Assembly: GCA_019422525.1 (NCBI GenBank)
Contig: JAHZDE010000009.1
Coordinates: 37,150-101,149, forward strand
DNA length: 64,000 bases
Origin: Clostridiales bacterium
GTDB lineage: Bacteria > Bacillota > Clostridia > Oscillospirales > Acutalibacteraceae
Direction: 5' to 3'
Made by a program: the position numbers and the translations under genes. Positions within the stretch are counted from its first letter, which is position 1. Each line of letters starts with the position of its first letter. Below are positions 1 to 64,000 of the stretch, in pieces. The notes beneath the pieces are model-generated. The model had not been told where the DNA came from. It did no database searches and worked only from the letters and a program-made list of their open reading frames with translations.

Positions 1-2030
1 GATTTGTGTGCGCCGGCTCTCCCCTTTGCTCCGTTGAGTTCTACCGCCAGATGCTTATATAGAATCTCGTTAATCAACGAGGATTTCCCCGAGCCGGATA
101 CGCCAGTAACGCAGACAAATTCTCCCAAGGGGATTTCAACAGAAATATTTTTCAAATTGTTCTGTGTTGCGCCGATAATCTTTAGTTTTTTCCCATTACC
201 CTTTCTGCGCTCTGTAGGAATCTCAATTTTCCGGCGGCCGGAAAGATACTGGCCGGTGATGGATTCCTCACAATCCAAAATTCCGGACACCGGGCCGTTA
301 TAAATCACATTGCCGCCATGAATCCCCGCACCGGGTCCGATATCTACAATATGGTCGGCCGCGCGCATGGTATCCTCGTCGTGCTCCACCACCAAAACTG
401 TGTTGCCCAAATCACGCAAGTGCTTGAGGGTGGCAAGCAGCTTGTCATTATCCCGCTGATGTAGGCCGATGCTGGGCTCGTCCAGAATATACAGAACTCC
501 CATCAAAGAGGAGCCAATTTGGGTCGCCAACCGGATTCGCTGGCTTTCGCCGCCGGACAGCGTACCGGAGGAGCGGGACAAAGTGAGGTATTCCAGTCCC
601 ACGCTTTTCAAAAAGCCCAAGCGGGAACGGATTTCTTTTAAAATGGTGGCAGCGATGGCGGCATCCCGGCCGGAAAGCTCCAAATGCTCGAAGAAATTCA
701 GCGCGTCGGAAACAGACAAATCGCACAGCTGTGCAATATTCAGCCCGCCTACTGTAACCGCCAAACTAACCGGAGAAAGCCGCTGCCCATGACAGGCATC
801 ACAGGGAATGGCGCTCATATAATTTTCGATTTCCTCTTTAATCCAACTACTTTGGGTATCCCGGAACCGGCGTTCCAGATTATTGATGATACCCTCGAAT
901 TCCACCTTGTATTTGCCGCTTCCGTACTCATTTTCCCGCACCACTTCAAACTTTTCACCTTTGGTGCCATACAGCAGAATATCCACAATTTCCGAAGGCA
1001 GCTCACCAATGGGAGTATCCAGCGAAAAGCCGAAGTGTTTTGCCAGGCCCTTCATATACATGGCAGCGATAGTACTTCCCTCCATAGCCCAGCCACTGGC
1101 TTTCAGACCGCCTTTATTGATAGACAGTTTCTTATCAGGGATAATCAAATCTGGATCAATCTTCATAAACACGCCCAGCCCAGTACATTTTGGGCAGGCA
1201 CCGAAGGGATTATTAAAAGAGAACATTCGGGGTGACAGTTCTTCCACACTAATGCCGTGTTCCGGGCAAGCGTAGTTCTGGGAAAAGAGAATATCCTCGT
1301 CCCCTTCCGGTTTCATCACATTGACGATAATCAGCCCGCCTGCCAGCGAAGAGGCGGTTTCTAAAGAATCCGCCAGACGAGAGCGAATATCAGGCCGAAT
1401 AACCAGACGATCCACCACAATTTCGATATTATGCTTTTTGTTTTTCTCCAGCTTGATAGTTTCAGACAAGTCATACAGAATTCCATCTGCACGGACACGG
1501 ACAAAGCCGCCTTTCCGGGCTGCATTTAATTCTTTGACATGCTCTCCCTTTCGACCACGGACAATAGGTGCCATAACCTGAATTTTGGTCCGCTCCGGTA
1601 ATGCCAATACCTGGTCTACAATTTGGTCAATGGTTTGCTGTTTAATTTCCCTGCCACATATCGGGCAGTGAGGAACACCTACGCGGGCGTAGAGCAAACG
1701 CAGGTAGTCATAAATCTCAGTAACCGTACCAACGGTAGAACGAGGGTTTTTCGAGGTGGTTTTTTGGTCAATGGAAATAGCCGGAGAAAGCCCCTCAATA
1801 TAATCCACATCGGGTTTTTCCATTTGTCCCAAAAATTGCCGCGCATAGGAGGAAAGGGATTCCACATAGCGGCGCTGGCCTTCAGCATAGATGGTATCAA
1901 AAGCAAGGGATGACTTTCCCGAGCCGGAAAGGCCGGTGAGCACAACCAGTTTGTCTCTTGGGATGGAGAGACTAATATTTTTCAGATTGTGTTCTCTTGC
2001 CCCTTTAATGGTCAGATTTTTGGTATCCAT
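1..2030 (-). CDS. uvrA: Excinuclease ABC subunit A (UvrA); the 3' end runs off the window
   Basis: Absent from the ORF track because it has no stop codon in the window. My minus-strand translation from the ATG at 2030 (GGAGG about 10 nt upstream) gives [60 protein letters not shown]. It also shows Cys motifs CPICG, CPKCTG and CDACHG, the ABC signature [12 protein letters not shown], and a second Walker [11 protein letters not shown] at the window edge. Confidence 0.95.
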
Positions 2031-2065
2031 TTCTGTGGTTCCTCCTATATGGAAAATGTTAGGGA

Positions 2066-4048
2066 TTATTTCCCCTCCTGTAGTTCCTTAATTTTATCCC
2101 GCAAATAAGCAGCGTGCTCGAATTCCAGCAACTTTGCGGCAGCTTTCATTTCCTTGGTCAGCTTCTCAATCTCCTGGCGGCGTTCAATAGCGGAAAGTTT
2201 TCTCTTCTTTTTCTTCCCCTTGCCGTCTTCCTTATGCGTGGAGATTTCCAGCACTTCCGCCACTTTCTTCATAATTGTCTGGGGGACAATACCGTGTTCT
2301 TCGTTATATTTTATCTGGATTTCCCGGCGACGTACGGTTTCCCGGATGGCGTTTTCCATGGACGGTGTTACCGAATCGGCATACATGATGACCTTGCCCT
2401 CTGCGTTTCGGGCGGCACGGCCAATGGTCTGAATCAAAGACCGTTCGCTGCGCAGGAATCCCTCTTTGTCTGCGTCCAGAATGGCCACCAGCGACACCTC
2501 GGGAATATCAAGTCCTTCCCGCAACAGGTTAATACCGACCAGCACGTCAAATTCACCCAAACGCAGGTCACGAATAATCTCCATACGCTCTACAGTATCT
2601 ACATCATGATGCATATACCGCACACGAATCCCCATATTATCGAGAAAGTCTGTCAAATCCTCAGCCATTTTCTTGGTCAGGGTTGTTACTAACACTCGCT
2701 GCCCTTTGGCAGTGCGCAGATTGATTTCAGAAATCAAATCATCAATCTGGCCTTCTGTAGGTTTCACTTCAATTTCCGGGTCCAGCAGGCCTGTGGGGCG
2801 GATGACCTGCTCTACTATCTGCGTGGATTTTTCCAGTTCCAAATCGCCGGGAGTTGCACTAACGAAAATCACCTGATTGATATGATTATAAAACTCGTCA
2901 AAATTTAAAGGCCGGTTATCATAAGCTGAAGGCAGGCGGAAGCCATAATCAATCAGAGCTGCTTTCCGCGCTCGGTCTCCGGCATACATCGCCCGTACCT
3001 GGGGAAGAGTTACGTGAGACTCATCTACCATGAGCAGGAAATCATCAGGAAAATAGTCAATCAGCGTAAAAGGTGCACTGCCGGGCTTTCTGCCTGACAT
3101 AATGCGGGAATAATTCTCGATACCCTTACAAAAGCCAATTTCCGTCAGCATTTCGATGTCATATTGTGTACGCTGTTCAATCCGCTGGGCTTCAACGAGT
3201 TTGTCGTGTTCCTTAAAATATTTGACCCGCTCCACCATTTCCGCTTCAATTTCTTTTACGGCTTGCAGCATCTTTTCCCGTGGGACAATATAGTGAGAAG
3301 CGGGATAAATAGCCACGTGTTTCAATTCCGCTTTGAATTCACCAGTAAGAGAATTGATTTCGGAAATCCGGTCGATTTCGTCTCCAAAAAATTCTACCCG
3401 AATCACAGTGTCATTGGACTGTGCCGGAAAGATTTCTACCACGTCTCCCCGAACGCGGAATTTATTTCGGGTAAAGTTGATGTCGTTGCGCTCATACTGA
3501 ATTTCTACTAGTTTACGCAGCAAATCGTCCCGGCTCTTTTCCATGCCGGGGCGCAAGGAAATAACCATGGTACGGTAATCAATAGGGTCACCCAAACTAT
3601 AGATACAGGAAACACTGGCCACAATAATGACATCTCGACGTTCTGAAAGAGCTGAGGTGGCAGAGTGGCGGAGTTTGTCGATTTCGTCATTGATGGCGGA
3701 ATCCTTTTCTATATAAGTATCTGTTGTGGCAATATAAGCTTCCGGCTGATAATAGTCATAATAAGAAACAAAGTATTCCACCGCATTATTAGGAAAGAAT
3801 TCCCGAAATTCGGAGCATAGCTGGGCAGCCAGCGTTTTGTTGTGAGCCAATACTAAAGTAGGACGATTTACTTGAGCGATAATATTCGCCATAGTAAAGG
3901 TTTTGCCGGAACCAGTCACGCCCAGCAAGGTTTGCTCTTTATCGCCCCGATTCAGCCCTTCCACCAGTTGTGCAATAGCTTGAGGCTGGTCACCAGTGGG
4001 CTTATAGGGGGAAACTAGCTGAAATCGGTCTTCATGTATCTCACTCAT
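2066..4048 (-). CDS. uvrB: Excinuclease ABC subunit B (UvrB)
   Basis: Translation [32 protein letters not shown]...GVTGSGKTF (Walker A), DESHVT box, helicase C-terminal motifs, and a C-terminal UVR domain ([14 protein letters not shown]). The ORF track starts at 4147; I prefer the ATG at 4048, which has AGGAGGGC 5 nt upstream. Confidence 0.95.
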
Positions 4049-4188
4049 AAAAGCCCTCCTTTTTGGCTGTAAAACGCATTTTTCTTCTGTTTTATAAAAC
4101 GAACATTTGTGCTTTATCATATTACCGCTTTCTTTTTTATTTGTCAACGGATTTGAGCAAACTATGCATGGAAGAGAAAGATAAAAAA

Positions 4189-4221
4189 ACCGGCCGCCCG
4201 AAAAATTTTCAGACTGCCGGT
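4189..4221 (-). terminator. Rho-independent terminator after copA
   Basis: On the minus strand, ACCGGCAG...CGGCCGGT forms a hairpin followed by TTTTTTTAT. Confidence 0.6.
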
Positions 4222-4236
4222 TTTCAGCTTTTTTGA

Positions 4237-6870
4237 TTATACGCTGGCGGTATAACCTGCTTCGGTTACAGCATCTATCAACACCTGGTCCGGAACATCT
4301 TTGGACAGAGTAACGGTGGCCTGCTTCTTTTCCAAATCGGCAACCGCCTCTTCAACACCGTCAATAGCGCTGAGGGCCTTTTCTACGTGCATTTTGCAGT
4401 GTGCACACATCATACCTTCTACAGACAATACTTTTTTCATGGAACAGACTCCTTTCATATTCTCCGATGTAGTATCGGAATTTTCTTCTGCTGCTGGTAT
4501 AACCGGACAGGCAGTTGCTTCTTTTGCAGGGATAGTTTCTTCCGGGAGAACCGCCGGTGCTTTGCGCCTAAAAAAGCGCAGACGCAGGGCATTGGTCACC
4601 ACGCACACCGAGCTCAGGCTCATAGCCGCCGAACCAATCATGGGGCTTAGGCGGATGGCAAAGGCTGGGAACAGTGCGCCTGCCGCCACGGGGATTCCGA
4701 GGATATTATAGAAAAATGCCCAGAACAGGTTCATGTGGATATTTCTGACCACGGCACGGCTTAGTTCGATTGCTGCCGCTGCATCGTTCAGAGAATCCTT
4801 CATGAGCACCACATCCGCCGATTCAATGGCGATATCGGTTCCCGCTCCAATGGCAATTCCTATATCTGCACGGGTAAGGGCCGGTGCGTCGTTGATTCCG
4901 TCACCTACCATCGCGACTTTGCGGCCTTTTTCCTGTAAAGCGCGGATGTGGGCCTCTTTTTCTGTGGGCAGCACATCCGAAATGGCGGTTTCAATGTTCA
5001 GCTCTTTCCGAATCGCTTCGGCAGTCATGCGGTTATCTCCGGTAAGCATGACCACGTGCAATCCCAGATCTTTAAATCGACGGATAGCGGCGCGGCTTGT
5101 TTCTCGAATCGTATCGGCTACCGCGATGATTCCCGCCAACTTGCCGTCGCAGGCAAAGAGCAGCGGAGTTTTTCCCGCCTGCGCCAGCGTCTCTATTTCC
5201 TTTTGAACAGCATCTACCGAAAGGCCATTTTCTTTCAGAAAAGCGGTATTTCCGGCAAGCCAGCTTTTTCCCGCAATTTGGGCACGCACGCCCCGACCAG
5301 AAACCGCTTCGAAAGAATCTGCCCGCAGGGAGGGAACGCCCGCCTGCTGTGCATATTCCACCACAGCCTGTGCCAGCGGGTGCTCGCTCCCAATTTCTGC
5401 GGCGGCGGCCTGCGCCAGAAATTCCTGCTGAGACAGGCCTTCTTCCAGCACCAGAACATCGGTGACAGACGGTTTTCCCGAAGTAATGGTGCCGGTTTTA
5501 TCCAGCACAATGGTATCGACGTTGTGGAGATTTTCAAGGCTTTCCGCAGACTTGATGAGGATGCCCATTTCCGCCGCTTTTCCGGTTCCCACCATAATAG
5601 CCACCGGCGTTGCCAGTCCCAGCGCACACGGGCAGGAAATCACCAGCACGGCGATGGCATTAGATAGGGCGAATTCAAAGCCCGCTCCGGCAATCATCCA
5701 GACAATTGCCGTCAGGATGGCGATTCCGATGACTACCGGCACAAACACACCGCTGACTTTGTCGGCCAGCCGGGCGATGGGCGCTTTGGAGTTGCCCGCT
5801 TCATCCACCAGACGGATAATCTGTGCCAATGTGGTGTCCTCCCCCACGCGGGAAGCGTGGAAGCGGAAAGAGCCGTTGCGGTTGATGGTGGCGGAAATGA
5901 CGGTATCGCCCGGGTTTTTCTCCACGGGGATGCTCTCACCGGTAATGGCGGACTGGTCCACATAGCCGGTACCCTCTGTCACCACGCCGTCTACAGGGAT
6001 CCCTTCGCCGGGACGGATGACAATGAGGTCTCCGGAGAGCACCTGCTCCGCCGGGATGGTTACCTCTTCCCCGCCGCGGACTACCACAGCGGTTTTGGGC
6101 GCGAGGTCGATGAGCTTTCCCAATGCATCGGAGGTTTTGGCTTTGGAACGGGCTTCGAGATATTTTCCCACCGTTACCAGCGTCAGAATCATAGCGGCGG
6201 ATTCAAAATACAGCGCGTGGGCGTATTCATGCACTAGCCCCATTTCCCCATGTCCAAAGCCATAGGCCATGCGGAACATGGCGAACAGGCCATAGAGCAG
6301 CGAAGCGCCGGAGCCGATTGCCACTAACGAATCCATATTGGGCGCCCGGTGCAGCAGGGATTTGAAGCCGTTCTGATAAAAATGCCGGTTGATGAACAGA
6401 ATCGGGATGGTGAGAAGCAGCTGCAAAAGCGCCGACACCATGGCGTTTTCGATTCCCAGCAAGAACCCCGGCACCGGCAAAGATAGCATAGCGCCCATAG
6501 CGACATACATTAGCGGCACCAACAGGATAATGGAAGAAACCAGCCTGCGTTTCATAGCCTTCTGGCTTTCGTCTGCATGGGACTGCCGCGCCTGCCATTC
6601 ACTGCGGAAGGTGCCGATTTTCTCTTCCTTTTTTCCGTTTATCGGGCATGCGCCATATCCAATCCCTTCTACGGCCTGCACAATGGCCTGTTCATCTACT
6701 TCGTTTTCATCGTAGGAGACCGTCATCTGGTTGGCCAGAAGGCTGACATTTACTTCTTCCACGCCCTCCAGCTTTTGGACACATCGAGTCACATTGGCCT
6801 GGCACGCGGCACAGGTCATGCCGGTCACCTGATATTTTTCTGTTTTCACAGGATTCACCTCTCTTTTCAA
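4237..6870 (-). CDS. copA: Copper-translocating P-type ATPase with an N-terminal and an extra C-terminal HMA domain
   Basis: N-terminal HMA motif GMTCAAC, transmembrane CPC motif ([11 protein letters not shown]), phosphorylation site DKTGTIT, and GDGINDAP hinge. The C-terminal 67 aa form a second HMA domain ([14 protein letters not shown]). Confidence 0.95.
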
Positions 6871-6890
6871 AGTACATTACAAACCTGTGA

Positions 6891-7238
6891 TTATTTTAAT
6901 TTCTTAATCAGTTCCAGCACTTCATCCACTATCTGGGTATTTCCCTTCTGGATTTCTTCTACCACGCAGGTTTCCAGATGGCTTTGCAGCACTGCATAGC
7001 CAAAAGCCTGCAGGGCGCTCTCTACAGCGGCCACCTGGATGAGAATATCGCCGCAATAGCGGTTGTCATCCAGCATTTTGCTGATTCCATTCAGCTGGCC
7101 GGTCATCCTCTTGATACGGTTTTGCAGCTGGCGAAGTTCTTTCTCCTCGCGCGGGGTGGATTTATGACGGCAGCAGCAGGTTTTCTCTTCACAAGAAACT
7201 GCTTGTACTTCATCCGATTTCAATTCATAATTTTCCAT
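6891..7238 (-). CDS. csoR: CsoR-family copper-sensing repressor
   Basis: 115 aa with the DUF156/CsoR core LQNRIKRMTGQLNGISKMLDDNRYCGDILIQVAAVESAL...HLETCV, which carries the Cys/His/Cys ligand pattern. It lies directly upstream of copA and has a Cys-rich N-terminal tail, SCEEKTCCCRH. Confidence 0.9.
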   Translation of the reverse strand: MENYELKSDEVQAVSCEEKTCCCRHKSTPREEKELRQLQNRIKRMTGQLNGISKMLDDNRYCGDILIQVAAVESALQAFGYAVLQSHLETCVVEEIQKGNTQIVDEVLELIKKLK

Positions 7239-7253
7239 CTTCTGCCTCCTTAT

Positions 7254-7270
7254 ATACCCCGTAGGGGTAT
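7254..7270. promoter_or_regulatory. CsoR operator box 1 (ATACCCC-GTA-GGGGTAT)
   Basis: GC-tract inverted repeat of the TACCC-N-GGGTA type known for CsoR operators. It sits in the csoR 5' UTR just upstream of the RBS. Confidence 0.7.
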
Positions 7271-7289
7271 TTGAGATGCTTTTATTATA

Positions 7290-7306
7290 ATACCCTATGG
7301 GGGTAT
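7290..7306. promoter_or_regulatory. CsoR operator box 2 (ATACCC-TATGG-GGGTAT)
   Basis: Second near-identical inverted repeat, 36 bp from box 1, in the csoR-copA promoter region. Confidence 0.7.
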
Positions 7307-7422
7307 TTTCAAGTGTTTTTTAAATTTATTTTGGAACCTTTTGCGATTCTTTACATTTACCATTTCATTTGCTATCATGATACCGAACAAATTGAACGCC
7401 AAAAAGGAAAGGGGAACGATTT

Positions 7423-8781
7423 ATGAGCAGTCCTGCACCCAGAAATTTTCGTCCAAAACTTCATTTTACCCCGCCCTCCATGTGGATGAACGACCCGAAC
7501 GGCCTGTTCTATGCATACGGGACTTATCATCTATACTATCAATATAACCCTGACGATACCGTTTGGGGGCCGATGCATTGGGGACATGCTGTTTCGAAAG
7601 ATTTGTACCACTGGGAACACTGCCCTATTGCTATGGAGCCCGATGAGCTGGGTACGATTTTCAGCGGATGTGCGGTACTGGATAGCAAAAATGTGAGCGG
7701 GTTTGGAAAGAATGGCTGTTCCCCGCTGCTGATTTTCTATACCAATGACGGCAAATGTGAGTGTCAAAGCATGGCCTATAGCCTGGACGGCGGCATGACC
7801 TTTACACGCTATTCTGGGAACCCGGTTCTCGGAAATCCCGGCTTGAAAGATTATCGTGACCCAAAAGTGTTTCGCAATCCGGTGCGTGGCGGTTATAGTA
7901 TGATCGTCTCGGCACATGACCGTGCGATGTTCTATCATTCCACAGATTTGAAACACTGGGAAAAAACCGGGGAATGTAAGCTCACTCCCAAACAGATTCA
8001 CAACGCTGATGTTTGGGAATGTCCGGACATCTTTCCGATGGAATTTGGCGGGAAAACCGTGTGGGTACTGGTGGTCAGTATGATCTTTTTGGGGGAAGGC
8101 CACGAAAACCACATGCTGTACCTGACCGGTACTTTTGACGGTGACACCTTCCTGCCAGACGAAGGCGCCATTGCAGAACGGGTAGATTGCGGTTTTGATT
8201 ACTACGCTGGTTCCACCTATTGGGGAACAGATGAAAGAATTCTGATTGCCTGGGAAAATTGCCCGGACTATGCGGGCCAGGTTCCCACTGGTGAATACTG
8301 TGGCCAAATGAGTTTACCGCGTGTCCTCCATTTGCAGGAAACGCCGACCGGCAAAAAGCTGGCAGCACACCCCTTCGGCATGGAAAAAATCTTTGAAGAT
8401 GCCAAGCCCTTTGATGGCTGTTTGACGGGCGAAACCTTTGCCCTGCGTATTAGCGGTGAAGGCAGTGGTTCCGTCACACTTGAGAACGATTTTGGCGAGC
8501 GTGTGACCTTTGGCGTTGATGAAGAAAACCATGTCTATGTAGACCGCAGCGCTTCCTCTGCTCTACAAGTCAACAACCCGAGCTGGCCTTTGATGCAGAA
8601 AAGTTGCCAGCCCCGTTTTTATCATGGCCGCTGGACGATTGACGCTGTGTTTGATGTCAGTGTGCTGGAACTGTATTGTGATGACGGTACCCGCTGTTTT
8701 TCTAACCTTCTTTTTCCCACGCACCCTTATAAACGGGCAGTATCCCAGGGGAATTGCCAAATCGCATTTGCAGCGCTTTAA
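7423..8781 (+). CDS. Glycoside hydrolase family 32 (beta-fructofuranosidase / sucrose-6-phosphate hydrolase-like), cytoplasmic
   Basis: Carries the GH32 catalytic motifs WMNDPNG, YRDPKVF (RDP) and WECPD (EC). No signal peptide is evident. Confidence 0.9.
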   Translation: MSSPAPRNFRPKLHFTPPSMWMNDPNGLFYAYGTYHLYYQYNPDDTVWGPMHWGHAVSKDLYHWEHCPIAMEPDELGTIFSGCAVLDSKNVSGFGKNGCSPLLIFYTNDGKCECQSMAYSLDGGMTFTRYSGNPVLGNPGLKDYRDPKVFRNPVRGGYSMIVSAHDRAMFYHSTDLKHWEKTGECKLTPKQIHNADVWECPDIFPMEFGGKTVWVLVVSMIFLGEGHENHMLYLTGTFDGDTFLPDEGAIAERVDCGFDYYAGSTYWGTDERILIAWENCPDYAGQVPTGEYCGQMSLPRVLHLQETPTGKKLAAHPFGMEKIFEDAKPFDGCLTGETFALRISGEGSGSVTLENDFGERVTFGVDEENHVYVDRSASSALQVNNPSWPLMQKSCQPRFYHGRWTIDAVFDVSVLELYCDDGTRCFSNLLFPTHPYKRAVSQGNCQIAFAAL

Positions 8782-8804
8782 ACGAAATATAATCATAATC
8801 AAAA

Positions 8805-8843
8805 AGGCTCCCACGGCGAATATCCGTGAGAGCCTTCTTTTTA
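8805..8843. terminator. Bidirectional terminator between the convergent GH32 and thiC genes
   Basis: AGGCTCCCACGG-loop-CCGTGAGAGCCT hairpin flanked by an A-run and a T-run. Confidence 0.65.
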
Positions 8844-8861
8844 TGATGATTTACTAAAACA

Positions 8862-10196
8862 TTATTCGCCGCAGCTGCCCTTTTCGGAGCAGAACTTCAC
8901 GGTCTTTCCTTCCAGAATTAGGTTAGTGGTGCGAACGGCGCACATTTTGCCGCACATGGAGCAGGTGTGGCGCTCGGCGGGCGGTGTGGACTCATAATAG
9001 CGGCGGGCCTTGTCGGAGTCAAGGGCCAGACGGAACATTTCGTCCCAGTCCAGTTTGTGGCGGGCGGTGGACATTTCGTTGTCGCGGTCACGGGCTCCAG
9101 GCAGGCCGTTGGCAATGTCGGCGGCGTGGGCGGCAATTTTGGAAGCAATGATGCCCTCCCGCACGTCGTCCAAATCGGGCAGGCGAAGATGCTCTGCAGG
9201 GGTGACATAGCACAGGAAATTGGCGCCGTTGGATGCGGCAATTGCTCCACCGATGGCAGACGTAATGTGGTCATAGCCGGGGGCAATGTCAGTGACAATG
9301 GGACCCAGTACATAGAAAGGGGCACCATGGCAAAGGCGTTTTTCCATCTGCATATTGGCGGCAATTTCGTTCATAGCCATGTGGCCCGGGCCTTCCACCA
9401 GTACTTGTACATCCGCATCCCAAGCCCGCTTGGTCAGGTTTCCAATTTCAATCAACTCGGAAATCTGACCTGCGTCGGAACTGTCATCAATACAGCCAGG
9501 GCGCAGAGCGTCGCCAATAGAGATGGTCACGTCATGGGCGCGGAGAATTTCCAAAACATCATCATACCGCTCAAAGAAGGGGTTCTCGTTACCGGTCATC
9601 ATCATCCAAGCAAACAGCAGAGAGCCGCCGCGGGAAACAATATTCATGCGCCGTCCTTCCCGACGGAAAGCCTCTACTGCACGGCGGTTGATACCTGCAT
9701 GAATGGTCATGAAGTCTACACCCTCTTTGGCGTGAGCCTCTACCACTTTGAGAAAATCATCGGCAGTAATGTCCAACAAATCCTTTTCCAGATAGCCAAT
9801 AGCGTCATACATAGGCACCGTGCCAATCATGGCCGGGGAATACTCCACCAGCTTTTCACGGAATACACGAGTTTTGCCATAGTTGGAGAGGTCCATAATA
9901 GACTCCGCACCCATCTCCACGGACATTTTGACCTTGTTCATTTCCAGATCATAGTCCTTGGCGTCGCCGGAAATACCCAGATTCACGTTGATTTTAGTGC
10001 GCAGTCCGTCGCCGATGCCCTCAGCAGAAAGCGAAGTGTGATGAATGTTGGCGGGAATAGCGATGGTACCGGCAGCAACACGCTCCCGTACCCATTCTGG
10101 CTCCCGATGCTCTTTCTCTGCCACCAGCTGAATCTGGGGGGTGATAATGCCTTTTTTGGCAGCTTCCATCTGAGTTTTATAGTTCATGGATGTCAT
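8862..10196 (-). CDS. thiC: Phosphomethylpyrimidine synthase
   Basis: 444 aa with typical ThiC sequence throughout, and a C-terminal radical-SAM-like CSMCGKMC cluster motif. Confidence 0.95.
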
Positions 10197-10791
10197 CCTC
10201 CTGACAATAAAATTCTTGTATCAGCCGAACTGGGTCCGGCGCTTTCATAAGGGCGCTCATAACGCAGTACCCGGCAGCTCCCGCCTGCAAAACTGACGGT
10301 ACTCTTTCCGGAGTCATACCACCGATGGCATACACCGGCTGGCGGGCGTTTTGGCATACCTTTTGGAGAAACTCCAATCCTCGGGGCGGTACACCTTTTT
10401 TACAGTCCGTGGGGAATACGTGCCCGGCAATGAGATAGGCAGCCGGGCTTTCCCGTAAAGCGAAGGCTTCTTCCGGTGCATGGACGGATACGCCGAATTC
10501 CCCAGAAACCGGCAAGTCTCGATTTTGAAAAGAAAGCTGTGCGCCGCATCCCGGAAGTGTGAAGCCGGGGATGGGGCCGTTGCACATGAGCGGCACCCCA
10601 TATTTCTCACAAAGGGGCAGTAGCTTTTGCGCCAGCGCTTCATATTCTTCCGGGGAAAGATCTTTTTCCCGCAAAATAATCCGGGTGGGCCTTTGGGAAA
10701 TAATCGACTCCATGCGGGTGAGAAAATCATCGGGGCAGGCGCTGCGCTGGGTGACGCAGATGAGCCGTCTCCCCTCTTTTCCCTTACACAT
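10177..10791 (-). CDS. tenI: TenI-like thiazole tautomerase (ThiE paralogue, probably not a thiamine-phosphate synthase)
   Basis: [16 protein letters not shown] and [26 protein letters not shown] match my recollection of B. subtilis TenI (GHVFETDCKKG..., IAIGGMTPDRL...AGADGIAVMS) rather than ThiE. The ORF-track N-terminal extension to 11040 overlaps thiH. I place the start at the ATG at 10791, which overlaps the thiH stop (ATGTGTAA). Confidence 0.7.
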
Positions 10792-11938
10792 AGATATAGT
10801 CGGCCATGACCGGCTGAAGGCCCTTCGCTTCGATGGCCTTGTAAATCTCGTCATAGCTCCGTCCGTCGGAAATTTCAAACTGCTCGTCGCCCTTGCCGTC
10901 GCCGCTGTGGTCACCAATACCGGTGGAAACGCCGGCGGAAATCTTGGTGGCGGCAATGTCGATGATATTGTCCCGGAACCCGGCACGTTCACGGGAGGAA
11001 ATGGTGATGCTGGCAAAGGGCATAAACAGGCGATAGGCACACACTACCTGCAAAAGTTGCCGCTCATGGACATCTTTGGGATTGATTTTATCATTGTTGA
11101 TAATGGGACGCAGACGAGGGCAAGAAAACGCGATTTCCGCGTGGGGATATTTTCGCTGAAGAAGCCAGCCGTGGTATCCGGTAGCGAAGGCGTCTTTGCG
11201 AAAATCATCCAAACCCAGCAAAGCGCCCAAACCTACACCGCGCATACCGCCCATGAGAGCGCGTTCCTGGGCATTAAAGCGGTACGGGAAAATCCGCTTA
11301 TGGCCTCCCAGGTGCAGAGTAGCATATTTATCGGAATTATAGGTCTCCTGAAAGACGGTGACATAGTCCACGCCGCATGTGTGGAGATAGGCGTATTCGT
11401 CGGAGTTCACCGGGTAAATCTCAATACCCACCACCCGGAAGTATTTTCGCGCCAGCTTACAAGCTTCTCCAATGTATTCTACTGGAGAAGCGTTGCGGCT
11501 TTCACCGGTGAGAATCAAAATTTCCTGTAAGCCGGTGTCGGAGATGGCTTTCAGCTCCTTCTCCACTTCTTCCATGGAGAGCTTAGCCCGGCGAATTTTG
11601 TTGTGACAGTTAAAACCGCAGTAGATGCAGTAATTTTCGCAGTAATTGGCAATATACAACGGGGTGAACATCATCACCGAATTACCAAAGTGCTTTCGGG
11701 TCTCCTGTTGGGCGCGGTGTGCCATTTCCTCTAAGAAGGGGTCGGCGGCGGGAGACAGCAGCGCGGCGAAATCATCCGGAGACAGTACGTCTTTTTGCAA
11801 TGCCCTGCGCACATCGGCGGCAGTATAGCTATCAAAATCACATTGATTCATTTTGGAAACTACCGTGTCCAGGATATCAGAGTGAATCTGCTCCATCCCG
11901 GGCTGGTATTCCATATGGTTGGTATTCTGGTCTATCAT
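10784..11938 (-). CDS. thiH: 2-iminoacetate synthase (tyrosine lyase), radical SAM
   Basis: CENYCIYCGF radical SAM motif plus ThiH-like sequence. The start is uncertain: the ATG at 11938 has GAAGGAAA upstream, and the alternative is 11959. The ORF-track start at 12031 overlaps thiG. Confidence 0.88.
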   Translation of the reverse strand: MIDQNTNHMEYQPGMEQIHSDILDTVVSKMNQCDFDSYTAADVRRALQKDVLSPDDFAALLSPAADPFLEEMAHRAQQETRKHFGNSVMMFTPLYIANYCENYCIYCGFNCHNKIRRAKLSMEEVEKELKAISDTGLQEILILTGESRNASPVEYIGEACKLARKYFRVVGIEIYPVNSDEYAYLHTCGVDYVTVFQETYNSDKYATLHLGGHKRIFPYRFNAQERALMGGMRGVGLGALLGLDDFRKDAFATGYHGWLLQRKYPHAEIAFSCPRLRPIINNDKINPKDVHERQLLQVVCAYRLFMPFASITISSRERAGFRDNIIDIAATKISAGVSTGIGDHSGDGKGDEQFEISDGRSYDEIYKAIEAKGLQPVMADYIYV

Positions 11939-11987
11939 GAAGGCATTTCCTTCTTTCATTATGATATGATGATATGGTTTGTATTTT

Positions 11988-12755
11988 TTAATCCTGTAAA
12001 AAGCCAGTAAGTGGAGAAGAAGCAGCCGCACCCTTTTCCATTACGCGGCCCAGACCGGACAGATAGGCGGTGCGGCCTGCTTCAATAGCCTTTTTGAAGG
12101 CTTCCGCCATGGCGGGGATATCTCCAGCAGTAGCAATGGCCGTATTAGCCATCACAGCAGCTGCACCCATTTCCATAGCCTCGCAGGCCTGAGACGGGCG
12201 GCCAATGCCGGCATCCACAATAATAGGCAGGTCAATTTCATCAATAAGAATCTGAATAAACTCTTTGGTAGCCAGTCCTTTATTGGAACCGATAGGAGCC
12301 GCCAGCGGCATAACACAAGCGGCACCGGCGTTGACCAGGTCACGGGCCACATTCAGGTCGGGATACATATAGGGCATGACCACAAAGCCCTCTTTTGCCA
12401 GAATTTCGGTGGCGCGGATGGTCTCCTGATTGTCCGGCAGCAGGTATTTGGAATCCCGCATAATCTCGATTTTGACAAAATCGCCACAGCCGCACTCTCT
12501 GGCAAGTCTTGCAATGCGTACCGCTTCATCGGCATTGCGTGCGCCGGAAGTGTTAGGCAACAGGGTCACGCCTTCGGGAATATAGTCGAGAATATTGGCA
12601 ACACCGCCCTCATTGGCACGGCGCAGAGCCAGCGTAATAATCTGGGCCCCGGCATTTTCTACTGCGGCCTTGATAAGTTCCAGCGAATACTTACCGGAAC
12701 CGAGAATAAAGCGGGACGAAAAAGAATGTCCGCCAAGAATCAGTTCGTCTTTCAT
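11988..12755 (-). CDS. thiG: Thiazole synthase
   Basis: 255 aa with typical ThiG sequence (FILGSGKY...[15 protein letters not shown]...[13 protein letters not shown]). Confidence 0.95.
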
Positions 12756-12803
12756 AAAGAAATACCTCCTATATAATAAATTTAAAATATGTATAAATGC
12801 AAA

Positions 12804-13448
12804 CTAAAAATCACATCCAGCTTTCCCTAACAATAACCGCAGAACCATGTGAGCCTGATGACCAGCACACACCGCTACTCGGGAAGCAAATAAACTGCCA
12901 TATTCCTCCACGTCAGTTTTTCCGTCGCCGCAAAGGTACAGACGGTTCATGGCCTTTCGGGTTTGGATTTCATTGACAGAACCCGTTCCCGCCATACCGG
13001 AACCGGATACAATAGTAATATCAGACAGCTCTGTCAGTACTGTTTCCAGTAACATGGCCTTTTCCTCCGCTTTGTCGAAAGCTTCGCATAGTACGGAACA
13101 ACTGCCGAAAATTGTCGGAAGATTCTCTGGCGTAAGCTGCACAGGATATAGTTCCAGCTGAATCCAAGGGTCAATTTTTCGAAGCGTGTCTGCCAGCGCT
13201 TCTGTTTTGAGAAGTCCCACTTGCTCCACAAAATACTGCTGCCGATGGAGATTGGTCACATCCACTCGGTCAAAGTCTGCCAATATTAGCTTTCCTACTC
13301 CCATTCTGGCCAGAGAAAAAGCAATATGAGAACCAAGTCCGCCCAGACCGGCAATCCCTACACAGGCATTTTGAAGTTTTTGTACAGCCACTTCCCCATG
13401 GCGTTGAACCCGAGCCTGATAAAGGGTTTCTTTTGTGACTTCTCCCAT
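12804..13448 (-). CDS. thiF: ThiS adenylyltransferase (ThiF/MoeB family)
   Basis: Nucleotide-binding loop GIAGLGGLGS and LILADFDRVDVTNLHRQ. The start overlaps the thiS stop (TAATG). Confidence 0.88.
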   Translation of the reverse strand: MGEVTKETLYQARVQRHGEVAVQKLQNACVGIAGLGGLGSHIAFSLARMGVGKLILADFDRVDVTNLHRQQYFVEQVGLLKTEALADTLRKIDPWIQLELYPVQLTPENLPTIFGSCSVLCEAFDKAEEKAMLLETVLTELSDITIVSGSGMAGTGSVNEIQTRKAMNRLYLCGDGKTDVEEYGSLFASRVAVCAGHQAHMVLRLLLGKAGCDF

Positions 13449-13642
13449 TAGCCACCTCCTACAAAGCTGACCACTTCTACTGTATCATCATCGCAGAGCC
13501 GTTCTTTCTCAAAATCTACCCGGCGCACGATTTCCCCGTTCCTTTCTACAGCGACTCGTTGGGGGTTATATCCCTGCCGCTGTAAAAATTCCTGTACAGT
13601 AACAGGGGCATCCAGCGTTATTTGCTTTCCATTCCACTTCAC
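13448..13642 (-). CDS. thiS: Sulfur carrier protein ThiS
   Basis: 64 aa ending in GG, with a GTG start preceded by GGAGGTGG. It is the first gene after the TPP riboswitch. Confidence 0.85.
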   Translation of the reverse strand: MKWNGKQITLDAPVTVQEFLQRQGYNPQRVAVERNGEIVRRVDFEKERLCDDDTVEVVSFVGGG

Positions 13643-13659
13643 AAAACCACCTCCGGATA

Positions 13660-13822
13660 TGACAAAAGCCGGTCCCCATTCCGGGAACCGGCTTCATGCT
13701 CAAAAATATTGCTATTCTTAAAGAGACAGAATCGACAGCTTCCCTACGATGGTACTAACCAACAGGTTCAATGGGTTAGGCTACTCGCCCTCTCAGCCGC
13801 TTTTAGACGGCACCCCAGCTTT
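13660..13822 (-). promoter_or_regulatory. TPP (THI-box) riboswitch with terminator-type expression platform
   Basis: The minus strand reads CTGGGGTGCC...GGCTGAGAGGG...ACCCATTGAACCTGTTGGTTAGTACCATCGTAGGGAAG, which carries the GGGGUGC, CUGAGA, ACCC-GAACCUG and CGUAGGGAA consensus blocks. A hairpin AAGCCGGTTCCC/GGGGACCGGCTT plus TTTGT (13665-13694) follows. Confidence 0.9.
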
Positions 13823-13838
13823 CTTATATTTCTATGTC

Positions 13839-13867
13839 AGTATAGTCTCTTTTCAGCGTCTTGTCAA
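13839..13867 (-). promoter_or_regulatory. Sigma-A-type promoter of the thi operon (TTGACA-17-TATACT)
   Basis: Consensus -35 at 13862-13867 and -10 at 13839-13844 with a 17-nt spacer. The -35 box overlaps the stop codon of the upstream surface-protein gene. Confidence 0.55.
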
Positions 13868-15480
13868 GAGCGGGCTTTTTTACGCAAAACCACGGCACAA
13901 ACGCTACCAGAAATCATCAACACAACTGCCGCAGCAACAGGAAGCACATTGTCTCCGGTTTGTGGAGTTTCGGGCTTCTCTGTGGGGGTGGGCTGTTCGG
14001 TAGAGTCTGGTTTATCGGTAGGAGTAGGTGTGGGCGTGGGTGTAGGAGTTGGTGTCGGGGTAGGAGTCGGTGTGGGGGTCGGTTCTACCGGTGTCTTCAC
14101 ATCACGACGGTACTGAATTACAATCTGATTAGATTGAGAATCCAATACCAGCTGGATGTTGCCGTTATCGCTGTAATACTGGTATGTTTCCCCATTATAT
14201 ACCGGCTGCTGCTCTATGTCCGAAGCCAGAATGGTTTCGCCTACAATACCGGATACAGGTTCTTCCGTGACGGTTCCGTCCAGTACATATTCGCCGCCGT
14301 CTGTACTGGTATAGTACTGATGGACAACCTGATAGGTGGTATCCATTTGACGGAAAGAAATAGAATTCAGATACTGGAAGTCATACAGCTGATAAGCATT
14401 TCCGGTTCCGGGGCCATCCAACGACAGTGTCATCGTAAAGGCCATGGTTTCGCCTTTTTCCAACAAATCGGCATTTTCCAAATTATCGAAATAATCGTCG
14501 GTTTGCTGATACAGAGCCTCATCCGTCATATAGTCACCAATACCCCGGGTGCGGGTAAAGGCTGTATTCCGGTTGGAGTTCATATCCGCGCATTCATCAC
14601 CGTAAGCAATGGCAAGCAGCTCTTGATAGAAGATATCATAGCTAAGTTCCGCCAGTTCTTCTTCAGGAAACTTCAGCTGAACATCCAGCGTGCCATCACT
14701 ATTTTGCATAGCGTAGATATATTCATCCCACTGGGGATATTCGGCCAGATATTTTTCCAGTTGTTCCACCGTCATGGTGAACTGGGAGTTCTGTCCGAAG
14801 TTAGCGGTTGCGTTGATGAACTTGTTCCAAGTGGTGGAATCCGCTTTCATTTCATCCCAGCTTGCAAAAGAGGTTCCATACAGGTTGTTGTAGTAGTCCA
14901 GCATATAGTCGCTCAATGCTGTTTCTTCGGTATAACCTTTTTCTGCCAGCGTGTCATAAAGTCCAAACATCATGTCAGCGGTTACATTTTTGGAGCCTAC
15001 TCCAAACAACCCCTGGCAAATAGACTTGTCCGCTACAGGAATTGCACCAACATAGGTCAGCGGAATCTGCTTTCCATCAAATCCAGTAAAAGAAGTCAGC
15101 GGGATATCCGGATTCAGGGAACTCAAATCCTGCGGAGCAATGGAAAAGCTTCCTTCCTGATAGGCGTAAGCATGGTTCGATTCATTGGTAATATAGACGT
15201 GGAAGTCATAGCTATCTCCCGGCAAAACATACCCTGATTCGTTAATCATTTCAGTAGCTGCCTGGCTGAGAACAGCTTCTACCTCTGCACCGGCTGCATC
15301 GTTAATAGTCAAGTACAAGTTGTAGTAGCTGTCTGTTCCTTGGTCTACATAACCGGATTTTTCTTCATCTACGGTAACAGGACCCTGCTCGATTTCTACC
15401 GCTGATGCACTGACAGCGCACATTCCACACAACAGTGCTGCGCTGAGAAACACTGCCGTGGCTCTTGCTGCAAATTTCAT
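13864..15480 (-). CDS. Cell-wall-anchored surface protein (signal peptide, unknown ectodomain, MucBP-like module, PT linker, sortase signal)
   Basis: N-terminal signal peptide MKFAARATAVFLSAALLCGMCAVSASA. The C-terminus has (PT)11, then TPQTGD, a hydrophobic helix and RKKARS, i.e. an LPXTG-like sorting signal. Confidence 0.8.
   Translation of the reverse strand: MKFAARATAVFLSAALLCGMCAVSASAVEIEQGPVTVDEEKSGYVDQGTDSYYNLYLTINDAAGAEVEAVLSQAATEMINESGYVLPGDSYDFHVYITNESNHAYAYQEGSFSIAPQDLSSLNPDIPLTSFTGFDGKQIPLTYVGAIPVADKSICQGLFGVGSKNVTADMMFGLYDTLAEKGYTEETALSDYMLDYYNNLYGTSFASWDEMKADSTTWNKFINATANFGQNSQFTMTVEQLEKYLAEYPQWDEYIYAMQNSDGTLDVQLKFPEEELAELSYDIFYQELLAIAYGDECADMNSNRNTAFTRTRGIGDYMTDEALYQQTDDYFDNLENADLLEKGETMAFTMTLSLDGPGTGNAYQLYDFQYLNSISFRQMDTTYQVVHQYYTSTDGGEYVLDGTVTEEPVSGIVGETILASDIEQQPVYNGETYQYYSDNGNIQLVLDSQSNQIVIQYRRDVKTPVEPTPTPTPTPTPTPTPTPTPTPTDKPDSTEQPTPTEKPETPQTGDNVLPVAAAVVLMISGSVCAVVLRKKARS
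14017..14082 (-). repeat. Coding (Pro-Thr)x11 low-complexity repeat
   Basis: Twenty-two consecutive alternating ACN/CCN codons, counted codon by codon. Confidence 0.9.
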
Positions 15481-15602
15481 AGTCGATTCTCCTTCCTGAA
15501 AGATAGTCGTTGGCTCTCTGCACCCGTATCTCTTGGAGCCGCAGATATTGGACAGGTTAAGAAAGCTATTGGAAGATGGAAAATCTGTCCATATCTACTT
15601 TT

Positions 15603-15631
15603 ATTATACCTGATAGCATTAGTAGAATCAA
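15603..15631 (-). promoter_or_regulatory. Putative promoter of the surface-protein gene (TTGATT-17-TATAAT)
   Basis: The hexamers and their spacing are visible on the minus strand. This would leave a 5' UTR of about 115 nt. Confidence 0.4.
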
Positions 15632-15700
15632 TACGGATTGGGCAGATCATTTGTCCTAAAGTACCAAAAATCGTATCAAAAGTTTGAGCATATCTTTTCA

Positions 15701-15729
15701 TTGACTTTCGGTTTTTGTGCGTTTACTAT
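15701..15729 (+). promoter_or_regulatory. Putative promoter (TTGACT-17-TACTAT)
   Basis: Hexamers with a 17-nt spacer, about 55 nt upstream of the ATG at 15786. Confidence 0.4.
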
Positions 15730-15785
15730 TACAATGAGTTTGGAAAACAAACTGTAATGTTGTATTGAAGAAAGGAATTGGAATT

Positions 15786-16904
15786 ATGACGGATTTTGCA
15801 AAATTACACGAAGATGTATGTTTTAGAAAAGCCGGAGGAAAAGTCATCTGGCAGCCCCGGATTGACTGTTGGATAAGTGACCGGATGTTTGCGAACGGTG
15901 AGCTTCCTGGAATTTACAAGGGAATGACTAAGGCCGAAATTTATCGGGAGCTGGGGTGTTCTGCCCGTATCTATGAATATAACGACTGCTTTTATCCGGT
16001 ATATGACGATACCATTCACTATTCGGTAAAAACAGAAGGGGAATTGCAAACCGAAACTATGGAAACACCGGTGGGAACGGTAACCCATGTGCTCAAATCT
16101 ACCCCCAGCAGCTGGGCCAAGCTGGTAGCAAAAGAGTGGGTATGTTCTGAAGAAGATTTAAAAGTTTTTACCTATATTGAGCAGCATACTAATTGGGCGT
16201 ATTCCCAAGAGCACTTTGACAAAACTATGGCTGAATGGGGAAATCTGGGAGCGCCGACGATTTTTATGCCCCGGGTATCCATGCAGCGGCTGTATATTGA
16301 TTTGATGGGTGTGGAAGAAGCGGTCTATGCACTCATGGATTATCCTGAAACTGTGGAAGAGTATTTTGACGCTTTGCGGGAATGCCATTTCCGTCTTATT
16401 GATGTGATTAACCAGTCGCCCATCAAAATTATCAATTTTGGAGACAATGTCCATTCCGGTACACTCTCTCCTGCTCTGTTTGAAAAATATGTGCTGCCCG
16501 AATATCAAATGCGTTGTGAACGTCTGCACAAAGCTGGAAAATTTGTCTGCGCTCATTTTGATGGGGATAACCGGGGATTGATGCAATATTATCGGCAGAC
16601 CGGGCTGGACGGGATTGAAGCCATTACCCCTGTTCCCCAAGGCGATGTTACTTTAGAGGAAGTTCACGAGAACCTCGGTGATATGTTCCTACTGGATGGA
16701 ATTCCGGCTGTTTACTTTGACGAGGAGTTTTCGGAAGAGGTATTGGTAGATTGTGTACACAAAATTCTGGATTTGTTCGCGCCCAACCTGATTTTGGGAA
16801 TTTCTGATGAGATTTCTTCTACCGGAGACATTGAACGGATTCGTCTGGTGGGAAAAATTGTAGAGGAATATAACCGCAGCGTGGAAGAAAACGCCCGCTC
16901 ATAA
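15786..16904 (+). CDS. Uroporphyrinogen-decarboxylase (URO-D/MtaA-like) family protein
   Basis: The length and C-terminal pattern (DGIEAITPVPQGDVTLEEV...LILGISDEI) resemble URO-D-fold proteins. This is recollection only. The ORF-track TTG start is at 15765; the ATG at 15786 is preferred. Confidence 0.45.
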   Translation: MTDFAKLHEDVCFRKAGGKVIWQPRIDCWISDRMFANGELPGIYKGMTKAEIYRELGCSARIYEYNDCFYPVYDDTIHYSVKTEGELQTETMETPVGTVTHVLKSTPSSWAKLVAKEWVCSEEDLKVFTYIEQHTNWAYSQEHFDKTMAEWGNLGAPTIFMPRVSMQRLYIDLMGVEEAVYALMDYPETVEEYFDALRECHFRLIDVINQSPIKIINFGDNVHSGTLSPALFEKYVLPEYQMRCERLHKAGKFVCAHFDGDNRGLMQYYRQTGLDGIEAITPVPQGDVTLEEVHENLGDMFLLDGIPAVYFDEEFSEEVLVDCVHKILDLFAPNLILGISDEISSTGDIERIRLVGKIVEEYNRSVEENARS

Positions 16905-17003
16905 GAAAGGTTTCCCCGTATTTCGACTGGACGAACCGGAGAATTTTGTGGTACAATCGGAATTGCCTTTTGGTATGCATCTTTTTTGAAAAGAGGTTTT
17001 GTC

Positions 17004-18134
17004 ATGAACGAAAAAGAAATTTCCGAAATCCGCCGCCGTTTTCGGCAGGATAAAAGCAATATTACTCATATACGGGGCTGTTATGTCAATGAAAAAAAGG
17101 AAATCGTCACGGAGTTTGATGAGTCCCTTTCTATGATGGATGAGGAAGAATGTGAAAAGTTTCTCACGATTCTTAAACGTACCCTCTCTGGAAACCTGGG
17201 GAAAAATCTAACAGATATCTCCTTTACTACCAGTCAGGTTGTGGACAGCGAAGAGCATCGCCTGCTTATGTCCCTTCGGGAATCGAATTTGAAAAACGAT
17301 GATGTGGTGCGGGAGTTCTTTCTGCGGGTGGCAGAATCTGTATCCATGGATGGCCATTATCTGATTTTGTTGGCACACGATACCTATGATGTTTACTACC
17401 GTTCTCGGGACGGCCAGCGCCAAGACGACGCCTCCTCTGAAGTCTATTCCTATATCGTTTGCAGCATTTGCCCCATTAAAATGACCAAACCGGCCCTCAG
17501 TTACTATATCCCGGAAAACCGGTTCCGCAATTTGCAGATTGACCGCATTGTAGCGCCGCCGGAAATCGGGTTTATATTCCCGGCTTTTGATGACCGCTGC
17601 GCCAATATTTATAATGCTTTGTACTACTCCAAAAGTCCTGCCGGAAACCATCCCGAATTTGCCGAGGCCATTTTTAAAACTGATTTGCCCATGCCCGCCG
17701 ATGAACAAAAAGAAACTTTTGAGTCGATTTTGGAAGATACCCTTTCAGATGACTGTAATTTAGAGGTCGTGCAGGCAGTCCAAAACCAGCTGTGTGAAAA
17801 AATCGAAGAGCACAAGGCAGCAAAAGAAGACGAGCCCCTGACAGTATCCAAAAGTGAAGTACAGGAGATTCTGGAATCCTGCGGGGTAGCACAAGAACAT
17901 ATTGATTCCTTCTCGGAAAAATATGATGCAGAATTTGGCGCAGAATGCCAGCTGACACCGCGGAACCTGGTGAATACTCGTCAATTTCAAGTTTCTACTC
18001 CCAGTGTAGTCATTCGAACCAGTCCAGACAAAAGTGACCTGATTGAGACCCGTGTGATTGATGGCGTGAAATATTTGCTGGTACGGGTGGAAGAAGGCGT
18101 GGAAGTAAACGGCGTCAGTATCCAGATTTCCTAA
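17004..18134 (+). CDS. Conserved hypothetical protein (DUF4317-like)
   Basis: The N-terminus MNEKEISEIRRRFRQDKSNITHIRGCYVNEKKEIV matches my memory of DUF4317 proteins of Clostridia. This needs Pfam confirmation. Confidence 0.5.
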   Translation: MNEKEISEIRRRFRQDKSNITHIRGCYVNEKKEIVTEFDESLSMMDEEECEKFLTILKRTLSGNLGKNLTDISFTTSQVVDSEEHRLLMSLRESNLKNDDVVREFFLRVAESVSMDGHYLILLAHDTYDVYYRSRDGQRQDDASSEVYSYIVCSICPIKMTKPALSYYIPENRFRNLQIDRIVAPPEIGFIFPAFDDRCANIYNALYYSKSPAGNHPEFAEAIFKTDLPMPADEQKETFESILEDTLSDDCNLEVVQAVQNQLCEKIEEHKAAKEDEPLTVSKSEVQEILESCGVAQEHIDSFSEKYDAEFGAECQLTPRNLVNTRQFQVSTPSVVIRTSPDKSDLIETRVIDGVKYLLVRVEEGVEVNGVSIQIS

Positions 18135-18150
18135 TAACTGTAAAAATCAA

Positions 18151-18200
18151 AAACCCCCGAAGAAGCCTTTTTAACAGGTTTCTCCGGGGGTTTACTTTAT
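18151..18200. terminator. Bidirectional terminator between convergent genes
   Basis: ACCCCCGAAGAA...TTCTCCGGGGGT hairpin flanked by A- and T-rich runs. Confidence 0.6.
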
Positions 18201-18214
18201 CAACAGAAAGTTTT

Positions 18215-18619
18215 TTAGCCTTTCTTAGTCATCATTTCATGTTCTTTGCAGACCTGCTCATACAGCTGATAAAATGGCCAGTCTCGATTAGTAGGAGTAA
18301 TGACGGCTTTCCTTTCCACCCGCACAGTAGGCTCTTTGGCCAACGTGTTGAGAATCTCGTTGAGGCGGGCACGAGAACCGACTTTCATGACCATCATCTC
18401 ATAGGGCATGGGTTCCCCATCATAAGTTTTTCCACACGAAACAAAACCGTCCATTTTGGCGCAGAACCCTACTGACTCCGAAATCATTTCATCGGTAATC
18501 GTAACCGTTTCAATGTTCATATCGGATAACATTTGCCGCAGCTTTTTTCCTTTTTCCGTCTCCTCCTCCAATTTGTACAGGAGAAAAACTTCTTTTTCCG
18601 GACGAATATGGGCTTTCAT
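18215..18619 (-). CDS. Conserved hypothetical protein (DUF3783-like)
   Basis: 134 aa starting MKAHIRPEKEVFLLYKLEEE, with AAGGAGC upstream of the ATG at 18619. The family call is from memory. Confidence 0.45.
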   Translation of the reverse strand: MKAHIRPEKEVFLLYKLEEETEKGKKLRQMLSDMNIETVTITDEMISESVGFCAKMDGFVSCGKTYDGEPMPYEMMVMKVGSRARLNEILNTLAKEPTVRVERKAVITPTNRDWPFYQLYEQVCKEHEMMTKKG

Positions 18620-18703
18620 AACAAGCTCCTTTCCATAATAAATAAAAAGGGGAAACCCAAAGAACAGGTTTCCCCTAAAAACCATTTCTTTTCGGAGAAA
18701 TGA

Positions 18704-20974
18704 TTAGCGCTTATAGTAGTTAATCAGGCAGCCGTCCAGCAGAATCTGACGCTCGTCGTCGGTGAGAGCCGCGATGGACAAAGTGAACTCTTTTGCCTCA
18801 TCGCCCAGCACATAAGCGGGAATGGAAGCGATGTCGCCCTTTTCCAAAATGGCGCGGGCATTAGGCACAAGAATATAGTCGCCCAGCTTAAAGGGAGTCT
18901 CCCCCTCATACTGGAAGGGCAGCATGCCCCAGTTGATGAGGTTGGAGCGATAGCGCTTGGTGGCGTACTCCACGGCGATGTTAGCGCCTGCGCCCAGCAC
19001 ACGCTGACAGCTGGCAGCCTGCTCACGGGCGGAGCCGTCGCCGGGCTTGATGGCATAAATGGTGGAAGCGATGCCGATGCTGTCCCAGCCCACATTCTCG
19101 CAGCCGGGAACCTTGTGTACTTTTTCCAACAAAGCAGCGTCATACTGGCCAGCGGCACGAGCCTTTTCCTCGGCCTGCACTTCTTTGGCACGACCCACAT
19201 AAGCGGGATCTTTCCGGCTCAAAGTGAATTCTGCCAAGCCCAAGGGATTAGAGCGATAGGAGCTGGTTTCACCGCTGGGAATCAGTTCATCGGTGGTGGT
19301 TACCGGGTCGGTGATATAGCTGGTGACCTTGAGCAGCAGATTCTCGGGCAGAGGCTGGATTTCCGGCCAATCCTTGATGTTGGGACCAAGGCGAAGAATC
19401 TTATCAAAATCACCCTTGCCATACCCAGCATAAATACGGCTGCGGTAGCTGGAATCGTCAAACTCATAAGCCGGGATATTGGGGGTATAATCAATATCGG
19501 TAGCCGGGGTCAGAATACCGCCCATGCGGGTGGTAGCGGCGATGGAGCGGGCGTCCATCAAAGCTACGCCGGCAATCTGGCCGTTGCCGGGCTTGGAGCC
19601 TTCGCGGCTGGGGAAGTTCCGGGTGGTGTGACGGATGGACAGCGAGCCGTTAGCGGGCACATCGCCTGCACCGAAGCAGGGACCGCAGAAGGCGGTGCGG
19701 ATGGTAGCGCCGCAGGCCATCAAGTCAGCCAGCGCGCCGTTCTTCATCAGGGCCATCATAGTGGGCTGGCTGCTGGGGTACACGCTGAGGGCGTACTCGT
19801 CGTTGCCGGCGGAGTGGCCCTTCAAAATCTGAGCGGCCTCGCAGATGTTGGAGTAGGTGCCGCCGGCACATCCGGCGATAACGCCCTGGTCTACCCGCAG
19901 ATGGCCGTTTTCAATTTTATCTACCAGAGACAGCTTGACCTTATCGTTACCAATGAGAGCCTTGCAATCCTCTTCGGTCTTGTGGAGAATATCCTCCAGG
20001 TTGGCGTTCAGCTCTTCAATGGTGTATACATTGGAGGGATGCATGGGCAGCGCGATCATGGGACGGATGCTGGACAGGTCAACTTCCACCATGCCGTCAT
20101 AATAGGCCAGGTCTGCAGGAGCCATTTCTTTATAGTCGCCGCTGCGGCCATGGATGGTCAAATACTCCTTGGTCTTGTCGTCGGTCTCCCAAATGCTGGA
20201 CAGGCAAGTCGTCTCGGTGGTCATGACGTCGATGCCGCTGCGGTATTCCAAGGCCAAGTTGTGAACGCCGGGGCCCACAAATTCCATGACTTTATTCTTT
20301 ACATAGCCATTCTTAAACACAGCGCCGATAATAGCCAACGCTACGTCCTGAGGGCCAACGCCTGTAACAGGGGTACCGGTCAGGTACACAGCCACCACGC
20401 CGGGACGAGCCACGTCATAGGTGCGACCCAGTAGCTGCTTTGCCAGTTCACCGCCGCCTTCGCCGATAGCCATAGTGCCCAGAGCACCATAGCGGGTGTG
20501 GCTGTCGGAACCCAGAATCATCTTACCGCAGCCGGCATACATTTCCCGCATATACTGGTGGATAACCGCCATATGAGGGGGTACGAAGATGCCGCCATAC
20601 TTTTTGGCAGCGGAAAGACCGAATAGGTGGTCATCCTCATTGATGGTGCCGCCCACAGCGCACAGGCTGTTGTGGCAGTTGGTGAGTACATAAGGCATGG
20701 GGAACTTTTTCAGGCCGGAAGCACGGGCTGTTTGGACAATACCCACAAAGGTAATATCATGGCTAGCCATAGCGTCGAATTTCAGCTTAAGATTTTCGCT
20801 GTCGCCGCTCTGGTTGTGGCCTTGCAGAATCCCCCAAGCCATGGTGCCGGTTTTCGCATTATTGATGGCAGCCTCGTCAAAGCCCAAGGCATTCAGCTTT
20901 GCAGGGGCGTCATGGTCAGCCGCCACCCACTGGCCGCGGGCATAGTACATGCCGGTTTTTGTGCAGGAAATCAT
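18704..20974 (-). CDS. Aconitase-family hydratase (aconitate hydratase-like)
   Basis: Motifs GSDSHT and FCGPCFGAG (Fe-S cysteines), plus a swivel domain with [10 protein letters not shown]. Confidence 0.85.
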
Positions 20975-21095
20975 AGAGAACCTCCTTATATTTGAACATC
21001 ATTTTTGCAAGTCGAGCTCACATATACTTCATTATAGCACAAAACACCGGAAGAAGAAAAGATTCCGGCAGATTTTTTTAGAAAGCAAATAGCCG

Positions 21096-21887
21096 TCAAA
21101 GGGGCTTTTCGCGTCTTTTTAGTTCCGTGATTGCACCGTAGTGGGCAATGGTAAAGGATTCGGGTGCAATATTTGCCAGTAATTCCCGATGCTCCTTTTC
21201 CCAGGCAGCAACCTCCTGCTCTGAAAGAGATGCGCCAACTCCCCGGCAGGCTTTGATTCTTCCATTCCAGCTCTCTCTGGTAAAAGCAATCTCCAGTGGA
21301 TATTCCTCGTGGGATACAATTTCAAAATACTCATTGTATGGGGCAGGAATGGAAATGGGATGGACGGTTTCCCCTTTTCCGCCCCACTGCGGATTGTGTT
21401 GTAAGACCAGCTTTTCACTGGCCTGTGCAATAGGATCTTCAAAAGGCAGCCAGGACATATACAAAAACAATAAACGGCCACCCGGTTTCAGCATCCGATA
21501 AAATGCCTGGGCTGTCTGTTGGTGATTAAAATACCAGAAGCACTGACACGCTGTAATCACGTCAAAAGAGTGATCCGGAAATTCCAAATTTTCCGCTGAC
21601 AACGCCTGATATTCAATATCCATTCCTTCGGACAGGCGCTTTGCCTGAAAAATCTGGTTTTCCGAAATATCCGTACCTACCCATTTTGCACCGTATCGAT
21701 AAAGATTTCTGGGAAGGACGCCCGTACCGGTCCCTACATCAAGTACTGATTGACCATGCATACATAATCCACGTTGAAGAATTTTTTCATAAAACTCCTC
21801 CGGATAAATATCCCGAAATCTGGCATAATCTTCTGACGTTTTTCCCCAGTCAAAAGCTTTTCCGCCGTCAATTTGTGCGATACGCAT
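21096..21887 (-). CDS. Class I SAM-dependent methyltransferase
   Basis: Motif I VLDVGTGTGVL and post-I DISENQ. Confidence 0.8.
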   Translation of the reverse strand: MRIAQIDGGKAFDWGKTSEDYARFRDIYPEEFYEKILQRGLCMHGQSVLDVGTGTGVLPRNLYRYGAKWVGTDISENQIFQAKRLSEGMDIEYQALSAENLEFPDHSFDVITACQCFWYFNHQQTAQAFYRMLKPGGRLLFLYMSWLPFEDPIAQASEKLVLQHNPQWGGKGETVHPISIPAPYNEYFEIVSHEEYPLEIAFTRESWNGRIKACRGVGASLSEQEVAAWEKEHRELLANIAPESFTIAHYGAITELKRREKPL

Positions 21888-21978
21888 TTTATCCCCCCTA
21901 CTTCTCTCATTAGATTATTATTATAACATAAAACACCGGAAGCAAATAGTATGAAGCTAATTTTAAAGGGGGATTATT

Positions 21979-22470
21979 TTATTTCCCGCTTTCCGAAAGA
22001 ATCCCTTCCAATAGCTGCCGCCCTGTTTCGGTTTTGAAAAAGCGCCGGGCAAAGTCTGGAGAAACCGGTTCGCCTTCCAACAAGTTTACCAGCAAGTCGG
22101 CTTCCATGAGAATTTGCAGCAAGGAATCGATGTTTTCTTCATAGCAGTGGTGGCGAAGCACCATCGGCAGTACCTTTTCGGCTGCTTCCGGCGGATACCC
22201 CGCTTTCTGCAAAAATTCCGGCACCAGTTTCACCGCTTCCCGGCGCTGGTTTTCCTGACAGGCATCACCATATACTTCTTTACAGTAGCGAATGGGAATA
22301 TCGTGAAGGATGGCGGCAGCAAAAACGGTCTCCCGCGCCTCTTGTGATAAATTCTCTCCATCGGCAATCAATTCACACAGGCCCAACACCGACAAAATGT
22401 GACGGCTTCTCCGGCTATGGCCCTTTTCATATTGGAGAGCATTGTTCAATAATTGATAAACACGTTCCAT
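21979..22470 (-). CDS. HD-domain protein
   Basis: Shows H...HD (AAILHDIP) and later His residues (LRHH). 163 aa. Confidence 0.6.
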   Translation of the reverse strand: MERVYQLLNNALQYEKGHSRRSRHILSVLGLCELIADGENLSQEARETVFAAAILHDIPIRYCKEVYGDACQENQRREAVKLVPEFLQKAGYPPEAAEKVLPMVLRHHCYEENIDSLLQILMEADLLVNLLEGEPVSPDFARRFFKTETGRQLLEGILSESGK

Positions 22471-22554
22471 CTTTTAGATTCTCCCTTCTATAAATAAGAA
22501 AACTCCCGGATGAGCGGGAGCTTTCCAGATATTTTGTTTCATTGATTGGTTTTA

Positions 22555-23016
22555 TCATAACCTTGTAGGGAAGTCCGGCTGATTTTTTCTTCCCGGCGGG
22601 AAAATAATCGCCCAAGCCCCTATTGCCAGGAAAAATAATCCCCCCAGAAGGTTTACTACCAGTCCTTCTGGCTGCGGTGCGAGGATGTTGGTAGAAACCG
22701 ATGGAGTTTCCAGGTCATACTTGACTGTAAAAGTTTCCCCTATTTCCTGTTTCGTAACAGTCCCTTTAATTTTTCCGGTATATACAATTCCACTTACCGT
22801 ATACTCATAGGTAATATCATACACCAGCCTGCTGCTGTGATGCCGGCCGGAGCCGCTGGATTCCCGGCGCTGTTCTACCGAATCGACTACTGCATCGGTA
22901 ATAGGCCAATCTTTCTGTGACTGTTGTGCCTGATAATTAGCAAAAGCGAAATAGATGCAATAACAGCCCCATAGACAAAAGAGTACGCCGACCACAGCTA
23001 TGATTTTTCGTTTCAA
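22555..23016 (-). CDS. Membrane protein (DUF3592-like)
   Basis: N-terminal and C-terminal transmembrane helices flank a beta-rich segment (YDITYEYTVSGIVYTGKI). The family call is from memory. Confidence 0.5.
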   Translation of the reverse strand: MKRKIIAVVGVLFCLWGCYCIYFAFANYQAQQSQKDWPITDAVVDSVEQRRESSGSGRHHSSRLVYDITYEYTVSGIVYTGKIKGTVTKQEIGETFTVKYDLETPSVSTNILAPQPEGLVVNLLGGLFFLAIGAWAIIFPPGRKNQPDFPTRL

Positions 23017-23633
23017 GCTTCATCGCCTTCTTTTTGCTGGTATAAGCCTCTTTCTTTGATGTAGCGGGCAATTTCCAAAGGGACCAAACCATCAAGAGGT
23101 TGACCTTCTGCCACGGCTTTCCGCACCAACGTACTGGAGACAGGAAGATAACGGATATTGCAGAGAATACTTTCTGCACCGCGGGTATGCAAAAACTTTG
23201 CATGTTCCTGCAAGCGGGGAATTCCATCCAAACTTCTTGGCGCAGCACATAATACGGCCAACTGATAAATCTTTTCGGGATGATACCAGCTATCCACTGT
23301 CAGAAACATATCTTCCCCCATAAGCAGATACCACTGATTGCCGGGATATAGCTTATGCAGTTCTTCCAGTGTTTCAGCAGTATAGCTCTTTCCTTCCCTT
23401 CTGATTTCCAAATCGGAAACCTGAATTCTGCTGTCTCCCTCAGCAGCCAGACGGCACATGGCCAGACGGTCTTCGGGACTTGCCAGCTGATGGGCCTGTT
23501 TGTGGGGAGGCTGAAAGGTGGGCATCAATAGAATTTTATGCAGCCCCAACTGGTCAGCAAAATCTTTTACCAGATGGACATGAGCTTCATGAATAGGATT
23601 GAATGTCCCACCGTAAAGACCGATTTTTGCCAT
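23013..23633 (-). CDS. nadD: Nicotinate-nucleotide adenylyltransferase
   Basis: GLYGGTFNPIHEAH (the HxGH-type motif) and a C-terminal SSTLVR motif. Confidence 0.92.
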   Translation of the reverse strand: MAKIGLYGGTFNPIHEAHVHLVKDFADQLGLHKILLMPTFQPPHKQAHQLASPEDRLAMCRLAAEGDSRIQVSDLEIRREGKSYTAETLEELHKLYPGNQWYLLMGEDMFLTVDSWYHPEKIYQLAVLCAAPRSLDGIPRLQEHAKFLHTRGAESILCNIRYLPVSSTLVRKAVAEGQPLDGLVPLEIARYIKERGLYQQKEGDEA

Positions 23634-23648
23634 GGTACATCACCTGTT

Positions 23649-23957
23649 TCAGTCTTTGACCTTGGGCAGCACGATTTTGGGCTCTTTGGGATGACGGCGA
23701 TACAACACAAAACGAGTGCCGATGACCTGTACTACCTCGGAATCCGTCTCTTTTGCCAGTTCTTCCGCAGCTTCACGGGGAGAAAGTGGGGCAGTTTCCA
23801 GAGCACGGCCCTTAATCAATTCCCGAGCAGTCAGGGCGTCGTCAGCCTGCTTTACCAGTTCAGCACTCATACCCGATTTTCCCACCATAACGATGGTATC
23901 AATAGAGTTGGCGAGAGAACGCAGATAGGCTCTTTGTTTGCTTGTCAGCATATACAT
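23649..23957 (-). CDS. yhbY: RNA-binding CRM-domain protein YhbY
   Basis: LTSKQRAYLRSLANSIDTIVMVGKSG...ELIKGR. The start may instead be at 23951. Confidence 0.85.
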   Translation of the reverse strand: MYMLTSKQRAYLRSLANSIDTIVMVGKSGMSAELVKQADDALTARELIKGRALETAPLSPREAAEELAKETDSEVVQVIGTRFVLYRRHPKEPKIVLPKVKD

Positions 23958-23973
23958 ACTCCTTTATGACAGG

Positions 23974-24552
23974 TTATTTTTTTAGATATTCTTTTAGCAC
24001 GAGATTAAATTTTTCTAATGCTTTGCCGCGGTGACTGACAGCGTCTTTTTCGGCAGCGGTCATCTGAGCAAAGGTTTTTTCTCCACAGAGAAAGATAGGG
24101 TCATACCCAAATCCGTCTTCCCCGGCAGGGACAAACGCGATGCTTCCGGGACATTCCCCTTCGGCGCGAAGGATGTCCCCATTGGGGAATACACAGCAAA
24201 TTGCACTGACGAACCGGGCGCCGCGCTTTTCGGCCGGAACTTCCGACAGTTCACCCAACAGCTTTTCAATTCGCTGGGCATCGGTGGCACCTTCTCCGGC
24301 ATATCGGGCGGAATACACACCGGGGCGGCCATCCAGTGCATCTACCTCCAAACCGGAATCATCGGCAACAGCAGGAAGACCGGTTTCTTTGCAGGCGGCT
24401 TTTGCTTTTAGGCAGGCATTTTCAGCAAAGGTGGTGCCGGTTTCTTCCACTTCGGAGAGGTCGGCAGTAACCGCTTCAATGCCCAGTGGGGTGAGAATAC
24501 GCTGCAATTCCTGCAATTTATGTTTGTTATGGGTTGCAATGACAAATTTCAT
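23974..24552 (-). CDS. rdgB: XTP/dITP diphosphatase (RdgB/HAM1)
   Basis: MKFVIATHNKHKLQE...FGYDPIF...SHRGKAL. Confidence 0.92.
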   Translation of the reverse strand: MKFVIATHNKHKLQELQRILTPLGIEAVTADLSEVEETGTTFAENACLKAKAACKETGLPAVADDSGLEVDALDGRPGVYSARYAGEGATDAQRIEKLLGELSEVPAEKRGARFVSAICCVFPNGDILRAEGECPGSIAFVPAGEDGFGYDPIFLCGEKTFAQMTAAEKDAVSHRGKALEKFNLVLKEYLKK

Positions 24553-24570
24553 GGGAAACCTCCAAATCCA

Positions 24571-25488
24571 TCAGCGGTCGTCCCGCTCAAACAGGGCACG
24601 GGCAAAATCATCGGCATCAAAGGGCTGCAAATCGTCTACCTTCTCGCCCACACCAATAAATTTTACCGGCAAGCCCAACTCTTCCCGAATCGCCAGCACT
24701 ACGCCGCCCTTGGCGGTACCGTCCAGCTTGGTGAGCACAATACCGGTAATCCCGGCCGCTGCGCTGAATTCCCGCGCCTGGTTTACGCCGTTCTGACCGG
24801 TAGTGGCATCCAGTACCAGCAAGACTTCTTTATCACAGCCGGGAAGCTCCCGGTCGGTAATACGGTTGATTTTCGCCAGCTCGTCCATCAGGTTTTTCTT
24901 ATTGTGCAGCCGTCCTGCCGTATCGCAAATAATCACATCGCTGCCTCGGGCTTTTGCTGCTGCAATAGTATCAAACACCACAGCCGCTGGGTCGCTTCCC
25001 TCTGCATGCTTAATCATAGGTACGCCTGCCCGCTGACTCCAGATTTCCAGCTGCTCAATGGCTGCCGCACGGAAAGTGTCCGCTGCGCCCAGAATGACCT
25101 GCTTACCTTCCCCCTTCAGTCGGGAAGCCAGCTTGCCAATGGTAGTAGTTTTACCGGCACCGTTAACGCCGATTACCAGAATCATAGAGGGGCGGGTACC
25201 AATATTCAATTCTTCCCCGCCACGAATCATATCGGCTACCGTTTCCTGCAACAGTCCCATAATGGCATTAGGGTCTTTGATCCCCTCTTCCTTTACTCGG
25301 CGGCGCAAAGTATTGCAAATATGCCCAGCAGTGGTGACACCCACATCGCCCATGACCAGCAGCTCTTCCAATTCTTCAAACAGTTCTTCGTCAATTTTGG
25401 TAAAGGAACGCAGCATCCCGCTGATTTGTGAGCTAATGCTCTCGCGGGTTTTTTTCAGCCCTTCCTTGATTTTACTGAATAATCCCAT
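24571..25488 (-). CDS. ftsY: Signal recognition particle receptor FtsY
   Basis: MGLFSKIKEGLKKT start, GVNGAGKTTTIGKLA, DTAGR and TKLDG motifs. The ORF-track start at 25506 is an alternative. Confidence 0.93.
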   Translation of the reverse strand: MGLFSKIKEGLKKTRESISSQISGMLRSFTKIDEELFEELEELLVMGDVGVTTAGHICNTLRRRVKEEGIKDPNAIMGLLQETVADMIRGGEELNIGTRPSMILVIGVNGAGKTTTIGKLASRLKGEGKQVILGAADTFRAAAIEQLEIWSQRAGVPMIKHAEGSDPAAVVFDTIAAAKARGSDVIICDTAGRLHNKKNLMDELAKINRITDRELPGCDKEVLLVLDATTGQNGVNQAREFSAAAGITGIVLTKLDGTAKGGVVLAIREELGLPVKFIGVGEKVDDLQPFDADDFARALFERDDR

Positions 25489-25566
25489 TCCTATCACTCC
25501 ATTCATACATGGCGGCGGTTTGTTTTGTTATAGTATAGCACACTTCTGGGGTAAAATCAGCACAAT

Positions 25567-28500
25567 TTATATCGCACCCATCTTTTCGCCATCCTCTGTA
25601 TTGCGCAGCTCCAGCAGCTTGGAAACGCCCTGATCCTGCATGGTTACCCCATAGAGCACATCAGCTTCTTCCATAGTACCCCGACGGTGGGTAATGGCAA
25701 TAAACTGGGTGTTCCGATTCATACGCCGCAAATAACTTGCAAAACGAGTCACGTTTACATCATCCAGTGCAGCTTCAATCTCATCCAGCACGCAGAACGG
25801 CGGAGGGCTGACTTTCATAATGGCAAAGTAAATGGAAATGGCCACCAACGCCATTTCACCACCGGAAAGCGACTCAATGTGAGTGACGATTTTTCCCGGC
25901 GGCTGAACCGAAATCTCAATGCCGGAATGAAGCACGTCACTCTGGTCGGTCAGCGTCAGGGAAGCAGTTCCCCCGCCGAACAGTTCTTTAAAAATCCCGG
26001 TAAAATGTCGGCTGATTTCCTCAAACCGGGTTGTAAACAGCTCCTGCATATGGCGGGTCAAGTCGTGAATCAGCCGTACCAATTCTTCTTTGGAGTTTTC
26101 TACATCCGAAATTTGCTCCATCAAAAATTGGTACCGCTCGGATACTTCCTTATATTCCTCAATAGCCGATACATTAACGCTCCCCAGATTGCGGATTTTC
26201 AATTTGATTTCATTCAGACGTTTTTTTGCTTCTGCTTCGTCTTCAATGCAAATCCCGATTTTCTCCGCTTCCCGACGAGTCAGCTCATATTCATCCCACA
26301 GCCGGCCAATAATACTGTCGTATTCCTTTTGCAAGCTGTCTCGGTGCTCTTCCAAACGGGCCAACTCTCTGGTAAGATTTTCCCGCTGGTTGTTATAACC
26401 TCGCTCTTTGGCGCGTAGCTCACCAGAACGCTTTTCCAGCTCGTCCCGGCGTTTTCCGGCAAGCTCTGCCTTTTCTCGGGCACTTTGCGCCGCCTCCCGG
26501 CGGTCTTTCACCTGATTGCGACGGTCTTCTATTTTTTTCGAAAATTCCTGGATAGAAGCTTTTGACTTCTCAATTTGCCCCTGTAGTTCTGTCATTCTGC
26601 CTGCAAAGTCTTCTTTGCGGCGGCGTAATTCTTCCACGGTATTTTCCAGTGCTTCCCGGTCTTTTTTGGCAGACAAAGCCGCCATACGGATTTCCTGTAA
26701 GTGAGTGGTAACCTCTTCGCTGCGCCGGGACAAATCTTCCCGGTTGCCGGCAGCAGACTGGATTTGTTCCTGTAAATCGTTGATTTCCCCGGAAAGGCGC
26801 TCTTCCCTCTCCTTCGCTTCCTGAAGCTGCTGCCGGAGGGTTTGCAAACGGGTATCAGCTGTTTGCTGCTCTGCTTCCAGTTCTCCAATATGATGCTGAA
26901 CTGTGAGCAGTTCTGTCTCCATACGCTTTTTTTCGGCTTCAATTCGGAAACGCTCTTCCTGTGCAGCGGAAAGTTCCCCTTTTGAGGAAGAAAGTTCTCC
27001 TTCCGCAGCCGATACTTCCGCAGAAAGGGATTTCAGCCGCTCAGCCGAAGCCTGGGCTTTTTGCTCCATGGCAGCGGCTTTTTCTCGAATCCGTACAATT
27101 TCGGAAGCACGGCTTAAAAGGCCAGAATTTCTCGCCAGCGAACCGCCGGTCAGCGAGCCGCCTGCATTGACCACTTGACCGTCAAGTGTGACGATACGGA
27201 ATCGATAGCGGAACCGCCGTGCAATCGCTACAGCGCTGTCCAAATCTTCGGCTATTGCGATTCTACCCAGTACGGAATTGAGGACACCTTCGTATGCCTC
27301 CTCACAGCTGCACAGCGAAGCAGCCACACCGACAAACCCCGGACAATTTTCCAAAGAAGGCTCTTCCAGCAGATTTCCATGAATCGTGGAAAGAGGCAGA
27401 AAAGTAGCGCGGCCGGCATCTCGTTGTTGTAGCAGTCGGATGGCAGCTTTTGCATCCTGTTCCGTTCCCACCACAATATTCTGCATGGCAGCGCCCATAG
27501 CGGTTTCAATCGCTACTGCATACTGCTGGGGCACACGGAATAGCCGAGAAAGAGGCCCATGTATACCGGAAAGGTTCCCATGGCGCGCTTCTTTCATCAC
27601 TACTTTTACACTCTGGGCAAAGCCTTCCAGATTTCTTTCCAAATCTTCCAGTACTTTTGCCCGGCGCAGCTGTTCCTGAATATCCAAATGCAGCTGGTCA
27701 TTTGTCTTTTTTTGCTCTTCCGCTTTTTTACGACGGGATTCCACTCGCATTTCATATCCGCGCACAGCATTGCGCAAACTTTCCATTCGGGTATTGGCAG
27801 CCTGCAGCAGCTCTTGGGTTTCAAGAATTTCCTGCTGCACTTTGGCTTTTTGTTCCTGCCGGGCAGAAAGAGTTTGGTGAATAGATTCCTGTCTGGAAAG
27901 AATTTCCCGCAAAGTGGAGTCTGCACTGGTAGCCTGCACACGAGCTTCAGAAAGAGCCGTGTTTTTTTCGGCCAGCTGCACCGAAAGGCTGTCTACCTGT
28001 CTGGCAGCTTCATCGGCACTGCGGCGCAAATCTTCCAAGCTTCCGGCTGCCTGCTCAAATTCGGTTTCCCGTGCTTTTGCTTCCCGCTCCTTCACCTGCA
28101 TCTCGGTTTGGCGGGATGCAATTTCCCAATCCAAATCTTTTTGGGAGGAAACAGACCGCTCGATTTCTTCTTGAATCCGCCCGATATCCTGCTGGGCATG
28201 TTGAATATCGTTTTCCAAAACGGAAATGTCACCTTCCAGGCGGGCAGCGCTTTCTTCGTCAGAAGCCGCCTGATTGCGAAGCTCTTCCATCTGCACGGAA
28301 CAGATGTTAATCGCCGTATAGGTTTCTTCAATCCGGCCAGCCAGAGTATCCAGCTCACTGGTAATGTCTGCCTGCTGAGACTGCGCCAACGTGATTTTAT
28401 CTTCCTGTTCCCGAAGAACCTGACCGGAACGGTTCAGAGTTTCCAGCCATAAGCCAATTTCCAGCGTCTTTTTTTCCTGTGACATCGCGAGAAAACGCTC

Positions 28501-29136
28501 GGCCTTTTCAGCCTGCTCCCGAAGCGGGGCAATGCGGCTTTCCAGTTCTGAAACAATGTCCCGCAGCCGTAACAGGTTTTCTTCGGCTTTGTCCAGCCGC
28601 CGCTCGGCCTCTTCCTTGCGATAGCGGAAACGGGAAATCCCGGCGGCCTCTTCAAAAATCTCTCGACGGTCCTCTGAGCGTGCCGCCACAATGCTGTCGA
28701 TTTTTCCCTGCCCGATGATGGAATATCCATCGCGGCCAAGGCCAGTATCCATAAAAAGCTCGTGAATATCGCGCAGGCGCACAGCGGCTTTGTTAATTAG
28801 ATATTCGCTTTCACCGGAGCGATAATACCGGCGAGTGATAGCCACCGTATCTCCGTCAAAGTGGAGTTCCCGACCAGTGTTGTCTATGGTCAAGGTGACT
28901 TCTGCATATCCTACCGGCTTTCGCGACGGGGTTCCGCTAAAAATCACATCCTCCATTTTGGAGCAGCGTAGGGTTTTTACCGATTGCTCGCCCAGCACCC
29001 ACCGCATGGCGTCGCTGATATTACTTTTTCCGCTGCCGTTAGGGCCTACCACAGCCGTAATCCCCTCTTCAAAATGCAGCGTCGTTTTATCGGGAAAGGT
29101 TTTGAAACCCTGTAATTCCAATGACTTCAGCAGCAC
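25567..29136 (-). CDS. smc: Chromosome segregation protein SMC
   Basis: 1189 aa with N-terminal Walker A GPNGSGKSN, long coiled coils, a hinge, and C-terminal LSGGE plus Walker B LDEIEAALD. Confidence 0.97.
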   Translation of the reverse strand: MLLKSLELQGFKTFPDKTTLHFEEGITAVVGPNGSGKSNISDAMRWVLGEQSVKTLRCSKMEDVIFSGTPSRKPVGYAEVTLTIDNTGRELHFDGDTVAITRRYYRSGESEYLINKAAVRLRDIHELFMDTGLGRDGYSIIGQGKIDSIVAARSEDRREIFEEAAGISRFRYRKEEAERRLDKAEENLLRLRDIVSELESRIAPLREQAEKAERFLAMSQEKKTLEIGLWLETLNRSGQVLREQEDKITLAQSQQADITSELDTLAGRIEETYTAINICSVQMEELRNQAASDEESAARLEGDISVLENDIQHAQQDIGRIQEEIERSVSSQKDLDWEIASRQTEMQVKEREAKARETEFEQAAGSLEDLRRSADEAARQVDSLSVQLAEKNTALSEARVQATSADSTLREILSRQESIHQTLSARQEQKAKVQQEILETQELLQAANTRMESLRNAVRGYEMRVESRRKKAEEQKKTNDQLHLDIQEQLRRAKVLEDLERNLEGFAQSVKVVMKEARHGNLSGIHGPLSRLFRVPQQYAVAIETAMGAAMQNIVVGTEQDAKAAIRLLQQRDAGRATFLPLSTIHGNLLEEPSLENCPGFVGVAASLCSCEEAYEGVLNSVLGRIAIAEDLDSAVAIARRFRYRFRIVTLDGQVVNAGGSLTGGSLARNSGLLSRASEIVRIREKAAAMEQKAQASAERLKSLSAEVSAAEGELSSSKGELSAAQEERFRIEAEKKRMETELLTVQHHIGELEAEQQTADTRLQTLRQQLQEAKEREERLSGEINDLQEQIQSAAGNREDLSRRSEEVTTHLQEIRMAALSAKKDREALENTVEELRRRKEDFAGRMTELQGQIEKSKASIQEFSKKIEDRRNQVKDRREAAQSAREKAELAGKRRDELEKRSGELRAKERGYNNQRENLTRELARLEEHRDSLQKEYDSIIGRLWDEYELTRREAEKIGICIEDEAEAKKRLNEIKLKIRNLGSVNVSAIEEYKEVSERYQFLMEQISDVENSKEELVRLIHDLTRHMQELFTTRFEEISRHFTGIFKELFGGGTASLTLTDQSDVLHSGIEISVQPPGKIVTHIESLSGGEMALVAISIYFAIMKVSPPPFCVLDEIEAALDDVNVTRFASYLRRMNRNTQFIAITHRRGTMEEADVLYGVTMQDQGVSKLLELRNTEDGEKMGAI

Positions 29137-30167
29137 GGTTTTTCACCTTTTCCTTTCGTTGACAAAATGGAGTCTTGTATTTCGATCTGTCCTGGCAAAA
29201 CAGACGCATCCTGCATAAACCGGACTCGCCAGCCCCGCTTTTGCAGTTCCGTGAGATTGCCCCTTTTCTGCCCCAGCGCATTGGAGATGCTTTTGGGATG
29301 GACAGCCAGTATGATTTCATCTTCACAGTTTCGGCATTTTTCGCCCAGAAGAGATAAAATTTCCCGCAAAAAAATCCGGCTTTCGCAAAGCTGACGGAAA
29401 GCCGGATGATAGGGTCCGGCAAAAACCTGCTGCTGTAATTCCGGCGTATCATGCAGTCCTAACCGGATAACGGGAATCTTATTTTTTTGAAAAATCAGCA
29501 GTAAATCACTGCAAAGCTCAACAGCTTTACACAAAGTTTGTGGTTGATAGCTGCCTTCTTGATACCACTGGGCCAAACGAGTACCCGGCAGCACCAAAGT
29601 GGGATAAATCCGCACAAAATCTGGGTTTATTGCTGTAAAGGTATTAGCCGTTACAGTGTCGATGGCATCATTTGAACCGGGTAGACCGGTCATCATTTGC
29701 AGCCCTAACGTAAAGTTATATTCCTTTACAAGATGTGAAGCATTTTTCACATCCTGCACAGTATGCCCGCGACCGTTTTGCAGCAATACCCCATCATCCA
29801 TACACTGTGCTCCAAGCTCAATGGTAGTAAATCCATGCTCTTTTAAAAGTTCCAGCCGCTCTTCATCAATGGCATCCGGACGGGTGGAGCAGCGCACCCC
29901 AGAAAATCCCAGCTCCTCCCGGGCACGCTTGGCAACCGCCAGCAGAGAACAAAAATACTCTCGGTCAACAGCGGTAAAGCTGCCGCCGAAAAAGGCCAGC
30001 TCACACTGGGAAACGTCCTGTATTTTCGCAGCTTTTTTTGCAAGCTCCCACACTTCCTCCGGCGTGGGCTGTTTTTGCTGTCCGGTAATCTGCCGCTGGT
30101 CGCAAAAACTGCACTGATGAGGACAGCCATTGTGAGGTACAAAAATCGCTACATTTCCCCGGCTCAA
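29127..30167 (-). CDS. Radical SAM protein (ELP3-like N-terminal fold)
   Basis: CPHQCSFCDQ CxxxCxxC motif. The TTG start overlaps the rnc stop (TTGA). It occupies the conserved position between rnc and smc. Confidence 0.8.
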   Translation of the reverse strand: MSRGNVAIFVPHNGCPHQCSFCDQRQITGQQKQPTPEEVWELAKKAAKIQDVSQCELAFFGGSFTAVDREYFCSLLAVAKRAREELGFSGVRCSTRPDAIDEERLELLKEHGFTTIELGAQCMDDGVLLQNGRGHTVQDVKNASHLVKEYNFTLGLQMMTGLPGSNDAIDTVTANTFTAINPDFVRIYPTLVLPGTRLAQWYQEGSYQPQTLCKAVELCSDLLLIFQKNKIPVIRLGLHDTPELQQQVFAGPYHPAFRQLCESRIFLREILSLLGEKCRNCEDEIILAVHPKSISNALGQKRGNLTELQKRGWRVRFMQDASVLPGQIEIQDSILSTKGKGEKPCC

Positions 30168-30859
30168 TAGCCCATCAGCTCCAAGGCTTCCCGGGCTGCC
30201 TGCTGCTCGGCTTCCTTCTTGCTGCGTCCGCCGCCCTTACCGATTACATTGCTGTTCAAATGGACTTCCACGGTAAAATGCTTGTTGTGGTCGGGGCCGC
30301 TCTCGCCGGTAAGTACGTATTCCAGCCGCTCCTCTGGGTTCTGCTGGATGATTTCCTGCAAGGCAGTTTTGAAATCCCGGAACGCTTTCGGCCGGGCACT
30401 TTTCAGCGCAGGCAGTACATATTTCAAAATGAATTTTCTCGCTTCCTCCATGCCCTGCTCTTCCCCAGCATCCATATAGACTGCTGCAATAATCGCTTCA
30501 AAGGCATCGGCCAGAATACTGGGACGAGTTCTTCCACCGGAATTCTGCTCGCCGTGGCTCAGGCGCAGATATTCGCCCACACCCATCTGTTTGGAATAGT
30601 TGCACAATGCCTTTTCACACACCAGTGAAGATCGGATTTTGGTCAAATCACCTTCTGGTAAATCGGGGCGATGTTTAAACAGATAATCGGCAACTACCAC
30701 ACCCAGCACAGAATCTCCTAAAAATTCCAGCCGCTCGTTGCATTTACAGCCGTCCTTATGCTCATTAGCATAGGAAGAATGTGTGAGCGCAGTCATGATA
30801 TAAAGGGGATCTTTAAAATGATAGCCTATTTTTTCTTCCAATTCCTGAAGATTCTTCAT
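30164..30859 (-). CDS. rnc: Ribonuclease III
   Basis: RLEFLGDSVL signature and a C-terminal dsRBD (GGGRSKKEAEQQAA). Confidence 0.95.
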   Translation of the reverse strand: MKNLQELEEKIGYHFKDPLYIMTALTHSSYANEHKDGCKCNERLEFLGDSVLGVVVADYLFKHRPDLPEGDLTKIRSSLVCEKALCNYSKQMGVGEYLRLSHGEQNSGGRTRPSILADAFEAIIAAVYMDAGEEQGMEEARKFILKYVLPALKSARPKAFRDFKTALQEIIQQNPEERLEYVLTGESGPDHNKHFTVEVHLNSNVIGKGGGRSKKEAEQQAAREALELMGY

Positions 30860-31890
30860 GCCTGACCTCCCTCGGCTGTGGTTTCAGCAGCCTTCATTTC
30901 CTGTATAGAACGAGTAATTTTACTCACAACATCGCCTTCCACATAGGCCTTTGTCAGACGCAGTGCATTTTTAAAGGTCTGTGCCTTGGCACTGCCGTGG
31001 GCTTTGAATACCGGTTTTGCTGCACCCATAATCGGGGCCCCACCATACTCGTTATAGTCCATCTGTTTTTTAAGCCCCTTCATATCGTTTAAAACCAGAG
31101 CAGCAGCCAGCTTGTTTTTCGTGCTCTTGGTAAAGATACCCTTAATTTTCTTCATCAAGGTTAAAGCGACGCCTTCATAAAGCTTCAAAATTACGTTTCC
31201 GGTAAAGCCGTCGCATACAATCACATCGCCGGCGTCTACGGGAATATCTCTTGCTTCGATGTTGCCGATAAAGTTCACCGGTGTATTTTTCAGAAGCTGG
31301 AAGGCCTCCAGTTGGAGCTCACCGCCTTTATGGTCTTCGGTACCCACGTTGGCCAAGGCTACCCGGGGATTTTTCACGCCCATCACGTGTTCCATATAGG
31401 CCGCACCCATCATGGCGAACTGCTGGAGCATTTCGGGACGGCATTCCACATTAGCGCCGCCGTCAATGAGCATAAAGAAGCCGTCATCTTTGGGCATTAC
31501 CGGTGCAAATGCTACGCGCTTCACGCCTTTGATGCGCTTGACAATCATGTTTGCGCCGAATACCAGCGCGCCACTATTTCCGGAAGAAACGAATGCGTCA
31601 CCGTCTCCGGCAGCCAGACGGCGCAGACCCTCTGCCAAGGAACAACCGCTCTTTTCTTTCATGATACTCTTGGGGGAATCGTCCATGGTAATAACGTCCG
31701 GTGCATCGGCAATCTCCATCCGGTCCAGGGAAATATTGTTTTCCGCTGCCACCTGACGGATAATCTTCTCGCTGCCCGTGAGCAGGATGTCAATATCCAG
31801 CTCTTCTACTGCCATCTGACAACCTTTCAGAATTTCCAGGGGAGCATTGTCCCCACCGAATGCGTCAACGATGATTTTCACAGCAAACAC
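30856..31890 (-). CDS. plsX: Phosphate acyltransferase PlsX
   Basis: VDAFGGDNAP start and typical PlsX sequence throughout. Confidence 0.95.
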   Translation of the reverse strand: MFAVKIIVDAFGGDNAPLEILKGCQMAVEELDIDILLTGSEKIIRQVAAENNISLDRMEIADAPDVITMDDSPKSIMKEKSGCSLAEGLRRLAAGDGDAFVSSGNSGALVFGANMIVKRIKGVKRVAFAPVMPKDDGFFMLIDGGANVECRPEMLQQFAMMGAAYMEHVMGVKNPRVALANVGTEDHKGGELQLEAFQLLKNTPVNFIGNIEARDIPVDAGDVIVCDGFTGNVILKLYEGVALTLMKKIKGIFTKSTKNKLAAALVLNDMKGLKKQMDYNEYGGAPIMGAAKPVFKAHGSAKAQTFKNALRLTKAYVEGDVVSKITRSIQEMKAAETTAEGGQA

Positions 31891-31927
31891 CTCATTTCAC
31901 CGGCAAGTTTACGCCGGACAATTTCTT

Positions 31928-33238
31928 TTATTCTTGATGGGAGAGAATCTCCGAAATCATAGTAAGTCCTCTTTGTGACAAAGCCGCATAACGGGAGCGT
32001 TTATCCCGAATATGGGGCTCGATGGGCGGCAGCACACCGAAGTTTGCGCCCATAGGCTGAAAGTCTTTGGTGGGGCTGTTGGCCACATAATCGGCCAGCG
32101 CACCCATCATGGTTTCACGGGGAAGAATCAGCCGCTCTTTTCCAAGCAAATGGGCGGCGGCATTCCTTCCTGCCAGAATTCCGGAAGACGCGGATTCCAT
32201 ATAGCCCTCCACACCGGTAATCTGTCCTGCAAAAAATAGCTCCGGCCGGGATTTCACGCTATAATCCGCTGCGAGGAATCCCGGGGATTTTAAAAATGTA
32301 TTGCGGTGCATGACGCCATAGCGGACGATTTCTGCATTTTGCAATCCGGGAATCATCCCAAATACCCGCTTCTGCTCACCAAATTTCAAATTGGTCTGGA
32401 ATCCCACCAGATTATATAGCGTTCCTTCCGCATCTTCACGGCGCAGCTGTACCACCGCCCAGGGACGATGTCCGGTACGCGGGTCACGCAGTCCTACCGG
32501 TTTTAACGGTCCAAACCGCAGAGTATCTTTTCCCCTTTGTGCCATGACCTCTACTGGCATACATCCCTCATACACTTTGGGATTGGCCACGTCGAAATCG
32601 TGTACCTGGGCGCGCTCGGCATTCACCAGCGCGTCATAAAAAGCTTCGTATTCCTCTTTGTTCATGGGACAATTGAGGTACGCGTCATCTTCTCCCTTAT
32701 CATATCGGGAAGCGGCAAAACACAAAGAGCGATCCAAACTATCCGCTGTGACGATGGGGGCGGCAGCATCAAAAAAGCTCAGCCCGCCGCCACACATTTT
32801 GAAGATATCCTCTGCCAGCGCATCCGCGGTCAGGGGACCGGTAGCGATGACCACACAGCCCTCCTTCGGGATTTCCGTAACCTCTTTATGGACAACGGTA
32901 ATCAGCGGATGGGCTTCAATCTTTTCAGTGGCTATTTTGGCAAACTGCACCCGATCTACTGCCAGAGCTCCGCCTGCGGGGACGGCACACTGGTCAGCAC
33001 AGGCCATCAGTAGCGAGCCGAACCGACGCATTTCCTCTTTCAGCATCCCGGCGGCGCTTTCCAGCCGGGCGGCCTTGAGAGAATTGGAGCAGATGAGTTC
33101 TGCAAACAGAGGGCTTTGATGGGCCGGAGTGCGTTTTTCCGGTTTCATTTCAATCAGTCGGACAGGCACGCCCATTTGTGCGGCCTGCCATGCGGCCTCA
33201 CAACCGGCGAGCCCTGCTCCGATAACGGTCAGCTCCAT
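31928..33238 (-). CDS. trmFO: Methylenetetrahydrofolate-tRNA-(uracil-5)-methyltransferase TrmFO
   Basis: VIGAGLAGCEAAWQ FAD-binding fold and TrmFO/Gid sequence. Confidence 0.93.
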   Translation of the reverse strand: MELTVIGAGLAGCEAAWQAAQMGVPVRLIEMKPEKRTPAHQSPLFAELICSNSLKAARLESAAGMLKEEMRRFGSLLMACADQCAVPAGGALAVDRVQFAKIATEKIEAHPLITVVHKEVTEIPKEGCVVIATGPLTADALAEDIFKMCGGGLSFFDAAAPIVTADSLDRSLCFAASRYDKGEDDAYLNCPMNKEEYEAFYDALVNAERAQVHDFDVANPKVYEGCMPVEVMAQRGKDTLRFGPLKPVGLRDPRTGHRPWAVVQLRREDAEGTLYNLVGFQTNLKFGEQKRVFGMIPGLQNAEIVRYGVMHRNTFLKSPGFLAADYSVKSRPELFFAGQITGVEGYMESASSGILAGRNAAAHLLGKERLILPRETMMGALADYVANSPTKDFQPMGANFGVLPPIEPHIRDKRSRYAALSQRGLTMISEILSHQE

Positions 33239-33288
33239 GTGGGACTCCTTTCCTGTTGGGGTTCTGGTATGGGGGAATTACGTTTTTC

Positions 33289-35379
33289 TTATTCTTCGTC
33301 TTCCTGCACCTTTTCATAGCCGCAGTCCGGCGTGATACAATAGAACTTGGGATGCTTCCCCTTCTTTTTCAGCAGCGTTTTGCCGCAGCGGGGGCACTTT
33401 TCCATGGTCGGCTCATCCCACGAAACAAAATCGCAATTGGGATATTCGCTGCATCCATAGAACACGCGGCCCCGCTTGGATTTTTTCACCACAACCTTGC
33501 CGCCGCACTTGGGGCACTCTGCGCCGGTTTCGTGGACGATTTTTTTGATATTCTTACACTCCGGGTAACCGGAGCAGGCAATAAACTTTCCGTACCGGCC
33601 AAATTTGACCACCATCGGGCGACCACACTTTTCACAAATCAAATCAGTCTGATCTTCCTTCAGCGTGATTTTGACGCCTTCCATTTCTTTTTTGGCCTTT
33701 TGCAGCGTCTTATCGAAATCATCATAGAATTTGTGCAGCGTTTCAACCCAGTTTTCTTCACCGCTCTGTACCTTATCCAGGTCGCTTTCAACCTGTGCGG
33801 TAAACTTTACATTGACGATTTTCGGGAAGCGCTCCTTCATCAGCTGCGTGGAAACCTCACCCAATTCGGTGGGCTTAAAGGCTTTTCCTTCCCGCACCAC
33901 ATATTCCCTTCCGGTGATGGTGGAAATGGTAGCAGCATAGGTGGAAGGACGGCCAATACCATTTTCTTCCAAAGCTTTAATCAGCGAAGCTTCGGTATAA
34001 CGTGCTGGAGGCTGAGTGAAATGCTGGTTTCCGGCAAGCTCTTTTTTCCGCAGGGGCATGTCTTGCTCCAGCACCGGCAGTGCGCCGGTTACTTCGCTCT
34101 CTTCATCCTTGCCTTCCACATAGAGCACCGTAAAGCCGTCAAAAGTAACGGTATAGCCGGAAGCCTTGAACAGGTATCCGTTTGCAGTAATATCCGCTTG
34201 GGTAGTGCTTTGCAGGCAATTGGACATCTGACAAGCCACAAACCGCTCCCAGATAAGTTTGTAGAGTTTATACTGATCGCCAGTTAGGCTGGATTTTACC
34301 TCGTCGGGGGTCAGACGCACATTGGTGGGACGGATGGCTTCGTGGCCGTCCTGAGCACCTGCGCGGGTCTTGTACTGACGGGGTTTGTCGGGTACATACC
34401 GGTCGCCCCAACGCTCACGAATATACTCGGCAGCTTCTTTGACAGCATCTTCTGACAAACGCAGCGAGTCGGTTCTCATATAAGTAATCAGACCCACAGC
34501 GCCTTGGCCTTCAATTTCTACGCCTTCGTATAATTCCTGGGCGGCCTTCATAGTACGCCGTGCCTGGAATCCCAATTTGCGGGAAGCTTCCTGCTGCATG
34601 GTAGAGGTGCTAAACGGCGGGGCCGGAGACTTGCGGCGGCTGCCCTTCTTAATTTTGGCGACGGTAAACTGCGCATCTTCCAGCTTTTCCAGAATGGCGT
34701 CGGCCTCTTCTTTGTTGGAAATCTTGATTTTATTTCCGGCTTCATCCCCATAGAAGGAAGCGGGGAACGCCTTTCTGCCGCCCTTGGGAACCAGCTTCGC
34801 ATCAATGGTCCAGTATTCTTCAGGCTTAAAAGCGCGAATTTCCTCTTCCCTATCCACCACCAGACGCACAGCCACTGACTGTACACGACCAGCCGAAAGG
34901 CCTTTTCGAATTACTTTTGCCAAAAACGGACTGAGCTTGTAACCCACCAAACGGTCCAGAATTCGGCGGGCCTGCTGGGCGTTCACCAAGTCCATATCAA
35001 TCCGCCGGGGATGCTCCATACCGTTGGAAACGCCGGTTTTGGTGATTTCGTTAAAAGTCACGCGGTTTTCTTCGTTAATATCCAGCCCCAGAATATAGGC
35101 CAGATGCCAGGAAATGGCTTCTCCTTCCCGGTCAGGGTCGGTTGCCAGATAAATCCCGTCGCTTTGGGCGGCAGCGGTTTTCAGTTCATCCACCAGTTTT
35201 TCCTTGCCCTTGATAATGGTATATTTCGGGGCAAAATCATGTTTGACATCCACGCTCAACCGCTTTTCCGGCAAATCGCGTACATGTCCCATCGAGGCCA
35301 CCACTTCATAACCGGGGCCCAAATATTTCTTAATCGTCTTCGCCTTGGACGGAGACTCCACAATCACAAGTTTTGACAC
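33289..35379 (-). CDS. topA: DNA topoisomerase I
   Basis: LVIVESPSKAKTI Toprim start, active-site region YMRTDS, and C-terminal CxxC zinc ribbons. Confidence 0.97.
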   Translation of the reverse strand: MSKLVIVESPSKAKTIKKYLGPGYEVVASMGHVRDLPEKRLSVDVKHDFAPKYTIIKGKEKLVDELKTAAAQSDGIYLATDPDREGEAISWHLAYILGLDINEENRVTFNEITKTGVSNGMEHPRRIDMDLVNAQQARRILDRLVGYKLSPFLAKVIRKGLSAGRVQSVAVRLVVDREEEIRAFKPEEYWTIDAKLVPKGGRKAFPASFYGDEAGNKIKISNKEEADAILEKLEDAQFTVAKIKKGSRRKSPAPPFSTSTMQQEASRKLGFQARRTMKAAQELYEGVEIEGQGAVGLITYMRTDSLRLSEDAVKEAAEYIRERWGDRYVPDKPRQYKTRAGAQDGHEAIRPTNVRLTPDEVKSSLTGDQYKLYKLIWERFVACQMSNCLQSTTQADITANGYLFKASGYTVTFDGFTVLYVEGKDEESEVTGALPVLEQDMPLRKKELAGNQHFTQPPARYTEASLIKALEENGIGRPSTYAATISTITGREYVVREGKAFKPTELGEVSTQLMKERFPKIVNVKFTAQVESDLDKVQSGEENWVETLHKFYDDFDKTLQKAKKEMEGVKITLKEDQTDLICEKCGRPMVVKFGRYGKFIACSGYPECKNIKKIVHETGAECPKCGGKVVVKKSKRGRVFYGCSEYPNCDFVSWDEPTMEKCPRCGKTLLKKKGKHPKFYCITPDCGYEKVQEDEE

Positions 35380-35578
35380 AGGTGCTTCACCTATCTTTCC
35401 TAAATAATTTGTCCGTGTTTTTCAAACGATTTTTGAAACGGCTTTTATCACAACATATATCACAATTGGCCGGTCCTGCCGGTCGAACTGTGACAGCCAC
35501 GGACAAAATTGTTTTTGAGGTAACCTTTGTGAAAACCGACCGAGCTCGGACGGCTTTCACAAGGACTACCATGGGAAA

Positions 35579-36793
35579 TCAGCTGCGCTTGGCATACCTT
35601 CTCCCCGAAAAGGAACGGATTTTTCCCGACAGTTCCAGTTCGGTAGCTGCGCGGAAAATATCTTGGATGTGCATTCCGGTTTTCATACTCAATTCTTCTG
35701 CCGTAATAGGTTCCCGGCTTAATGCCTGATACATCTTTTGGGCTGAAGAAGAAAGGGTTTTTGGAATATCTTCCTTCTCTGCTGCTGCCTCTCGAGCCTT
35801 TGAAGCGTGGGACAGATGAGAAGAAGAAACCGTCACATTCTCGCTCTGCTCCAAGGGTTTGTCCTGGCAAATTTGAGAAAGGGGTTCCCGAGGAGGAATT
35901 TGACAGGCCGGAAAGCGATGTTTAAACTCTGTGAGAATATCTGCCGCACAGGAAACGGGTTTGGCGCCATCCCACAAAAGCTGTAATACCCCTTCTGCAT
36001 TTTCACGCCAGGAATCCACCAGCAAAGTAAACACGTCCCGGCTTTGTTCCACTGCATGACGGGCAGTCATCATAGTACCGCTTTTGACCGAAGCCTCTGC
36101 TACCAAAACCCCACAGCTAAGCCCGGAAATCAGTCGGTTCCTGATACCAAAATGCCAACGTTGCACATCCGTCTCCGGTGGATATTCGCTGACAACGGTG
36201 CCGTTTTCCGCAATAGCACGCCGCATCTTTTCCCCTGTTTTGGGATAAGGCCTATCAAGACTTCCAGCCAAAAGACAAATGGTTTTTCCTCCTGCATCCA
36301 GTGCGCCCAAATGAGCCGAAGAGTCAATTCCTACGGCGCCACCGCTTACCACAATCGTTCCGGCCCGAGCAAGCTGTTCACTGAGCACCCGGGCAGCAGT
36401 CAAAGCATTGGGACAAGCTTTTCGGGAACCAACAATAGCCACTGTCGGCACATCATCTACGGCAGGCAGCTCTCCTTGATAATACAGGACAGCCGGAGGA
36501 TTGTCAATTTGGGAAAGGCATGTCGGAAAATTTTCACTTTCCGGTGTCAGTAGTTTCATGGAAAGTTTTTGTGCCTTTTCCATGATTTTCCTGCATTGGG
36601 AAAGGGAAATCTCGCTGGCTCTCTGGGATTCCGCTTTACTGAATACAGAGGAATCAGACAGAAGTTTTGGCGCTTCTTCATAAAAAGCGCGAACAGAAGA
36701 AAACTTTCGCCACAGCTGTACTGGTTTACTGCTGCCGCTGCCAAACACCTGCTGAAGCCAAATCCAGTATACTGTGTTTGTGTCCATCTTCAA
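35579..36793 (-). CDS. dprA: DNA processing protein DprA (Smf)
   Basis: Rossmann-like core VAIVGSRKACPNAL...VVSGGAVGIDSSAH. Confidence 0.9.
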   Translation of the reverse strand: MKMDTNTVYWIWLQQVFGSGSSKPVQLWRKFSSVRAFYEEAPKLLSDSSVFSKAESQRASEISLSQCRKIMEKAQKLSMKLLTPESENFPTCLSQIDNPPAVLYYQGELPAVDDVPTVAIVGSRKACPNALTAARVLSEQLARAGTIVVSGGAVGIDSSAHLGALDAGGKTICLLAGSLDRPYPKTGEKMRRAIAENGTVVSEYPPETDVQRWHFGIRNRLISGLSCGVLVAEASVKSGTMMTARHAVEQSRDVFTLLVDSWRENAEGVLQLLWDGAKPVSCAADILTEFKHRFPACQIPPREPLSQICQDKPLEQSENVTVSSSHLSHASKAREAAAEKEDIPKTLSSSAQKMYQALSREPITAEELSMKTGMHIQDIFRAATELELSGKIRSFSGRRYAKRS

Positions 36794-36821
36794 TTTCCCT
36801 CTTTTCCCTCAGCTTATGGAG

Positions 36822-37610
36822 TTATCGAACCATTTCCCACATAAGAATCGCCGATGAAGCTGCCGCATTTAAAGATTCTGCCCGGCCCTCCATGGGAATG
36901 GTTACCCGACGGCTGCACGCCTGGATGGTTTGAGGCAATAGGCCGTTCCCTTCATTGCCCACCAGCATTACCGAGCCCTTCGGGAATTTGCACTCCGTCA
37001 CTTTTTCGGCAGAATCGTCTGGTACAGCGGCGAAGGTGGAAAATCCTCTCTCATGCAGCTTTGCAGCACAGACGGCAAATTCCCCGCCTTCATACACCGG
37101 CAGCCGGAAAGCCGCCCCCATCCCTGCCCGCAGAGTTTTGGGACTGAATACATCACAGCAGGTACCGAATAAAATCAACCCGGAAATTCCCAGTGCTTCA
37201 GCAGTACGCATGACAGCCCCCAAATTGCCTGGGTCCTGTAAATTTTCCACAGCAATATACTTTTCTTCCTCAGACAACTTTTCGACAGTCTTGCTTTCTG
37301 GCAGCTGGCATACGGCAAAAACTCCCTGACTGTTTTTGGTGTCTGACAACAGCTCTGCAGCATGCGGTTCCACCGAATATACTTCCTGCGCTTTTTCCAT
37401 CAGCGGTTCAATATATTCCCGATATTTGTCTCTTGCTTTTTCCGTGAAAAACAAACGCTCAACCAAGGCTTGACTTCGCAATGCATCATAGCACAGCCTT
37501 GCGCCTTCCACGACAAAAAGGCCCTGTGCCCTTCTGTTTTCCACAGAACGCACGAGCCCGGCAGTTTCTTTGATCAGTTCGTTTTTCCGGCTTGAAATGT
37601 GTGTGACCAT
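36822..37610 (-). CDS. TrmH/SpoU-family RNA 2'-O-methyltransferase
   Basis: Motifs LQDPGNLGAVMRTAEA, LVGNEGNGL and SLNAAASSAILMWE. The ORF-track start at 37859 overlaps rplT; I use the ATG at 37610. Confidence 0.85.
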   Translation of the reverse strand: MVTHISSRKNELIKETAGLVRSVENRRAQGLFVVEGARLCYDALRSQALVERLFFTEKARDKYREYIEPLMEKAQEVYSVEPHAAELLSDTKNSQGVFAVCQLPESKTVEKLSEEEKYIAVENLQDPGNLGAVMRTAEALGISGLILFGTCCDVFSPKTLRAGMGAAFRLPVYEGGEFAVCAAKLHERGFSTFAAVPDDSAEKVTECKFPKGSVMLVGNEGNGLLPQTIQACSRRVTIPMEGRAESLNAAASSAILMWEMVR

Positions 37611-37639
37611 GCCTGTCCTCTCTCTCCCAAATTTAGCTA

Positions 37640-37670
37640 AAAGATACGCCCGGAGCCAAAGGCCCCGAGC
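37640..37670 (-). terminator. Probable terminator after rplT
   Basis: GCTCGGGGCC-TTT-GGCTCCGGGC hairpin (two G-U pairs) followed by a weak T tract. Confidence 0.45.
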
Positions 37671-37684
37671 GCACTGACAGCTTA

Positions 37685-38038
37685 TTAGAGAGCAGCCTTG
37701 GCCTGCTCGACCAGAGCCTTGAATGCGGCTTCGTCGGCGATGGCGATTTCGGACAGCATCTTGCGGTTCAGCGTGATGCCGGCCTTCTTCAGACCGTTCA
37801 TGAAAGTGGAATAGTTGATGCCGTTCATCTTGCAAGCAGCAGAGATTCTGGTGATCCACAGACGGCGGAAATCTCTCTTTCTGTGCTTACGGCCGATATA
37901 TGCATAGTTGCCGGACTTCATAACAGCCTGCTTGGCCATCTTGAAGTGTCTGCTCTTGGAACCCCAATAGCCCTTAGCCAGCTTCAGAACCTTTTTTCTT
38001 CTCTTGCGAGTCATCAACGCGCCTTTTACACGTGCCAT
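37685..38038 (-). CDS. rplT: 50S ribosomal protein L20
   Basis: [26 protein letters not shown]. Confidence 0.98.
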
Positions 38039-38084
38039 TTCTTATACCTCCAACAAAATTATAGGAATCGTTACAGTAAAAATC

Positions 38085-38288
38085 TTATTTGTAGGGCAGG
38101 AGTCTCTTCACCTGACGGACATTGGTCTTATCCGCAACAGTGGTGCCGCGCAGAGCGCGCTTGGTCTTGCGGGTTTTGCCGTGGCCGTTGAGCAGGTGGC
38201 TCTTGTTGGCATGAGCACGGATGACCTTACCATTTTTAGAAATCTTGAAGCGCTTTTTTGCGCCGCTGTGAGTCTTAATCTTGGGCAT
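38085..38288 (-). CDS. rpmI: 50S ribosomal protein L35
   Basis: MPKIKTHSGAKKRFK. Confidence 0.98.
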   Translation of the reverse strand: MPKIKTHSGAKKRFKISKNGKVIRAHANKSHLLNGHGKTRKTKRALRGTTVADKTNVRQVKRLLPYK

Positions 38289-38313
38289 GACTGCTCCTCC
38301 TTAGAAGTGTATA

Positions 38314-38832
38314 TTATTTGACGGGCTTGGGGGCAAGGAACATCAGCATGTTTCTTCCCTCAAGCTTTGCCGGCTTTTCAATGTTGGCAAACTCGGCGCA
38401 GGCTTCTGCAAACCGACGCATGGTTTCATAGCCGTGCTCCGGATGGCCCATTTCGCGGCCGCGGAATCGGATGGAAACCTTGACCTTGTTGCCGTCCTCC
38501 AAAAAGCGCTTGGCGTGACCCAGCTTTGTATTAAAATCATGGGTGTCAATGTTGAGAGACAGACGAATTTCCTTGATTTCAACCACGCGCTGATTTTTCC
38601 GGGCTTCTTTTTCCCGCTTGGCCTGTTCAAAACGGAACTTGCCATAGTCGATAATCTTACACACCGGAGGCTTTGCCTGGGGCGCAATTTTTACCAGATC
38701 CAGGTTACGGGCATACGCTTTTTCCAGCGCCTGGCTGGCAGGCATGATGCCCAGCTGAGAGCCATCGGAATCAATGACGCGGACTTCCTTATCGCGGATT
38801 TCTTCGTTAATCTGCAGTTCCTTGTTGCTAAT
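38314..38832 (-). CDS. infC: Translation initiation factor IF-3, ATT start codon
   Basis: ISNKELQINEEIRDKEVRVIDSDG... is the canonical IF-3 N-terminus. GGAGGTG lies 7 nt upstream of the ATT at 38832. The ORF-track extension to 38922 lacks an RBS and is not IF-3-like. Confidence 0.9.
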   Translation of the reverse strand: MSNKELQINEEIRDKEVRVIDSDGSQLGIMPASQALEKAYARNLDLVKIAPQAKPPVCKIIDYGKFRFEQAKREKEARKNQRVVEIKEIRLSLNIDTHDFNTKLGHAKRFLEDGNKVKVSIRFRGREMGHPEHGYETMRRFAEACAEFANIEKPAKLEGRNMLMFLAPKPVK

Positions 38833-38839
38833 GGGTAAG

Positions 38840-38995
38840 CACCTCCAAAACACGTAGTCATCAAAACAAAAGCACGGACAAAATTTTGTCCGTGCGTCAA
38901 TGCTCAGAAAAGCACAGAGCAACTGCTCTGTTTACTTTACTTCCTATTGACCCGTGCAGACAAAACTCCACAGGTGAGAACTTGATGTCCGTTCT
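38840..38995 (-). promoter_or_regulatory. L20-type ribosomal-protein leader / attenuator upstream of infC
   Basis: On the minus strand there is a perfect hairpin GCACGGACAAAATTTTGTCCGTGC followed by TTTTGTTTTG (38871-38894). An upstream GCACGG copy could pair alternatively, and there is a second hairpin, CAGAGCAGTTGCTCTG. Confidence 0.6.
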
Positions 38996-39136
38996 TCTTT
39001 GTTTAACCTTTGTTATTATACACGCCCGCATCCCTGCTGTCAAGAAAAATTTTTCCAAACCGGCGCATATTTTTTCTTTACCAAGAACAGAATATCCTAT
39101 ATCCAGCAAAAAAGCAAGCATATCGGAGGTTTTTTC

Positions 39137-39841
39137 ATGATTATTTCTTTTTTGCGCACCATTTTGCTGTACATAGTCATTTTGGCTTCGGTACGGCTGA
39201 TGGGAAAAAGGCAAATCAGCGAACTGCAAACCTCGGAGCTGGTTGTGACCCTTCTGATTTCCGACATTGCGGCCATCCCTATGCAGAATACCGGCCAGCC
39301 TCTGGCAAGCGGATTCATTCCTATTGGGGTATTGGTCATGTGCGAAATCGCGGTTTCCGTCTTTATGCTCAAAAGCGGCAAGTTCCGCCGCCTGGTTTGC
39401 GGCAAGCCCATTGTCCTCATTCAAAACGGCCAGGTTGACCAGAAAGAAATGTCCCGCCTGCGTTTGAGCATTGAAGATTTGTTTGAAGAACTGCGGGAAA
39501 AAGATGTGTTTTCGATCCGTGATGTAGAATGGGCGATTATGGAAACCAACGGTAAAATCAGTATTGTCAAAAAGCCGGATGCCGACACCCCAACCAACCG
39601 CCTTTTAGGCCTCTCTCCCCCGGACACCGGATTGGAAGTGGTGGTTATCAGCGATGGGGAATTTTCTGATGCGTCCCTTCAGTTATGTGGGAAAAATCGA
39701 ATCTGGGCCCAGTCGGTTTTGGAAAAAATGGGTCTTTCTGCGGGGCAAGTTTTTATTATGACCGCTGATATGCAAGGCGGCTATGCCGTCATCCCAAAAT
39801 CGGAGAGCGGCCTTTCGAAAGTGAAAGGAGGCAATGCCTGA
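39137..39841 (+). CDS. DUF421 (YetF-like) membrane protein
   Basis: MIISFLRTILLYIVILASVRLMGKRQISELQTSELVVTLLISD is a typical DUF421 N-terminus. Confidence 0.7.
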   Translation: MIISFLRTILLYIVILASVRLMGKRQISELQTSELVVTLLISDIAAIPMQNTGQPLASGFIPIGVLVMCEIAVSVFMLKSGKFRRLVCGKPIVLIQNGQVDQKEMSRLRLSIEDLFEELREKDVFSIRDVEWAIMETNGKISIVKKPDADTPTNRLLGLSPPDTGLEVVVISDGEFSDASLQLCGKNRIWAQSVLEKMGLSAGQVFIMTADMQGGYAVIPKSESGLSKVKGGNA

Positions 39842-40221
39842 TGAAACGTCTGTGGGCTTCGGGAATCCTGCTGGTATTTTTGCTGGGGCTGTGCGGCCTT
39901 GGCTATTGGACAGCGGAAACCTCTTCTCAAAAGCTGCTGCGGCAGCTAAACCTTTTGCAAAGCGAAATCTATCAGGGAAACCTTTCTACCGCCTTGGCCG
40001 TCAGCCAGGGCATCCAGCACCAATGGGAAGAAGAGCACAAAAAACTGTGTACCTTTATGCCTCATGACGACCTGACGGCTTTGGGCGAAACCCTGTCCGA
40101 ATTGCCCGCGCTGATTGAAAGTGAAGAACTGGGCCTGCTCAAATCCCGGTGCAGCCTTGCTTCCATGCAGCTCTCACAGCTGTCGGAAGGGGAAGTGATT
40201 ACCTTGGACAACCTTTTATAA
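39841..40221 (+). CDS. DUF4363-like small membrane-anchored protein
   Basis: N-terminal transmembrane helix. It is start-stop coupled to the DUF421 gene, a pairing I recall as conserved. Confidence 0.5.
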   Translation: MKRLWASGILLVFLLGLCGLGYWTAETSSQKLLRQLNLLQSEIYQGNLSTALAVSQGIQHQWEEEHKKLCTFMPHDDLTALGETLSELPALIESEELGLLKSRCSLASMQLSQLSEGEVITLDNLL

Positions 40222-40305
40222 AGGACAGGTTTTCGTTGTGTATTTCCCTGGGAATATGGTATAATGAAAAAAATCCACTTTGCCATGCCAAGGGAGGACA
40301 ACAGT

Positions 40306-41325
40306 ATGAAACGTATTGATACCCGGGACGCTGTGGGACAGGTACTCTGCCATGATGTGACCCAGATTATTCCCGGTGTTGTAAAAGACGCGGCTTTTCG
40401 CAAGGGACATGTGATTCGGGAAGAGGACATCCCCGTTTTGCTGAGCCTTGGGAAAGACCATGTTTATATTTGGGAAAACGATGAAACCAAGCTGCACGAA
40501 AACGAGGCGGCCGAAGTTCTGCGCCGCATGTGCCAAAACACCGGGATGCACCCCACCCCGGTAAAGGAAGGGAAAATTGAACTGATAGCCGATGTGGACG
40601 GGCTGTTTCTGGTGGATTCCTCCCGACTGCGGGAAGTGAACAGCTTGGGTGAAATGATGATTGCCACCCGTCACGGCGGAACTGCGGTTCATGCCGGGGA
40701 CAAGCTGGCCGGGATGCGGGTGATTCCGTTGGTGATTGACAAAGAAAAAATGGAGCAGGCACAAAACGCAGCTGGGGACACGCCCCTTTTAAAAATCGTT
40801 CCCTTCCCCAAAAAGAAGGCCGGGCTGGTAACTACCGGGAACGAAGTGTATCACGGGAGGATTCAGGACGCCTTTTCGCCGGTAGTCAAAAAAAAGCTGT
40901 CGGAATATGGGTGCGAGGTTGCCGAACATGCAGTGCTGCCCGATGACCACGAAGCCATTACCCGCACGATTAACAGGATGCTGGAAAAAGGGCTTGATTT
41001 GGTGCTGTGTACCGGCGGCATGAGCGTGGACCCGGACGACCGGACACCGCTGGCCATTAAGAATACCGGGGCAAGTGTGCTGCAATATGGAGCGCCGGTG
41101 CTGCCGGGAGCCATGTTCCTGCTTGCCTATACGCAGGACGGAAGGCCCATTGCCGGGCTGCCAGGATGTGTGATGTATGCCGGGCGCACGGTGTTTGATT
41201 TAGTCCTCCCCTATCTTATTGCCGGCGTACCGGTGACAAGGGAGCAGCTGGCAGGCTATGGCGAAGGGGGTCTGTGCCTGGGCTGCGAAATCTGCACCTT
41301 CCCCAATTGCGGATTTGGAAAGTAA
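40306..41325 (+). CDS. Molybdopterin-binding (MoCF_BD) protein, MoeA-related
   Basis: GGGAGGA RBS. The central domain VTTGNEV...LCTGGMSVDPDD is typical of the MoCF biosynthesis fold. It is the first gene of the moa cluster. Confidence 0.6.
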   Translation: MKRIDTRDAVGQVLCHDVTQIIPGVVKDAAFRKGHVIREEDIPVLLSLGKDHVYIWENDETKLHENEAAEVLRRMCQNTGMHPTPVKEGKIELIADVDGLFLVDSSRLREVNSLGEMMIATRHGGTAVHAGDKLAGMRVIPLVIDKEKMEQAQNAAGDTPLLKIVPFPKKKAGLVTTGNEVYHGRIQDAFSPVVKKKLSEYGCEVAEHAVLPDDHEAITRTINRMLEKGLDLVLCTGGMSVDPDDRTPLAIKNTGASVLQYGAPVLPGAMFLLAYTQDGRPIAGLPGCVMYAGRTVFDLVLPYLIAGVPVTREQLAGYGEGGLCLGCEICTFPNCGFGK

Positions 41326-41366
41326 GAATCCTGAAAATATAGTTTTACATACGGAGGATATTCACA

Positions 41367-41852
41367 ATGCCGCTGACTCATTTTGATAAGAACGGCGCTG
41401 CCCACATGGTAGATGTTGGACAAAAAGAGCCCTCCCGGCGCACTGCGGTGGCCGTGGGGGCCATTTCCATGAATCGGGAATGTTTTTTGGCAGTGGAAAG
41501 CGGGACGGCTAAAAAAGGTGATGTGCTGGGGGCTGCCCGGATTGCCGGAATTATGGGAGCCAAAAAAACCCCGGAGCTGATTCCCCTATGCCATTTGATT
41601 GGGCTTACCAAATGCGCGGTGGAGTTTGTGCTGGATTCGGAAAGCTGCACGGTAACGGCCAAATGCACCGCCCAGACAACCGGCGTAACCGGGGTGGAAA
41701 TGGAGGCGCTAACCGGGGTTTCCTGCGCCCTTTTGACCATTTATGATATGTGCAAGGCGCTGGACAAATCCATGGTCATTTCCGGCATTCATTTAGTGGA
41801 AAAACACGGGGGCAAAAGCGGAGACTTTTTCTTTGGAGGCGCTGGGGAATGA
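41367..41852 (+). CDS. moaC: Cyclic pyranopterin monophosphate synthase MoaC
   Basis: [18 protein letters not shown]...ELIPLCH...GVEMEALT. Confidence 0.93.
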
Positions 41853-42811
41853 AGGACCGTCTGGGACGGGAAATCGACTATCTGCGGGTATCGGTGACGG
41901 ACCGATGCAATTTGCGGTGCCGGTATTGTATGCCCCAAAGCCCCTGCTTTTTGCCGAAAGAAAAACTGCTTTCGCTGGATGATTTCTTCCGGCTATGCAG
42001 CTGCGCCGCCCGGCTGGGAATCCGTCATCTCAAGGTTACCGGCGGGGAGCCTCTGGTGCGGCCGGGGCTTCTCCCCTTTTTGGGTAAGCTGAAAAAAATC
42101 CCGGGAATTGAAAGCGTAACCCTCACCACCAACGGGCTGCTGCTAAAAAAAATGCTGGCGGATTTGTGCCGCCTTGGGATTGACGGAATCAATATCAGCC
42201 TCGACACACTGGATGAAAACCAATATCGCAGCCTTACCGGCGGCGGAAGCCTTTCGGCCGTCCTCAAAAGCCTTCAGGCAGCGGCGGCGTCCCCGATTCC
42301 CACAAAAATCAACGCGGTTTTAATGGAAGAAACCGCCGGGCAGATTCCCGCGCTGGCGGCCCTTGCAGAAAAAATGCCCGTTGACGTGCGGTTTATCGAA
42401 ATGATGCCTATTGGGCTGGGAAGAGGAATGTCCGGGGTTTCTTCTGACAGGGCGCTGGCGGCCCTAAAAAGCCGGTGGCCGGATTTGTCCCCGGTTTTTG
42501 AAAAGCGCGGCAGCGGCCCTGCCCGCTATTTTGGCGCAGAAGGGCTTTGCGGGCGCATTGGCCTAATCGACAGCATGAGCCACCGGTTCTGCGAAAGCTG
42601 TAACCGGGTGCGCCTTACCTGTACCGGGATTTTGAAGCCTTGCCTGTGCTTTTCTTCCGGGGTGGATTTGTCCCCCCTGCTTATGTGCGGCAGTGATGAT
42701 GAGATTATGGAAGCCATGGGGCGGGCTATTTTTGAAAAACCTGCTTCCCACTGCTTTTTGCAGCCGGAAGATAAAATGGAGACCCGCACCATGTATCAGA
42801 TTGGAGGATAA
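41849..42811 (+). CDS. moaA: GTP 3',8-cyclase MoaA (radical SAM)
   Basis: [19 protein letters not shown]. The ATG overlaps the moaC stop (ATGA). Confidence 0.93.
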
Positions 42812-42827
42812 CGCTTTGGGTAAAATT

Positions 42828-43748
42828 ATGGCGGTGTGCATTTCTCAAAAAAGAGGGACTCAGAAAAAGCCGGTGCCCTGTGCCAAACTAACGCCAGAAT
42901 GGGGCATTGTTGGGGATGCTCACGGAGGAAACTGGCACAGGCAGGTGAGCCTTTTAAGCTTTGAAAAAATAGAAGCTTTCCGAAAAAAAGGCGCGGCGGT
43001 TTCGTTTGGAGACTTTGGCGAAAACCTGGTGGTAGAAGGGTTTGATTTTGCCGCCCTGCCGGTTGGCTCCCTTTTGCAGTGCGGAGACGTGGTGCTGGAA
43101 ATGACTCAGATTGGCAAGGAATGCCACAACCACTGCCCCATTTATCAGGCTATGGGCGACTGCATTATGCCCAGGGAAGGCGTGTTTGCCCGGGTGATTG
43201 CAGGCGGGGAAATCCATGTGGGGGATGAAATTTCCCTTTTGCAGCGAAATGAGCCGATGCCCTGGCAGGCAGCGGTGATTACCCTTTCCGACAAGGGCGC
43301 TGCCGGGGAGCGGGAGGACAAAAGCGGCCCGCTGCTGGTGAAAAGGCTGGAGGAAGCCGGGTATCAGGTGATTGAGGCGCTGCTGCTGCCTGACGAAAAA
43401 GCCCTTTTGCAAAAGGAGCTTGTGCGCCTGTGCGACCAGCGCCGGCCCGATTTGATTTTGACTACCGGCGGCACCGGTTTTTCCCAAAGGGACTGTACCC
43501 CGGAGGCAACGCTGGCAGTTGCCGACCGCCTTGCCCCCGGCATCGCGGAAGCCATTCGGTCCGCCAGCCTGCAAATTACGCCCCGGGCCATGCTGTCCCG
43601 AGGGGTTTCGGTCATCCGGGGAAAAACGCTCATTATCAACCTTCCCGGAAGCCCCAAAGCCGTGGAGGAAAGCCTGGACGTTTTTCTCGACACCATTCCC
43701 CATGGGCTGGGGCTGCTGCGGGGGACTGTGGAAAACTGCGCAAGGTGA
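42828..43748 (+). CDS. MOSC domain fused to MogA/MoaB-type molybdopterin adenylyltransferase domain
   Basis: The N-terminal half has GIVGDAHGG...QVSLLS...GENLVVEG, which is MOSC-like. The C-terminal half has ITLSDKGAAGEREDKSG...TTGGTGFSQRDCTPEA...INLPGSPKA, which is MogA/MoaB-like. An alternative TTG start lies at 42816. Confidence 0.75.
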   Translation: MAVCISQKRGTQKKPVPCAKLTPEWGIVGDAHGGNWHRQVSLLSFEKIEAFRKKGAAVSFGDFGENLVVEGFDFAALPVGSLLQCGDVVLEMTQIGKECHNHCPIYQAMGDCIMPREGVFARVIAGGEIHVGDEISLLQRNEPMPWQAAVITLSDKGAAGEREDKSGPLLVKRLEEAGYQVIEALLLPDEKALLQKELVRLCDQRRPDLILTTGGTGFSQRDCTPEATLAVADRLAPGIAEAIRSASLQITPRAMLSRGVSVIRGKTLIINLPGSPKAVEESLDVFLDTIPHGLGLLRGTVENCAR

Positions 43749-43836
43749 AAATTTCTTTTGGTTGGAGCATGTGTAAATCCACATGTTTTCCATAAATATT
43801 GCCCTGAAACATGGGCACGAAAGGAGTTTTTCTCAA

Positions 43837-44676
43837 ATGAAAAACCTGTTAAAACCCCTGTGCGCCCTGCTGCTGACCGCTGTTCTCACGGCATGCAGCG
43901 CCGCGCCCGCCGGCTCGTCTTCGGCGGATTCCAAACAGGAGACGGAAAGCACAGGCAGTTCTGATTCAAAGGAAGAAGCAGAGCTTACCGTGTTTGCCGC
44001 CGCCTCCCTCACCGAAACCCTGGAAGAGCTGGCAAAAACCTATGAGGCGGAGCACCCCGGCATTACCTTCTCCTTTAACTTTGACTCTTCCGGTACCCTG
44101 CAAACCCAGATTGAAGAAGGCGCCGAGTGTGATTTGTTCCTCTCTGCCGCCCAAAAACAAATGGATGCTTTGGAAGAGCAAAACCTCATTGACAGCGACT
44201 CCCGCTTGGACTTGCTGGAAAACAAGGTGGTACTGGCAGTGCCCGACGGCAACCCAGCGGACATTCATTCCTTTGCAGATATTGGAACGGATAAATGCCA
44301 GCTGATTGCCCTTGGTAACGACGACGTACCGGTTGGGGCCTATTCCATTGAAATTTTGACGGCTCTTGGGCTGCTGGACGGGCTGGAAAGCAGCGGGAAA
44401 ATTACCTATGGCTCCAATGTGAAAGAAGTAACCACTCAAATTAAGGAAAACTCAGTGGACTGCGGGATTGTATATGCAACCGACGCCTATAGTGCAAAGC
44501 TGGAAGTGGCCGAAACAGCAGATGCCTCCCTGTGCAGCCAGGTGCTCTATCCGGCGGCGGTGCTGAAAAATGCCCCCCATGCCGGAGAAGCCGCGGAATT
44601 CCTCGCCTTTTTGCAGGGGGAAAAAGCCAAAGAGGTTTTTGAAAAAGTCGGCTTCACTTTTCTTCCGGCAGCCTGA
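43837..44676 (+). CDS. modA: Molybdate ABC transporter substrate-binding lipoprotein
   Basis: Lipobox LTAC, then VFAAASLTETL, which is typical of ModA. Confidence 0.9.
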   Translation: MKNLLKPLCALLLTAVLTACSAAPAGSSSADSKQETESTGSSDSKEEAELTVFAAASLTETLEELAKTYEAEHPGITFSFNFDSSGTLQTQIEEGAECDLFLSAAQKQMDALEEQNLIDSDSRLDLLENKVVLAVPDGNPADIHSFADIGTDKCQLIALGNDDVPVGAYSIEILTALGLLDGLESSGKITYGSNVKEVTTQIKENSVDCGIVYATDAYSAKLEVAETADASLCSQVLYPAAVLKNAPHAGEAAEFLAFLQGEKAKEVFEKVGFTFLPAA

Positions 44677-44700
44677 TATACGGGAAAGGATTACATAGCT

Positions 44701-45369
44701 ATGGACTGGTTCCCTCTTTTTAACTCCCTGCGGGTTGCGGCCATTGCCACGGTGGTGGTGTTTTTTACCGGAATTTTTTGTGCCTACTATGTGGCAAAGC
44801 TGCCAAAGCTGTTAAAAGGCCTGCTGGATGTTGTGCTTACCCTTCCCCTGGTACTTCCGCCCACGGTAGTGGGATATTTTTTGCTGGTACTGCTGGGCAA
44901 CAACCGGCCGCTGGGGCAATGGTTCCAGCAGGTGTTTGATATCCGGCTGGTGATGGTTTGGTATTCCGCCGTTTTTGCTTCCATCGTGGTGTCCTTTCCG
45001 CTCATGTACCGCACAGCAAGGGGCGCGTTTGAAAGCTTTGACGAAAACCTCTCCGACGCCGGGCGCACGCTGGGGCTTCCCGGATGGTATATTTTTTGGC
45101 GGGTGCGCCTGCCCGCCTGCCGGCAGGGAATTTTGGCCGGGACGGTTTTGGCCTTTGCCCGGGCGCTGGGGGAATATGGCGCAACCAGCATGATAGCGGG
45201 CTATACCCCGGGAAAAACCGCCACCATTTCCACCACGGTCTATCAGCTGTGGCGCACCAACAATGATGAACTGGCCTTTTATTGGGTGATGATTAACGTG
45301 GCGATTTCGGCGGCGGTGCTGCTGGCGGTTAACTTTTTGGAAAAACGGCAGAGGAGGCGCGTCCGTTGA
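44701..45369 (+). CDS. modB: Molybdate ABC transporter permease
   Basis: Six-transmembrane permease with an EAA-like loop (DENLSDAGRTLG). Confidence 0.9.
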   Translation: MDWFPLFNSLRVAAIATVVVFFTGIFCAYYVAKLPKLLKGLLDVVLTLPLVLPPTVVGYFLLVLLGNNRPLGQWFQQVFDIRLVMVWYSAVFASIVVSFPLMYRTARGAFESFDENLSDAGRTLGLPGWYIFWRVRLPACRQGILAGTVLAFARALGEYGATSMIAGYTPGKTATISTTVYQLWRTNNDELAFYWVMINVAISAAVLLAVNFLEKRQRRRVR

Positions 45370-46418
45370 AGCTGTTTGTGGATATTGAAAAAAATTTTGG
45401 ACGCTTTTGCCTGCGGGCAAAGTTTGAAACAAACGGGGACGTTACCGGGCTGCTGGGCGCTTCCGGCTGCGGGAAAAGCATGACCCTGCGGTGCATTGCC
45501 GGAATTGAAAAGCCGGACAGGGGCTGCATCATCCTGGACGGCGAAACCCTTTTTGACAGCAAAAAAAGAATCAACCTCCCGCCCCAAAAAAGGAAGGTGG
45601 GCTACCTGTTCCAAAATTATGCCCTCTTCCCCAACATGACCGTGCGGCAGAATTTGCTGGCCGGGCTGTTTTGGGAAAAAAATCGGGCAAACCGGGAAAA
45701 GGCTTTGGAAGAAGCGGCTGCCCTTTTGCATTTGGAAGGGCTTTTGCAGCACCGGCCGGCCCAGCTTTCCGGCGGGCAGGCACAGCGGGCGGCGCTGGGA
45801 AGGATTTTGCTTTCGAAACCCCGGTTTTTGCTGCTGGACGAGCCCTTTTCCGCTTTGGATAGTCATTTGCGGGATCAGCTGCAATTGGACATGCTGGCGC
45901 TGCTGCAAAAAATGCAGCTTCCTTCCCTTTTGGTAACCCACAGCCGGGACGAAGCCTATCATATGTGTACCTCCCTTTTGCTGATGCATGACGGGAAAAT
46001 CGTCCGCAGCGGCAAAACCAAAGAAGTTTTTGCCGACCCGAAAAGCAGCTATGCCGCCCATTTAACCGGCTGCAAAAATCTGGCCGCTGCCGAAAAGGTG
46101 GACGGCCACACGGTTTGGGTGAAGGACTGGGGCGTTTCGCTTTCCTGTGCGGATGCGGTGGAGGAAGGGCTGACTGGCGTTGGAATTCGGGCCCATTATT
46201 TCCACCCAAATGCCCGACAAAATCGGCTGCCGGTTCTTCCTGTGAATCAAGTGGAGGAGCCCTTTGAATGGATTTTGCAGTTCCGTTTCCCTTCCCAAAA
46301 AGAAGGGACTCCCTCGGTTTGGTGGCGGATTCCTAAAGAGAAAAAACCGGCCGTGTTCCCGACAGAGCTGGGAGTCGCACCGGAAAATGTTCTGCTGTTT
46401 TATGATGGCAGAGAATGA
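45366..46418 (+). CDS. modC: Molybdate ABC transporter ATP-binding protein
   Basis: GASGCGKS Walker A, LSGGQAQRAAL signature and LLLDEPFSALD Walker B, plus a C-terminal TOBE-like extension. The TTG start overlaps the modB stop. Confidence 0.88.
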   Translation: MKLFVDIEKNFGRFCLRAKFETNGDVTGLLGASGCGKSMTLRCIAGIEKPDRGCIILDGETLFDSKKRINLPPQKRKVGYLFQNYALFPNMTVRQNLLAGLFWEKNRANREKALEEAAALLHLEGLLQHRPAQLSGGQAQRAALGRILLSKPRFLLLDEPFSALDSHLRDQLQLDMLALLQKMQLPSLLVTHSRDEAYHMCTSLLLMHDGKIVRSGKTKEVFADPKSSYAAHLTGCKNLAAAEKVDGHTVWVKDWGVSLSCADAVEEGLTGVGIRAHYFHPNARQNRLPVLPVNQVEEPFEWILQFRFPSQKEGTPSVWWRIPKEKKPAVFPTELGVAPENVLLFYDGRE

Positions 46419-46436
46419 GTAAGAATAAATGTTTTT

Positions 46437-46475
46437 AGGCGCTGGTGAGGGGTTCCTTTCCAGCGCCTTTTTTCG
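46437..46475 (+). terminator. Rho-independent terminator after modC
   Basis: AGGCGCTGG...CCAGCGCCT hairpin followed by TTTTTCG. Confidence 0.7.
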
Positions 46476-46629
46476 CCTCTATGTGCCGCTTTTTGGGAAG
46501 CAAATATCTGATTTTGAAAACCGGTTGTGATGATTGTTCATAAACAGGTTATATTTAAGAAATGTACAGCCGTTATACTAAGATTGATAAAGAAAATAGT
46601 TCAATCGGCTCTGAAAGGAGGAAGCCTCT

Positions 46630-47631
46630 ATGAAAAAAATCGTGATTGTTACAGGCGCAAACGGCCATTTGGGAAGTACGCTTCTTCGTCTGTTGCGGGA
46701 TTATGATGTACAGGTTCGGGGGCTTGTCCTCCCTGGGCAGACCATGAAAAAATATGAAAATACTCGCTGTTATTATGGAGATGTTCGGGATATAGAATCT
46801 ATGCGGCCTATGTTTACTGATATTGAGAACGCTGAAGTCTTGGTAATCCACACGGCCGGGATTGTGGATATTTCGGAAAACGTGTCCCCCCTGCTCTATG
46901 ATGTGAATGTGGGCGGCACCCGGAACCTGATTGCCCTGTGCCGGGAATATGCGGTACGGCGGCTTGTCTATGTCAGCTCGGTACATGCCATTCCCGAAAC
47001 AGATAAAACGGCTGTCCTGACCGAAGTGAAACATTTTTCTCCGGAGCAAGTGGTGGGCGGTTATGCCAAAACCAAGGCCGAAGCGACACAGCTGGTGTTG
47101 GATGCCGCCAGCGAAGGTCTGGATGCTGTAGTGGTTCATCCTTCCGGCATATTGGGTCCCTTTGACTCTTCTGGAAACCATCTGGTACAAATGGTGAGCG
47201 ATTATATCCGGGGAAAGCTTCCAGCCTGTGTGACCGGCGGATACGACTTTGTGGATGTGCGGGATGTTGCTCGAGGCTGCCTGCTGGCGGCAGAAAAAGG
47301 CCGCAAGGGAGAATGTTATATTCTGTCAAATCGCCATTATGAGCTACGGGACATTCTTTCTATGCTGCGCGGGATTGCTGGTGGAAGAAAGCTGCCGGTT
47401 CTGCCTATGTGGATGGCCAAAAGCGCCGTGCCCCTGATTCAGTGGCAGGCAAAACGAAAAAAACAGCGTCCCTTGTTTACCCGCTATTCCCTGTATACCC
47501 TGCGAAGTAATGACCGTTTTTCCCACGATAAGGCCACAGCTGAACTGGGGTACCGGCCAAGGGACTTGCGCCAGACCTTGAGAGATACGGTTTTCTGGCT
47601 GAAAGGGCCTTTGCCCCAGCATGCCGGTTGA
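46630..47631 (+). CDS. NAD-dependent epimerase/dehydratase (extended SDR, dihydroflavonol-reductase-like)
   Basis: VTGANGHLGS Rossmann motif and YAKTK catalytic YxxxK. Confidence 0.8.
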   Translation: MKKIVIVTGANGHLGSTLLRLLRDYDVQVRGLVLPGQTMKKYENTRCYYGDVRDIESMRPMFTDIENAEVLVIHTAGIVDISENVSPLLYDVNVGGTRNLIALCREYAVRRLVYVSSVHAIPETDKTAVLTEVKHFSPEQVVGGYAKTKAEATQLVLDAASEGLDAVVVHPSGILGPFDSSGNHLVQMVSDYIRGKLPACVTGGYDFVDVRDVARGCLLAAEKGRKGECYILSNRHYELRDILSMLRGIAGGRKLPVLPMWMAKSAVPLIQWQAKRKKQRPLFTRYSLYTLRSNDRFSHDKATAELGYRPRDLRQTLRDTVFWLKGPLPQHAG

Positions 47632-47644
47632 TGGTCTTCTCTGC

Positions 47645-47673
47645 TTGCAAAAAAAACAGGGAACGTGTATAAT
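47645..47673 (+). promoter_or_regulatory. Putative promoter TTGCAA-17-TATAAT
   Basis: Hexamers with an exact 17-nt spacer, located between the SDR stop codon and the hairpin at 47690. Confidence 0.4.
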
Positions 47674-47689
47674 CAAAAAAGCCCGTATA

Positions 47690-47729
47690 CCCCGCAGAGC
47701 CTTTTGAAAAGGGCTGCGGGGCTTTTTTT
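47690..47729 (+). terminator. Intrinsic terminator-like hairpin plus U tract
   Basis: CCCCGCAGAGCC-TTTTGAAAA-GGGCTGCGGGG followed by CTTTTTTT. Confidence 0.7.
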
Positions 47730-47756
47730 GATATTTGTATATTGGAGGGGATCCCA

Positions 47757-49193
47757 TTGTATTTTTCTGGAAACCAGCTTCTTTTATATGCCGTTACCGA
47801 CCGGGGATGGCTAAAGCCCGGCGAAACCCTGGCACAGCAGGTGGAAAGCGCCCTGAAAGGCGGCGTGACCATGGTGCAGCTGCGGGAGAAAGAACTGCCC
47901 CGGGAGCAGTTTTTGCAGCAGGCACGGGAGATTCTTCCCCTGTGCCGCCGATTCGGCGTGCCGCTGATTATTAACGACGACGTGCAGCTGGCGCTGGAAG
48001 TCGGGGCCGACGGCGTACATATTGGCCAGGAAGATATGGCCTATGAAAAAGCTCGCCAGCTGCTGGGGCCGAATAAAATCATCGGCGTCAGCGCCCACAA
48101 TCCGCAAGAAGCTTTGCAAGCACAAAAAGCCGGGGCCGACTATCTGGGCTGCGGGGCGGTATTTGGCTCTTCCACCAAAGAGGGGGTACAAACACTAACT
48201 CCCGCAGGTCTGAAAGCGATCTGTGAAGCCGTTGAAATTCCCGTGGTGGCCATTGGCGGGATTAGCGAGAAAAATCTGGAACAGCTCAAAGGCTGCGGCG
48301 CCTATGGCGCGGCGGTGGTTTCGGCTATTTTTGCAAAGGAAAATAAAGAAGAGGCGGCCCGACACCTTTCTACTATGGCCGAATCCGTTTTTGGGTTCCA
48401 CAGCCATGGTATGAAAACGGCTTTGACTATCGCTGGGTCTGATTCCAGCGGCGGCGCCGGAATCCAGGCAGACATGAAAACCATGGCGGCTCACGGTGTG
48501 TATGCCATGAGCGCCATTACAGCCCTGACCGCCCAGAATACCACCGGCGTATATGGGGTGATGGAGTCCACGCCCGAATTTTTGAAAAACCAGCTGGACT
48601 GTGTGTTTACCGATATTTTCCCCGACGCCGTAAAAATCGGCATGGTGAGCAGCGCTCCCCTGATTCACACCATTGCCGAAGCGCTGAAAGAGTATCGCCC
48701 TCATAACATTGTGCTGGACCCGGTAATGGTTTCCACCAGCGGGAGCCGCTTGTTGGCGGAAAACGCCTCCCAGGCCCTCCTTATGGAGCTTGCCCCGCTG
48801 GCGGACATCATCACGCCCAACATTCCCGAGGGTGAAGTGCTCAGCGGAATGAAAATCCGCAGCAAACAGGACATGGAGCAGGCTGCCCGTATTATCAGCG
48901 AAAAATTCAGCGGAGCCATCCTCCTCAAAGGCGGCCATCTGGCCGATACCTCCGACGATTTGCTGTATGTGGATGGACAGTCTCACTGGTTTATCGGGCG
49001 GCATATCCCCAACCCCAACACTCACGGTACAGGATGCACTCTGTCAAGTGCCATTGCCAGTTGCCTTGCATTGGGCTTCTCTTTGCCAGAAAGCGTACAG
49101 AGAGCTAAAAATTATGTGGCCGGCGCTCTCTTTGATGGACTGGATTTGGGCCATGGCAGTGGGCCTCTGAATCATGGATATCGGAGCCATTGA
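47757..49193 (+). CDS. thiED: Bifunctional thiamine-phosphate synthase / hydroxymethylpyrimidine(-phosphate) kinase (ThiE-ThiD fusion)
   Basis: The N-terminal half (LLLYAVTD...VQLREK...INDD...VHIGQED...GAVFGSSTK) is ThiE-like. The C-terminal half (ALTIAGSDSSGGAGIQADMKT...) is ThiD-like. The probable start is the TTG at 47757, 6 nt after GGAGGGG; the ORF-track start is at 47742. Confidence 0.88.
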   Translation: MYFSGNQLLLYAVTDRGWLKPGETLAQQVESALKGGVTMVQLREKELPREQFLQQAREILPLCRRFGVPLIINDDVQLALEVGADGVHIGQEDMAYEKARQLLGPNKIIGVSAHNPQEALQAQKAGADYLGCGAVFGSSTKEGVQTLTPAGLKAICEAVEIPVVAIGGISEKNLEQLKGCGAYGAAVVSAIFAKENKEEAARHLSTMAESVFGFHSHGMKTALTIAGSDSSGGAGIQADMKTMAAHGVYAMSAITALTAQNTTGVYGVMESTPEFLKNQLDCVFTDIFPDAVKIGMVSSAPLIHTIAEALKEYRPHNIVLDPVMVSTSGSRLLAENASQALLMELAPLADIITPNIPEGEVLSGMKIRSKQDMEQAARIISEKFSGAILLKGGHLADTSDDLLYVDGQSHWFIGRHIPNPNTHGTGCTLSSAIASCLALGFSLPESVQRAKNYVAGALFDGLDLGHGSGPLNHGYRSH

Positions 49194-49254
49194 TAGGGTA
49201 TTTACATTGAAAGCCACAAATATCATACAACACGATAAAATTGATTAAAAAACT

Positions 49255-49330
49255 ACTCCCCACCAGTCAGTCAAGGATGGCAAAAGCCCTTTTGTCTCCT
49301 TGATGGACCAATGGGGAGTTTTTTTTATTT
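49255..49330 (+). terminator. Long-hairpin terminator between convergent genes
   Basis: ACTCCCCA...TGGGGAGT outer stem with an internal CAAGGA...TCCTTG helix, followed by T8. Confidence 0.65.
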
Positions 49331-49346
49331 TATTAAGATGTAACAG

Positions 49347-50990
49347 TTACTGGTCTGCCCCGCCACGAATATCAATCCGGCGAATCTTTCCACTAATGGT
49401 CTTGGGCAGCTCTTTCACAAACTCAATTACACGGGGATACTTATAAGGAGCAGTCTGTTTCTTCACGTAAGTCTGGAGCTCCTTTTTCAGCTCTTCGCTG
49501 GCTTCATATTCCTTGGTGAGCACAATAGTCGCTTTGACTACCTGACCACGAACGGGGTCCGGTACACCGGTAATGGCACATTCCAGCACAGCCGGATGCT
49601 CCATCAATACGCTTTCGATCTCGAACGGCCCAATGCGGTAGCCAGAAGACTTGATAATATCATCATTACGGCCAATATACCAGAAATAGCCATCCTCATC
49701 CCGCCAGGCAGTATCGCCGGTGTGATAAATATCGTTGCTCCACACACTGTCAGTGCGCTCTTTATCCCGGTAATAGCCGTTGAACAGACCCGCAGGCTTT
49801 TTGCCGGGGGTACGAATGACGATTTCACCCACTTCGCCTGTGGGGACAGAATTCCCTTCCCGGTCCACCAAGTCCACCTGATAAGCCGGGTTCGGCATAC
49901 CGGTAGAGCCGGGCTTGGGGTTAGTGCCGATGGGGTTAAAGAGTACCAGCGTAGTTTCACTTTGGCCAAAGCCCTCCATCAGTTTGAGGCCTGTAGCTTT
50001 ATAGAACTGGTTAAACACTTCGGGATTCAGCGGCTCGCCGGCAATACAGGCATATTTCAGGGAAGAAAGGTCATATTTGGACAAATCTTCCTTGATAAAG
50101 AACCGGTACATCGTGGGCGGCGCACAGAAAGTGGTAATTTTATATTTGGCAAACAAGGGCAGAATAGCCTCTGCATGGAATCGGTCAAAGTCACAGACAA
50201 AGATGCCGGCTTCCATAAACCACTGACCATACAGTTTGCCCCACATCGACTTCATCCAGCCGGTATCGGAGATGGTGAGATGCAGGCCGTCGGGCACCAC
50301 ATTCTGCCAGTATTTGGCGGTGACAATATGGGAAATGGGATAGGTAAAGTCGTGGCATACCATTTTGGGCATTCCGGTAGTACCAGAAGTAAAATAAATC
50401 AGCATGGGGTCTTCTGCTGCTGTTTCCACTCGCTGCATACTGTCGGAAAACTTGAGGTACTCTGTGTCAAAGTTTGCCCAGTCCTTATATTTGCCGTGGA
50501 CGCTGATTTTAATTTCCACAGTGGGGCAATCCCCCATAGCGGATTCTACATGCTCCGTAACATCCCCATCGGTAGTGCAGATGACCGCTTTGATTCCTGC
50601 AGCATTGCAGCGATAGGAGATATCCTTTTTGGTCAGCTGGTTCGTGGCGGGAATTCCGATAGCGCCCAGCTTGTGAAGTCCCAAAAGGGCAAACCAGAAT
50701 TGATAATGCCGCTTTAAAATCAGCAGTACCCGGTCGCCCCGGCTGATTCCGAGAGAAGCAAAAAAGTTTGCCGCCCGGTTGCTGGCTTTTGAAATATCAG
50801 AGAAAGAAAAGGTGTGCTCTTCCCCGCTTTCGTTACACCACAGCATGGCCCGGCGCAGCGGTTCAGCCTGTGCGATGGTGTCCACCACGTCATAGGCAAA
50901 GTTAAAATTTTCTCCATATACCGGCTCAAACCCTACAAGCTTTCCGTCATAAAAGGTTTCCCGGCAATATTTCTGATGGATATTCAGCAT
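49347..50990 (-). CDS. AMP-forming acyl-CoA synthetase (medium-chain/ACSM-like)
   Basis: AMP-binding motif YFTSGTTGMPK, YHTGD, and C-terminal GKIRR. Confidence 0.88.
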   Translation of the reverse strand: MLNIHQKYCRETFYDGKLVGFEPVYGENFNFAYDVVDTIAQAEPLRRAMLWCNESGEEHTFSFSDISKASNRAANFFASLGISRGDRVLLILKRHYQFWFALLGLHKLGAIGIPATNQLTKKDISYRCNAAGIKAVICTTDGDVTEHVESAMGDCPTVEIKISVHGKYKDWANFDTEYLKFSDSMQRVETAAEDPMLIYFTSGTTGMPKMVCHDFTYPISHIVTAKYWQNVVPDGLHLTISDTGWMKSMWGKLYGQWFMEAGIFVCDFDRFHAEAILPLFAKYKITTFCAPPTMYRFFIKEDLSKYDLSSLKYACIAGEPLNPEVFNQFYKATGLKLMEGFGQSETTLVLFNPIGTNPKPGSTGMPNPAYQVDLVDREGNSVPTGEVGEIVIRTPGKKPAGLFNGYYRDKERTDSVWSNDIYHTGDTAWRDEDGYFWYIGRNDDIIKSSGYRIGPFEIESVLMEHPAVLECAITGVPDPVRGQVVKATIVLTKEYEASEELKKELQTYVKKQTAPYKYPRVIEFVKELPKTISGKIRRIDIRGGADQ

Positions 50991-51571
50991 GACTCCTCTT
51001 CCTCCTGGTCTTTGATGACAATAGCAAGAAATTGGCAGGGTTCCCCACCGGTGGCAATCATGCCGTGACCCCGGCCGGAATCATAAAAAATGGCGTCTCC
51101 GGCCTTCAACAGCTCGGTATGGGTTTCCATCTGTACCTTTAATTCTCCGGACAGGATATAGTCAAACTCCTGACCGGCATGGGTGGACAGGGCAATCGGT
51201 GCTTCCTGCTCTTCGGGAATATAGGGTGCTGTAACCAGGAATGGCTCGGCCAGCTTATGCTTTAAGCGATAGCCCAAATGTTTATAGGTAAAGCCTTTGC
51301 GACGGCGCATATCCAGCCCTTCGTCCTTTCGTACAATGCAGTAAAAGGACAGATGGGGGTCCTGACCGGTCAACAGCTCTACAATATCTACGCCAAACTT
51401 ATCGGCACATTTGTACAGAAAGGTAAAGTTGAAATCCTTCTTCCCTTCCTCGCAGGCCTGATACTCTTCTACAGAGACATCCAGCGCCTGTGCCATTTCC
51501 TCAATGGTGAATTCACAAATCTCACGCAGGGCTCGGATACGCTCGGAAATTTCCAGTACTCTTGCTTCCAT
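50984..51571 (-). CDS. XRE-family HTH regulator with C-terminal cupin domain
   Basis: The N-terminal HTH (IRALREICEFTIEEMAQALDVSVEEYQACEEG) and a cupin motif (GQEFDYILSG...GHGMIATG) are both visible. The ORF-track start at 51580 is a GTG too close to the RBS. Confidence 0.8.
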   Translation of the reverse strand: MEARVLEISERIRALREICEFTIEEMAQALDVSVEEYQACEEGKKDFNFTFLYKCADKFGVDIVELLTGQDPHLSFYCIVRKDEGLDMRRRKGFTYKHLGYRLKHKLAEPFLVTAPYIPEEQEAPIALSTHAGQEFDYILSGELKVQMETHTELLKAGDAIFYDSGRGHGMIATGGEPCQFLAIVIKDQEEEESC

Positions 51572-51642
51572 ATGGGTCACAGCCCCTTTCGTATGTTATT
51601 TTTTACGGTAACGGATTTTTTATGTTCGCGTCTCCCCGCCAA

Positions 51643-54048
51643 TTATTTCGCGACAATGTTCACCAGCTTGCCGGGAACATAGATTTCTTTCACGATGCGC
51701 TTGCCGGCAATCTCTGCGGCAATCTTTGCGTCAGCCTTGGCCGCTGCAATAGCGTCTTCTTTGGAAATATCTGCAGCAACCTGCATACGGGCGCGAAGTT
51801 TGCCGTTAATCTGTACCACGATTTCAACGGTTGCGTCTTTGCACTTGGCTTCGTCATATACCGGCCATGCAGCTACCGATGCCATTCCTTCGCCCAGTGC
51901 GTTTGCTTCCCACACTTCTTCGGTGATGTGCGGGGCAAAGGGATTCAGCAGCAGAGTGAAAATCTTCAGCTCTTCTTTGGTGACGGAACCCTTGTCGGCA
52001 ATTTCGTTAATCAAGGCCATCAAAGCAGCAATAGCCGTGTTAAATTTCAAGCTTTCAATATCCTCGGTGACCTTCTTGATGGTCTTGTGGAAAACGGTCT
52101 CCATTTCAGGACGCAGGCCACCTTCGGTCAGGATTTCCTGCAAATTCCAGTAACGGTCCAGGAAACGGCGGCAGCCGCGCAGGCTGTTGATGTTCCACGG
52201 TGCAGCCTTCTCAAAGTCGCCGATGAACATTTCATACAGACGCAGGGTATCGGCGCCGTACTCATTGACAATATCATCCGGGTTCACCACGTTGCCGCGG
52301 GACTTACTCATCTTTTCGCCGTTGTCGCCCAGAATCATGCCGTGGCTGGTGCGCTTAGCATAAGGCTCAGAAGTGGGAACCACACCGATGTCATACAGGA
52401 ACTTGTGCCAGAAACGGCTGTACAGCAGGTGCAGAGTGGTGTGCTCCATGCCGCCATTGTACCAGTCTACCCGGTTCCAGTAATCCAAGGCCTCTTTGCC
52501 TACCGGCGCCTTGTCGTTGTGGGGGTCCATATACCGCAGGAAGTACCAGGAAGAACCGGCCCACTGAGGCATGGTGTCGGTCTCACGACGGGCAGGACCG
52601 CCGCAGTGCGGGCAAGTGGTGTTTACCCAATCGGTCATGTGGGCCAAGGGAGATTCACCGTTATCGGTGGGCTCATAGGACTTTACGTTGGGCAGGGTCA
52701 GAGGCAGCTGGTCCTCGGGCAGGGGCACCCAGCCGCACTTCTCGCAGTATACCACGGGAATCGGCTCGCCCCAATAACGCTGACGGGAGAACACCCAGTC
52801 ACGGAGCTTGAAATTCACCTTCTCATGGCCGATGCCCTTTTCGGTGAGGTATTCAATAATGCGCTTTTTGGCGTCTTCCACACTCAGGCCGTCCAAAATG
52901 CCGGAGTTGACCATGACGCCGGTTTCGCAGTCGGTAAAGGCTTCCTTCTCCACGTCGCCGCCCTTAACCACTTCGATAATGGGCAGATTAAATTTCTTTG
53001 CAAACTCCCAGTCGCGGGTATCGTGGGCAGGCACAGCCATAATGGCGCCGGTGCCGTAGGATACCAGCACATAGTCGGAAATGAAAATCGGGATTTCTTT
53101 ACCGGTCAGCGGGTTAATGGCGGAAACGCCGTCCAAACGCACACCGGTTTTCTCTTTGACTACCTCGGTGCGCTCAAAGTCGGACTTTCGGGCGGCTTCG
53201 GCCTGATAGGCGCGGATTTCGTCCATATTGCTGAGCTTGTCCGCCCACTTTTCCAGATAGGGGTGCTCAGGGGAAACTACCATGTAGGTGGCGCCATACA
53301 GGGTGTCGGGACGGGTGGTGTAAACCGTCAGTTTGTCGCCGGCAGTGGTGGCAAAGTCCACCTCCGCGCCGGTGGAGCGGCCAATCCAGTTAATCTGCTG
53401 GGCCTTTACCCGCTCAGGATAGTCCACCTGTGCCAAGTCGTCAATCAGGCGCTGGGCATAGGCGGTGATTTTCAGCATCCACTGGGACTTGACCTTGCGG
53501 ACCACTTCGCTGCCGCAGCGCTCGCACACGCCGTTGACCACTTCTTCGTTGGCCAGCACGCACTTACAGGAAGTACACCAGTTCACAGCCATTTCCTTCT
53601 TATAGGCCAGGCCGTGCTTCAGCAGCTGGAGGAAAATCCACTGGGTCCACTTGTAATACTCGGGGTCGGTGGTATTGATTTCACGGCTCCAGTCAAAGGA
53701 GATGCCCAGGGACTGAATCTGCTTTTTAAACCGGGCAATATTCTTCTTGGTCACCTCTGCGGGATGCACGTGATTCTTAATGGCATAGTTCTCCGTGGGC
53801 AGGCCGAAAGCGTCCCAGCCGATAGGATACAGCACATTGTAGCCCTGCATCCGGCGCTTTCTGGAAACAATGTCCAGAGCAGTGTAGGGGCGGGGATGTC
53901 CCACATGCAGGCCCTGTCCGGAAGGATAGGGGAATTCCACCAGTGTATAATATTTGGGCTTGTCGGAATCATTGGAGGCATGGAAAACACCGGCCTCTTC
54001 CCATTTTTCCTGCCACTTGGGTTCAATTGCTTTGGGATCGTATTTCAT
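51643..54048 (-). CDS. leuS: Leucyl-tRNA synthetase
   Basis: HVGHPRPY (HIGH) and KMSKSRGN (KMSKS) motifs. 801 aa. Confidence 0.98.
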
Positions 54049-54091
54049 AATCGGGGATGCTCCTTTTATATCATAAAATTCGGTTTTACTA

Positions 54092-54448
54092 TTATGCTTC
54101 TTCAGAAAGCCCTGTGTCTACCTCTTCCCCGTCCTGCCACAGACGGTCAAGGTCATAGAAGCTGCGGGATTCCTGGGTGAATACATGTACCACCACGCTG
54201 CCGTAATCCAGCAGTATCCAGGAATTGGAATTATAGCCCTCGATATGGCCGGGGGCAACGCCTTTTTCCTTGAGCTGATATTCCACTTCATCGGCCAGCG
54301 CTTTGACCTGGGTGTTGCTGGTACCGGTGGCGATGACGAAATAATCCGCAATGACGGAAAGCTCCGCAATGTGCAAAATTTTCAGGTTCAGGGCTTTTTT
54401 GCTGTCCAGCGCTTTGGCAGCGGCTTTGGCCAGTTCCAGTTCTGTCAT
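54092..54448 (-). CDS. rsfS: Ribosome silencing factor RsfS
   Basis: [22 protein letters not shown]...[14 protein letters not shown]...YDLDRLW. Confidence 0.93.
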
Positions 54449-54469
54449 AGCTTTGTTTCCTTCCTTATA

Positions 54470-55114
54470 TCATTTTCTTTTAATCGCTTCGGTTTCAAAA
54501 TGCTCGGGATGCATCAGCACCCAGTTAAAGGCGGCTACCGTATCGGGATGAATGGGCACTTCCTGCTCCGCCAAATCCTTGATGGAAAACGAAAGCCCTT
54601 CTATCATGGCAAGGCGCAAATCCCGCCGGGCTTTCTCCCGCATCCTCTCCACGCCCGGATAGTCCCTGTCGGCAGAAGTAAAGTCTGCAATGAAAATAAC
54701 CCTCTCCAAGGGGCTCATGCCGGCCCGGCCCACGGTGTGGTAATAGACGGCGTTGAGCATGTCCCGGTCGTGGATTTGCAGCTTCTCCTGCATATAGGCC
54801 ATGCCGCTGAAAGCGTGATAGAGCTTTTTGGCGCCCTGCTCCACTTCGGACATATGGATGCCCGCTTTTTCAATCAGCGTCAACTGTTCGGCGGGGGTGG
54901 AATCCTTCATACAATCGTGAAGCACCCCGGCCTCGGCGGCCTTTTTCGGGTCTGCGCCATATTTTTCCGCCAAAATCACCGCCTCATAGGCCACATTGAT
55001 ACTGTGGCGATAGCGATAGTCGCTGAGCAGCGGCCGTATGTTTTCGGCATAGGCTTTTGCGGTGGGGAAGCGTGCAAACAGGGCTTCTTCCCTCTCCCGG
55101 TCTTTTTTACCCAT
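54470..55114 (-). CDS. yqeK: HD-domain bis(5'-nucleosyl)-tetraphosphatase YqeK
   Basis: YRHSINVAYEAV...AGVLHDCMK...ADFTSADRDYPG. The start is the ATG at 55114, with GGGAGAA upstream. Confidence 0.85.
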   Translation of the reverse strand: MGKKDREREEALFARFPTAKAYAENIRPLLSDYRYRHSINVAYEAVILAEKYGADPKKAAEAGVLHDCMKDSTPAEQLTLIEKAGIHMSEVEQGAKKLYHAFSGMAYMQEKLQIHDRDMLNAVYYHTVGRAGMSPLERVIFIADFTSADRDYPGVERMREKARRDLRLAMIEGLSFSIKDLAEQEVPIHPDTVAAFNWVLMHPEHFETEAIKRK

Positions 55115-55134
55115 ATGATTTTCTCCCTTCCGGC

Positions 55135-55410
55135 AAATAAAAGTAAACCCCGGATACAGCCTGTGCCGTATCCGGGGCGAAACAATTCCTGTCCGCGGTA
55201 CCACCCTGATTCAGCCGCAGTATGCCTTGCGGCCCTCGTGGGACTTTACAAAATCCCGGGCGGGTAACGGGGCCAACCGCCTGCCCCTTATCCGGGCAGA
55301 GACTCCGGGGTGAGTATCCACAGCAGGCGTCTGCCGGCTTCCACCAGCCGCCGGCTCTCTGCAAGGCGTATCTGCTGTCTTATCCCCTTCACAGTCTTTA
55401 AAACCATATT
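55135..55410 (-). promoter_or_regulatory. T-box leader (probable Leu specifier CUC) with terminator
   Basis: The minus strand carries the AGAGAG box, a candidate specifier ACTCA (CUC at 55312-55314), and the T-box sequence AATCAGGGTGGTACCGCGG (55193-55212). The terminator CCCCGGATAC...GTATCCGGGG plus TTTACTTTTATTT lies at 55135-55177. Confidence 0.85.
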
Positions 55411-55417
55411 AGTATTT

Positions 55418-55447
55418 ATTATAAACTACCCCATTCCCCCCTGTCAA
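55418..55447 (-). promoter_or_regulatory. Promoter of the T-box operon (TTGACA-18-TATAAT)
   Basis: Consensus hexamers on the minus strand immediately upstream of the leader. Confidence 0.6.
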
Positions 55448-55493
55448 GGGATGGGCGTCATTTTCTCATTGAGGGCAAGGCCGGGTGGGTGGA

Positions 55494-57929
55494 TTACCGT
55501 TTTGTAAGCGCTGCACGGGCAATGTCGCGTCTTCGGGCAAAGATGGGAACAGACGGATATTGCTCGGAGAGTTTTGTCCAAATCTCCAGCGCTTTTTGTA
55601 AATAGGCAATTGATTCATCAATCCGGGTGTGGGTATCATCGCTGTTTTGAAAGCTGTTTGAAAGGGAAGGATACAGTTTGGCTAATTGTTGTTCCAAGAC
55701 TTTCTGCTTTTGCTGCAAGTAAATGACCGAATCATCCAGCGTTCCCAGCTTATAATAGGAAAGTGCCAAGTCATCCCGCGCTTCGGGTGTGGGTGCTTCT
55801 TCTGCAAGCTGTTTGCTGATTTCCAAATCCAGCTCATAATACTTTTTGGCTGCCGGGATATCCTCTCCTGCCTTACAGATGTTTCCCATTTTCTCATAGC
55901 TGATAGACAACCCTCGATGGTTTTGTATGGTTGGCGATTCCTCTGATAGTTGTTTACTGATTTCCAATGAAACCTCATAATACTTTTTGGCTGCCGGGAT
56001 ATCCCCTTTTGCCTTCAAGATGTCTCCCATTCTCTCATAGCTGATGGACAAATCCCGGCGCATCTGAATGGTCGGGGATTCCTCTGATAGTTGTTTGCTG
56101 ATTTCCAATGAAACCTCATAATACTTTCGCGCGGCCGGGATATTTCCTTCTGCCTTCAAGATATCACCCATTTTCTCATAGCTGATGGACAACCCCCGGC
56201 GGTTTTGTATGGTTGGCGATTCCTCTGCAAGCTGTTTGCTGATTTCCAAGAAAAGTTCATAAAACTTCTGGGCGGCCGAGATATCCCCTTCTGCCTCACA
56301 GATGCCTCCCATTCTCTCATAGCTGATGGATAGGCTCCGGCGCATCTGGATTGTCGGCGATTCCTCTGCAAGCTGTTTGTTGATTTTCAAAGCAAGCTCA
56401 TAATACTTTCGGGCGGCCGGGATATCCCCTTCTGCCTTTAAGATATCTCCCATTCTCTCATAGCTGACAGACAAATCTCGGCGACTCTGAATTGTCAGCG
56501 ATTTCTCCGCAAGCTGTTGGAATATATCTATTTCCAGCTCATAATATTTCCGGACGGCTGGGATATCCCCTTCTGCCTTTAAGATGTCTCCGAGCTTATT
56601 ATAGCTGACAGCTACATATCGATGTGCAGAAGAAAACTGATACTTTTCCCACGCTGTTTTGCAAAGGGGCAGCAGCTTGGTTTCCCAAACCCACCGCCAG
56701 TTAGAAATCTCTTCCAGCTCTTTATAAAAATCGCCCAAATCCCACCAAGCATTGGTGAGTTCAAGGAAGGTATCCTCTGTTTGAGTTTCTTCCCATGCCT
56801 TTTCCCTAATCTCCACCAGCTTTTTTTGCCAGTCGATAGCCTTGTGAGAATCCCTCTTCACGCCTTCGCCGGAATGGTACATGGAAACAAGCTTTTCCAT
56901 GGCCGGCTCATAGCCCTGCTGGGCTGCGCCCCGGATGAGTGTTTCTGCCCGGTAATGGTCTACTTCCACGTCAATACCCGCCAAATAAGCAAGGCCGATA
57001 AAAAAGTTGTGCTGGGCATCGTCATCATTTTCCCGGATAGCCACCTCCCGCAGGGCGGCGCTCAAACTCTCCGTCAAGGCTGGAGTATCTTCCCCATTGG
57101 TGCAGGAGGGCATGGACTCATAATAGCTTTCCAGCTCCGGACGACCGGTGGGCGTCATTTCCACTGGCAGGATGGGCTTCCCGGCCGCTTTTGCCATGGG
57201 ATACTCAGTGGTCATCACATAGTTGGGGTTTTCCAGCAGACTGGGCGTGACAACCAAGGTGAAGAGCTTACTCTTTTGAAGCGCGTCTATAATGGCCTGA
57301 TTAAAGTTTTCGCCCGGGACTAAAAACTCATCGTACCAGATGGCAATGTCCCGGCAGAATTCGTTTTGATGGATAAGACGCATGAGCTTTTGGGCTTCCC
57401 GGCGGTCCTTTTTTCGATAGCTGAGAAAAATATAAGCGTCAAAGGCTGCCCGCACCTTTGCTGCCAATTCATCGCCCACCAGCACAGAATCCAAAAACTT
57501 TTGCAGCTTTTCTTCAAAGGGAATAGCTGTGCTGTCGTGGGCGTTTGCGTCCAAAAACTGCAAGTCACCGAATTTTTCCTGAAACTTTTCTTCCAGCCCC
57601 GATTCCTGCATCAAAGGCAGCACCGGGATGTGGTGCTCGATGGCAAAGGGAAACTCCTTGTCCATGGCCCGGTTGGGCTGAGTCAGCAGCCGCTCGGTTA
57701 CCGGCATAACAAAAAGCTGCATTTGGGAAAGGTCGGCAGAAAGCTCCTCCCAATTATAGGGCGCTTCCGGCTCGGCATCGTACCAAATAGCACAGTTTTG
57801 CAGCGCTAAAATCTGCTGGCTGATGGGCTTTAGAAAGAACTCCTGCTCTTTGGGATGGCAGCAAAAATAAACCCGGGGCTTTCCCTGGGGGCTGGCGCTT
57901 CCACGAGTGAGATATTGAAGTTTTGACAT
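55494..57929 (-). CDS. Paralogue A: tandem TIR-like domains + SEL1-like segment + 6 x 47-aa TPR-like repeats (811 aa)
   Basis: Domain 1 has PRVYFCCHP...AIWYD...LFVMPVTERLL...DKEFPFA...IPVLPL. Domain 2 has YIFLSYRKKDRREAQ...IAIWYDEFLVPGENF...LFTLVVTPSLL...TTEYPMA...KPILPV, a classic bacterial TIR beta-alpha pattern. The SEL1-like segment reads IGLAYLAGIDVEVD...AMEKLVSMYHSGEGVKRD. The repeats have the form LSISYERMGDILKAEGDIPAARKYYEL.L.ISKQLAEESPTIQ. Confidence 0.7.
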   Translation of the reverse strand: MSKLQYLTRGSASPQGKPRVYFCCHPKEQEFFLKPISQQILALQNCAIWYDAEPEAPYNWEELSADLSQMQLFVMPVTERLLTQPNRAMDKEFPFAIEHHIPVLPLMQESGLEEKFQEKFGDLQFLDANAHDSTAIPFEEKLQKFLDSVLVGDELAAKVRAAFDAYIFLSYRKKDRREAQKLMRLIHQNEFCRDIAIWYDEFLVPGENFNQAIIDALQKSKLFTLVVTPSLLENPNYVMTTEYPMAKAAGKPILPVEMTPTGRPELESYYESMPSCTNGEDTPALTESLSAALREVAIRENDDDAQHNFFIGLAYLAGIDVEVDHYRAETLIRGAAQQGYEPAMEKLVSMYHSGEGVKRDSHKAIDWQKKLVEIREKAWEETQTEDTFLELTNAWWDLGDFYKELEEISNWRWVWETKLLPLCKTAWEKYQFSSAHRYVAVSYNKLGDILKAEGDIPAVRKYYELEIDIFQQLAEKSLTIQSRRDLSVSYERMGDILKAEGDIPAARKYYELALKINKQLAEESPTIQMRRSLSISYERMGGICEAEGDISAAQKFYELFLEISKQLAEESPTIQNRRGLSISYEKMGDILKAEGNIPAARKYYEVSLEISKQLSEESPTIQMRRDLSISYERMGDILKAKGDIPAAKKYYEVSLEISKQLSEESPTIQNHRGLSISYEKMGNICKAGEDIPAAKKYYELDLEISKQLAEEAPTPEARDDLALSYYKLGTLDDSVIYLQQKQKVLEQQLAKLYPSLSNSFQNSDDTHTRIDESIAYLQKALEIWTKLSEQYPSVPIFARRRDIARAALTKR
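55779..56624 (-). repeat. Six tandem 141-bp coding repeats (47-aa TPR-like units) in paralogue A
   Basis: The CTCATAAT landmark recurs at 55833, 55974 and 56115, exactly 141 bp apart. The units are nearly identical to one another. Confidence 0.9.
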
Positions 57930-57977
57930 AAAGATACCCCCTTCTACTGTTTGTTTGATTATTCTACCTCATGTACT

Positions 57978-58006
57978 ATCATACAAGGATTTCTTATCGA
58001 GTACAA
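57978..58006 (-). promoter_or_regulatory. Promoter of paralogue A (TTGTAC-17-TATGAT)
   Basis: The hexamers and 17-nt spacer are conserved in position upstream of all three paralogues. Confidence 0.5.
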
Positions 58007-58039
58007 CTATATAATAAAGTTTCTTTTGTTTTTTCGCCA

Positions 58040-58090
58040 AAAAACAGCAAAAAGCCGGAGTGCCATGGAAACGGACGGCATTCCGGCTTG
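58040..58090 (-). terminator. Rho-independent terminator after paralogue B
   Basis: On the minus strand, AAGCCGGAATGCC...GGCACTCCGGCTT forms a hairpin followed by TTTGCTGTTTTTT. Confidence 0.7.
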
Positions 58091-58095
58091 GTGAT

Positions 58096-60702
58096 TTAGT
58101 TTTCTCCCCGGGCAAGCAGCGAACGGGCAAAATCACGGTTTTGGGCATAGTAGGCAACCATTGGGTATTGCTCGGAAAGCCTTGTCCAAATGTCCAGCGC
58201 TTTTTGTAAGGAACTTACCGAATTTCCCAGTATTCCCAACTTATAGTAAGAAACCGCCAAGTCATCCCATGCTTCGGGTGAGGGCACTTTCTCCGCAAGC
58301 TGTTTGCTGATTTCCAGATCCAGCTCATAGTACTTCCGGGCAGTCGGGAGATCTCCTTCTGCTGTTGAGGTATCTCCCAACTTGTTATAACTAATGGATA
58401 AATCCCGGCAGTTTTCAATGGTCGGCGATTCTTCTGCAAGCTGTTTGCGGAGTTCCAAAGCAAGCTCATAATACTTTCGGGCGGTCGGGAGATCTCCTTC
58501 TGCTTTGCTGATGTCTCCTATACTGTTATAGCCGATAGACAGGCTTTGACGGTTTTCAATAGTCGATGATTCCTCTGCAAGTTGTTTGCTGATTTCCAAA
58601 GCAAACTCATAATACTTCCTGGCGGACGGGATGTTTCCTTCTGCTTTCAAGATACTTCCCATTATCCCATAGCTGATGGATAAAGTCCGGCGGTTTTCGA
58701 GAGTCGGTGATTCCTTCGCAAGCTGTTTGCTAATTTTCAAGAAGAGTTCATAATACTTTTTTGCTTCCGGGATATCCCCTTCTGCCTCACAGATATCTCC
58801 CATTCTCTCATAGCTGACAGACAAACCCCGGCGGTTTTGGATGGTCGGCGATTCTTCCGCAAGCTGTTGGAATATATCTGTTTCCAGCTCATAATACTTT
58901 CTGGCTGCCGGAATATTTTCTTGGGCCCTCAAGATATCACCCAGTTTTTCATAACCGATGGACAAGCTCCGGAGGTTCTCCATGGTCGGTGATTCCTCTG
59001 CAAGTTGTTTCTTGATTTCCAAGGCAAGCTCACAATACCTCCGGGTGGCCTCGATATTCCCTTGGGCCTTCAAGATGTCTCCCAGCTTGTTATAGCTGAC
59101 AGACAAATCCCGGCGGCTTTCGATGGTCGACGATTCCTCTGCAAGTTGTTTACTGATTTCCAAGGCAAGCTCATAATACTTATAGGCTTCCGGGATATCC
59201 CCTTGGACCTCACAAATATCTCCCAGTCTTTCATAGCTAATGGACAAGCTTCGGCGGTTCTCCATAGTCGGCGATTCCTTTGCAAGCTGTTTGAATATAT
59301 CTGTTTCCAGCTCATAATACTTCCTGGCGGACGGGAGATTTCCTTGGACCTTCAAGATGTCTCCCAGCTTGTCATAACTGACAGCTACACGTCGATGTGC
59401 AGAAGAAAAATGGTACTCTTCCCACACGGTTTTGCAAAGGGGCAGCATTTTGTTTTGCCAGACCCACCGCCAGTTAGGGATATCTTCCAACTCTTCATAA
59501 AAATTGCCCAAATTCCACAAGGCGTCTGTGAGTTCAAGAAAAGCATCCTCTGTTTGGGATTTTTTCCATGATTTTTCCCGGCTCTCGGTTAACTTTTCCT
59601 GCCACTCAATGGCTTTGTGATAAGCCCGTTTGACACCTTCACCAGATCGGTACATGGAAACAAGCTTTTCCATGGCCGGCTCATAGCCTTGCTCTGCTGC
59701 ACCCCGGATGAGTGCTTCCGCCCGGTGGTTATCGACTTCTACATCAATGCCTGCCAAATAGGCAAGGCCGATAAAATAGTTGTGCTGCGGGTCGTTATCA
59801 TTTTCCCGGATGGCCACCTCCCGCAGAGCGGCGGTCAAACTCTCCGTCAAGGCTGGAGTATCTTCCCCATTGGTGCAGGGCGGCACAGATTCATAACAGC
59901 TTTCCAGCTCCGGACGACCGGTGGGCGTCATTTCCACCGGCAGGATGGGCTTCCCTGCCGCTTTTGCCATGGGATACTCAGTGGTCATCACATAGTTGGG
60001 GTTTTCCAGCAGGCTGGGCGTGACAACCAAGGTGAAAAGCTTACTCTTTTGAAGCGCGTCTATAATGGCCTGATTAAAGTTTTCGCCTGGGACTAAAAAC
60101 TCGTCATACCAAATGGCAATGTCCCGGCAGAATTCGTTTTGATGGATAAGACGCATGAGCTTTTGAGCTTCCCGGCGGTCCTTCTTCCGATAACTGAGAA
60201 AAATGTAAGCATCAAAGGCTGCCCGCACTTGGGCAGCCAACTCGTCACCTACCAGCACAGAATCCAAAAACTTTTGCAGCTTTTTTTCAAAGGGAATGGC
60301 TGTACTGTCGTGAGCATTCGCGTCCAGAAACTGCAAGTCGCCGAACCGTTTTTGAAACTTTTCTTCCAAACCCGATTCCTGCATCAAAGGCAACACCGGG
60401 ATGTGGTGCTCCATGGCAAAGGGAAACTCCTTGTCCATGGCTCGGCTCGGCTGGGTTAATAGTCGCTCCGTCACCGGCATAACAAACAGCTGCATTTGGG
60501 AAAGGTCAGAAGAAAGCTCCTCCCAATTACGGGGAGCTTCCGGCTCTGGGTCGTACCAGATAGCACAGTTTTGCAGCTCTAAAATCTGCTGGCTGATGGG
60601 CTTTAAAAAGAATCCCTGCTCCTTGGGATGGCCGCAAAAATAAACCCGGGGCTTTCCCTGCGGGCTGGAATTGCCGCGGGTGAGATATTGAAACTTCGAC
60701 AC
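58096..60702 (-). CDS. Paralogue B: tandem TIR-like domains + SEL1-like segment + 8 x 47-aa TPR-like repeats (868 aa), GTG start
   Basis: Colinear with A over the first 435 codons without indels. The segment VRAAFDAYIFLSY...GRPELES (about 110 aa) is identical to A. The start codon is GTG, where A and C have ATG. Confidence 0.7.
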   Translation of the reverse strand: MSKFQYLTRGNSSPQGKPRVYFCGHPKEQGFFLKPISQQILELQNCAIWYDPEPEAPRNWEELSSDLSQMQLFVMPVTERLLTQPSRAMDKEFPFAMEHHIPVLPLMQESGLEEKFQKRFGDLQFLDANAHDSTAIPFEKKLQKFLDSVLVGDELAAQVRAAFDAYIFLSYRKKDRREAQKLMRLIHQNEFCRDIAIWYDEFLVPGENFNQAIIDALQKSKLFTLVVTPSLLENPNYVMTTEYPMAKAAGKPILPVEMTPTGRPELESCYESVPPCTNGEDTPALTESLTAALREVAIRENDNDPQHNYFIGLAYLAGIDVEVDNHRAEALIRGAAEQGYEPAMEKLVSMYRSGEGVKRAYHKAIEWQEKLTESREKSWKKSQTEDAFLELTDALWNLGNFYEELEDIPNWRWVWQNKMLPLCKTVWEEYHFSSAHRRVAVSYDKLGDILKVQGNLPSARKYYELETDIFKQLAKESPTMENRRSLSISYERLGDICEVQGDIPEAYKYYELALEISKQLAEESSTIESRRDLSVSYNKLGDILKAQGNIEATRRYCELALEIKKQLAEESPTMENLRSLSIGYEKLGDILRAQENIPAARKYYELETDIFQQLAEESPTIQNRRGLSVSYERMGDICEAEGDIPEAKKYYELFLKISKQLAKESPTLENRRTLSISYGIMGSILKAEGNIPSARKYYEFALEISKQLAEESSTIENRQSLSIGYNSIGDISKAEGDLPTARKYYELALELRKQLAEESPTIENCRDLSISYNKLGDTSTAEGDLPTARKYYELDLEISKQLAEKVPSPEAWDDLAVSYYKLGILGNSVSSLQKALDIWTRLSEQYPMVAYYAQNRDFARSLLARGEN
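58270..59397 (-). repeat. Eight tandem 141-bp coding repeats in paralogue B
   Basis: Counted from the translated repeats starting at H436. The units are moderately diverged. Confidence 0.85.
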
Positions 60703-60749
60703 GAAGATACCCCTTTCTACTGTTTTGTTTACTGTTCACCCTTATATTT

Positions 60750-60778
60750 ATGATACATGAGTTTCTTATTTTGTACAC
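60750..60778 (-). promoter_or_regulatory. Promoter of paralogue B (GTGTAC-17-TATCAT)
   Basis: Positional homologue of the A and C promoters. Its -35 is one base further from consensus. Confidence 0.4.
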
Positions 60779-60856
60779 TAATAATGGGGTTTCTTTCGAT
60801 TTTTCGCAAAAAACAATTTGTCATCGAAATGACACTTTAGCTTTTTTGCAAAGCAG

Positions 60857-63475
60857 TTATTTGCCTCTTTTTTTAAGCGCTGCGCAGGCAACATCGCGGT
60901 TTTTGAGATAGCGGGGAATGGATGGATATTCTTCAGCCAGCTTTTTCCAAATATAGAAGGCCGTTTTTAGATAGGAACGGGAACGAAAAAAAGGCCTTTT
61001 TAGAGTTCCAATCTTATAATAACAAAGGGCAAGATCTTCCCTCGACTCGGGTGTGTGTGATTCCTTAGCAAGCTGCTTCCGTATATCAAGACTTTGTCGG
61101 AAAAATTCATTCGCAGATGATAGATTCCCATTTGCCTGGCTAACATCCCCCAGCCTTTCACAACAAATAGACAGATTCCGGCGGTTTTCAAGATTTGGAA
61201 ACTTCTCGGTAAGAAGCTGGAGAATCTTGTGACAAAGTTCAAAAAAATGTCGGGCACATAACAAATTGCCTTCCATCCAGCAGATATCCCCCATTCTGCC
61301 ATAACATTCAGATAAATTCTCCCGGTTCTCAATGGTCGGGGATTTCTTTGCAATCTGCTTGGAGACTTGCAGGCTTTTCTCATAAAATCGCCGGGCAGAG
61401 GATAAATCCCCTTGCAGCTGACAAACCTCTCCCAGTTTATAATAACCGATAGACAAGTTTCGGCGATTTTCAATGGTGGGAGATTCTTCGGCAAGCTGTT
61501 TGAATAGGTTCAGGCTAAGCTGATAAAATTGACGGGCAGATGTAAGGTTCCCTTCTGTCTCACAGACTTCTCCAAGCCTGTCATAACAAATAGACAGATT
61601 CCGACGATTTGTTATCGTGCCGAACTCCTCATACAGCTGTTCGACAATCTCCAAATCCAGCTGGTAAAATTGACGGGCAGCCTTGAGATCTCCTTCCGCT
61701 TGGCTGATATCCCCAAGCCTTTCATATCCGATAGACAAGCTGTGACGATTTTGAATGGTTGGCGATTCTTCCACAATCCCTTTGATGATATCCAAATCCA
61801 GCTGATAATACTGGTGGGCAGATATAAGGTCTCCTTCTGCTTGGCTGATATCCCCCATTCTCTCATAACTAATAGATAAACTCCGGCGATTCTTCATCAC
61901 CGGCGACTCCTCCACCATCTGCTTGCAAATTCCCATGCTTAACTGATGAAACTTTTTGGCAGCCTGAATATTTCCCTGTGCTTTGCTGATATCCCCCAGT
62001 TTGCTATAATTGATGGATAATCCCTGGCGGTTTTCCATAGTCGGTGACGTTTCCACCAGCTGCTTAAAAATCTCCATACTCAGCTGATAAAATTTTCTGG
62101 CAGCCTGTAAATTTTCTTCTGCTTCCAATATGTTTCCCAGTTTATGATAACTAATGGATATACCACGGTTCGCATCAGGAAAATGGTACTCTTCCCACAC
62201 AGTCTTACAAAGCGGCAGCATTTTGCTTTCCCAAACCCACCGCCAGTTAGGGATATCTTCCAGCTCTTTATAAAAATTGCCCAAATCCCACAAGGCATCC
62301 GTGAGATCAAGAAAAGTATCCTCTGTTCGGGATTTCCCCCATGCCTTTTCACGGCTCTCAATTAGCTTTTTTTGCCAGTCAATTGCCTTTTGATAATTCT
62401 GCGCAACGCCTTCGCCGGAGCGGTACATCAAAACGAGCTTTTCCATGGCCGGATCATAGCCCTGTTCGGCTGCACCCCGGATCAGTGCTTCCGCCCGCTG
62501 ATTATCGACTTCCACGTCAATACCCGCCAAATAGGCAAGACCGATAAAATAGTTGTGCTGCGGGTCGTTATCATTTTCCCGAATGGCTAACTGCCGCAAG
62601 GCATCCAGCAAACTTTGGGACAGAGCCGGAGCATCCTCCCCATTGGTGCAGGGCGGTACGGATTCATAACAGTTTTCCAGTGCCGGGCGGCTGGTAGGCA
62701 TCATTTCCACCGGCAGGATGGGCTTCCCGGATTTCTGCGCCATGGGATACTCGGTAGTCATCACATAGTTGGGATTTTCCAGCAAGCTGGGCGTGACAAC
62801 CAAGGTGAAGAGCTTACTCTTTTGAAGTGCGTCTGCAATGGCCTGGTTGAAGTTTTCGCCCGGGACTAAAAACTCATCGTACCAGATGGCAATGTCCCGG
62901 CAGAATTCGTTTTTATGGATAAGGCGCATGAGTTTTTGGGCTTCCCGGCGGTCCTTCTTTCGATAACTGAGGAAAATATAAGCGTCAAAGGCCGCTCGTA
63001 CCTTTTGGGCCAGCTCGTCGCCAATCAAAATGGAGTTTAGGAACTTTTGCAGCTTTTCCTCAAAGGGGATAGCTGTGCTGTCGTGAGCGTTCGCATCCAG
63101 AAACTGTAAGTTCCCAAACCGTTTTTGGAATTTCTCTTCCAGCCCCGATTCCTGCATCAGGGGAAGCACTGGGATATGGTGTTCCACAGCGAAAGGGAAC
63201 TCTTTGTCCATGGCTCGGTTGGGCTGGGTTAGCAACCGCTCGGTTACCGGCATAACAAAAAGCTGCATTTGGGAAAGGTCAGCAGAAAGCTCCTCCCAGT
63301 TATCGGGGACTTCCGGTTCTGGATCGTACCAGATAGCGCAGTTTTGCAGCTTTAAAATTTGCTTGCTGATGGGTTGTAAAAAGAATTCCTGCTCCTTGGG
63401 ATGGCCGCAAAAATAAACCCGGGGCTTTCCCTGCGGGCTGGAACTGCCGCGAGTGAGATATTGAAGCTTTGACAT
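60857..63475 (-). CDS. Paralogue C: tandem TIR-like domains + SEL1-like segment + 8 x 47-aa TPR-like repeats (872 aa)
   Basis: Same architecture, and the N-terminal 435 codons are colinear with A and B. Its repeat units are the most diverged of the three (for example LSICYDRLGEVCETEGNLTSARQFYQLSLNLFKQL). Confidence 0.7.
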   Translation of the reverse strand: MSKLQYLTRGSSSPQGKPRVYFCGHPKEQEFFLQPISKQILKLQNCAIWYDPEPEVPDNWEELSADLSQMQLFVMPVTERLLTQPNRAMDKEFPFAVEHHIPVLPLMQESGLEEKFQKRFGNLQFLDANAHDSTAIPFEEKLQKFLNSILIGDELAQKVRAAFDAYIFLSYRKKDRREAQKLMRLIHKNEFCRDIAIWYDEFLVPGENFNQAIADALQKSKLFTLVVTPSLLENPNYVMTTEYPMAQKSGKPILPVEMMPTSRPALENCYESVPPCTNGEDAPALSQSLLDALRQLAIRENDNDPQHNYFIGLAYLAGIDVEVDNQRAEALIRGAAEQGYDPAMEKLVLMYRSGEGVAQNYQKAIDWQKKLIESREKAWGKSRTEDTFLDLTDALWDLGNFYKELEDIPNWRWVWESKMLPLCKTVWEEYHFPDANRGISISYHKLGNILEAEENLQAARKFYQLSMEIFKQLVETSPTMENRQGLSINYSKLGDISKAQGNIQAAKKFHQLSMGICKQMVEESPVMKNRRSLSISYERMGDISQAEGDLISAHQYYQLDLDIIKGIVEESPTIQNRHSLSIGYERLGDISQAEGDLKAARQFYQLDLEIVEQLYEEFGTITNRRNLSICYDRLGEVCETEGNLTSARQFYQLSLNLFKQLAEESPTIENRRNLSIGYYKLGEVCQLQGDLSSARRFYEKSLQVSKQIAKKSPTIENRENLSECYGRMGDICWMEGNLLCARHFFELCHKILQLLTEKFPNLENRRNLSICCERLGDVSQANGNLSSANEFFRQSLDIRKQLAKESHTPESREDLALCYYKIGTLKRPFFRSRSYLKTAFYIWKKLAEEYPSIPRYLKNRDVACAALKKRGK
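61043..62170 (-). repeat. Eight tandem 141-bp coding repeats in paralogue C
   Basis: Counted from the translated repeats starting at N436. Confidence 0.85.
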
Positions 63476-63523
63476 AAAGATACCCCTTCCTACCGTTTGT
63501 CTGATTGCTCACCCTTATGTTTT

Positions 63524-63552
63524 ATGATACAGGAGTTTCTCATTTGGTACAA
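63524..63552 (-). promoter_or_regulatory. Promoter of paralogue C (TTGTAC-17-TATCAT)
   Basis: Hexamers with a 17-nt spacer, about 50 nt upstream of the ATG. Confidence 0.5.
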
Positions 63553-63592
63553 GTAATACAATAGATTTTCTTCCGATTTTTCGCAAAACAAC

Positions 63593-63640
63593 AAAAAAAA
63601 CCGAACCTCTTTCCTGTGAAAAAAGGTTCGGTTTTTATTT
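63593..63640. terminator. Bidirectional terminator after the Rrf2 gene
   Basis: A8-CCGAACC...GGTTCGG-T5ATTTT. Confidence 0.7.
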
Positions 63641-63675
63641 TCTCGAATATCGGAGGCCAGCGCTCCCGCTCCTGC

Positions 63676-64000
63676 TTACGGCAGGTTTTCAGCGCCAGAT
63701 TTCAACAAGTCCGCAATGGTAATGCCGTCAAAATACTCGTTTGTAAGTTCATGAAACTTTCTCCACATGGAAACCGTTTTACAGTACGGCTCCCTGTCAC
63801 AGGGCTTCGCCCCGCAGGAAAGACAGGCTACCGGCGCCATGTCCCCTTCTTCCAGCCGAAGAATTTCCCCTACTGTATACTCTTCCGGGCGCCGGCTTAA
63901 TCGATACCCGCCGCCCTTCCCGTGGATTCCTTCCACCAGACCGCTTTTGGATAACGCCGGCATAATGCGCTCCAAATATTTGAGAGAGATTTCCTGCCGC
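63676..64000 (-). CDS. Rrf2-family transcriptional regulator (Fe-S type); the 5' end lies beyond the window
   Basis: The reading frame continues to the window edge (RQEISLKYLERIMPALSKSGLVEGIHGKGGGYRL). The Cys cluster CLSCGAKPCDREPYC is typical of cluster-binding Rrf2 proteins. Confidence 0.85.
   Translation of the reverse strand, partial: RQEISLKYLERIMPALSKSGLVEGIHGKGGGYRLSRRPEEYTVGEILRLEEGDMAPVACLSCGAKPCDREPYCKTVSMWRKFHELTNEYFDGITIADLLKSGAENLP

Follow-up and report, generated by a model that had tools for sequence, protein, structure and literature searches.

Tandem-TIR proteins with Sel1-like and TPR repeats form a large Clostridial family of candidate sensor-effectors

The window (the whole 64,000-nucleotide stretch of Clostridiales DNA analysed here) carries three intact minus-strand ORFs, genes A, B and C (Table 1), whose coordinates coincide exactly with those in the initial annotation of this DNA. 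That annotation had described three adjacent, same-strand, independently promoted paralogues of 811, 868 and 872 residues, and both the ORF calls and the paralogue alignment agree with it. The locus lies in the core chromosome, adjoining the yqeK-rsfS-leuS operon, and its flanks encode Rrf2, an HD/YqeK-like protein, RsfS, LeuS and further housekeeping proteins; about 0.5 kb of sequence upstream of gene C lies within the window. We found no mobile element at the locus and no defence-island signal around the three genes. The window flanks contain no linked gene for ThsA, SLOG, SAVED or another receptor, in agreement with the earlier statement that no partner gene lies nearby.

A promoter-like TGTAC-N17-(TG)TATSAT element is kept upstream of all three genes, and terminator-like hairpins separate them; these are consensus matches rather than measured transcripts, and they are consistent with the proposed independent promoters. 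In 83 upstream regions from the family, the enriched k-mers corresponded to a sigma-A promoter and an RBS only, and the family promoters look stand-alone, sigma-A-type and constitutive. A conserved A-rich upstream box was considered as a Spo0A box and rejected, as it occurred in 6% of the 83 regions against 13% of the background. An Rfam scan detected neither a leader nor a riboswitch for genes A, B and C. The only Rfam element nearby is a T-box, which belongs to the downstream leuS operon.

Table 1. Genes, predicted domains and putative regulatory elements of the three-gene locus (positions in the window).
Feature	Position	Strand	Extent and character	Basis
Gene A	55494..57929	-	811 aa, ATG start; TIR1-TIR2-Sel1-TPR, 6 repeats of 47 aa and longer cap	
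A TIR1	57480..57929	-	aa 1-150	91% identical to B TIR1; no Pfam match
A TIR2	57120..57452	-	aa 160-270; Box1 FDAYIFLSY, Box2 DEFLVPG, E242	Pfam TIR_2 E 3.2e-13
A Sel1-like helical adaptor segment	56646..57086	-	aa 282-428	Weak Pfam Sel1; Foldseek Sel1 (B model)
A TPR solenoid	55494..56645	-	Six 47-aa repeats (aa 429-710, nt 55800-56645) and C-terminal cap	TPR_12 E 1.2e-25
Promoter-like element, gene A	57978..58006	-	TTGTAC-N17-TATGAT with TG extension	Consensus match only
Gene B	58096..60702	-	868 aa, GTG start; TIR1-TIR2-Sel1-TPR, 8 repeats and cap	
B TIR1	60253..60702	-	aa 1-150	hhalign to TIR2 97.4%; AF2 pLDDT 93.4; Foldseek TIR
B TIR2	59893..60225	-	aa 160-270; E242	Pfam TIR_2 E 5.6e-13; PDB profile matches AbTir, BtTir, TIR-1
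B Sel1-like helical segment	59419..59859	-	aa 282-428	Pfam Sel1 32.0 vs 30.7 bits; Foldseek E about 1e-4
B TPR solenoid	58096..59418	-	Eight 47-aa repeats (nt 58291-59418) and cap	TPR_12 E 1.9e-34
Promoter-like element, gene B	60750..60778	-	GTGTAC-N17-TATCAT with TG extension	Consensus match only
Terminator-like hairpin and T-run after gene B	58049..58089	-		Sequence inspection
Gene C	60857..63475	-	872 aa, ATG start; TIR1-TIR2-Sel1-TPR, 8 repeats and cap	
C TIR1	63026..63475	-	aa 1-150	89-90% identity with TIR1 of A and B
C TIR2	62666..62998	-	aa 160-270	Pfam TIR_2 E 3.4e-13
C Sel1-like helical segment	62192..62632	-		Pfam Sel1 25.8 bits, below threshold; homology to B
C TPR solenoid	60857..62191	-	Eight 47-aa repeats (nt 61064-62191) and cap	TPR_12 E 2e-32
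Promoter-like element, gene C	63524..63552	-	TTGTAC-N17-TATCAT with TG extension	Consensus match only
Terminator-like hairpin and T-run after gene C	60808..60833	-		Consensus match
Strong terminator-like hairpin	63593..63636	-	19 pairs; insulator between gene C and the Rrf2 gene upstream of it	

The initial annotation had assigned two TIR-like domains, a SEL1-like segment and a long, regular TPR-like solenoid to each protein, and this anatomy held in every part. Profile and structure searches placed a TIR fold in both N-terminal domains, within residues 1-300. TIR2 (aa 167-266) passed the Pfam TIR_2 gathering threshold in all three proteins, with 49.9-50.7 bits at a cut-off of 28. Residues 1-160, which contain TIR1, gave no Pfam match in A, B or C; they aligned to TIR2 by BLASTP (E 1e-8) and by profile-profile comparison with hhalign (probability 97.4%, E 1.1e-11). 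The AlphaFold2 model of TIR1 of protein B alone (aa 1-150) had a pLDDT of 93.4, and its top Foldseek matches in the PDB were RPS4, SARM1, BtpA, SPARTA, AbTir, PdTIR and MyD88, with TM scores of 0.5-0.64. The model of residues 1-434 of B also matched SARM1, TLR1/2, MyD88 and BtTir. A search of the TIR1 sequence profile against PDB sequences returned nothing significant, so the TIR fold of this domain is visible only to structure and profile-profile methods. By these alignments and models, TIR1 is a diverged duplicate of TIR2.

The model shows the region between TIR2 and the TPRs, of about 150 residues, as entirely helical and similar to Sel1 repeats. The Pfam Sel1 threshold was passed by B alone, A and C scoring below it; the top Foldseek matches of the model of residues 1-434 were Sel1-repeat crystal structures (E 1.5e-4), which supports the assignment. 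The solenoid has a period of exactly 47 residues and matched TPR_12 (E 1e-25 to 2e-34), TPR_10, TPR_2 and TPR_8 strongly in all three proteins, with 6, 8 and 8 units in A, B and C. At the DNA level, gene A contains a 141-nt tandem repeat (55797-56591). A recent repeat expansion was considered and rejected, because the DNA repeats are merely 72-81% alike; the arrays are therefore old. Pfam, NCBIfam and PADLOC found no P-loop, STAND or other NTPase domain in the three proteins, and no TM or signal-like segment was seen, the maximum Kyte-Doolittle value over 19 residues being 0.94, which bears out both absences noted earlier.

In TIR2, Box1 and Box2 are canonical, and E242 is glutamate in 232 of 232 family members, although the helix around it varies. 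The equivalent position of TIR1, E92, is Glu in 71%, Asp in 17% and another residue in 12% of members. The family profile sets E242 opposite the catalytic WxxxE glutamate of C. elegans TIR-1/SARM1, with the same spacing from the Glu to βD. The alignments with AbTir and BtTir place their catalytic Glu opposite V238 and not E242, which makes the catalytic register ambiguous. On the strength of the canonical boxes and the invariant E242, we consider TIR2 the candidate NAD+-cleaving or signal-making domain. The sole published biochemistry for the family concerns the isolated TIR2, not the full-length protein, of COPEUT_02728 from Coprococcus eutactus, a homologue with 53% identity, for which a screen published in 2022 recorded no NADase product in vitro ('None', PMC9092222 Table S2). 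In that screen 124 of 152 domains were inactive, and the authors warned of false negatives (PMC9092222), so the negative result is weak evidence. An inactive isolated TIR2 is also what would be expected if activation needs the full protein.

The two halves of the proteins evolve differently. The heads are 86-97% identical among A, B and C, and the solenoids 47-69%, that of gene C being the most divergent of the three. Both TIR1 and TIR2 are under strong purifying selection, with dN/dS of 0.05-0.13 at dS of 0.2-1.2 among the three paralogues. Tandem arrays in five other genomes showed the same pattern (head 61-93% versus tail 23-61% identity). Variable repeat positions had a dN/dS of 0.5-0.6 versus 0.19 for the scaffold, in a partly circular test with dS near saturation. 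The ratio does not exceed 1 and so gives no sign of positive selection at these positions. The head retains 55-60% identity across Clostridial families, a degree of conservation that would fit a conserved cellular partner too.

Clustering at 50% identity divides the family into at least 1,646 clusters, a number driven by tail diversity, and almost all belong to gut or rumen Clostridia, including Lachnospiraceae, Oscillospiraceae and Ruminococcus. The initial annotation had called the family a candidate undescribed one. Indeed, we found no description of it in the literature on TIR-TPR proteins, tandem-TIR proteins and TIR proteins of Lachnospiraceae; the term must be tempered by the size of the family and by the 2022 assay of one of its TIR2 domains. 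Only 557 matches came from 185,579 species genomes, so that even within Clostridia the family falls far short of universality, and several scattered copies per genome are common. In some other members the same head is fused to LRR_5, MORN or FHA domains. The closest species-genome match to the head has 64% identity, and one metagenome contig (L082) is 96.9% identical; the closest homologue (P0002) lies in a different gene neighbourhood. The rarity of the family and its varying copy number and context speak against a universal single-copy core gene; the housekeeping neighbours point the other way. When the head was compared by tblastn with 50,697 phage and 72,556 plasmid records, nothing matched the tandem-TIR module; the plasmid hits are annotated as SEL1-like.

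Clustering of the ORFs of 80 homologous loci revealed no conserved partner gene, and no neighbour cluster was present in more than 11 of 79 loci. The 137 immediate neighbours in 79 loci were mostly housekeeping genes; a handful were defence-like, namely three CARF nucleases and two to three MADS genes. Against NCBIfam models and the 2023 PADLOC models, which are older than the description of TIR-II, the three proteins matched generic TPR, the TPR part of the candidate system PDC-S39 and, weakly, ThsB, SAVED-TIR and ThcB4; the ThsB matches of TIR2 had an E of about 5e-4. No known defence system was assigned to A, B or C by these searches. A defence role is plausible, and the genomic context gives it no support.

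The earlier view that the locus fits no known defence architecture needs correcting, because a single-protein TIR-TPR precedent exists. E. coli TIR-II, validated experimentally as anti-phage in 2024 (PMC11350192, Nat Commun), has been called the most widespread of the TIR systems, and its defence needs the TIR active-site residues (PMC11350192). An ATPase is missing from about 70% of TIR-II systems, and TIR-II also occurs in Caudoviricetes (PMC11350192). In architecture, the window family shares with TIR-II the combination of TIR and TPR in one polypeptide with no obligatory partner, but its chains have two tandem TIRs followed by a Sel1 block and by TPRs with a regular 47-aa unit. The family is also found in Clostridia chromosomes with no match in phages, in contrast to TIR-II with its occurrence in Caudoviricetes.

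Other systems resemble the family in part. SARM1 is an autoinhibited NADase with an ARM-SAM-SAM-TIR arrangement. Like SARM1, the window proteins couple an α-solenoid sensor to a TIR without an NTPase, TIR2 aligns with the WxxxE catalytic Glu, and the SARM1 TIR is among the top Foldseek matches; unlike SARM1, they have no SAM domains, an N-terminal rather than C-terminal TIR, TPR and Sel1 instead of ARM repeats and two TIRs per chain. With STAND/Avs and NLR-like TIR-NTPase-TPR proteins they share an N-terminal effector and a C-terminal TPR or LRR sensor, paralogue repertoires with a conserved effector and divergent repeats, and sensor types swapped within one family. However, NACHT, NB-ARC and P-loop are absent, and the Sel1-like helical block of about 150 residues stands in their place. 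Thoeris, BcTir/Tpr and ThsI of Thoeris VII/VIII signal by means of two genes, and the TPR protein is the receiver. The window family resembles them in its TIR_2-type domain, with weak ThsB matches, and in the association of TIR with TPR, but its TIR and TPR lie in one chain, with no linked gene for an effector or receptor. DSR2 is a single large NTPase-free anti-phage NADase in which a SIR2 head is followed by C-terminal helical repeats that act as the sensor and bind a structural protein of the phage. The arrangement of an N-terminal NADase-type head and a C-terminal repeat sensor is alike; the effector fold is TIR versus SIR2, and the analogy is one of mechanism only.

We tentatively propose, at slightly less than an even chance, that each gene encodes a cytoplasmic, stand-alone, NTPase-free sensor-effector of the conflict or immune type. 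The C-terminal TPR solenoid with its 47-aa units would be the variable recognition surface, with a phage or other foreign protein as its possible ligand by analogy, and the Sel1-like block would serve as a rigid adaptor. The conserved tandem TIR would form the output module with TIR2 as the catalytic candidate, and TIR1, as a degenerate duplicate, would probably offer the second TIR surface required for a TIR active site, or otherwise restrain TIR2. The resting protein would be inactive through autoinhibition; binding of a ligand to the solenoid may rearrange or cluster the heads and so switch TIR2 on. The three paralogues would then represent three specificities wired to one output. A self-contained sensor-effector had been suggested at the outset, and it is still the best-supported reading, built on a correct anatomy; given TIR-II it is not unprecedented, and the context does not support a defence role.

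A different and, in our judgement, unlikely reading is a non-catalytic scaffold or adaptor, in which the TIRs act as interaction modules, as in TLR/MyD88, and Sel1 and TPR, both classic scaffolding repeats, assemble or regulate a Clostridial complex. The absence of NADase product from the isolated COPEUT_02728 TIR2, the hydrophobic V238 at the catalytic position of AbTir and BtTir, the housekeeping neighbours and the high conservation of the head across families would all suit it. Nevertheless, E242 is invariant in an otherwise variable helix and aligns with the SARM1-type catalytic Glu, Box1 and Box2 of TIR2 are canonical, the 79 loci share no conserved partner gene, and one would not usually expect a housekeeping scaffold to show a patchy, multi-copy spread and hyperdiverse tails. 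A role in NAD+ or nucleotide homeostasis or in development, as a chromosomal housekeeping-type regulator sensing an endogenous ligand through its repeats, appears very unlikely. The core-chromosome location beside yqeK-rsfS-leuS, the purifying selection on all three copies and the constitutive-looking promoters agree with such a regulator, but the sparse distribution in species genomes, the variation in copy number and context (as for P0002) and the rejection of the Spo0A box do not, and tail diversity sits badly with a single endogenous ligand.

It is also conceivable, though improbable, that the tandem TIR works as in Thoeris and makes a cADPR-type second messenger on ligand sensing, which activates an unlinked effector. 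The weak TIR2 matches to ThsB and SAVED-TIR models, the NAD-derived signals used by the TIR/TPR pairs of BcTir/Tpr and Thoeris VII/VIII, and the CARF/Card1-type nucleases that adjoin a family gene in 3 of 79 loci are in line with this, yet signalling systems of bacteria are nearly always operonic, and the window has no linked gene for ThsA, SLOG, SAVED or another receptor, nor does one recur across the 79 loci. The near restriction of the family to gut and rumen bacteria and the Foldseek similarity to the TIR domains of BtpA/TcpB, MyD88 and TLRs might suggest a host-directed, Tcp-like mimic that is released by gut commensals and interferes with host TLR/MyD88 or NAD+. We regard this as highly improbable, because signal peptide, TM segment and secretion-system context are all absent, the proteins are cytoplasmic, 800-900 aa long and built on intracellular-type repeats, and multiple paralogues with divergent tails would be left unexplained.

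Returning to the stand-alone sensor-effector, a more far-reaching version, which we think rather unlikely, would make the family NTPase-free, NLR-like immune receptors of gut Clostridia, each chain of which holds two unlike TIRs as an asymmetric pair. TIR1 would be a cis-acting activator or lock of a catalytic TIR2, replacing oligomerisation by a STAND NTPase or SAM, and paralogue arrays with swapped TPR, LRR or MORN tails would amount, in each genome, to a germline repertoire of specificities against gut phages. Experiments on the family are feasible, since a member occurs in a cultured type strain, Coprococcus eutactus ATCC 27759. Scoring COPEUT_02728 as inactive from its isolated TIR2 may underestimate the conditional NADase capacity of the microbiome, a point of relevance to work on NAD+ metabolites in the gut. 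The family is a natural one-head-many-tails set for studying how repeat sensors gain specificities. If its members are immune sensor-effectors, they would rank among the largest families of uncharacterised TIR receptors in the human and animal gut microbiome, and would control a TIR without an NTPase or SAM scaffold, by means of a second TIR in the same chain.

The three open reading frames that the initial annotation had described (genes A, B and C) are present exactly where it had placed them. In Pfam searches, TIR_2 matched residues 167–266 of all three proteins at ≈ 50 bits (cut-off 28 bits), and TPR_12, TPR_10, TPR_2 and TPR_8 gave many matches from about residue 430 on. The Sel1 signal at residues 309–340 was weak and passed the threshold only in B. 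Beyond generic TPR hits and weak hits to ThsB or SAVED-TIR models on TIR2, PADLOC and NCBIfam returned nothing. As anticipated in the initial annotation, no NTPase of any kind was found by Pfam, PADLOC or NCBIfam, and the proteins contain no transmembrane or signal-like segment.

Coordinates of features in the window
Feature	Position	Strand	Details
Gene A	55494-57929	minus	ORF, 811 aa
Gene B	58096-60702	minus	ORF, 868 aa, GTG start
Gene C	60857-63475	minus	ORF, 872 aa
A-rich box GCGAAAAATCGAAAGAAA	58020-58038, 60790-60807, 63567-63584	minus	conserved upstream of the three genes
T-box leader region	55170-55447	minus	Rfam RF00230, 106 bits
TTGACA-18-TATAAT promoter of T-box unit	55447-55418	minus	perfect match
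ORF extending into T-box leader	54470-55204		start probably ATG at 55117
TPP riboswitch	13723-13827	minus	RF00059, 68.8 bits
538-aa ORF	13864-15480	minus	no Pfam match at E ≤ 1e-8
458-aa ORF	13861-15237	plus	overlaps 538-aa ORF
ThiD/ThiE-type genes	47742-49193		apart from TPP riboswitch

Residues 1–160 (TIR1) had no Pfam match, and the TIR1 family profile gave no significant match to PDB sequences. TIR1 aligned with TIR2 by BLASTP (E 1e-8, 34% identity over 73 aa) and in the profile–profile comparison by hhalign (probability 97.4%, E 1.1e-11, 85 columns). The AlphaFold2 models (residues 1–434, pLDDT 85.8; residues 1–150 alone, pLDDT 93.4, pTM 0.88) showed two consecutive β-α units of identical topology. 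The best PDB matches of the TIR1-only model in Foldseek were the TIR domains of RPS4, SARM1, BtpA/TcpB, SPARTA, AbTir, PdTIR, MyD88 and TIR-STING (E 1e-4 to 7e-3, TM 0.5–0.64), and residues 282–429 of the longer model matched Sel1-repeat crystal structures (E ≈ 1e-4). Given these alignments and structural matches, the TIR-TIR-Sel1-TPR description is correct: both N-terminal domains are TIR, with TIR1 as a diverged copy of TIR2 within the same protein.

Direct reading of TIR2 revealed canonical boxes (Box 1 FDAYIFLSY, Box 2 DEFLVPG). E242 was invariant in a 27-sequence family alignment and was Glu in 232/232 members of a wider sample placeable in register. Among 209 members, its TIR1 equivalent, E92, was Glu in 148 and Asp in 35, and 26 had a non-acidic residue there. 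HMMER alignments to AbTir and BtTir placed NY236-237 on their NY and the catalytic Glu opposite V238. When the family profile was instead aligned to TIR-1 of C. elegans, E242 paired with the Glu of WVHKE and V238 with the Trp; moreover, the distance between E242 and the βD “ILP” (13 residues) is identical in TIR-1 and in the active gut TIR COPEUT_02740. Judged from the sequences, E242 is tentatively taken as the probable catalytic equivalent; the AbTir/BtTir alignments favour V238. TIR2 differs from TIR1, whose boxes are degenerate and whose Glu is often lost, and this asymmetry suggests that one TIR is catalytic and the other accessory. In SARM1, SPARTA, AbTir and plant TIRs, two TIR domains together form the active site, so a built-in second TIR could stand in for an NTPase or SAM oligomerisation engine, or serve as a lock.

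Identity among A, B and C falls from 86–97% in the heads (TIR1 + TIR2) to 73–82% in the Sel1 segment and 47–69% in the solenoid. Synonymous divergence is substantial (dS 0.2–1.2), hence the copies are old, and the dN/dS values (0.05–0.13 for both TIRs, 0.15–0.24 for Sel1, 0.23 for the A/B solenoid) mean that all three have been kept by selection. The solenoid period is exactly 47 aa, with 6 units in A and 8 each in B and C plus a divergent cap. Variability is focused at repeat positions 10, 16, 22, 23, 25, 29, 30, 32, 38, 40 and 42, around a conserved scaffold of L11, S12, Y15, G19 and A31. A dN/dS of 0.5–0.6 at the variable positions, against 0.19 in the scaffold, indicates relaxed constraint; positive selection is not demonstrable. 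Since the DNA repeats are just 72–81% alike, the array has not expanded very recently.

A word-indexed search with residues 1–434 of B retrieved at least 1,449 proteins, typically 55–60% identical over the whole head and named in databases just “TIR domain-containing” or “tetratricopeptide repeat” protein. Residues 1–300, run exhaustively with HMMER against 1.84 billion representatives, yielded 1,646 clusters at E ≤ 1e-30, all with the tandem-TIR module N-terminal and with total lengths of 520–1,903 aa. The best-scoring representative, P0121 (1903 aa), is double the usual length and has two stretches matching the head; it may have arisen from two tandem family genes by fusion or read-through. 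The 557 matches in a one-genome-per-species scan came almost entirely from MAGs of gut or rumen Clostridia (Lachnospiraceae, Oscillospiraceae, Acutalibacteraceae, Ruminococcus); a few fell into bins assigned to Treponema, Spirochaetaceae and Muribaculaceae. Such non-Clostridia members (L062, L047 and L053, respectively; 53–54% identity), with L047 carrying a three-gene tandem array, could reflect horizontal transfer or binning contamination. The head had zero matches in phage or plasmid collections.

Scattered multiple copies per genome were common in that scan, and tandem copies occurred in 7/79 loci. In five tandem arrays with both halves comparable, the head was 61–93% identical and the tail only 23–61%; the in-register repeat number ranged from 1 to 14. 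Tails beyond TPR comprised BspA-type LRR (LRR_5) repeats in P0168, MORN + TPR in P0131 (with a 185-aa N-terminal extension) and a terminal FHA domain in P0070 and P0084; the sensor tail is therefore swapped within the family. One contig from a metagenome (L082) matches 55978-60886 of the window collinearly at 96.9% identity, so the B–A tandem is present in another sample. The homologue ranking next, P0002 (75%), has a different neighbourhood.

All three genes have a conserved TGTAC-N17-(TG)TATSAT element and a ribosome-binding site of the GGGG type ahead of them, with terminator-like hairpins between the genes; as pattern matches only, these agree with the independent promotion proposed earlier. 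The A-rich box immediately upstream of the -35 could be an UP element or operator; family genes of other genomes do not share it. Downstream of gene A, a separate unit with its own promoter and T-box leader contains an HD/YqeK-like gene, rsfS and leuS; the start of the first ORF call was probably misplaced, as it extends into the leader. Between gene C and the window edge upstream of it, the sole visible feature is a fragment of an Rrf2 regulator. The remainder is core chromosome (UvrB, SMC, TopA, DprA, TrmFO/GidA-like, aconitase, thiamine genes). Since the 538-aa and 458-aa ORFs overlap, one of them is probably spurious. In agreement with the initial annotation, the window holds no ThsA, cyclase, Argonaute or other partner. 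Integrases and transposases are absent as well.

Across the family there is no conserved neighbour gene, the best cluster occurring in 11/79 loci. Housekeeping genes make up most of the 137 immediate neighbours, and a few are defence genes. Among L001–L080, 3 loci have CARF-PD-(D/E)xK (Card1-like) nucleases adjoining a family gene, 2–3 have MADS components (mad2, mad3, mad8) there and 5 have additional TIR_2 proteins, counts too few for calling enrichment; two neighbours are inosine-uridine nucleoside hydrolases.

As reported in a survey of E. coli TIR proteins (PMC11350192, 2024), TIR-II is a validated single-protein anti-phage system with TIR and TPR, whose defence depends on TIR active-site residues. 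It was called the most abundant TIR system, occurs in Caudoviricetes too and carries an ATPase in ~ 30% of members; no escape phages were obtained, hence no trigger was identified. TIR and TPR in one chain without a partner is thus a known defence architecture, which A, B and C share at the level of domain layout. The initial view that the locus fits no known defence architecture must be narrowed accordingly: the feature exists and was described correctly, and our literature search found no description of the tandem-TIR/Sel1/TPR family itself, but it is less unprecedented than thought. BcTir/Tpr and Thoeris VII/VIII follow a different logic, with two genes and a TPR protein receiving the TIR-made signal, whereas A, B and C are fusions.

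The constant, strongly constrained head, the interchangeable, fast-diverging repeat tails, the multi-copy patchy occurrence, stand-alone transcription and lack of a partner gene are together the signature of a conflict-system receptor repertoire, not a housekeeping enzyme. With no defence-island context, we hold the defence sensor-effector model only tentatively, at slightly less than an even chance. Table S2 of PMC9092222 (2022) includes COPEUT_02728 from Coprococcus eutactus ATCC 27759, a true family member that shares 53% identity with B across TIR1-TIR2-Sel1 (E 5e-144). Its isolated TIR2 is listed there with the in vitro product “None”, in a screen in which 28/152 domains were active and whose authors cautioned of false negatives for isolated domains. 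The inert domain fits an enzyme needing its partner domain or activation, and equally a non-enzymatic TIR; a non-catalytic scaffold is the alternative we take most seriously, albeit as an unlikely one. A signal generator with an unlinked effector appears rather improbable, a homeostatic regulator ranks just below it, and a host-directed mimic is highly improbable. We must also note that COPEUT_02728 lies only 12 locus tags from the unrelated single-TIR COPEUT_02740, an active ADPR-producing NADase in the same table; these surroundings may be a small TIR-rich region in the cultured strain.

Single-chain TIR-repeat sensor-effectors are a kind already known, e.g. TIR-II, and SARM1 and DSR2 may be viewed as precedents by analogy. 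New here is the NTPase-free, Clostridia-specific combination of tandem TIR, Sel1 and 47-aa TPR, a large and experimentally accessible family whose function is so far a candidate one.

What the first reader, a model, noticed from the sequence alone, without database searches (positions are those of the whole stretch)
55779..62170. Highly regular 47-aa (141-bp) TPR-like repeat arrays with different copy number and different degrees of homogenisation
After a colinear 435-aa N-terminal part, each paralogue carries n x 47-aa units plus a degenerate cap. A has 6 units (55779-56624), B has 8 (58270-59397) and C has 8 (61043-62170). The scaffold R-x-LS-x-SY-x-x-x-G-D-I-x-x-x-x-G-x-x-x-x-A-x-x-x-Y-x-L-x-L-x-I-x-K-Q-L-A-E-E-S-P-T-I-x-N is retained. 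Units in A are almost identical to each other, suggesting recent expansion or conversion. Units in C differ at many surface-type positions. The 47-residue period is longer than the canonical 34-aa TPR and the 42-aa KLC-type unit. This pattern of a constant effector with a variable solenoid is what one expects for a recognition surface under diversifying selection. The 141-bp direct repeats also make copy number prone to recombinational change.
Basis: seen in the sequence. Interest (0 to 1): 0.6.

Follow-up and report, generated by a model that had tools for sequence, protein, structure and literature searches.

The report
47-residue TPR sensor arrays, tandem-TIR paralogues
Three neighbouring genes of a gut Clostridia bacterium each join a conserved double-TIR head to a regular 47-residue helical-repeat arm whose exposed residues differ between the gene copies but are kept between species; this fits a set of fixed-specificity receptors of a partly known, untested immune-like kind, not a fast-mutating surface.

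Summary
The arrays are real and lie at the stated coordinates, on the minus strand: 6, 8 and 8 indel-free 47-aa units in genes A, B and C. "Units in A almost identical" is overstated: they share 51-87% aa identity.

The 47-aa period holds across this large tandem-TIR/Sel1/TPR family. A 47/48-aa version is also the repeat arm of bacterial NLR-like (STAND) proteins with TIR, DUF4062 or kinase heads.

AlphaFold2 gives each unit as two long helices (20 and 21 residues). Differences between units concentrate at positions 3, 6, 9, 10, 13 and 16 (exposed face of helix A) and 31 and 35. These positions:
- evolve at omega about 1, never clearly above it;
- are not enriched for change between orthologues;
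- are strongly enriched for change between paralogues.

Unit number is unchanged in close strains. What varies is gene number: A is absent from a 96%-identical strain. Two alleles on a conjugative element also carry different arrays.

I read this as paralogue-specific, stable binding surfaces on a probable one-protein TIR sensor/effector. An ongoing arms race is not supported, and function is untested. This scan has met the family before in other genomes.

The parts
55494..57929 (-). Gene A, 811 aa: TIR-like, TIR_2, Sel1, then 6 x 47-aa TPR units and a long cap
   Evidence: ORF. Pfam TIR_2 E 3e-13, TPR_12 E 1e-25. This gene is absent from the syntenic locus of a strain about 96% identical (L089).
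55779..56624 (-). Array A: 6 units of 141 bp / 47 aa (aa 436-717)
   Evidence: Unit table. Within-array identity: nt 66-87%, aa 51-87%. TRF period 141, score 895.
55497..55778 (-). Cap of A (aa 718-811): one degenerate unit, a 37-aa insertion and a capping helix
   Evidence: The same long cap occurs in the conjugative-element homologue P0005 and in the partial gene of congener G003.
58096..60702 (-). Gene B, 868 aa (GTG start): same architecture with 8 units
   Evidence: AF2 full-length model: pLDDT 90.5, pTM 0.77.
58270..59397 (-). Array B: 8 units (aa 436-811)
   Evidence: AF2 shows each unit as helix A of 20 aa, a 3-aa turn, helix B of 21 aa and a 3-aa turn. Foldseek matches LGN/Pins and OGT TPR superhelices.
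58099..58269 (-). Cap of B (aa 812-868)
   Evidence: The junction of the strain-specific deletion maps here: the 86 bp at 58124-58209 are homologous to 55516-55601.
60857..63475 (-). Gene C, 872 aa: same architecture with 8 divergent units
   Evidence: Four alleles in public data are all 872 aa long.
61043..62170 (-). Array C: 8 units (aa 436-811)
   Evidence: Within-array identity: aa 34-66%, nt 50-70%.
60860..61042 (-). Cap of C (aa 812-872)
59893..60210 (-). TIR domain 2 of B (aa ~165-270). Equivalents: A 57120-57437, C 62666-62983. The invariant Glu242 codon is at 59977-59979 (A 57204-57206, C 62750-62752).
   Evidence: Pfam TIR_2. E242 is present in 70 of 70 homologues. Foldseek matches AbTir, SARM1, MAL and MyD88 TIR domains. 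The profile hits AbTir at E 0.004, but that alignment places AbTir's NYE Glu opposite V238.
60328..60654 (-). TIR-like domain 1 of B (aa ~17-125). Equivalents: A 57555-57881, C 63101-63427. It is a diverged duplicate of TIR2.
   Evidence: BLASTP of aa 1-160 against aa 161-300: E 8e-9, 34% identity over 70 aa. E92 is kept in only 50 of 70 homologues. The AF2 model shows a flavodoxin-like beta-alpha pattern.
59557..59790 (-). Two Sel1-like repeats of B (aa 305-382). Equivalents: A 56784-57017, C 62330-62563.
   Evidence: Sel1 repeat protein 6ok3: E 5e-19 with the single sequence, 1e-30 with the profile. Pfam Sel1 hits are weak.
57930..58095 (-). Upstream region of A. A block of about 110 nt before the start codon is conserved in front of all three genes (also 60703-60856 and 63476-63675).
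   Evidence: Alignment A3. A promoter-like TGTACA-16-TATCAT site and terminator-like hairpins are present. Each gene is probably transcribed on its own (inferred).
55602..58209 (-). 2,608-bp segment (tail of B, spacer, and A up to its tail) that is present here but absent in strain L089
   Evidence: blastn: L089 3535-9410 matches window 64000-58124 at 95.9%, and L089 9325-11396 matches window 55601-53530 at 96.3%. B' in L089 has an A-like C-terminal tail.

Best explanation
The three arrays are genuine TPR solenoids of an unusually long, strictly fixed 47-residue unit ('47PR'). Each unit has a 20-residue helix A and a 21-residue helix B. The arrays form the C-terminal arm of three tandem paralogues of a very large, uncharacterised family of cytoplasmic proteins of gut Clostridia. 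The family architecture is degenerate TIR, then TIR_2, then two Sel1 repeats, then a TPR array.

Shown:
- The period is a family constant. A 47/48-residue version is the repeat arm of many bacterial NLR-like STAND proteins.
- Units differ from each other mainly at eight positions: 3, 6, 9, 10, 13 and 16 on the exposed face of helix A, plus 31 and 35.
- Those residues are held by purifying selection within an orthologue lineage. They differ sharply between paralogues and between alleles on a conjugative element.

Inferred:
- The exposed face of helix A lines the concave groove, as in other TPR solenoids. Each paralogue would then carry its own stable ligand-binding surface.
- New specificities arise episodically, through gene duplication, reshuffling of internal units, array replacement and gene conversion between paralogues. 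They do not arise through continuous hypermutation or frequent changes of unit number.
- Binding of a ligand in the groove, most likely a phage or mobile-element protein, releases or assembles the TIR head. TIR2 then cleaves NAD+ or makes a nucleotide signal, and TIR1 acts as a built-in pseudo-partner in place of the NTPase switch of NLRs.
For: Layout and chance.

Period:
- Family-wide: 113 of 118 homologues have their best lag at 47 or 94. Unit starts are spaced exactly 47 in 469 of about 520 cases.
- Wider class: among the 144 best new representative hits to the array (of the 150 listed), the period is 48 in 89 and 47 in 52. Of 37 non-family hits, 14 have AAA_16, 7 NPHP3_N, 12 TIR_2, 5 DUF4062 and 4 Pkinase.

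Structure: AF2 pLDDT 90.5 with 20+3+21+3 units. Foldseek finds LGN/Pins, OGT and CTPR superhelices.

Variable positions:
- The same positions come out in 26 homogenised family arrays and, independently, in 38 homogenised non-family arrays (Spearman 0.72, p 4e-8).
- Helical periodicity on helix A: p=0.006.
- Mean omega is 0.88 on the helix-A stripe, 0.41 on the outer stripe of helix B and 0.13 in the core.

Orthologues against paralogues:
- D against its orthologue in congener G003: both 916 aa with 9 positional units. Array omega is 0.32. The variable positions show 17/72 differences against 104/351 elsewhere (odds ratio 0.73, p 0.32).
- Window against L089: array omega 0.16 and 0.25; only 2 of 23 changes fall at the variable positions.
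- Paralogues: 75% against 47% (p 5e-5), 56% against 29% (p 7e-4), 65% against 46% (p 0.03).
- A recent paralogue pair within one MAG: 43% against 9%.

Episodic change:
- A is absent in L089, with a hybrid B/A tail.
- The first 290 nt of C' are 94-99% identical to A.
- Conjugative-element alleles L088 and L090 have flanks 97-100% identical but arrays only 55-76% identical, with 8 against 7 units.

Sensor/effector reading:
- TIR fold; E242 invariant in 70 of 70; the WYDEF...G BB-loop motif is shared with the NADase AbTir.
- No TM segment: maximum KD over a 19-aa window is 0.94.
- No conserved partner gene in 80 loci.
- Patchy distribution: found in 1 of 8 congeners.
- The conjugative-element copies lie next to HamB-like helicases and a GmrSD_N gene.
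- E. coli TIR-II, a single TIR+TPR protein, defends against phage (PMC11350192).
Against: - No function has been tested.
- The chromosomal locus sits between housekeeping genes (Rrf2 and yqeK-rsfS-leuS) with no defence neighbours.
- PADLOC gives only weak ThsB/SAVED-TIR hits (E about 1e-4) and generic TPR hits.
- In the only significant sequence alignment to a solved NADase TIR (AbTir), the catalytic Glu of the NYE motif falls opposite V238, four residues before the invariant E242. Catalytic competence is therefore unproven.
- The concave-face assignment rests on the TPR register and a helical wheel.
- Positions 31 and 35 lie between two hydrophobic stripes of helix B, so their exposure is uncertain.
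- The orthologue test rests on one well-diverged pair plus two close pairs.
- The set of variable positions was defined on data that include the window's own arrays, which makes the paralogue test slightly circular.
Confidence: 0.55

Rival explanations
1. First reader's version. The solenoid is a recognition surface in a continuing arms race. Positive diversifying selection acts at the surface positions. Frequent unequal recombination among the 141-bp units changes copy number, as in fungal NLR repeats.
For: - Variable positions cluster on one helix face.
- Some family members have highly homogenised arrays that differ almost only at these sites, for example L013/L007, with 43% against 9% differences.
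- Two alleles on the same conjugative element differ in array sequence and unit number.
- Unit number ranges from about 1 to 12 across the family.
- There is a fungal precedent (PMC4986451).
Against: - Site omega is about 1, not above 1. At the variable sites of the recent paralogue pair it is 0.45.
- Orthologue arrays have omega 0.16-0.32 with no enrichment at the variable sites.
- Unit number is invariant in 4 C alleles, 2 B alleles and the D orthologue pair.
- Internal conservation here is 47-69% aa, well below the roughly 80-85% and above reported for the fungal and bacterial NLR cases. Exact matches between units are at most 31 bp.
Confidence: 0.15
2. The arm is an ordinary scaffold or adaptor TPR. 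The differences between units are drift at weakly constrained exposed residues. The TIR head serves protein-protein assembly, not catalysis, and the protein has a housekeeping or regulatory role.
For: - The chromosomal context is housekeeping.
- There is no match to a defence system.
- Site omega is about 1, which is compatible with neutrality.
- E242 is not aligned with the catalytic Glu of AbTir.
- TIR domains act as scaffolds in animals (established knowledge).
Against: - The variable positions are conserved between orthologues (omega 0.25), so they are constrained within a lineage.
- The exposed outer face of helix B is much less variable than the helix-A face (omega 0.41 against 0.88).
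- The distribution is patchy and multi-copy, and some copies ride on mobile elements.
- The same repeat class is attached to NLR-type NTPases, DUF4062 and TIR heads.
Confidence: 0.15
3. The groove binds a small endogenous or secreted peptide or metabolite, as in the RRNPP-type TPR receptors of Firmicutes. Each paralogue senses a different signal and couples it to TIR-made nucleotide signalling.
For: - Specificity residues fixed in orthologues but different between paralogues are also the pattern seen in Rap/Phr-type families (established knowledge).
- The protein is cytoplasmic.
- The paralogues are tandem, and each has its own conserved upstream region.
Against: - The 154-166 bp spacers leave no room for a cognate peptide gene, and no conserved neighbour was found in 80 loci.
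- There is no DNA-binding or phosphatase output domain.
- An array of 8-10 long units forms a groove sized for a protein or a long peptide, as in LGN.
Confidence: 0.08

Closest known systems
TPR sensor arrays of fungal and bacterial NLR-like (STAND) proteins (Dyrka et al. 2014, PMC4986451; Dyrka et al. 2020, bioRxiv 10.1101/2020.01.06.895854)
   Same: - A repeat arm C-terminal to an immune-type effector head.
- Long KLC-like TPR units.
- Differences between units confined to a few helix positions, which map to the concave side in the fungal case.
- Reshuffling of internal units.
- The closest sequence relatives of the window's array are such proteins (AAA_16/NPHP3_N with TIR_2, DUF4062 or kinase heads), and they vary at the same positions.
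   Different: - No NTPase module here; a second, degenerate TIR and two Sel1 repeats take its place.
- The unit is 47 aa, not 42.
- Internal conservation is only 47-69% aa, against about 80-90%.
- No positive selection and no repeat-number polymorphism were detected in close strains.
E. coli TIR-II anti-phage system (single-protein TIR + TPR; Nat Commun 2024, PMC11350192)
   Same: - One polypeptide with an N-terminal TIR and a C-terminal TPR array.
- No obligatory partner gene.
- Widespread.
   Different: - Sequence relatedness could not be tested, because no sequence was available.
- About 30% of TIR-II relatives carry an ATPase.
- The window's family has a tandem TIR plus Sel1 repeats, and lives in gut Clostridia.
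- Its anti-phage activity is untested.
Kinesin-light-chain / LGN-type long TPRs ('42PR' class; nPR nomenclature cited in PMC5642895)
   Same: - TPR fold with lengthened A and B helices.
- G and A signature residues 12 positions apart.
- Pfam TPR_12 and TPR_10 match.
- Best structural matches are LGN/Pins and the bacterial KLC-like protein.
- In LGN, ligands bind the inner groove lined by the A helices.
   Different: - The period is 47, not 40-42.
- The helices are about 20 and 21 residues, some 3 residues longer again than in 42PR.
- Counted from the conserved Pro, the extra residues lie between that Pro and the conserved core of helix A; AF2 puts them at the N-terminal end of that helix.
DSR2 and SpbK (NADase head plus helical or solenoid sensor that binds a phage structural protein; PMC11850899, PMC12847820)
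   Same: The logic proposed here: a single protein in which an alpha-helical sensor arm binds a phage protein directly and switches on an NAD+-consuming head.
   Different: - DSR2 has a SIR2 head and a HEAT-like arm.
- SpbK has no repeat array.
- Neither has a tandem TIR or a regular TPR array.
- No trigger is known here.
AbTir-type bacterial TIR NADases (PDB 7uwg, 7uxu, 8g83)
   Same: - TIR fold: Foldseek TMt 0.76, rmsd 2.7 over 139 columns.
- Shared WYDEF-x-L-x-x-G BB-loop motif and an NY motif at the start of helix C.
   Different: - The catalytic Glu of AbTir aligns with V238.
- The family's invariant Glu is one helical turn later.
- The Trp that precedes the catalytic Glu in AbTir is missing.

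Membership tests
TPR superfamily (Pfam clan CL0020) | Pfam TPR models match above their curated thresholds | tested here: met
   TPR_12 scores 90-118 bits (cut-off 30.1). TPR_10, TPR_2 and TPR_8 are also above cut-off in all three proteins.
TPR superfamily (Pfam clan CL0020) | Helix-turn-helix unit that stacks into a superhelix | tested here: met
   AF2 model pLDDT 90.5, with regular helix pairs from residue 385 to 867. Foldseek E 1e-11 to OGT, LGN and CTPR superhelices.
TPR superfamily (Pfam clan CL0020) | Signature small residues G8 and A20, 12 positions apart, with large hydrophobics at positions 4, 7, 11 and 24 | tested here: met
   G at unit position 12 and A at 24, each in 95% of 500 units. 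Y8, L11, L/C15 and Y28 are conserved.
Canonical 34-residue TPR / 42-residue KLC-type TPR | Repeat period of 34 or 42 residues | tested here: not met
   The period is exactly 47 in all 22 units and in 469 of about 520 unit spacings across homologues. Relatives in STAND proteins use 48 or 47.
NLR-type highly conserved sensor repeats (fungal/bacterial STAND) | Repeat arm attached to a NACHT/NB-ARC/AAA_16 NTPase | tested here: not met
   No NTPase domain in Pfam or NCBIfam. The AF2 model shows TIR, TIR, Sel1, TPR only.
NLR-type highly conserved sensor repeats (fungal/bacterial STAND) | Internal repeat conservation of about 80-85% or more | tested here: not met
   Window arrays are 69, 61 and 47% aa identical on average. 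Some family members reach 0.77-0.83, and the arrays of the L013/L007 pair look still more homogeneous by eye.
NLR-type highly conserved sensor repeats (fungal/bacterial STAND) | Variable sites confined to the ligand-binding (concave) face | tested here: inconclusive
   The sites form a stripe on the exposed face of helix A (p 0.006). By the general TPR rule helix A lines the concave face (PMC5642895).
NLR-type highly conserved sensor repeats (fungal/bacterial STAND) | Positive selection (omega > 1) at the variable sites | tested here: not met
   Site omega is 0.99-1.29 with confidence intervals that include or touch 1. It is 0.25 between orthologues and 0.45 in a recent paralogue pair. These are counting estimates without a recombination-aware model.
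NLR-type highly conserved sensor repeats (fungal/bacterial STAND) | Repeat-number polymorphism among close strains | tested here: not met
   C: 4 alleles, all 872 aa. B: 868 and 865 aa (a tail swap). D: 916 aa in two species. Only the two conjugative-element alleles differ, with 8 against 7 units.
E. coli TIR-II single-protein TIR+TPR defence | TIR and TPR in one polypeptide, with no obligatory partner | tested here: met
   No conserved neighbour in 80 loci.
E. coli TIR-II single-protein TIR+TPR defence | Protection against phage that depends on the TIR active site | not testable with these tools
   Needs plaque assays with wild type and an E242A mutant.
E. coli TIR-II single-protein TIR+TPR defence | Sequence homology to the TIR-II protein | not tested
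   No supplementary file of PMC11350192 is held, so no sequence was available.
Catalytic TIR NADases | Catalytic Glu on helix C at the position of AbTir E208 / SARM1 E642 | tested here: inconclusive
   E242 is invariant (70 of 70) and lies on helix 237-248. The profile alignment to AbTir puts AbTir's NYE Glu opposite V238, four residues upstream. That this NYE Glu is the catalytic residue (E208) rests on my own knowledge.
Thoeris (ThsB + ThsA) | TIR protein encoded next to a ThsA-type effector | tested here: not met
   ThsB hits are only E about 5e-4. No ThsA-like or any other conserved neighbour was found.

The most novel reading that the evidence does not exclude
The 47/48-residue TPR unit would be a portable recognition module of bacterial innate immunity. 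It would carry a common eight-position specificity code (3, 6, 9, 10, 13, 16, 31, 35), shared by NLR-like STAND receptors and by an NTPase-less class of tandem-TIR receptors that is abundant in gut Clostridia. In that class the degenerate first TIR would replace the NTPase as the switch. The multi-copy paralogues (four in this genome) would form a germline repertoire, each member tuned to a different conserved phage or mobile-element protein.
Probability: 0.25. Interest if true: 0.7.

Novelty: new variant of a known kind. Interest (0 to 1): 0.42.

Why it matters
If the reading holds, gut Clostridia carry thousands of one-protein TIR receptors that lack the NTPase switch of NLRs. Their specificity would be written in a short, regular set of residues per repeat.

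That would make specificity readable, and perhaps re-programmable, from sequence. It would also give a simple system for asking how a repeat arm controls a TIR enzyme.

One result has methodological value for other repeat receptors. Positions that vary between units turn out to be conserved between orthologues. Variability between units alone should therefore not be read as an arms race.

As it stands, the finding is a careful description of a known type of architecture with no functional data.

Tried and rejected
- Mapping variable sites on the model: structure prediction returns no coordinates and none reached the Python box. I used DSSP boundaries and helical wheels only.
- Super-repeats: TRF reports periods of 423 and 282 bp, but their match rates (72-81%) are about the same as for 141 bp. 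The identity matrix shows no 2- or 3-unit register. Rejected.
- Known defence systems: PADLOC gives only generic TPR/PDC-S39 hits and weak ThsB/SAVED-TIR hits. NCBIfam gives sub-threshold TPR hits only.
- Phage or plasmid carriage of the tandem-TIR head: no phage hit, and only Sel1-only hits on plasmids.
- Conserved partner gene: none in 80 loci.
- Diversity-generating retroelement or targeted hypermutation: no reverse-transcriptase-like ORF among the neighbours. Rejected.
- Peptide-signal cassette: the spacers are too short.
- P0122 (635 aa) as a short-array allele: it is B truncated inside unit 3 by unrelated sequence, either a disruption or an assembly chimera. It is not a unit-number variant.
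- Literature on a '47-residue TPR': nothing found. Marold 2015 (the nPR classes) is not held.
- The TIR-II sequence could not be obtained.
- PDB entry 9m0n/9umd, an 824-aa 'tetratricopeptide repeat protein' with a weak TIR-like match (E 0.34), could not be traced to a paper and is not among the best profile hits.


Full report
OBSERVATION

The region holds three colinear genes on the minus strand: A 55494-57929 (811 aa), B 58096-60702 (868 aa, GTG start) and C 60857-63475 (872 aa). An anchor motif recurs at exactly 47-residue spacing in all three.

This is far beyond chance. Lag-47 identity is 0.74, 0.62 and 0.52, against at most 0.13 at any other lag (z = 34-39). Tandem Repeats Finder reports period 141 with scores of 821-1068.

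One descriptive claim is too strong. The units of A are not nearly identical: they share 51-87% aa (mean 69%) and 66-87% nt (mean 76%). That is only slightly more than A units share with B units (73% nt). The ranking A > B > C in homogeneity is correct. Within 73 arrays of homologues, mean within-array identity runs from 0.28 to 0.76 (5th-95th percentile). A is therefore high, B above the median and C at the median.

WHAT THE PROTEINS ARE

Pfam finds TIR_2 at residues 167-266, weak Sel1 hits near 305-370, and strong TPR_12, TPR_10 and TPR_2 hits over the arrays.

Residues 1-160 are a diverged duplicate of the TIR domain (BLASTP E 8e-9). The head is therefore a tandem TIR.

AlphaFold2 with 83 homologues gives a confident full-length model (pLDDT 90.5, pTM 0.77). 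It shows two flavodoxin-like domains, two Sel1 repeats (305-382), a degenerate TPR-like unit (385-432), the eight units, a degenerate unit and a capping helix. Each unit consists of:
- helix A of 20 residues (unit positions 45-47 and 1-17);
- a 3-residue turn (18-20);
- helix B of 21 residues (21-41);
- a 3-residue turn (42-44).

Foldseek matches the arm to the LGN/Pins, OGT and designed CTPR superhelices. It matches the head to the TIR domains of AbTir, SARM1, MAL and MyD88. There is no transmembrane segment.

THE FAMILY AND THE REPEAT CLASS

The N-terminal 435 residues find more than 3,200 proteins, almost all unnamed or called 'TIR domain-containing' or 'tetratricopeptide repeat protein'. 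They come from Clostridia MAGs and range from 489 to 1,234 aa. At least 531 loci occur in species-representative genomes. Most are Oscillospiraceae, Lachnospiraceae and Acutalibacteraceae, with a few Spirochaetaceae, Chloroflexota and Bacilli from animal guts.

The 47-residue period is a constant of the family:
- the best lag is 47 or 94 in 113 of 118 homologues;
- HMM unit starts are spaced by exactly 47 in 469 of about 520 cases.

A search of 1.84 billion representatives with the array alone returned 1,935 proteins at E <= 1e-30. Among the best 144 new hits, 114 have a different head. The period is 48 (89 proteins) or 47 (52 proteins), and lag identity reaches 0.90. Of 37 such proteins, 14 carry AAA_16, 7 NPHP3_N (NACHT-like), 12 TIR_2, 5 DUF4062 and 4 protein-kinase domains.

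The window's unit therefore belongs to a 47/48-residue TPR class. That class is the usual repeat arm of bacterial NLR-like proteins. The extra residue of the 48-mer lies just after the conserved Pro (consensus). In the nPR nomenclature quoted in PMC5642895 this would be a '47PR'. I found no paper that describes such a period.

WHERE THE UNITS DIFFER

Within the 22 window units, the most variable columns are 3, 9, 16, 22, 23, 31, 33 and 35.

In 26 homologue arrays that are at least 55% self-identical, mismatches concentrate at 3, 6, 9, 10, 13, 16, 31 and 35.

The same positions top the list in 38 homogenised arrays from non-family, mostly STAND-type proteins (Spearman 0.72, p 4e-8). This is an independent confirmation.

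On helix A the variable positions follow alpha-helical periodicity. They lie opposite the conserved L4, Y8, L11, G12, I14 face (p = 0.006 for site omega and 0.017 for mismatch). With the 22 window units alone the test is not significant (p = 0.28).

In TPR register (G12 = G8, A24 = A20) these positions are -1, 2, 5, 6, 9 and 12. They lie on the helix that lines the concave groove in TPR solenoids (PMC5642895).

The exposed outer stripe of helix B is clearly less variable (mean omega 0.41 against 0.88). The pattern is therefore not simply 'exposed means free'. Positions 31 and 35 lie between two hydrophobic stripes of helix B. They may reach the groove floor between adjacent A helices, but that is unverified.

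IS IT DIVERSIFYING SELECTION?

Four tests bear on this:
- Nearest-neighbour unit pairs. From 107 pairs in 21 arrays, global omega is 0.43 and core sites are below 0.15. The variable sites are at 0.99-1.29, with bootstrap intervals that include or touch 1.
- Window paralogues. The head has dN/dS 0.09-0.12, and the arrays are saturated at synonymous sites.
- True orthologues. Window against strain L089 (about 96% nt identity): array omega is 0.16 (C) and 0.25 (B), and only 2 of 23 replacements fall at the variable positions. The fourth paralogue D against its orthologue in a congener: both are 916 aa with nine positionally matching units. Array omega is 0.32, against 0.10-0.14 for the TIR domains. 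The eight variable positions carry 17/72 differences against 104/351 elsewhere (odds ratio 0.73, p 0.32; omega 0.25 against 0.34).
- Paralogues. The same positions are enriched for differences: B/C 75% against 47% (p 5e-5), A/B 56% against 29% (p 7e-4), A/C 65% against 46% (p 0.03). A recent paralogue pair within one MAG shows 43% against 9%, yet omega there is only 0.45.

So the residues that make the units different are specificity-type residues. They are fixed within a lineage and reset between paralogues. This fits a repertoire of receptors with stable targets better than a running arms race.

COPY NUMBER AND RECOMBINATION

Unit number did not change in any close comparison. Four C alleles are all 872 aa, B is 868 or 865 aa, and D is 916 aa in two species. 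In-register exact matches between units are at most 31 bp in A, 30 bp in B and 19 bp in C, which is poor substrate for homologous recombination.

What does vary is the following:
- Gene number. The syntenic locus of strain L089 reads Rrf2, C', B', yqeK, rsfS, leuS and lacks A. The junction lies in an 86-bp stretch shared by the caps of B and A, and B' carries an A-like tail. A is old (dS about 0.5 to B), so a deletion by recombination between paralogues is the simpler reading.
- Gene conversion in the head. The first 290 nt of C' are 94-99% identical to A but only 83-89% identical to C.
- Array replacement. Two alleles sit on the same conjugative-element backbone. Their flanks are 97-100% identical and their 5' parts 91-100%, but the arrays are only 55-76% identical. 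One has 8 homogenised units with a long cap and the other 7 divergent units with a short cap.
- Reshuffling of internal units. The first units of A and B (A1/B1) are each other's nearest relatives, and B's last unit (B8) is closest to A's last (A6). Six of the eight B units have their nearest relative in A. A's units have no positional counterparts in its closest homologue P0005.

A's head is closest to the conjugative-element copies (90.5-90.7%), and A shares their long cap.

CONTEXT AND FUNCTION

In the window the genes lie between an Rrf2 regulator and yqeK-rsfS-leuS, with no mobility or defence gene nearby. Each gene has its own conserved upstream block of about 110 nt.

No neighbour is conserved across 80 loci. 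The family is patchy: it was found in 1 of 8 congeners and 1 of 24 genomes of the same family searched. It is multi-copy, with four copies here.

The conjugative-element copies sit directly after two HamB-like DEAD-box helicases and a GmrSD_N gene, and before a TraG-type coupling protein. PADLOC recognises no system.

A single-protein TIR+TPR system of E. coli, TIR-II, does protect against phage. Its trigger is unknown (PMC11350192). NADase heads with helical sensor arms that bind phage structural proteins are known in DSR2 and SpbK.

TIR2 is very strongly conserved. The motifs FLSYRKKDR and AIWYDEF-L-x-x-GE and the residues N236, E242 and P244 are invariant in 70 sequences. It shares the WYDEF...G motif with the NADase AbTir (E 0.004).

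One caution applies here. In that alignment AbTir's catalytic Glu (the NYE motif; its catalytic identity rests on my own knowledge) falls opposite V238, four residues before E242. The family also lacks the preceding Trp. Other indel placements still leave an offset of 2-4 residues. E242 is on the same helix, but whether it is the catalytic residue is open. E92 of TIR1 is kept in only 50 of 70 sequences, so TIR1 is probably a non-catalytic partner.

VERDICT

The arm has the anatomy of a recognition surface and belongs to the repeat class used by bacterial NLR-like receptors. However, the data point to paralogue-specific, stable specificities renewed by duplication and recombination. They do not point to continuing diversifying selection or unstable unit number.

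The architecture (TIR + TPR) and the evolutionary style (NLR-type repeats) are both known. The new elements are the 47-residue unit, the absence of an NTPase, the tandem TIR, and the contrast between orthologues and paralogues at the variable sites.

Earlier notes of this scan describe the same family in several other genomes and name the same closest relative. I had reached the TIR-II paper independently.

Noticed in passing
window 55602-58209, compared with L089:9325-9410: Gene A is absent from the syntenic locus of a strain about 96% identical. The breakpoint lies in an 86-bp stretch shared by the caps of B and A, and the remaining B' has an A-like tail. This is gene-number polymorphism through recombination between paralogues.
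   Followed up: yes
window 63186-63475 (5' end of C), compared with L089:4059-4348: The first ~290 nt of C' in the other strain are 94-99% identical to gene A of the window but only 83-89% identical to C. dS between C and C' is 0.67 in TIR1 but 0.06 in the array. This indicates patchy gene conversion among the 5' halves.
   Followed up: partly
L088:10001-12715 and L090:10001-12463: Close homologues (87-89% identical in the head; 904 and 820 aa) sit on a conjugative-element backbone, after two HamB-like DEAD-box helicases and a GmrSD_N gene and before a TraG-type coupling protein and an NS_2 endonuclease. The two alleles have near-identical flanks but very different arrays.
   Followed up: partly
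L091:2309-4216: A 635-aa B-like protein from a human-gut metagenome matches B closely up to unit 3 and then runs into unrelated sequence, next to RepA_N and Mob_Pre genes. It is either a disrupted copy on a mobilisable element or an assembly chimera.
   Followed up: partly
G000:C1:477778-480528 (L004:34-2784, minus strand): A fourth paralogue (916 aa, 9 units, 64% identical in the head) lies next to an RtcB-like gene. Its orthologue in a congener has the same length and the same positional units.
   Followed up: yes
proteins P0130-P0273: 47/48-residue TPR arrays with up to about 90% identity between successive units occur in long proteins with AAA_16/NACHT-like NTPase modules and TIR_2, DUF4062 or kinase domains (Pfam); some N-termini also look caspase- or trypsin-like by eye. 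This is a large class of bacterial NLR-like receptors that shares the same variable positions.
   Followed up: partly
L009:7614-10109 and five other loci: A different 831-aa TIR-domain protein is encoded next to the family gene in 6 of 80 loci.
   Followed up: no
L054:1675-4734: A 1,019-aa protein has a single ordinary TIR head (no tandem TIR) and units spaced by 47 residues. The arm may therefore have been exchanged between heads.
   Followed up: no
PDB 9m0n / 9umd: A solved 824-aa 'tetratricopeptide repeat protein' has a weak N-terminal match to the TIR2 profile (E 0.34). It may be a solved TIR-TPR protein. No paper was found.
   Followed up: partly
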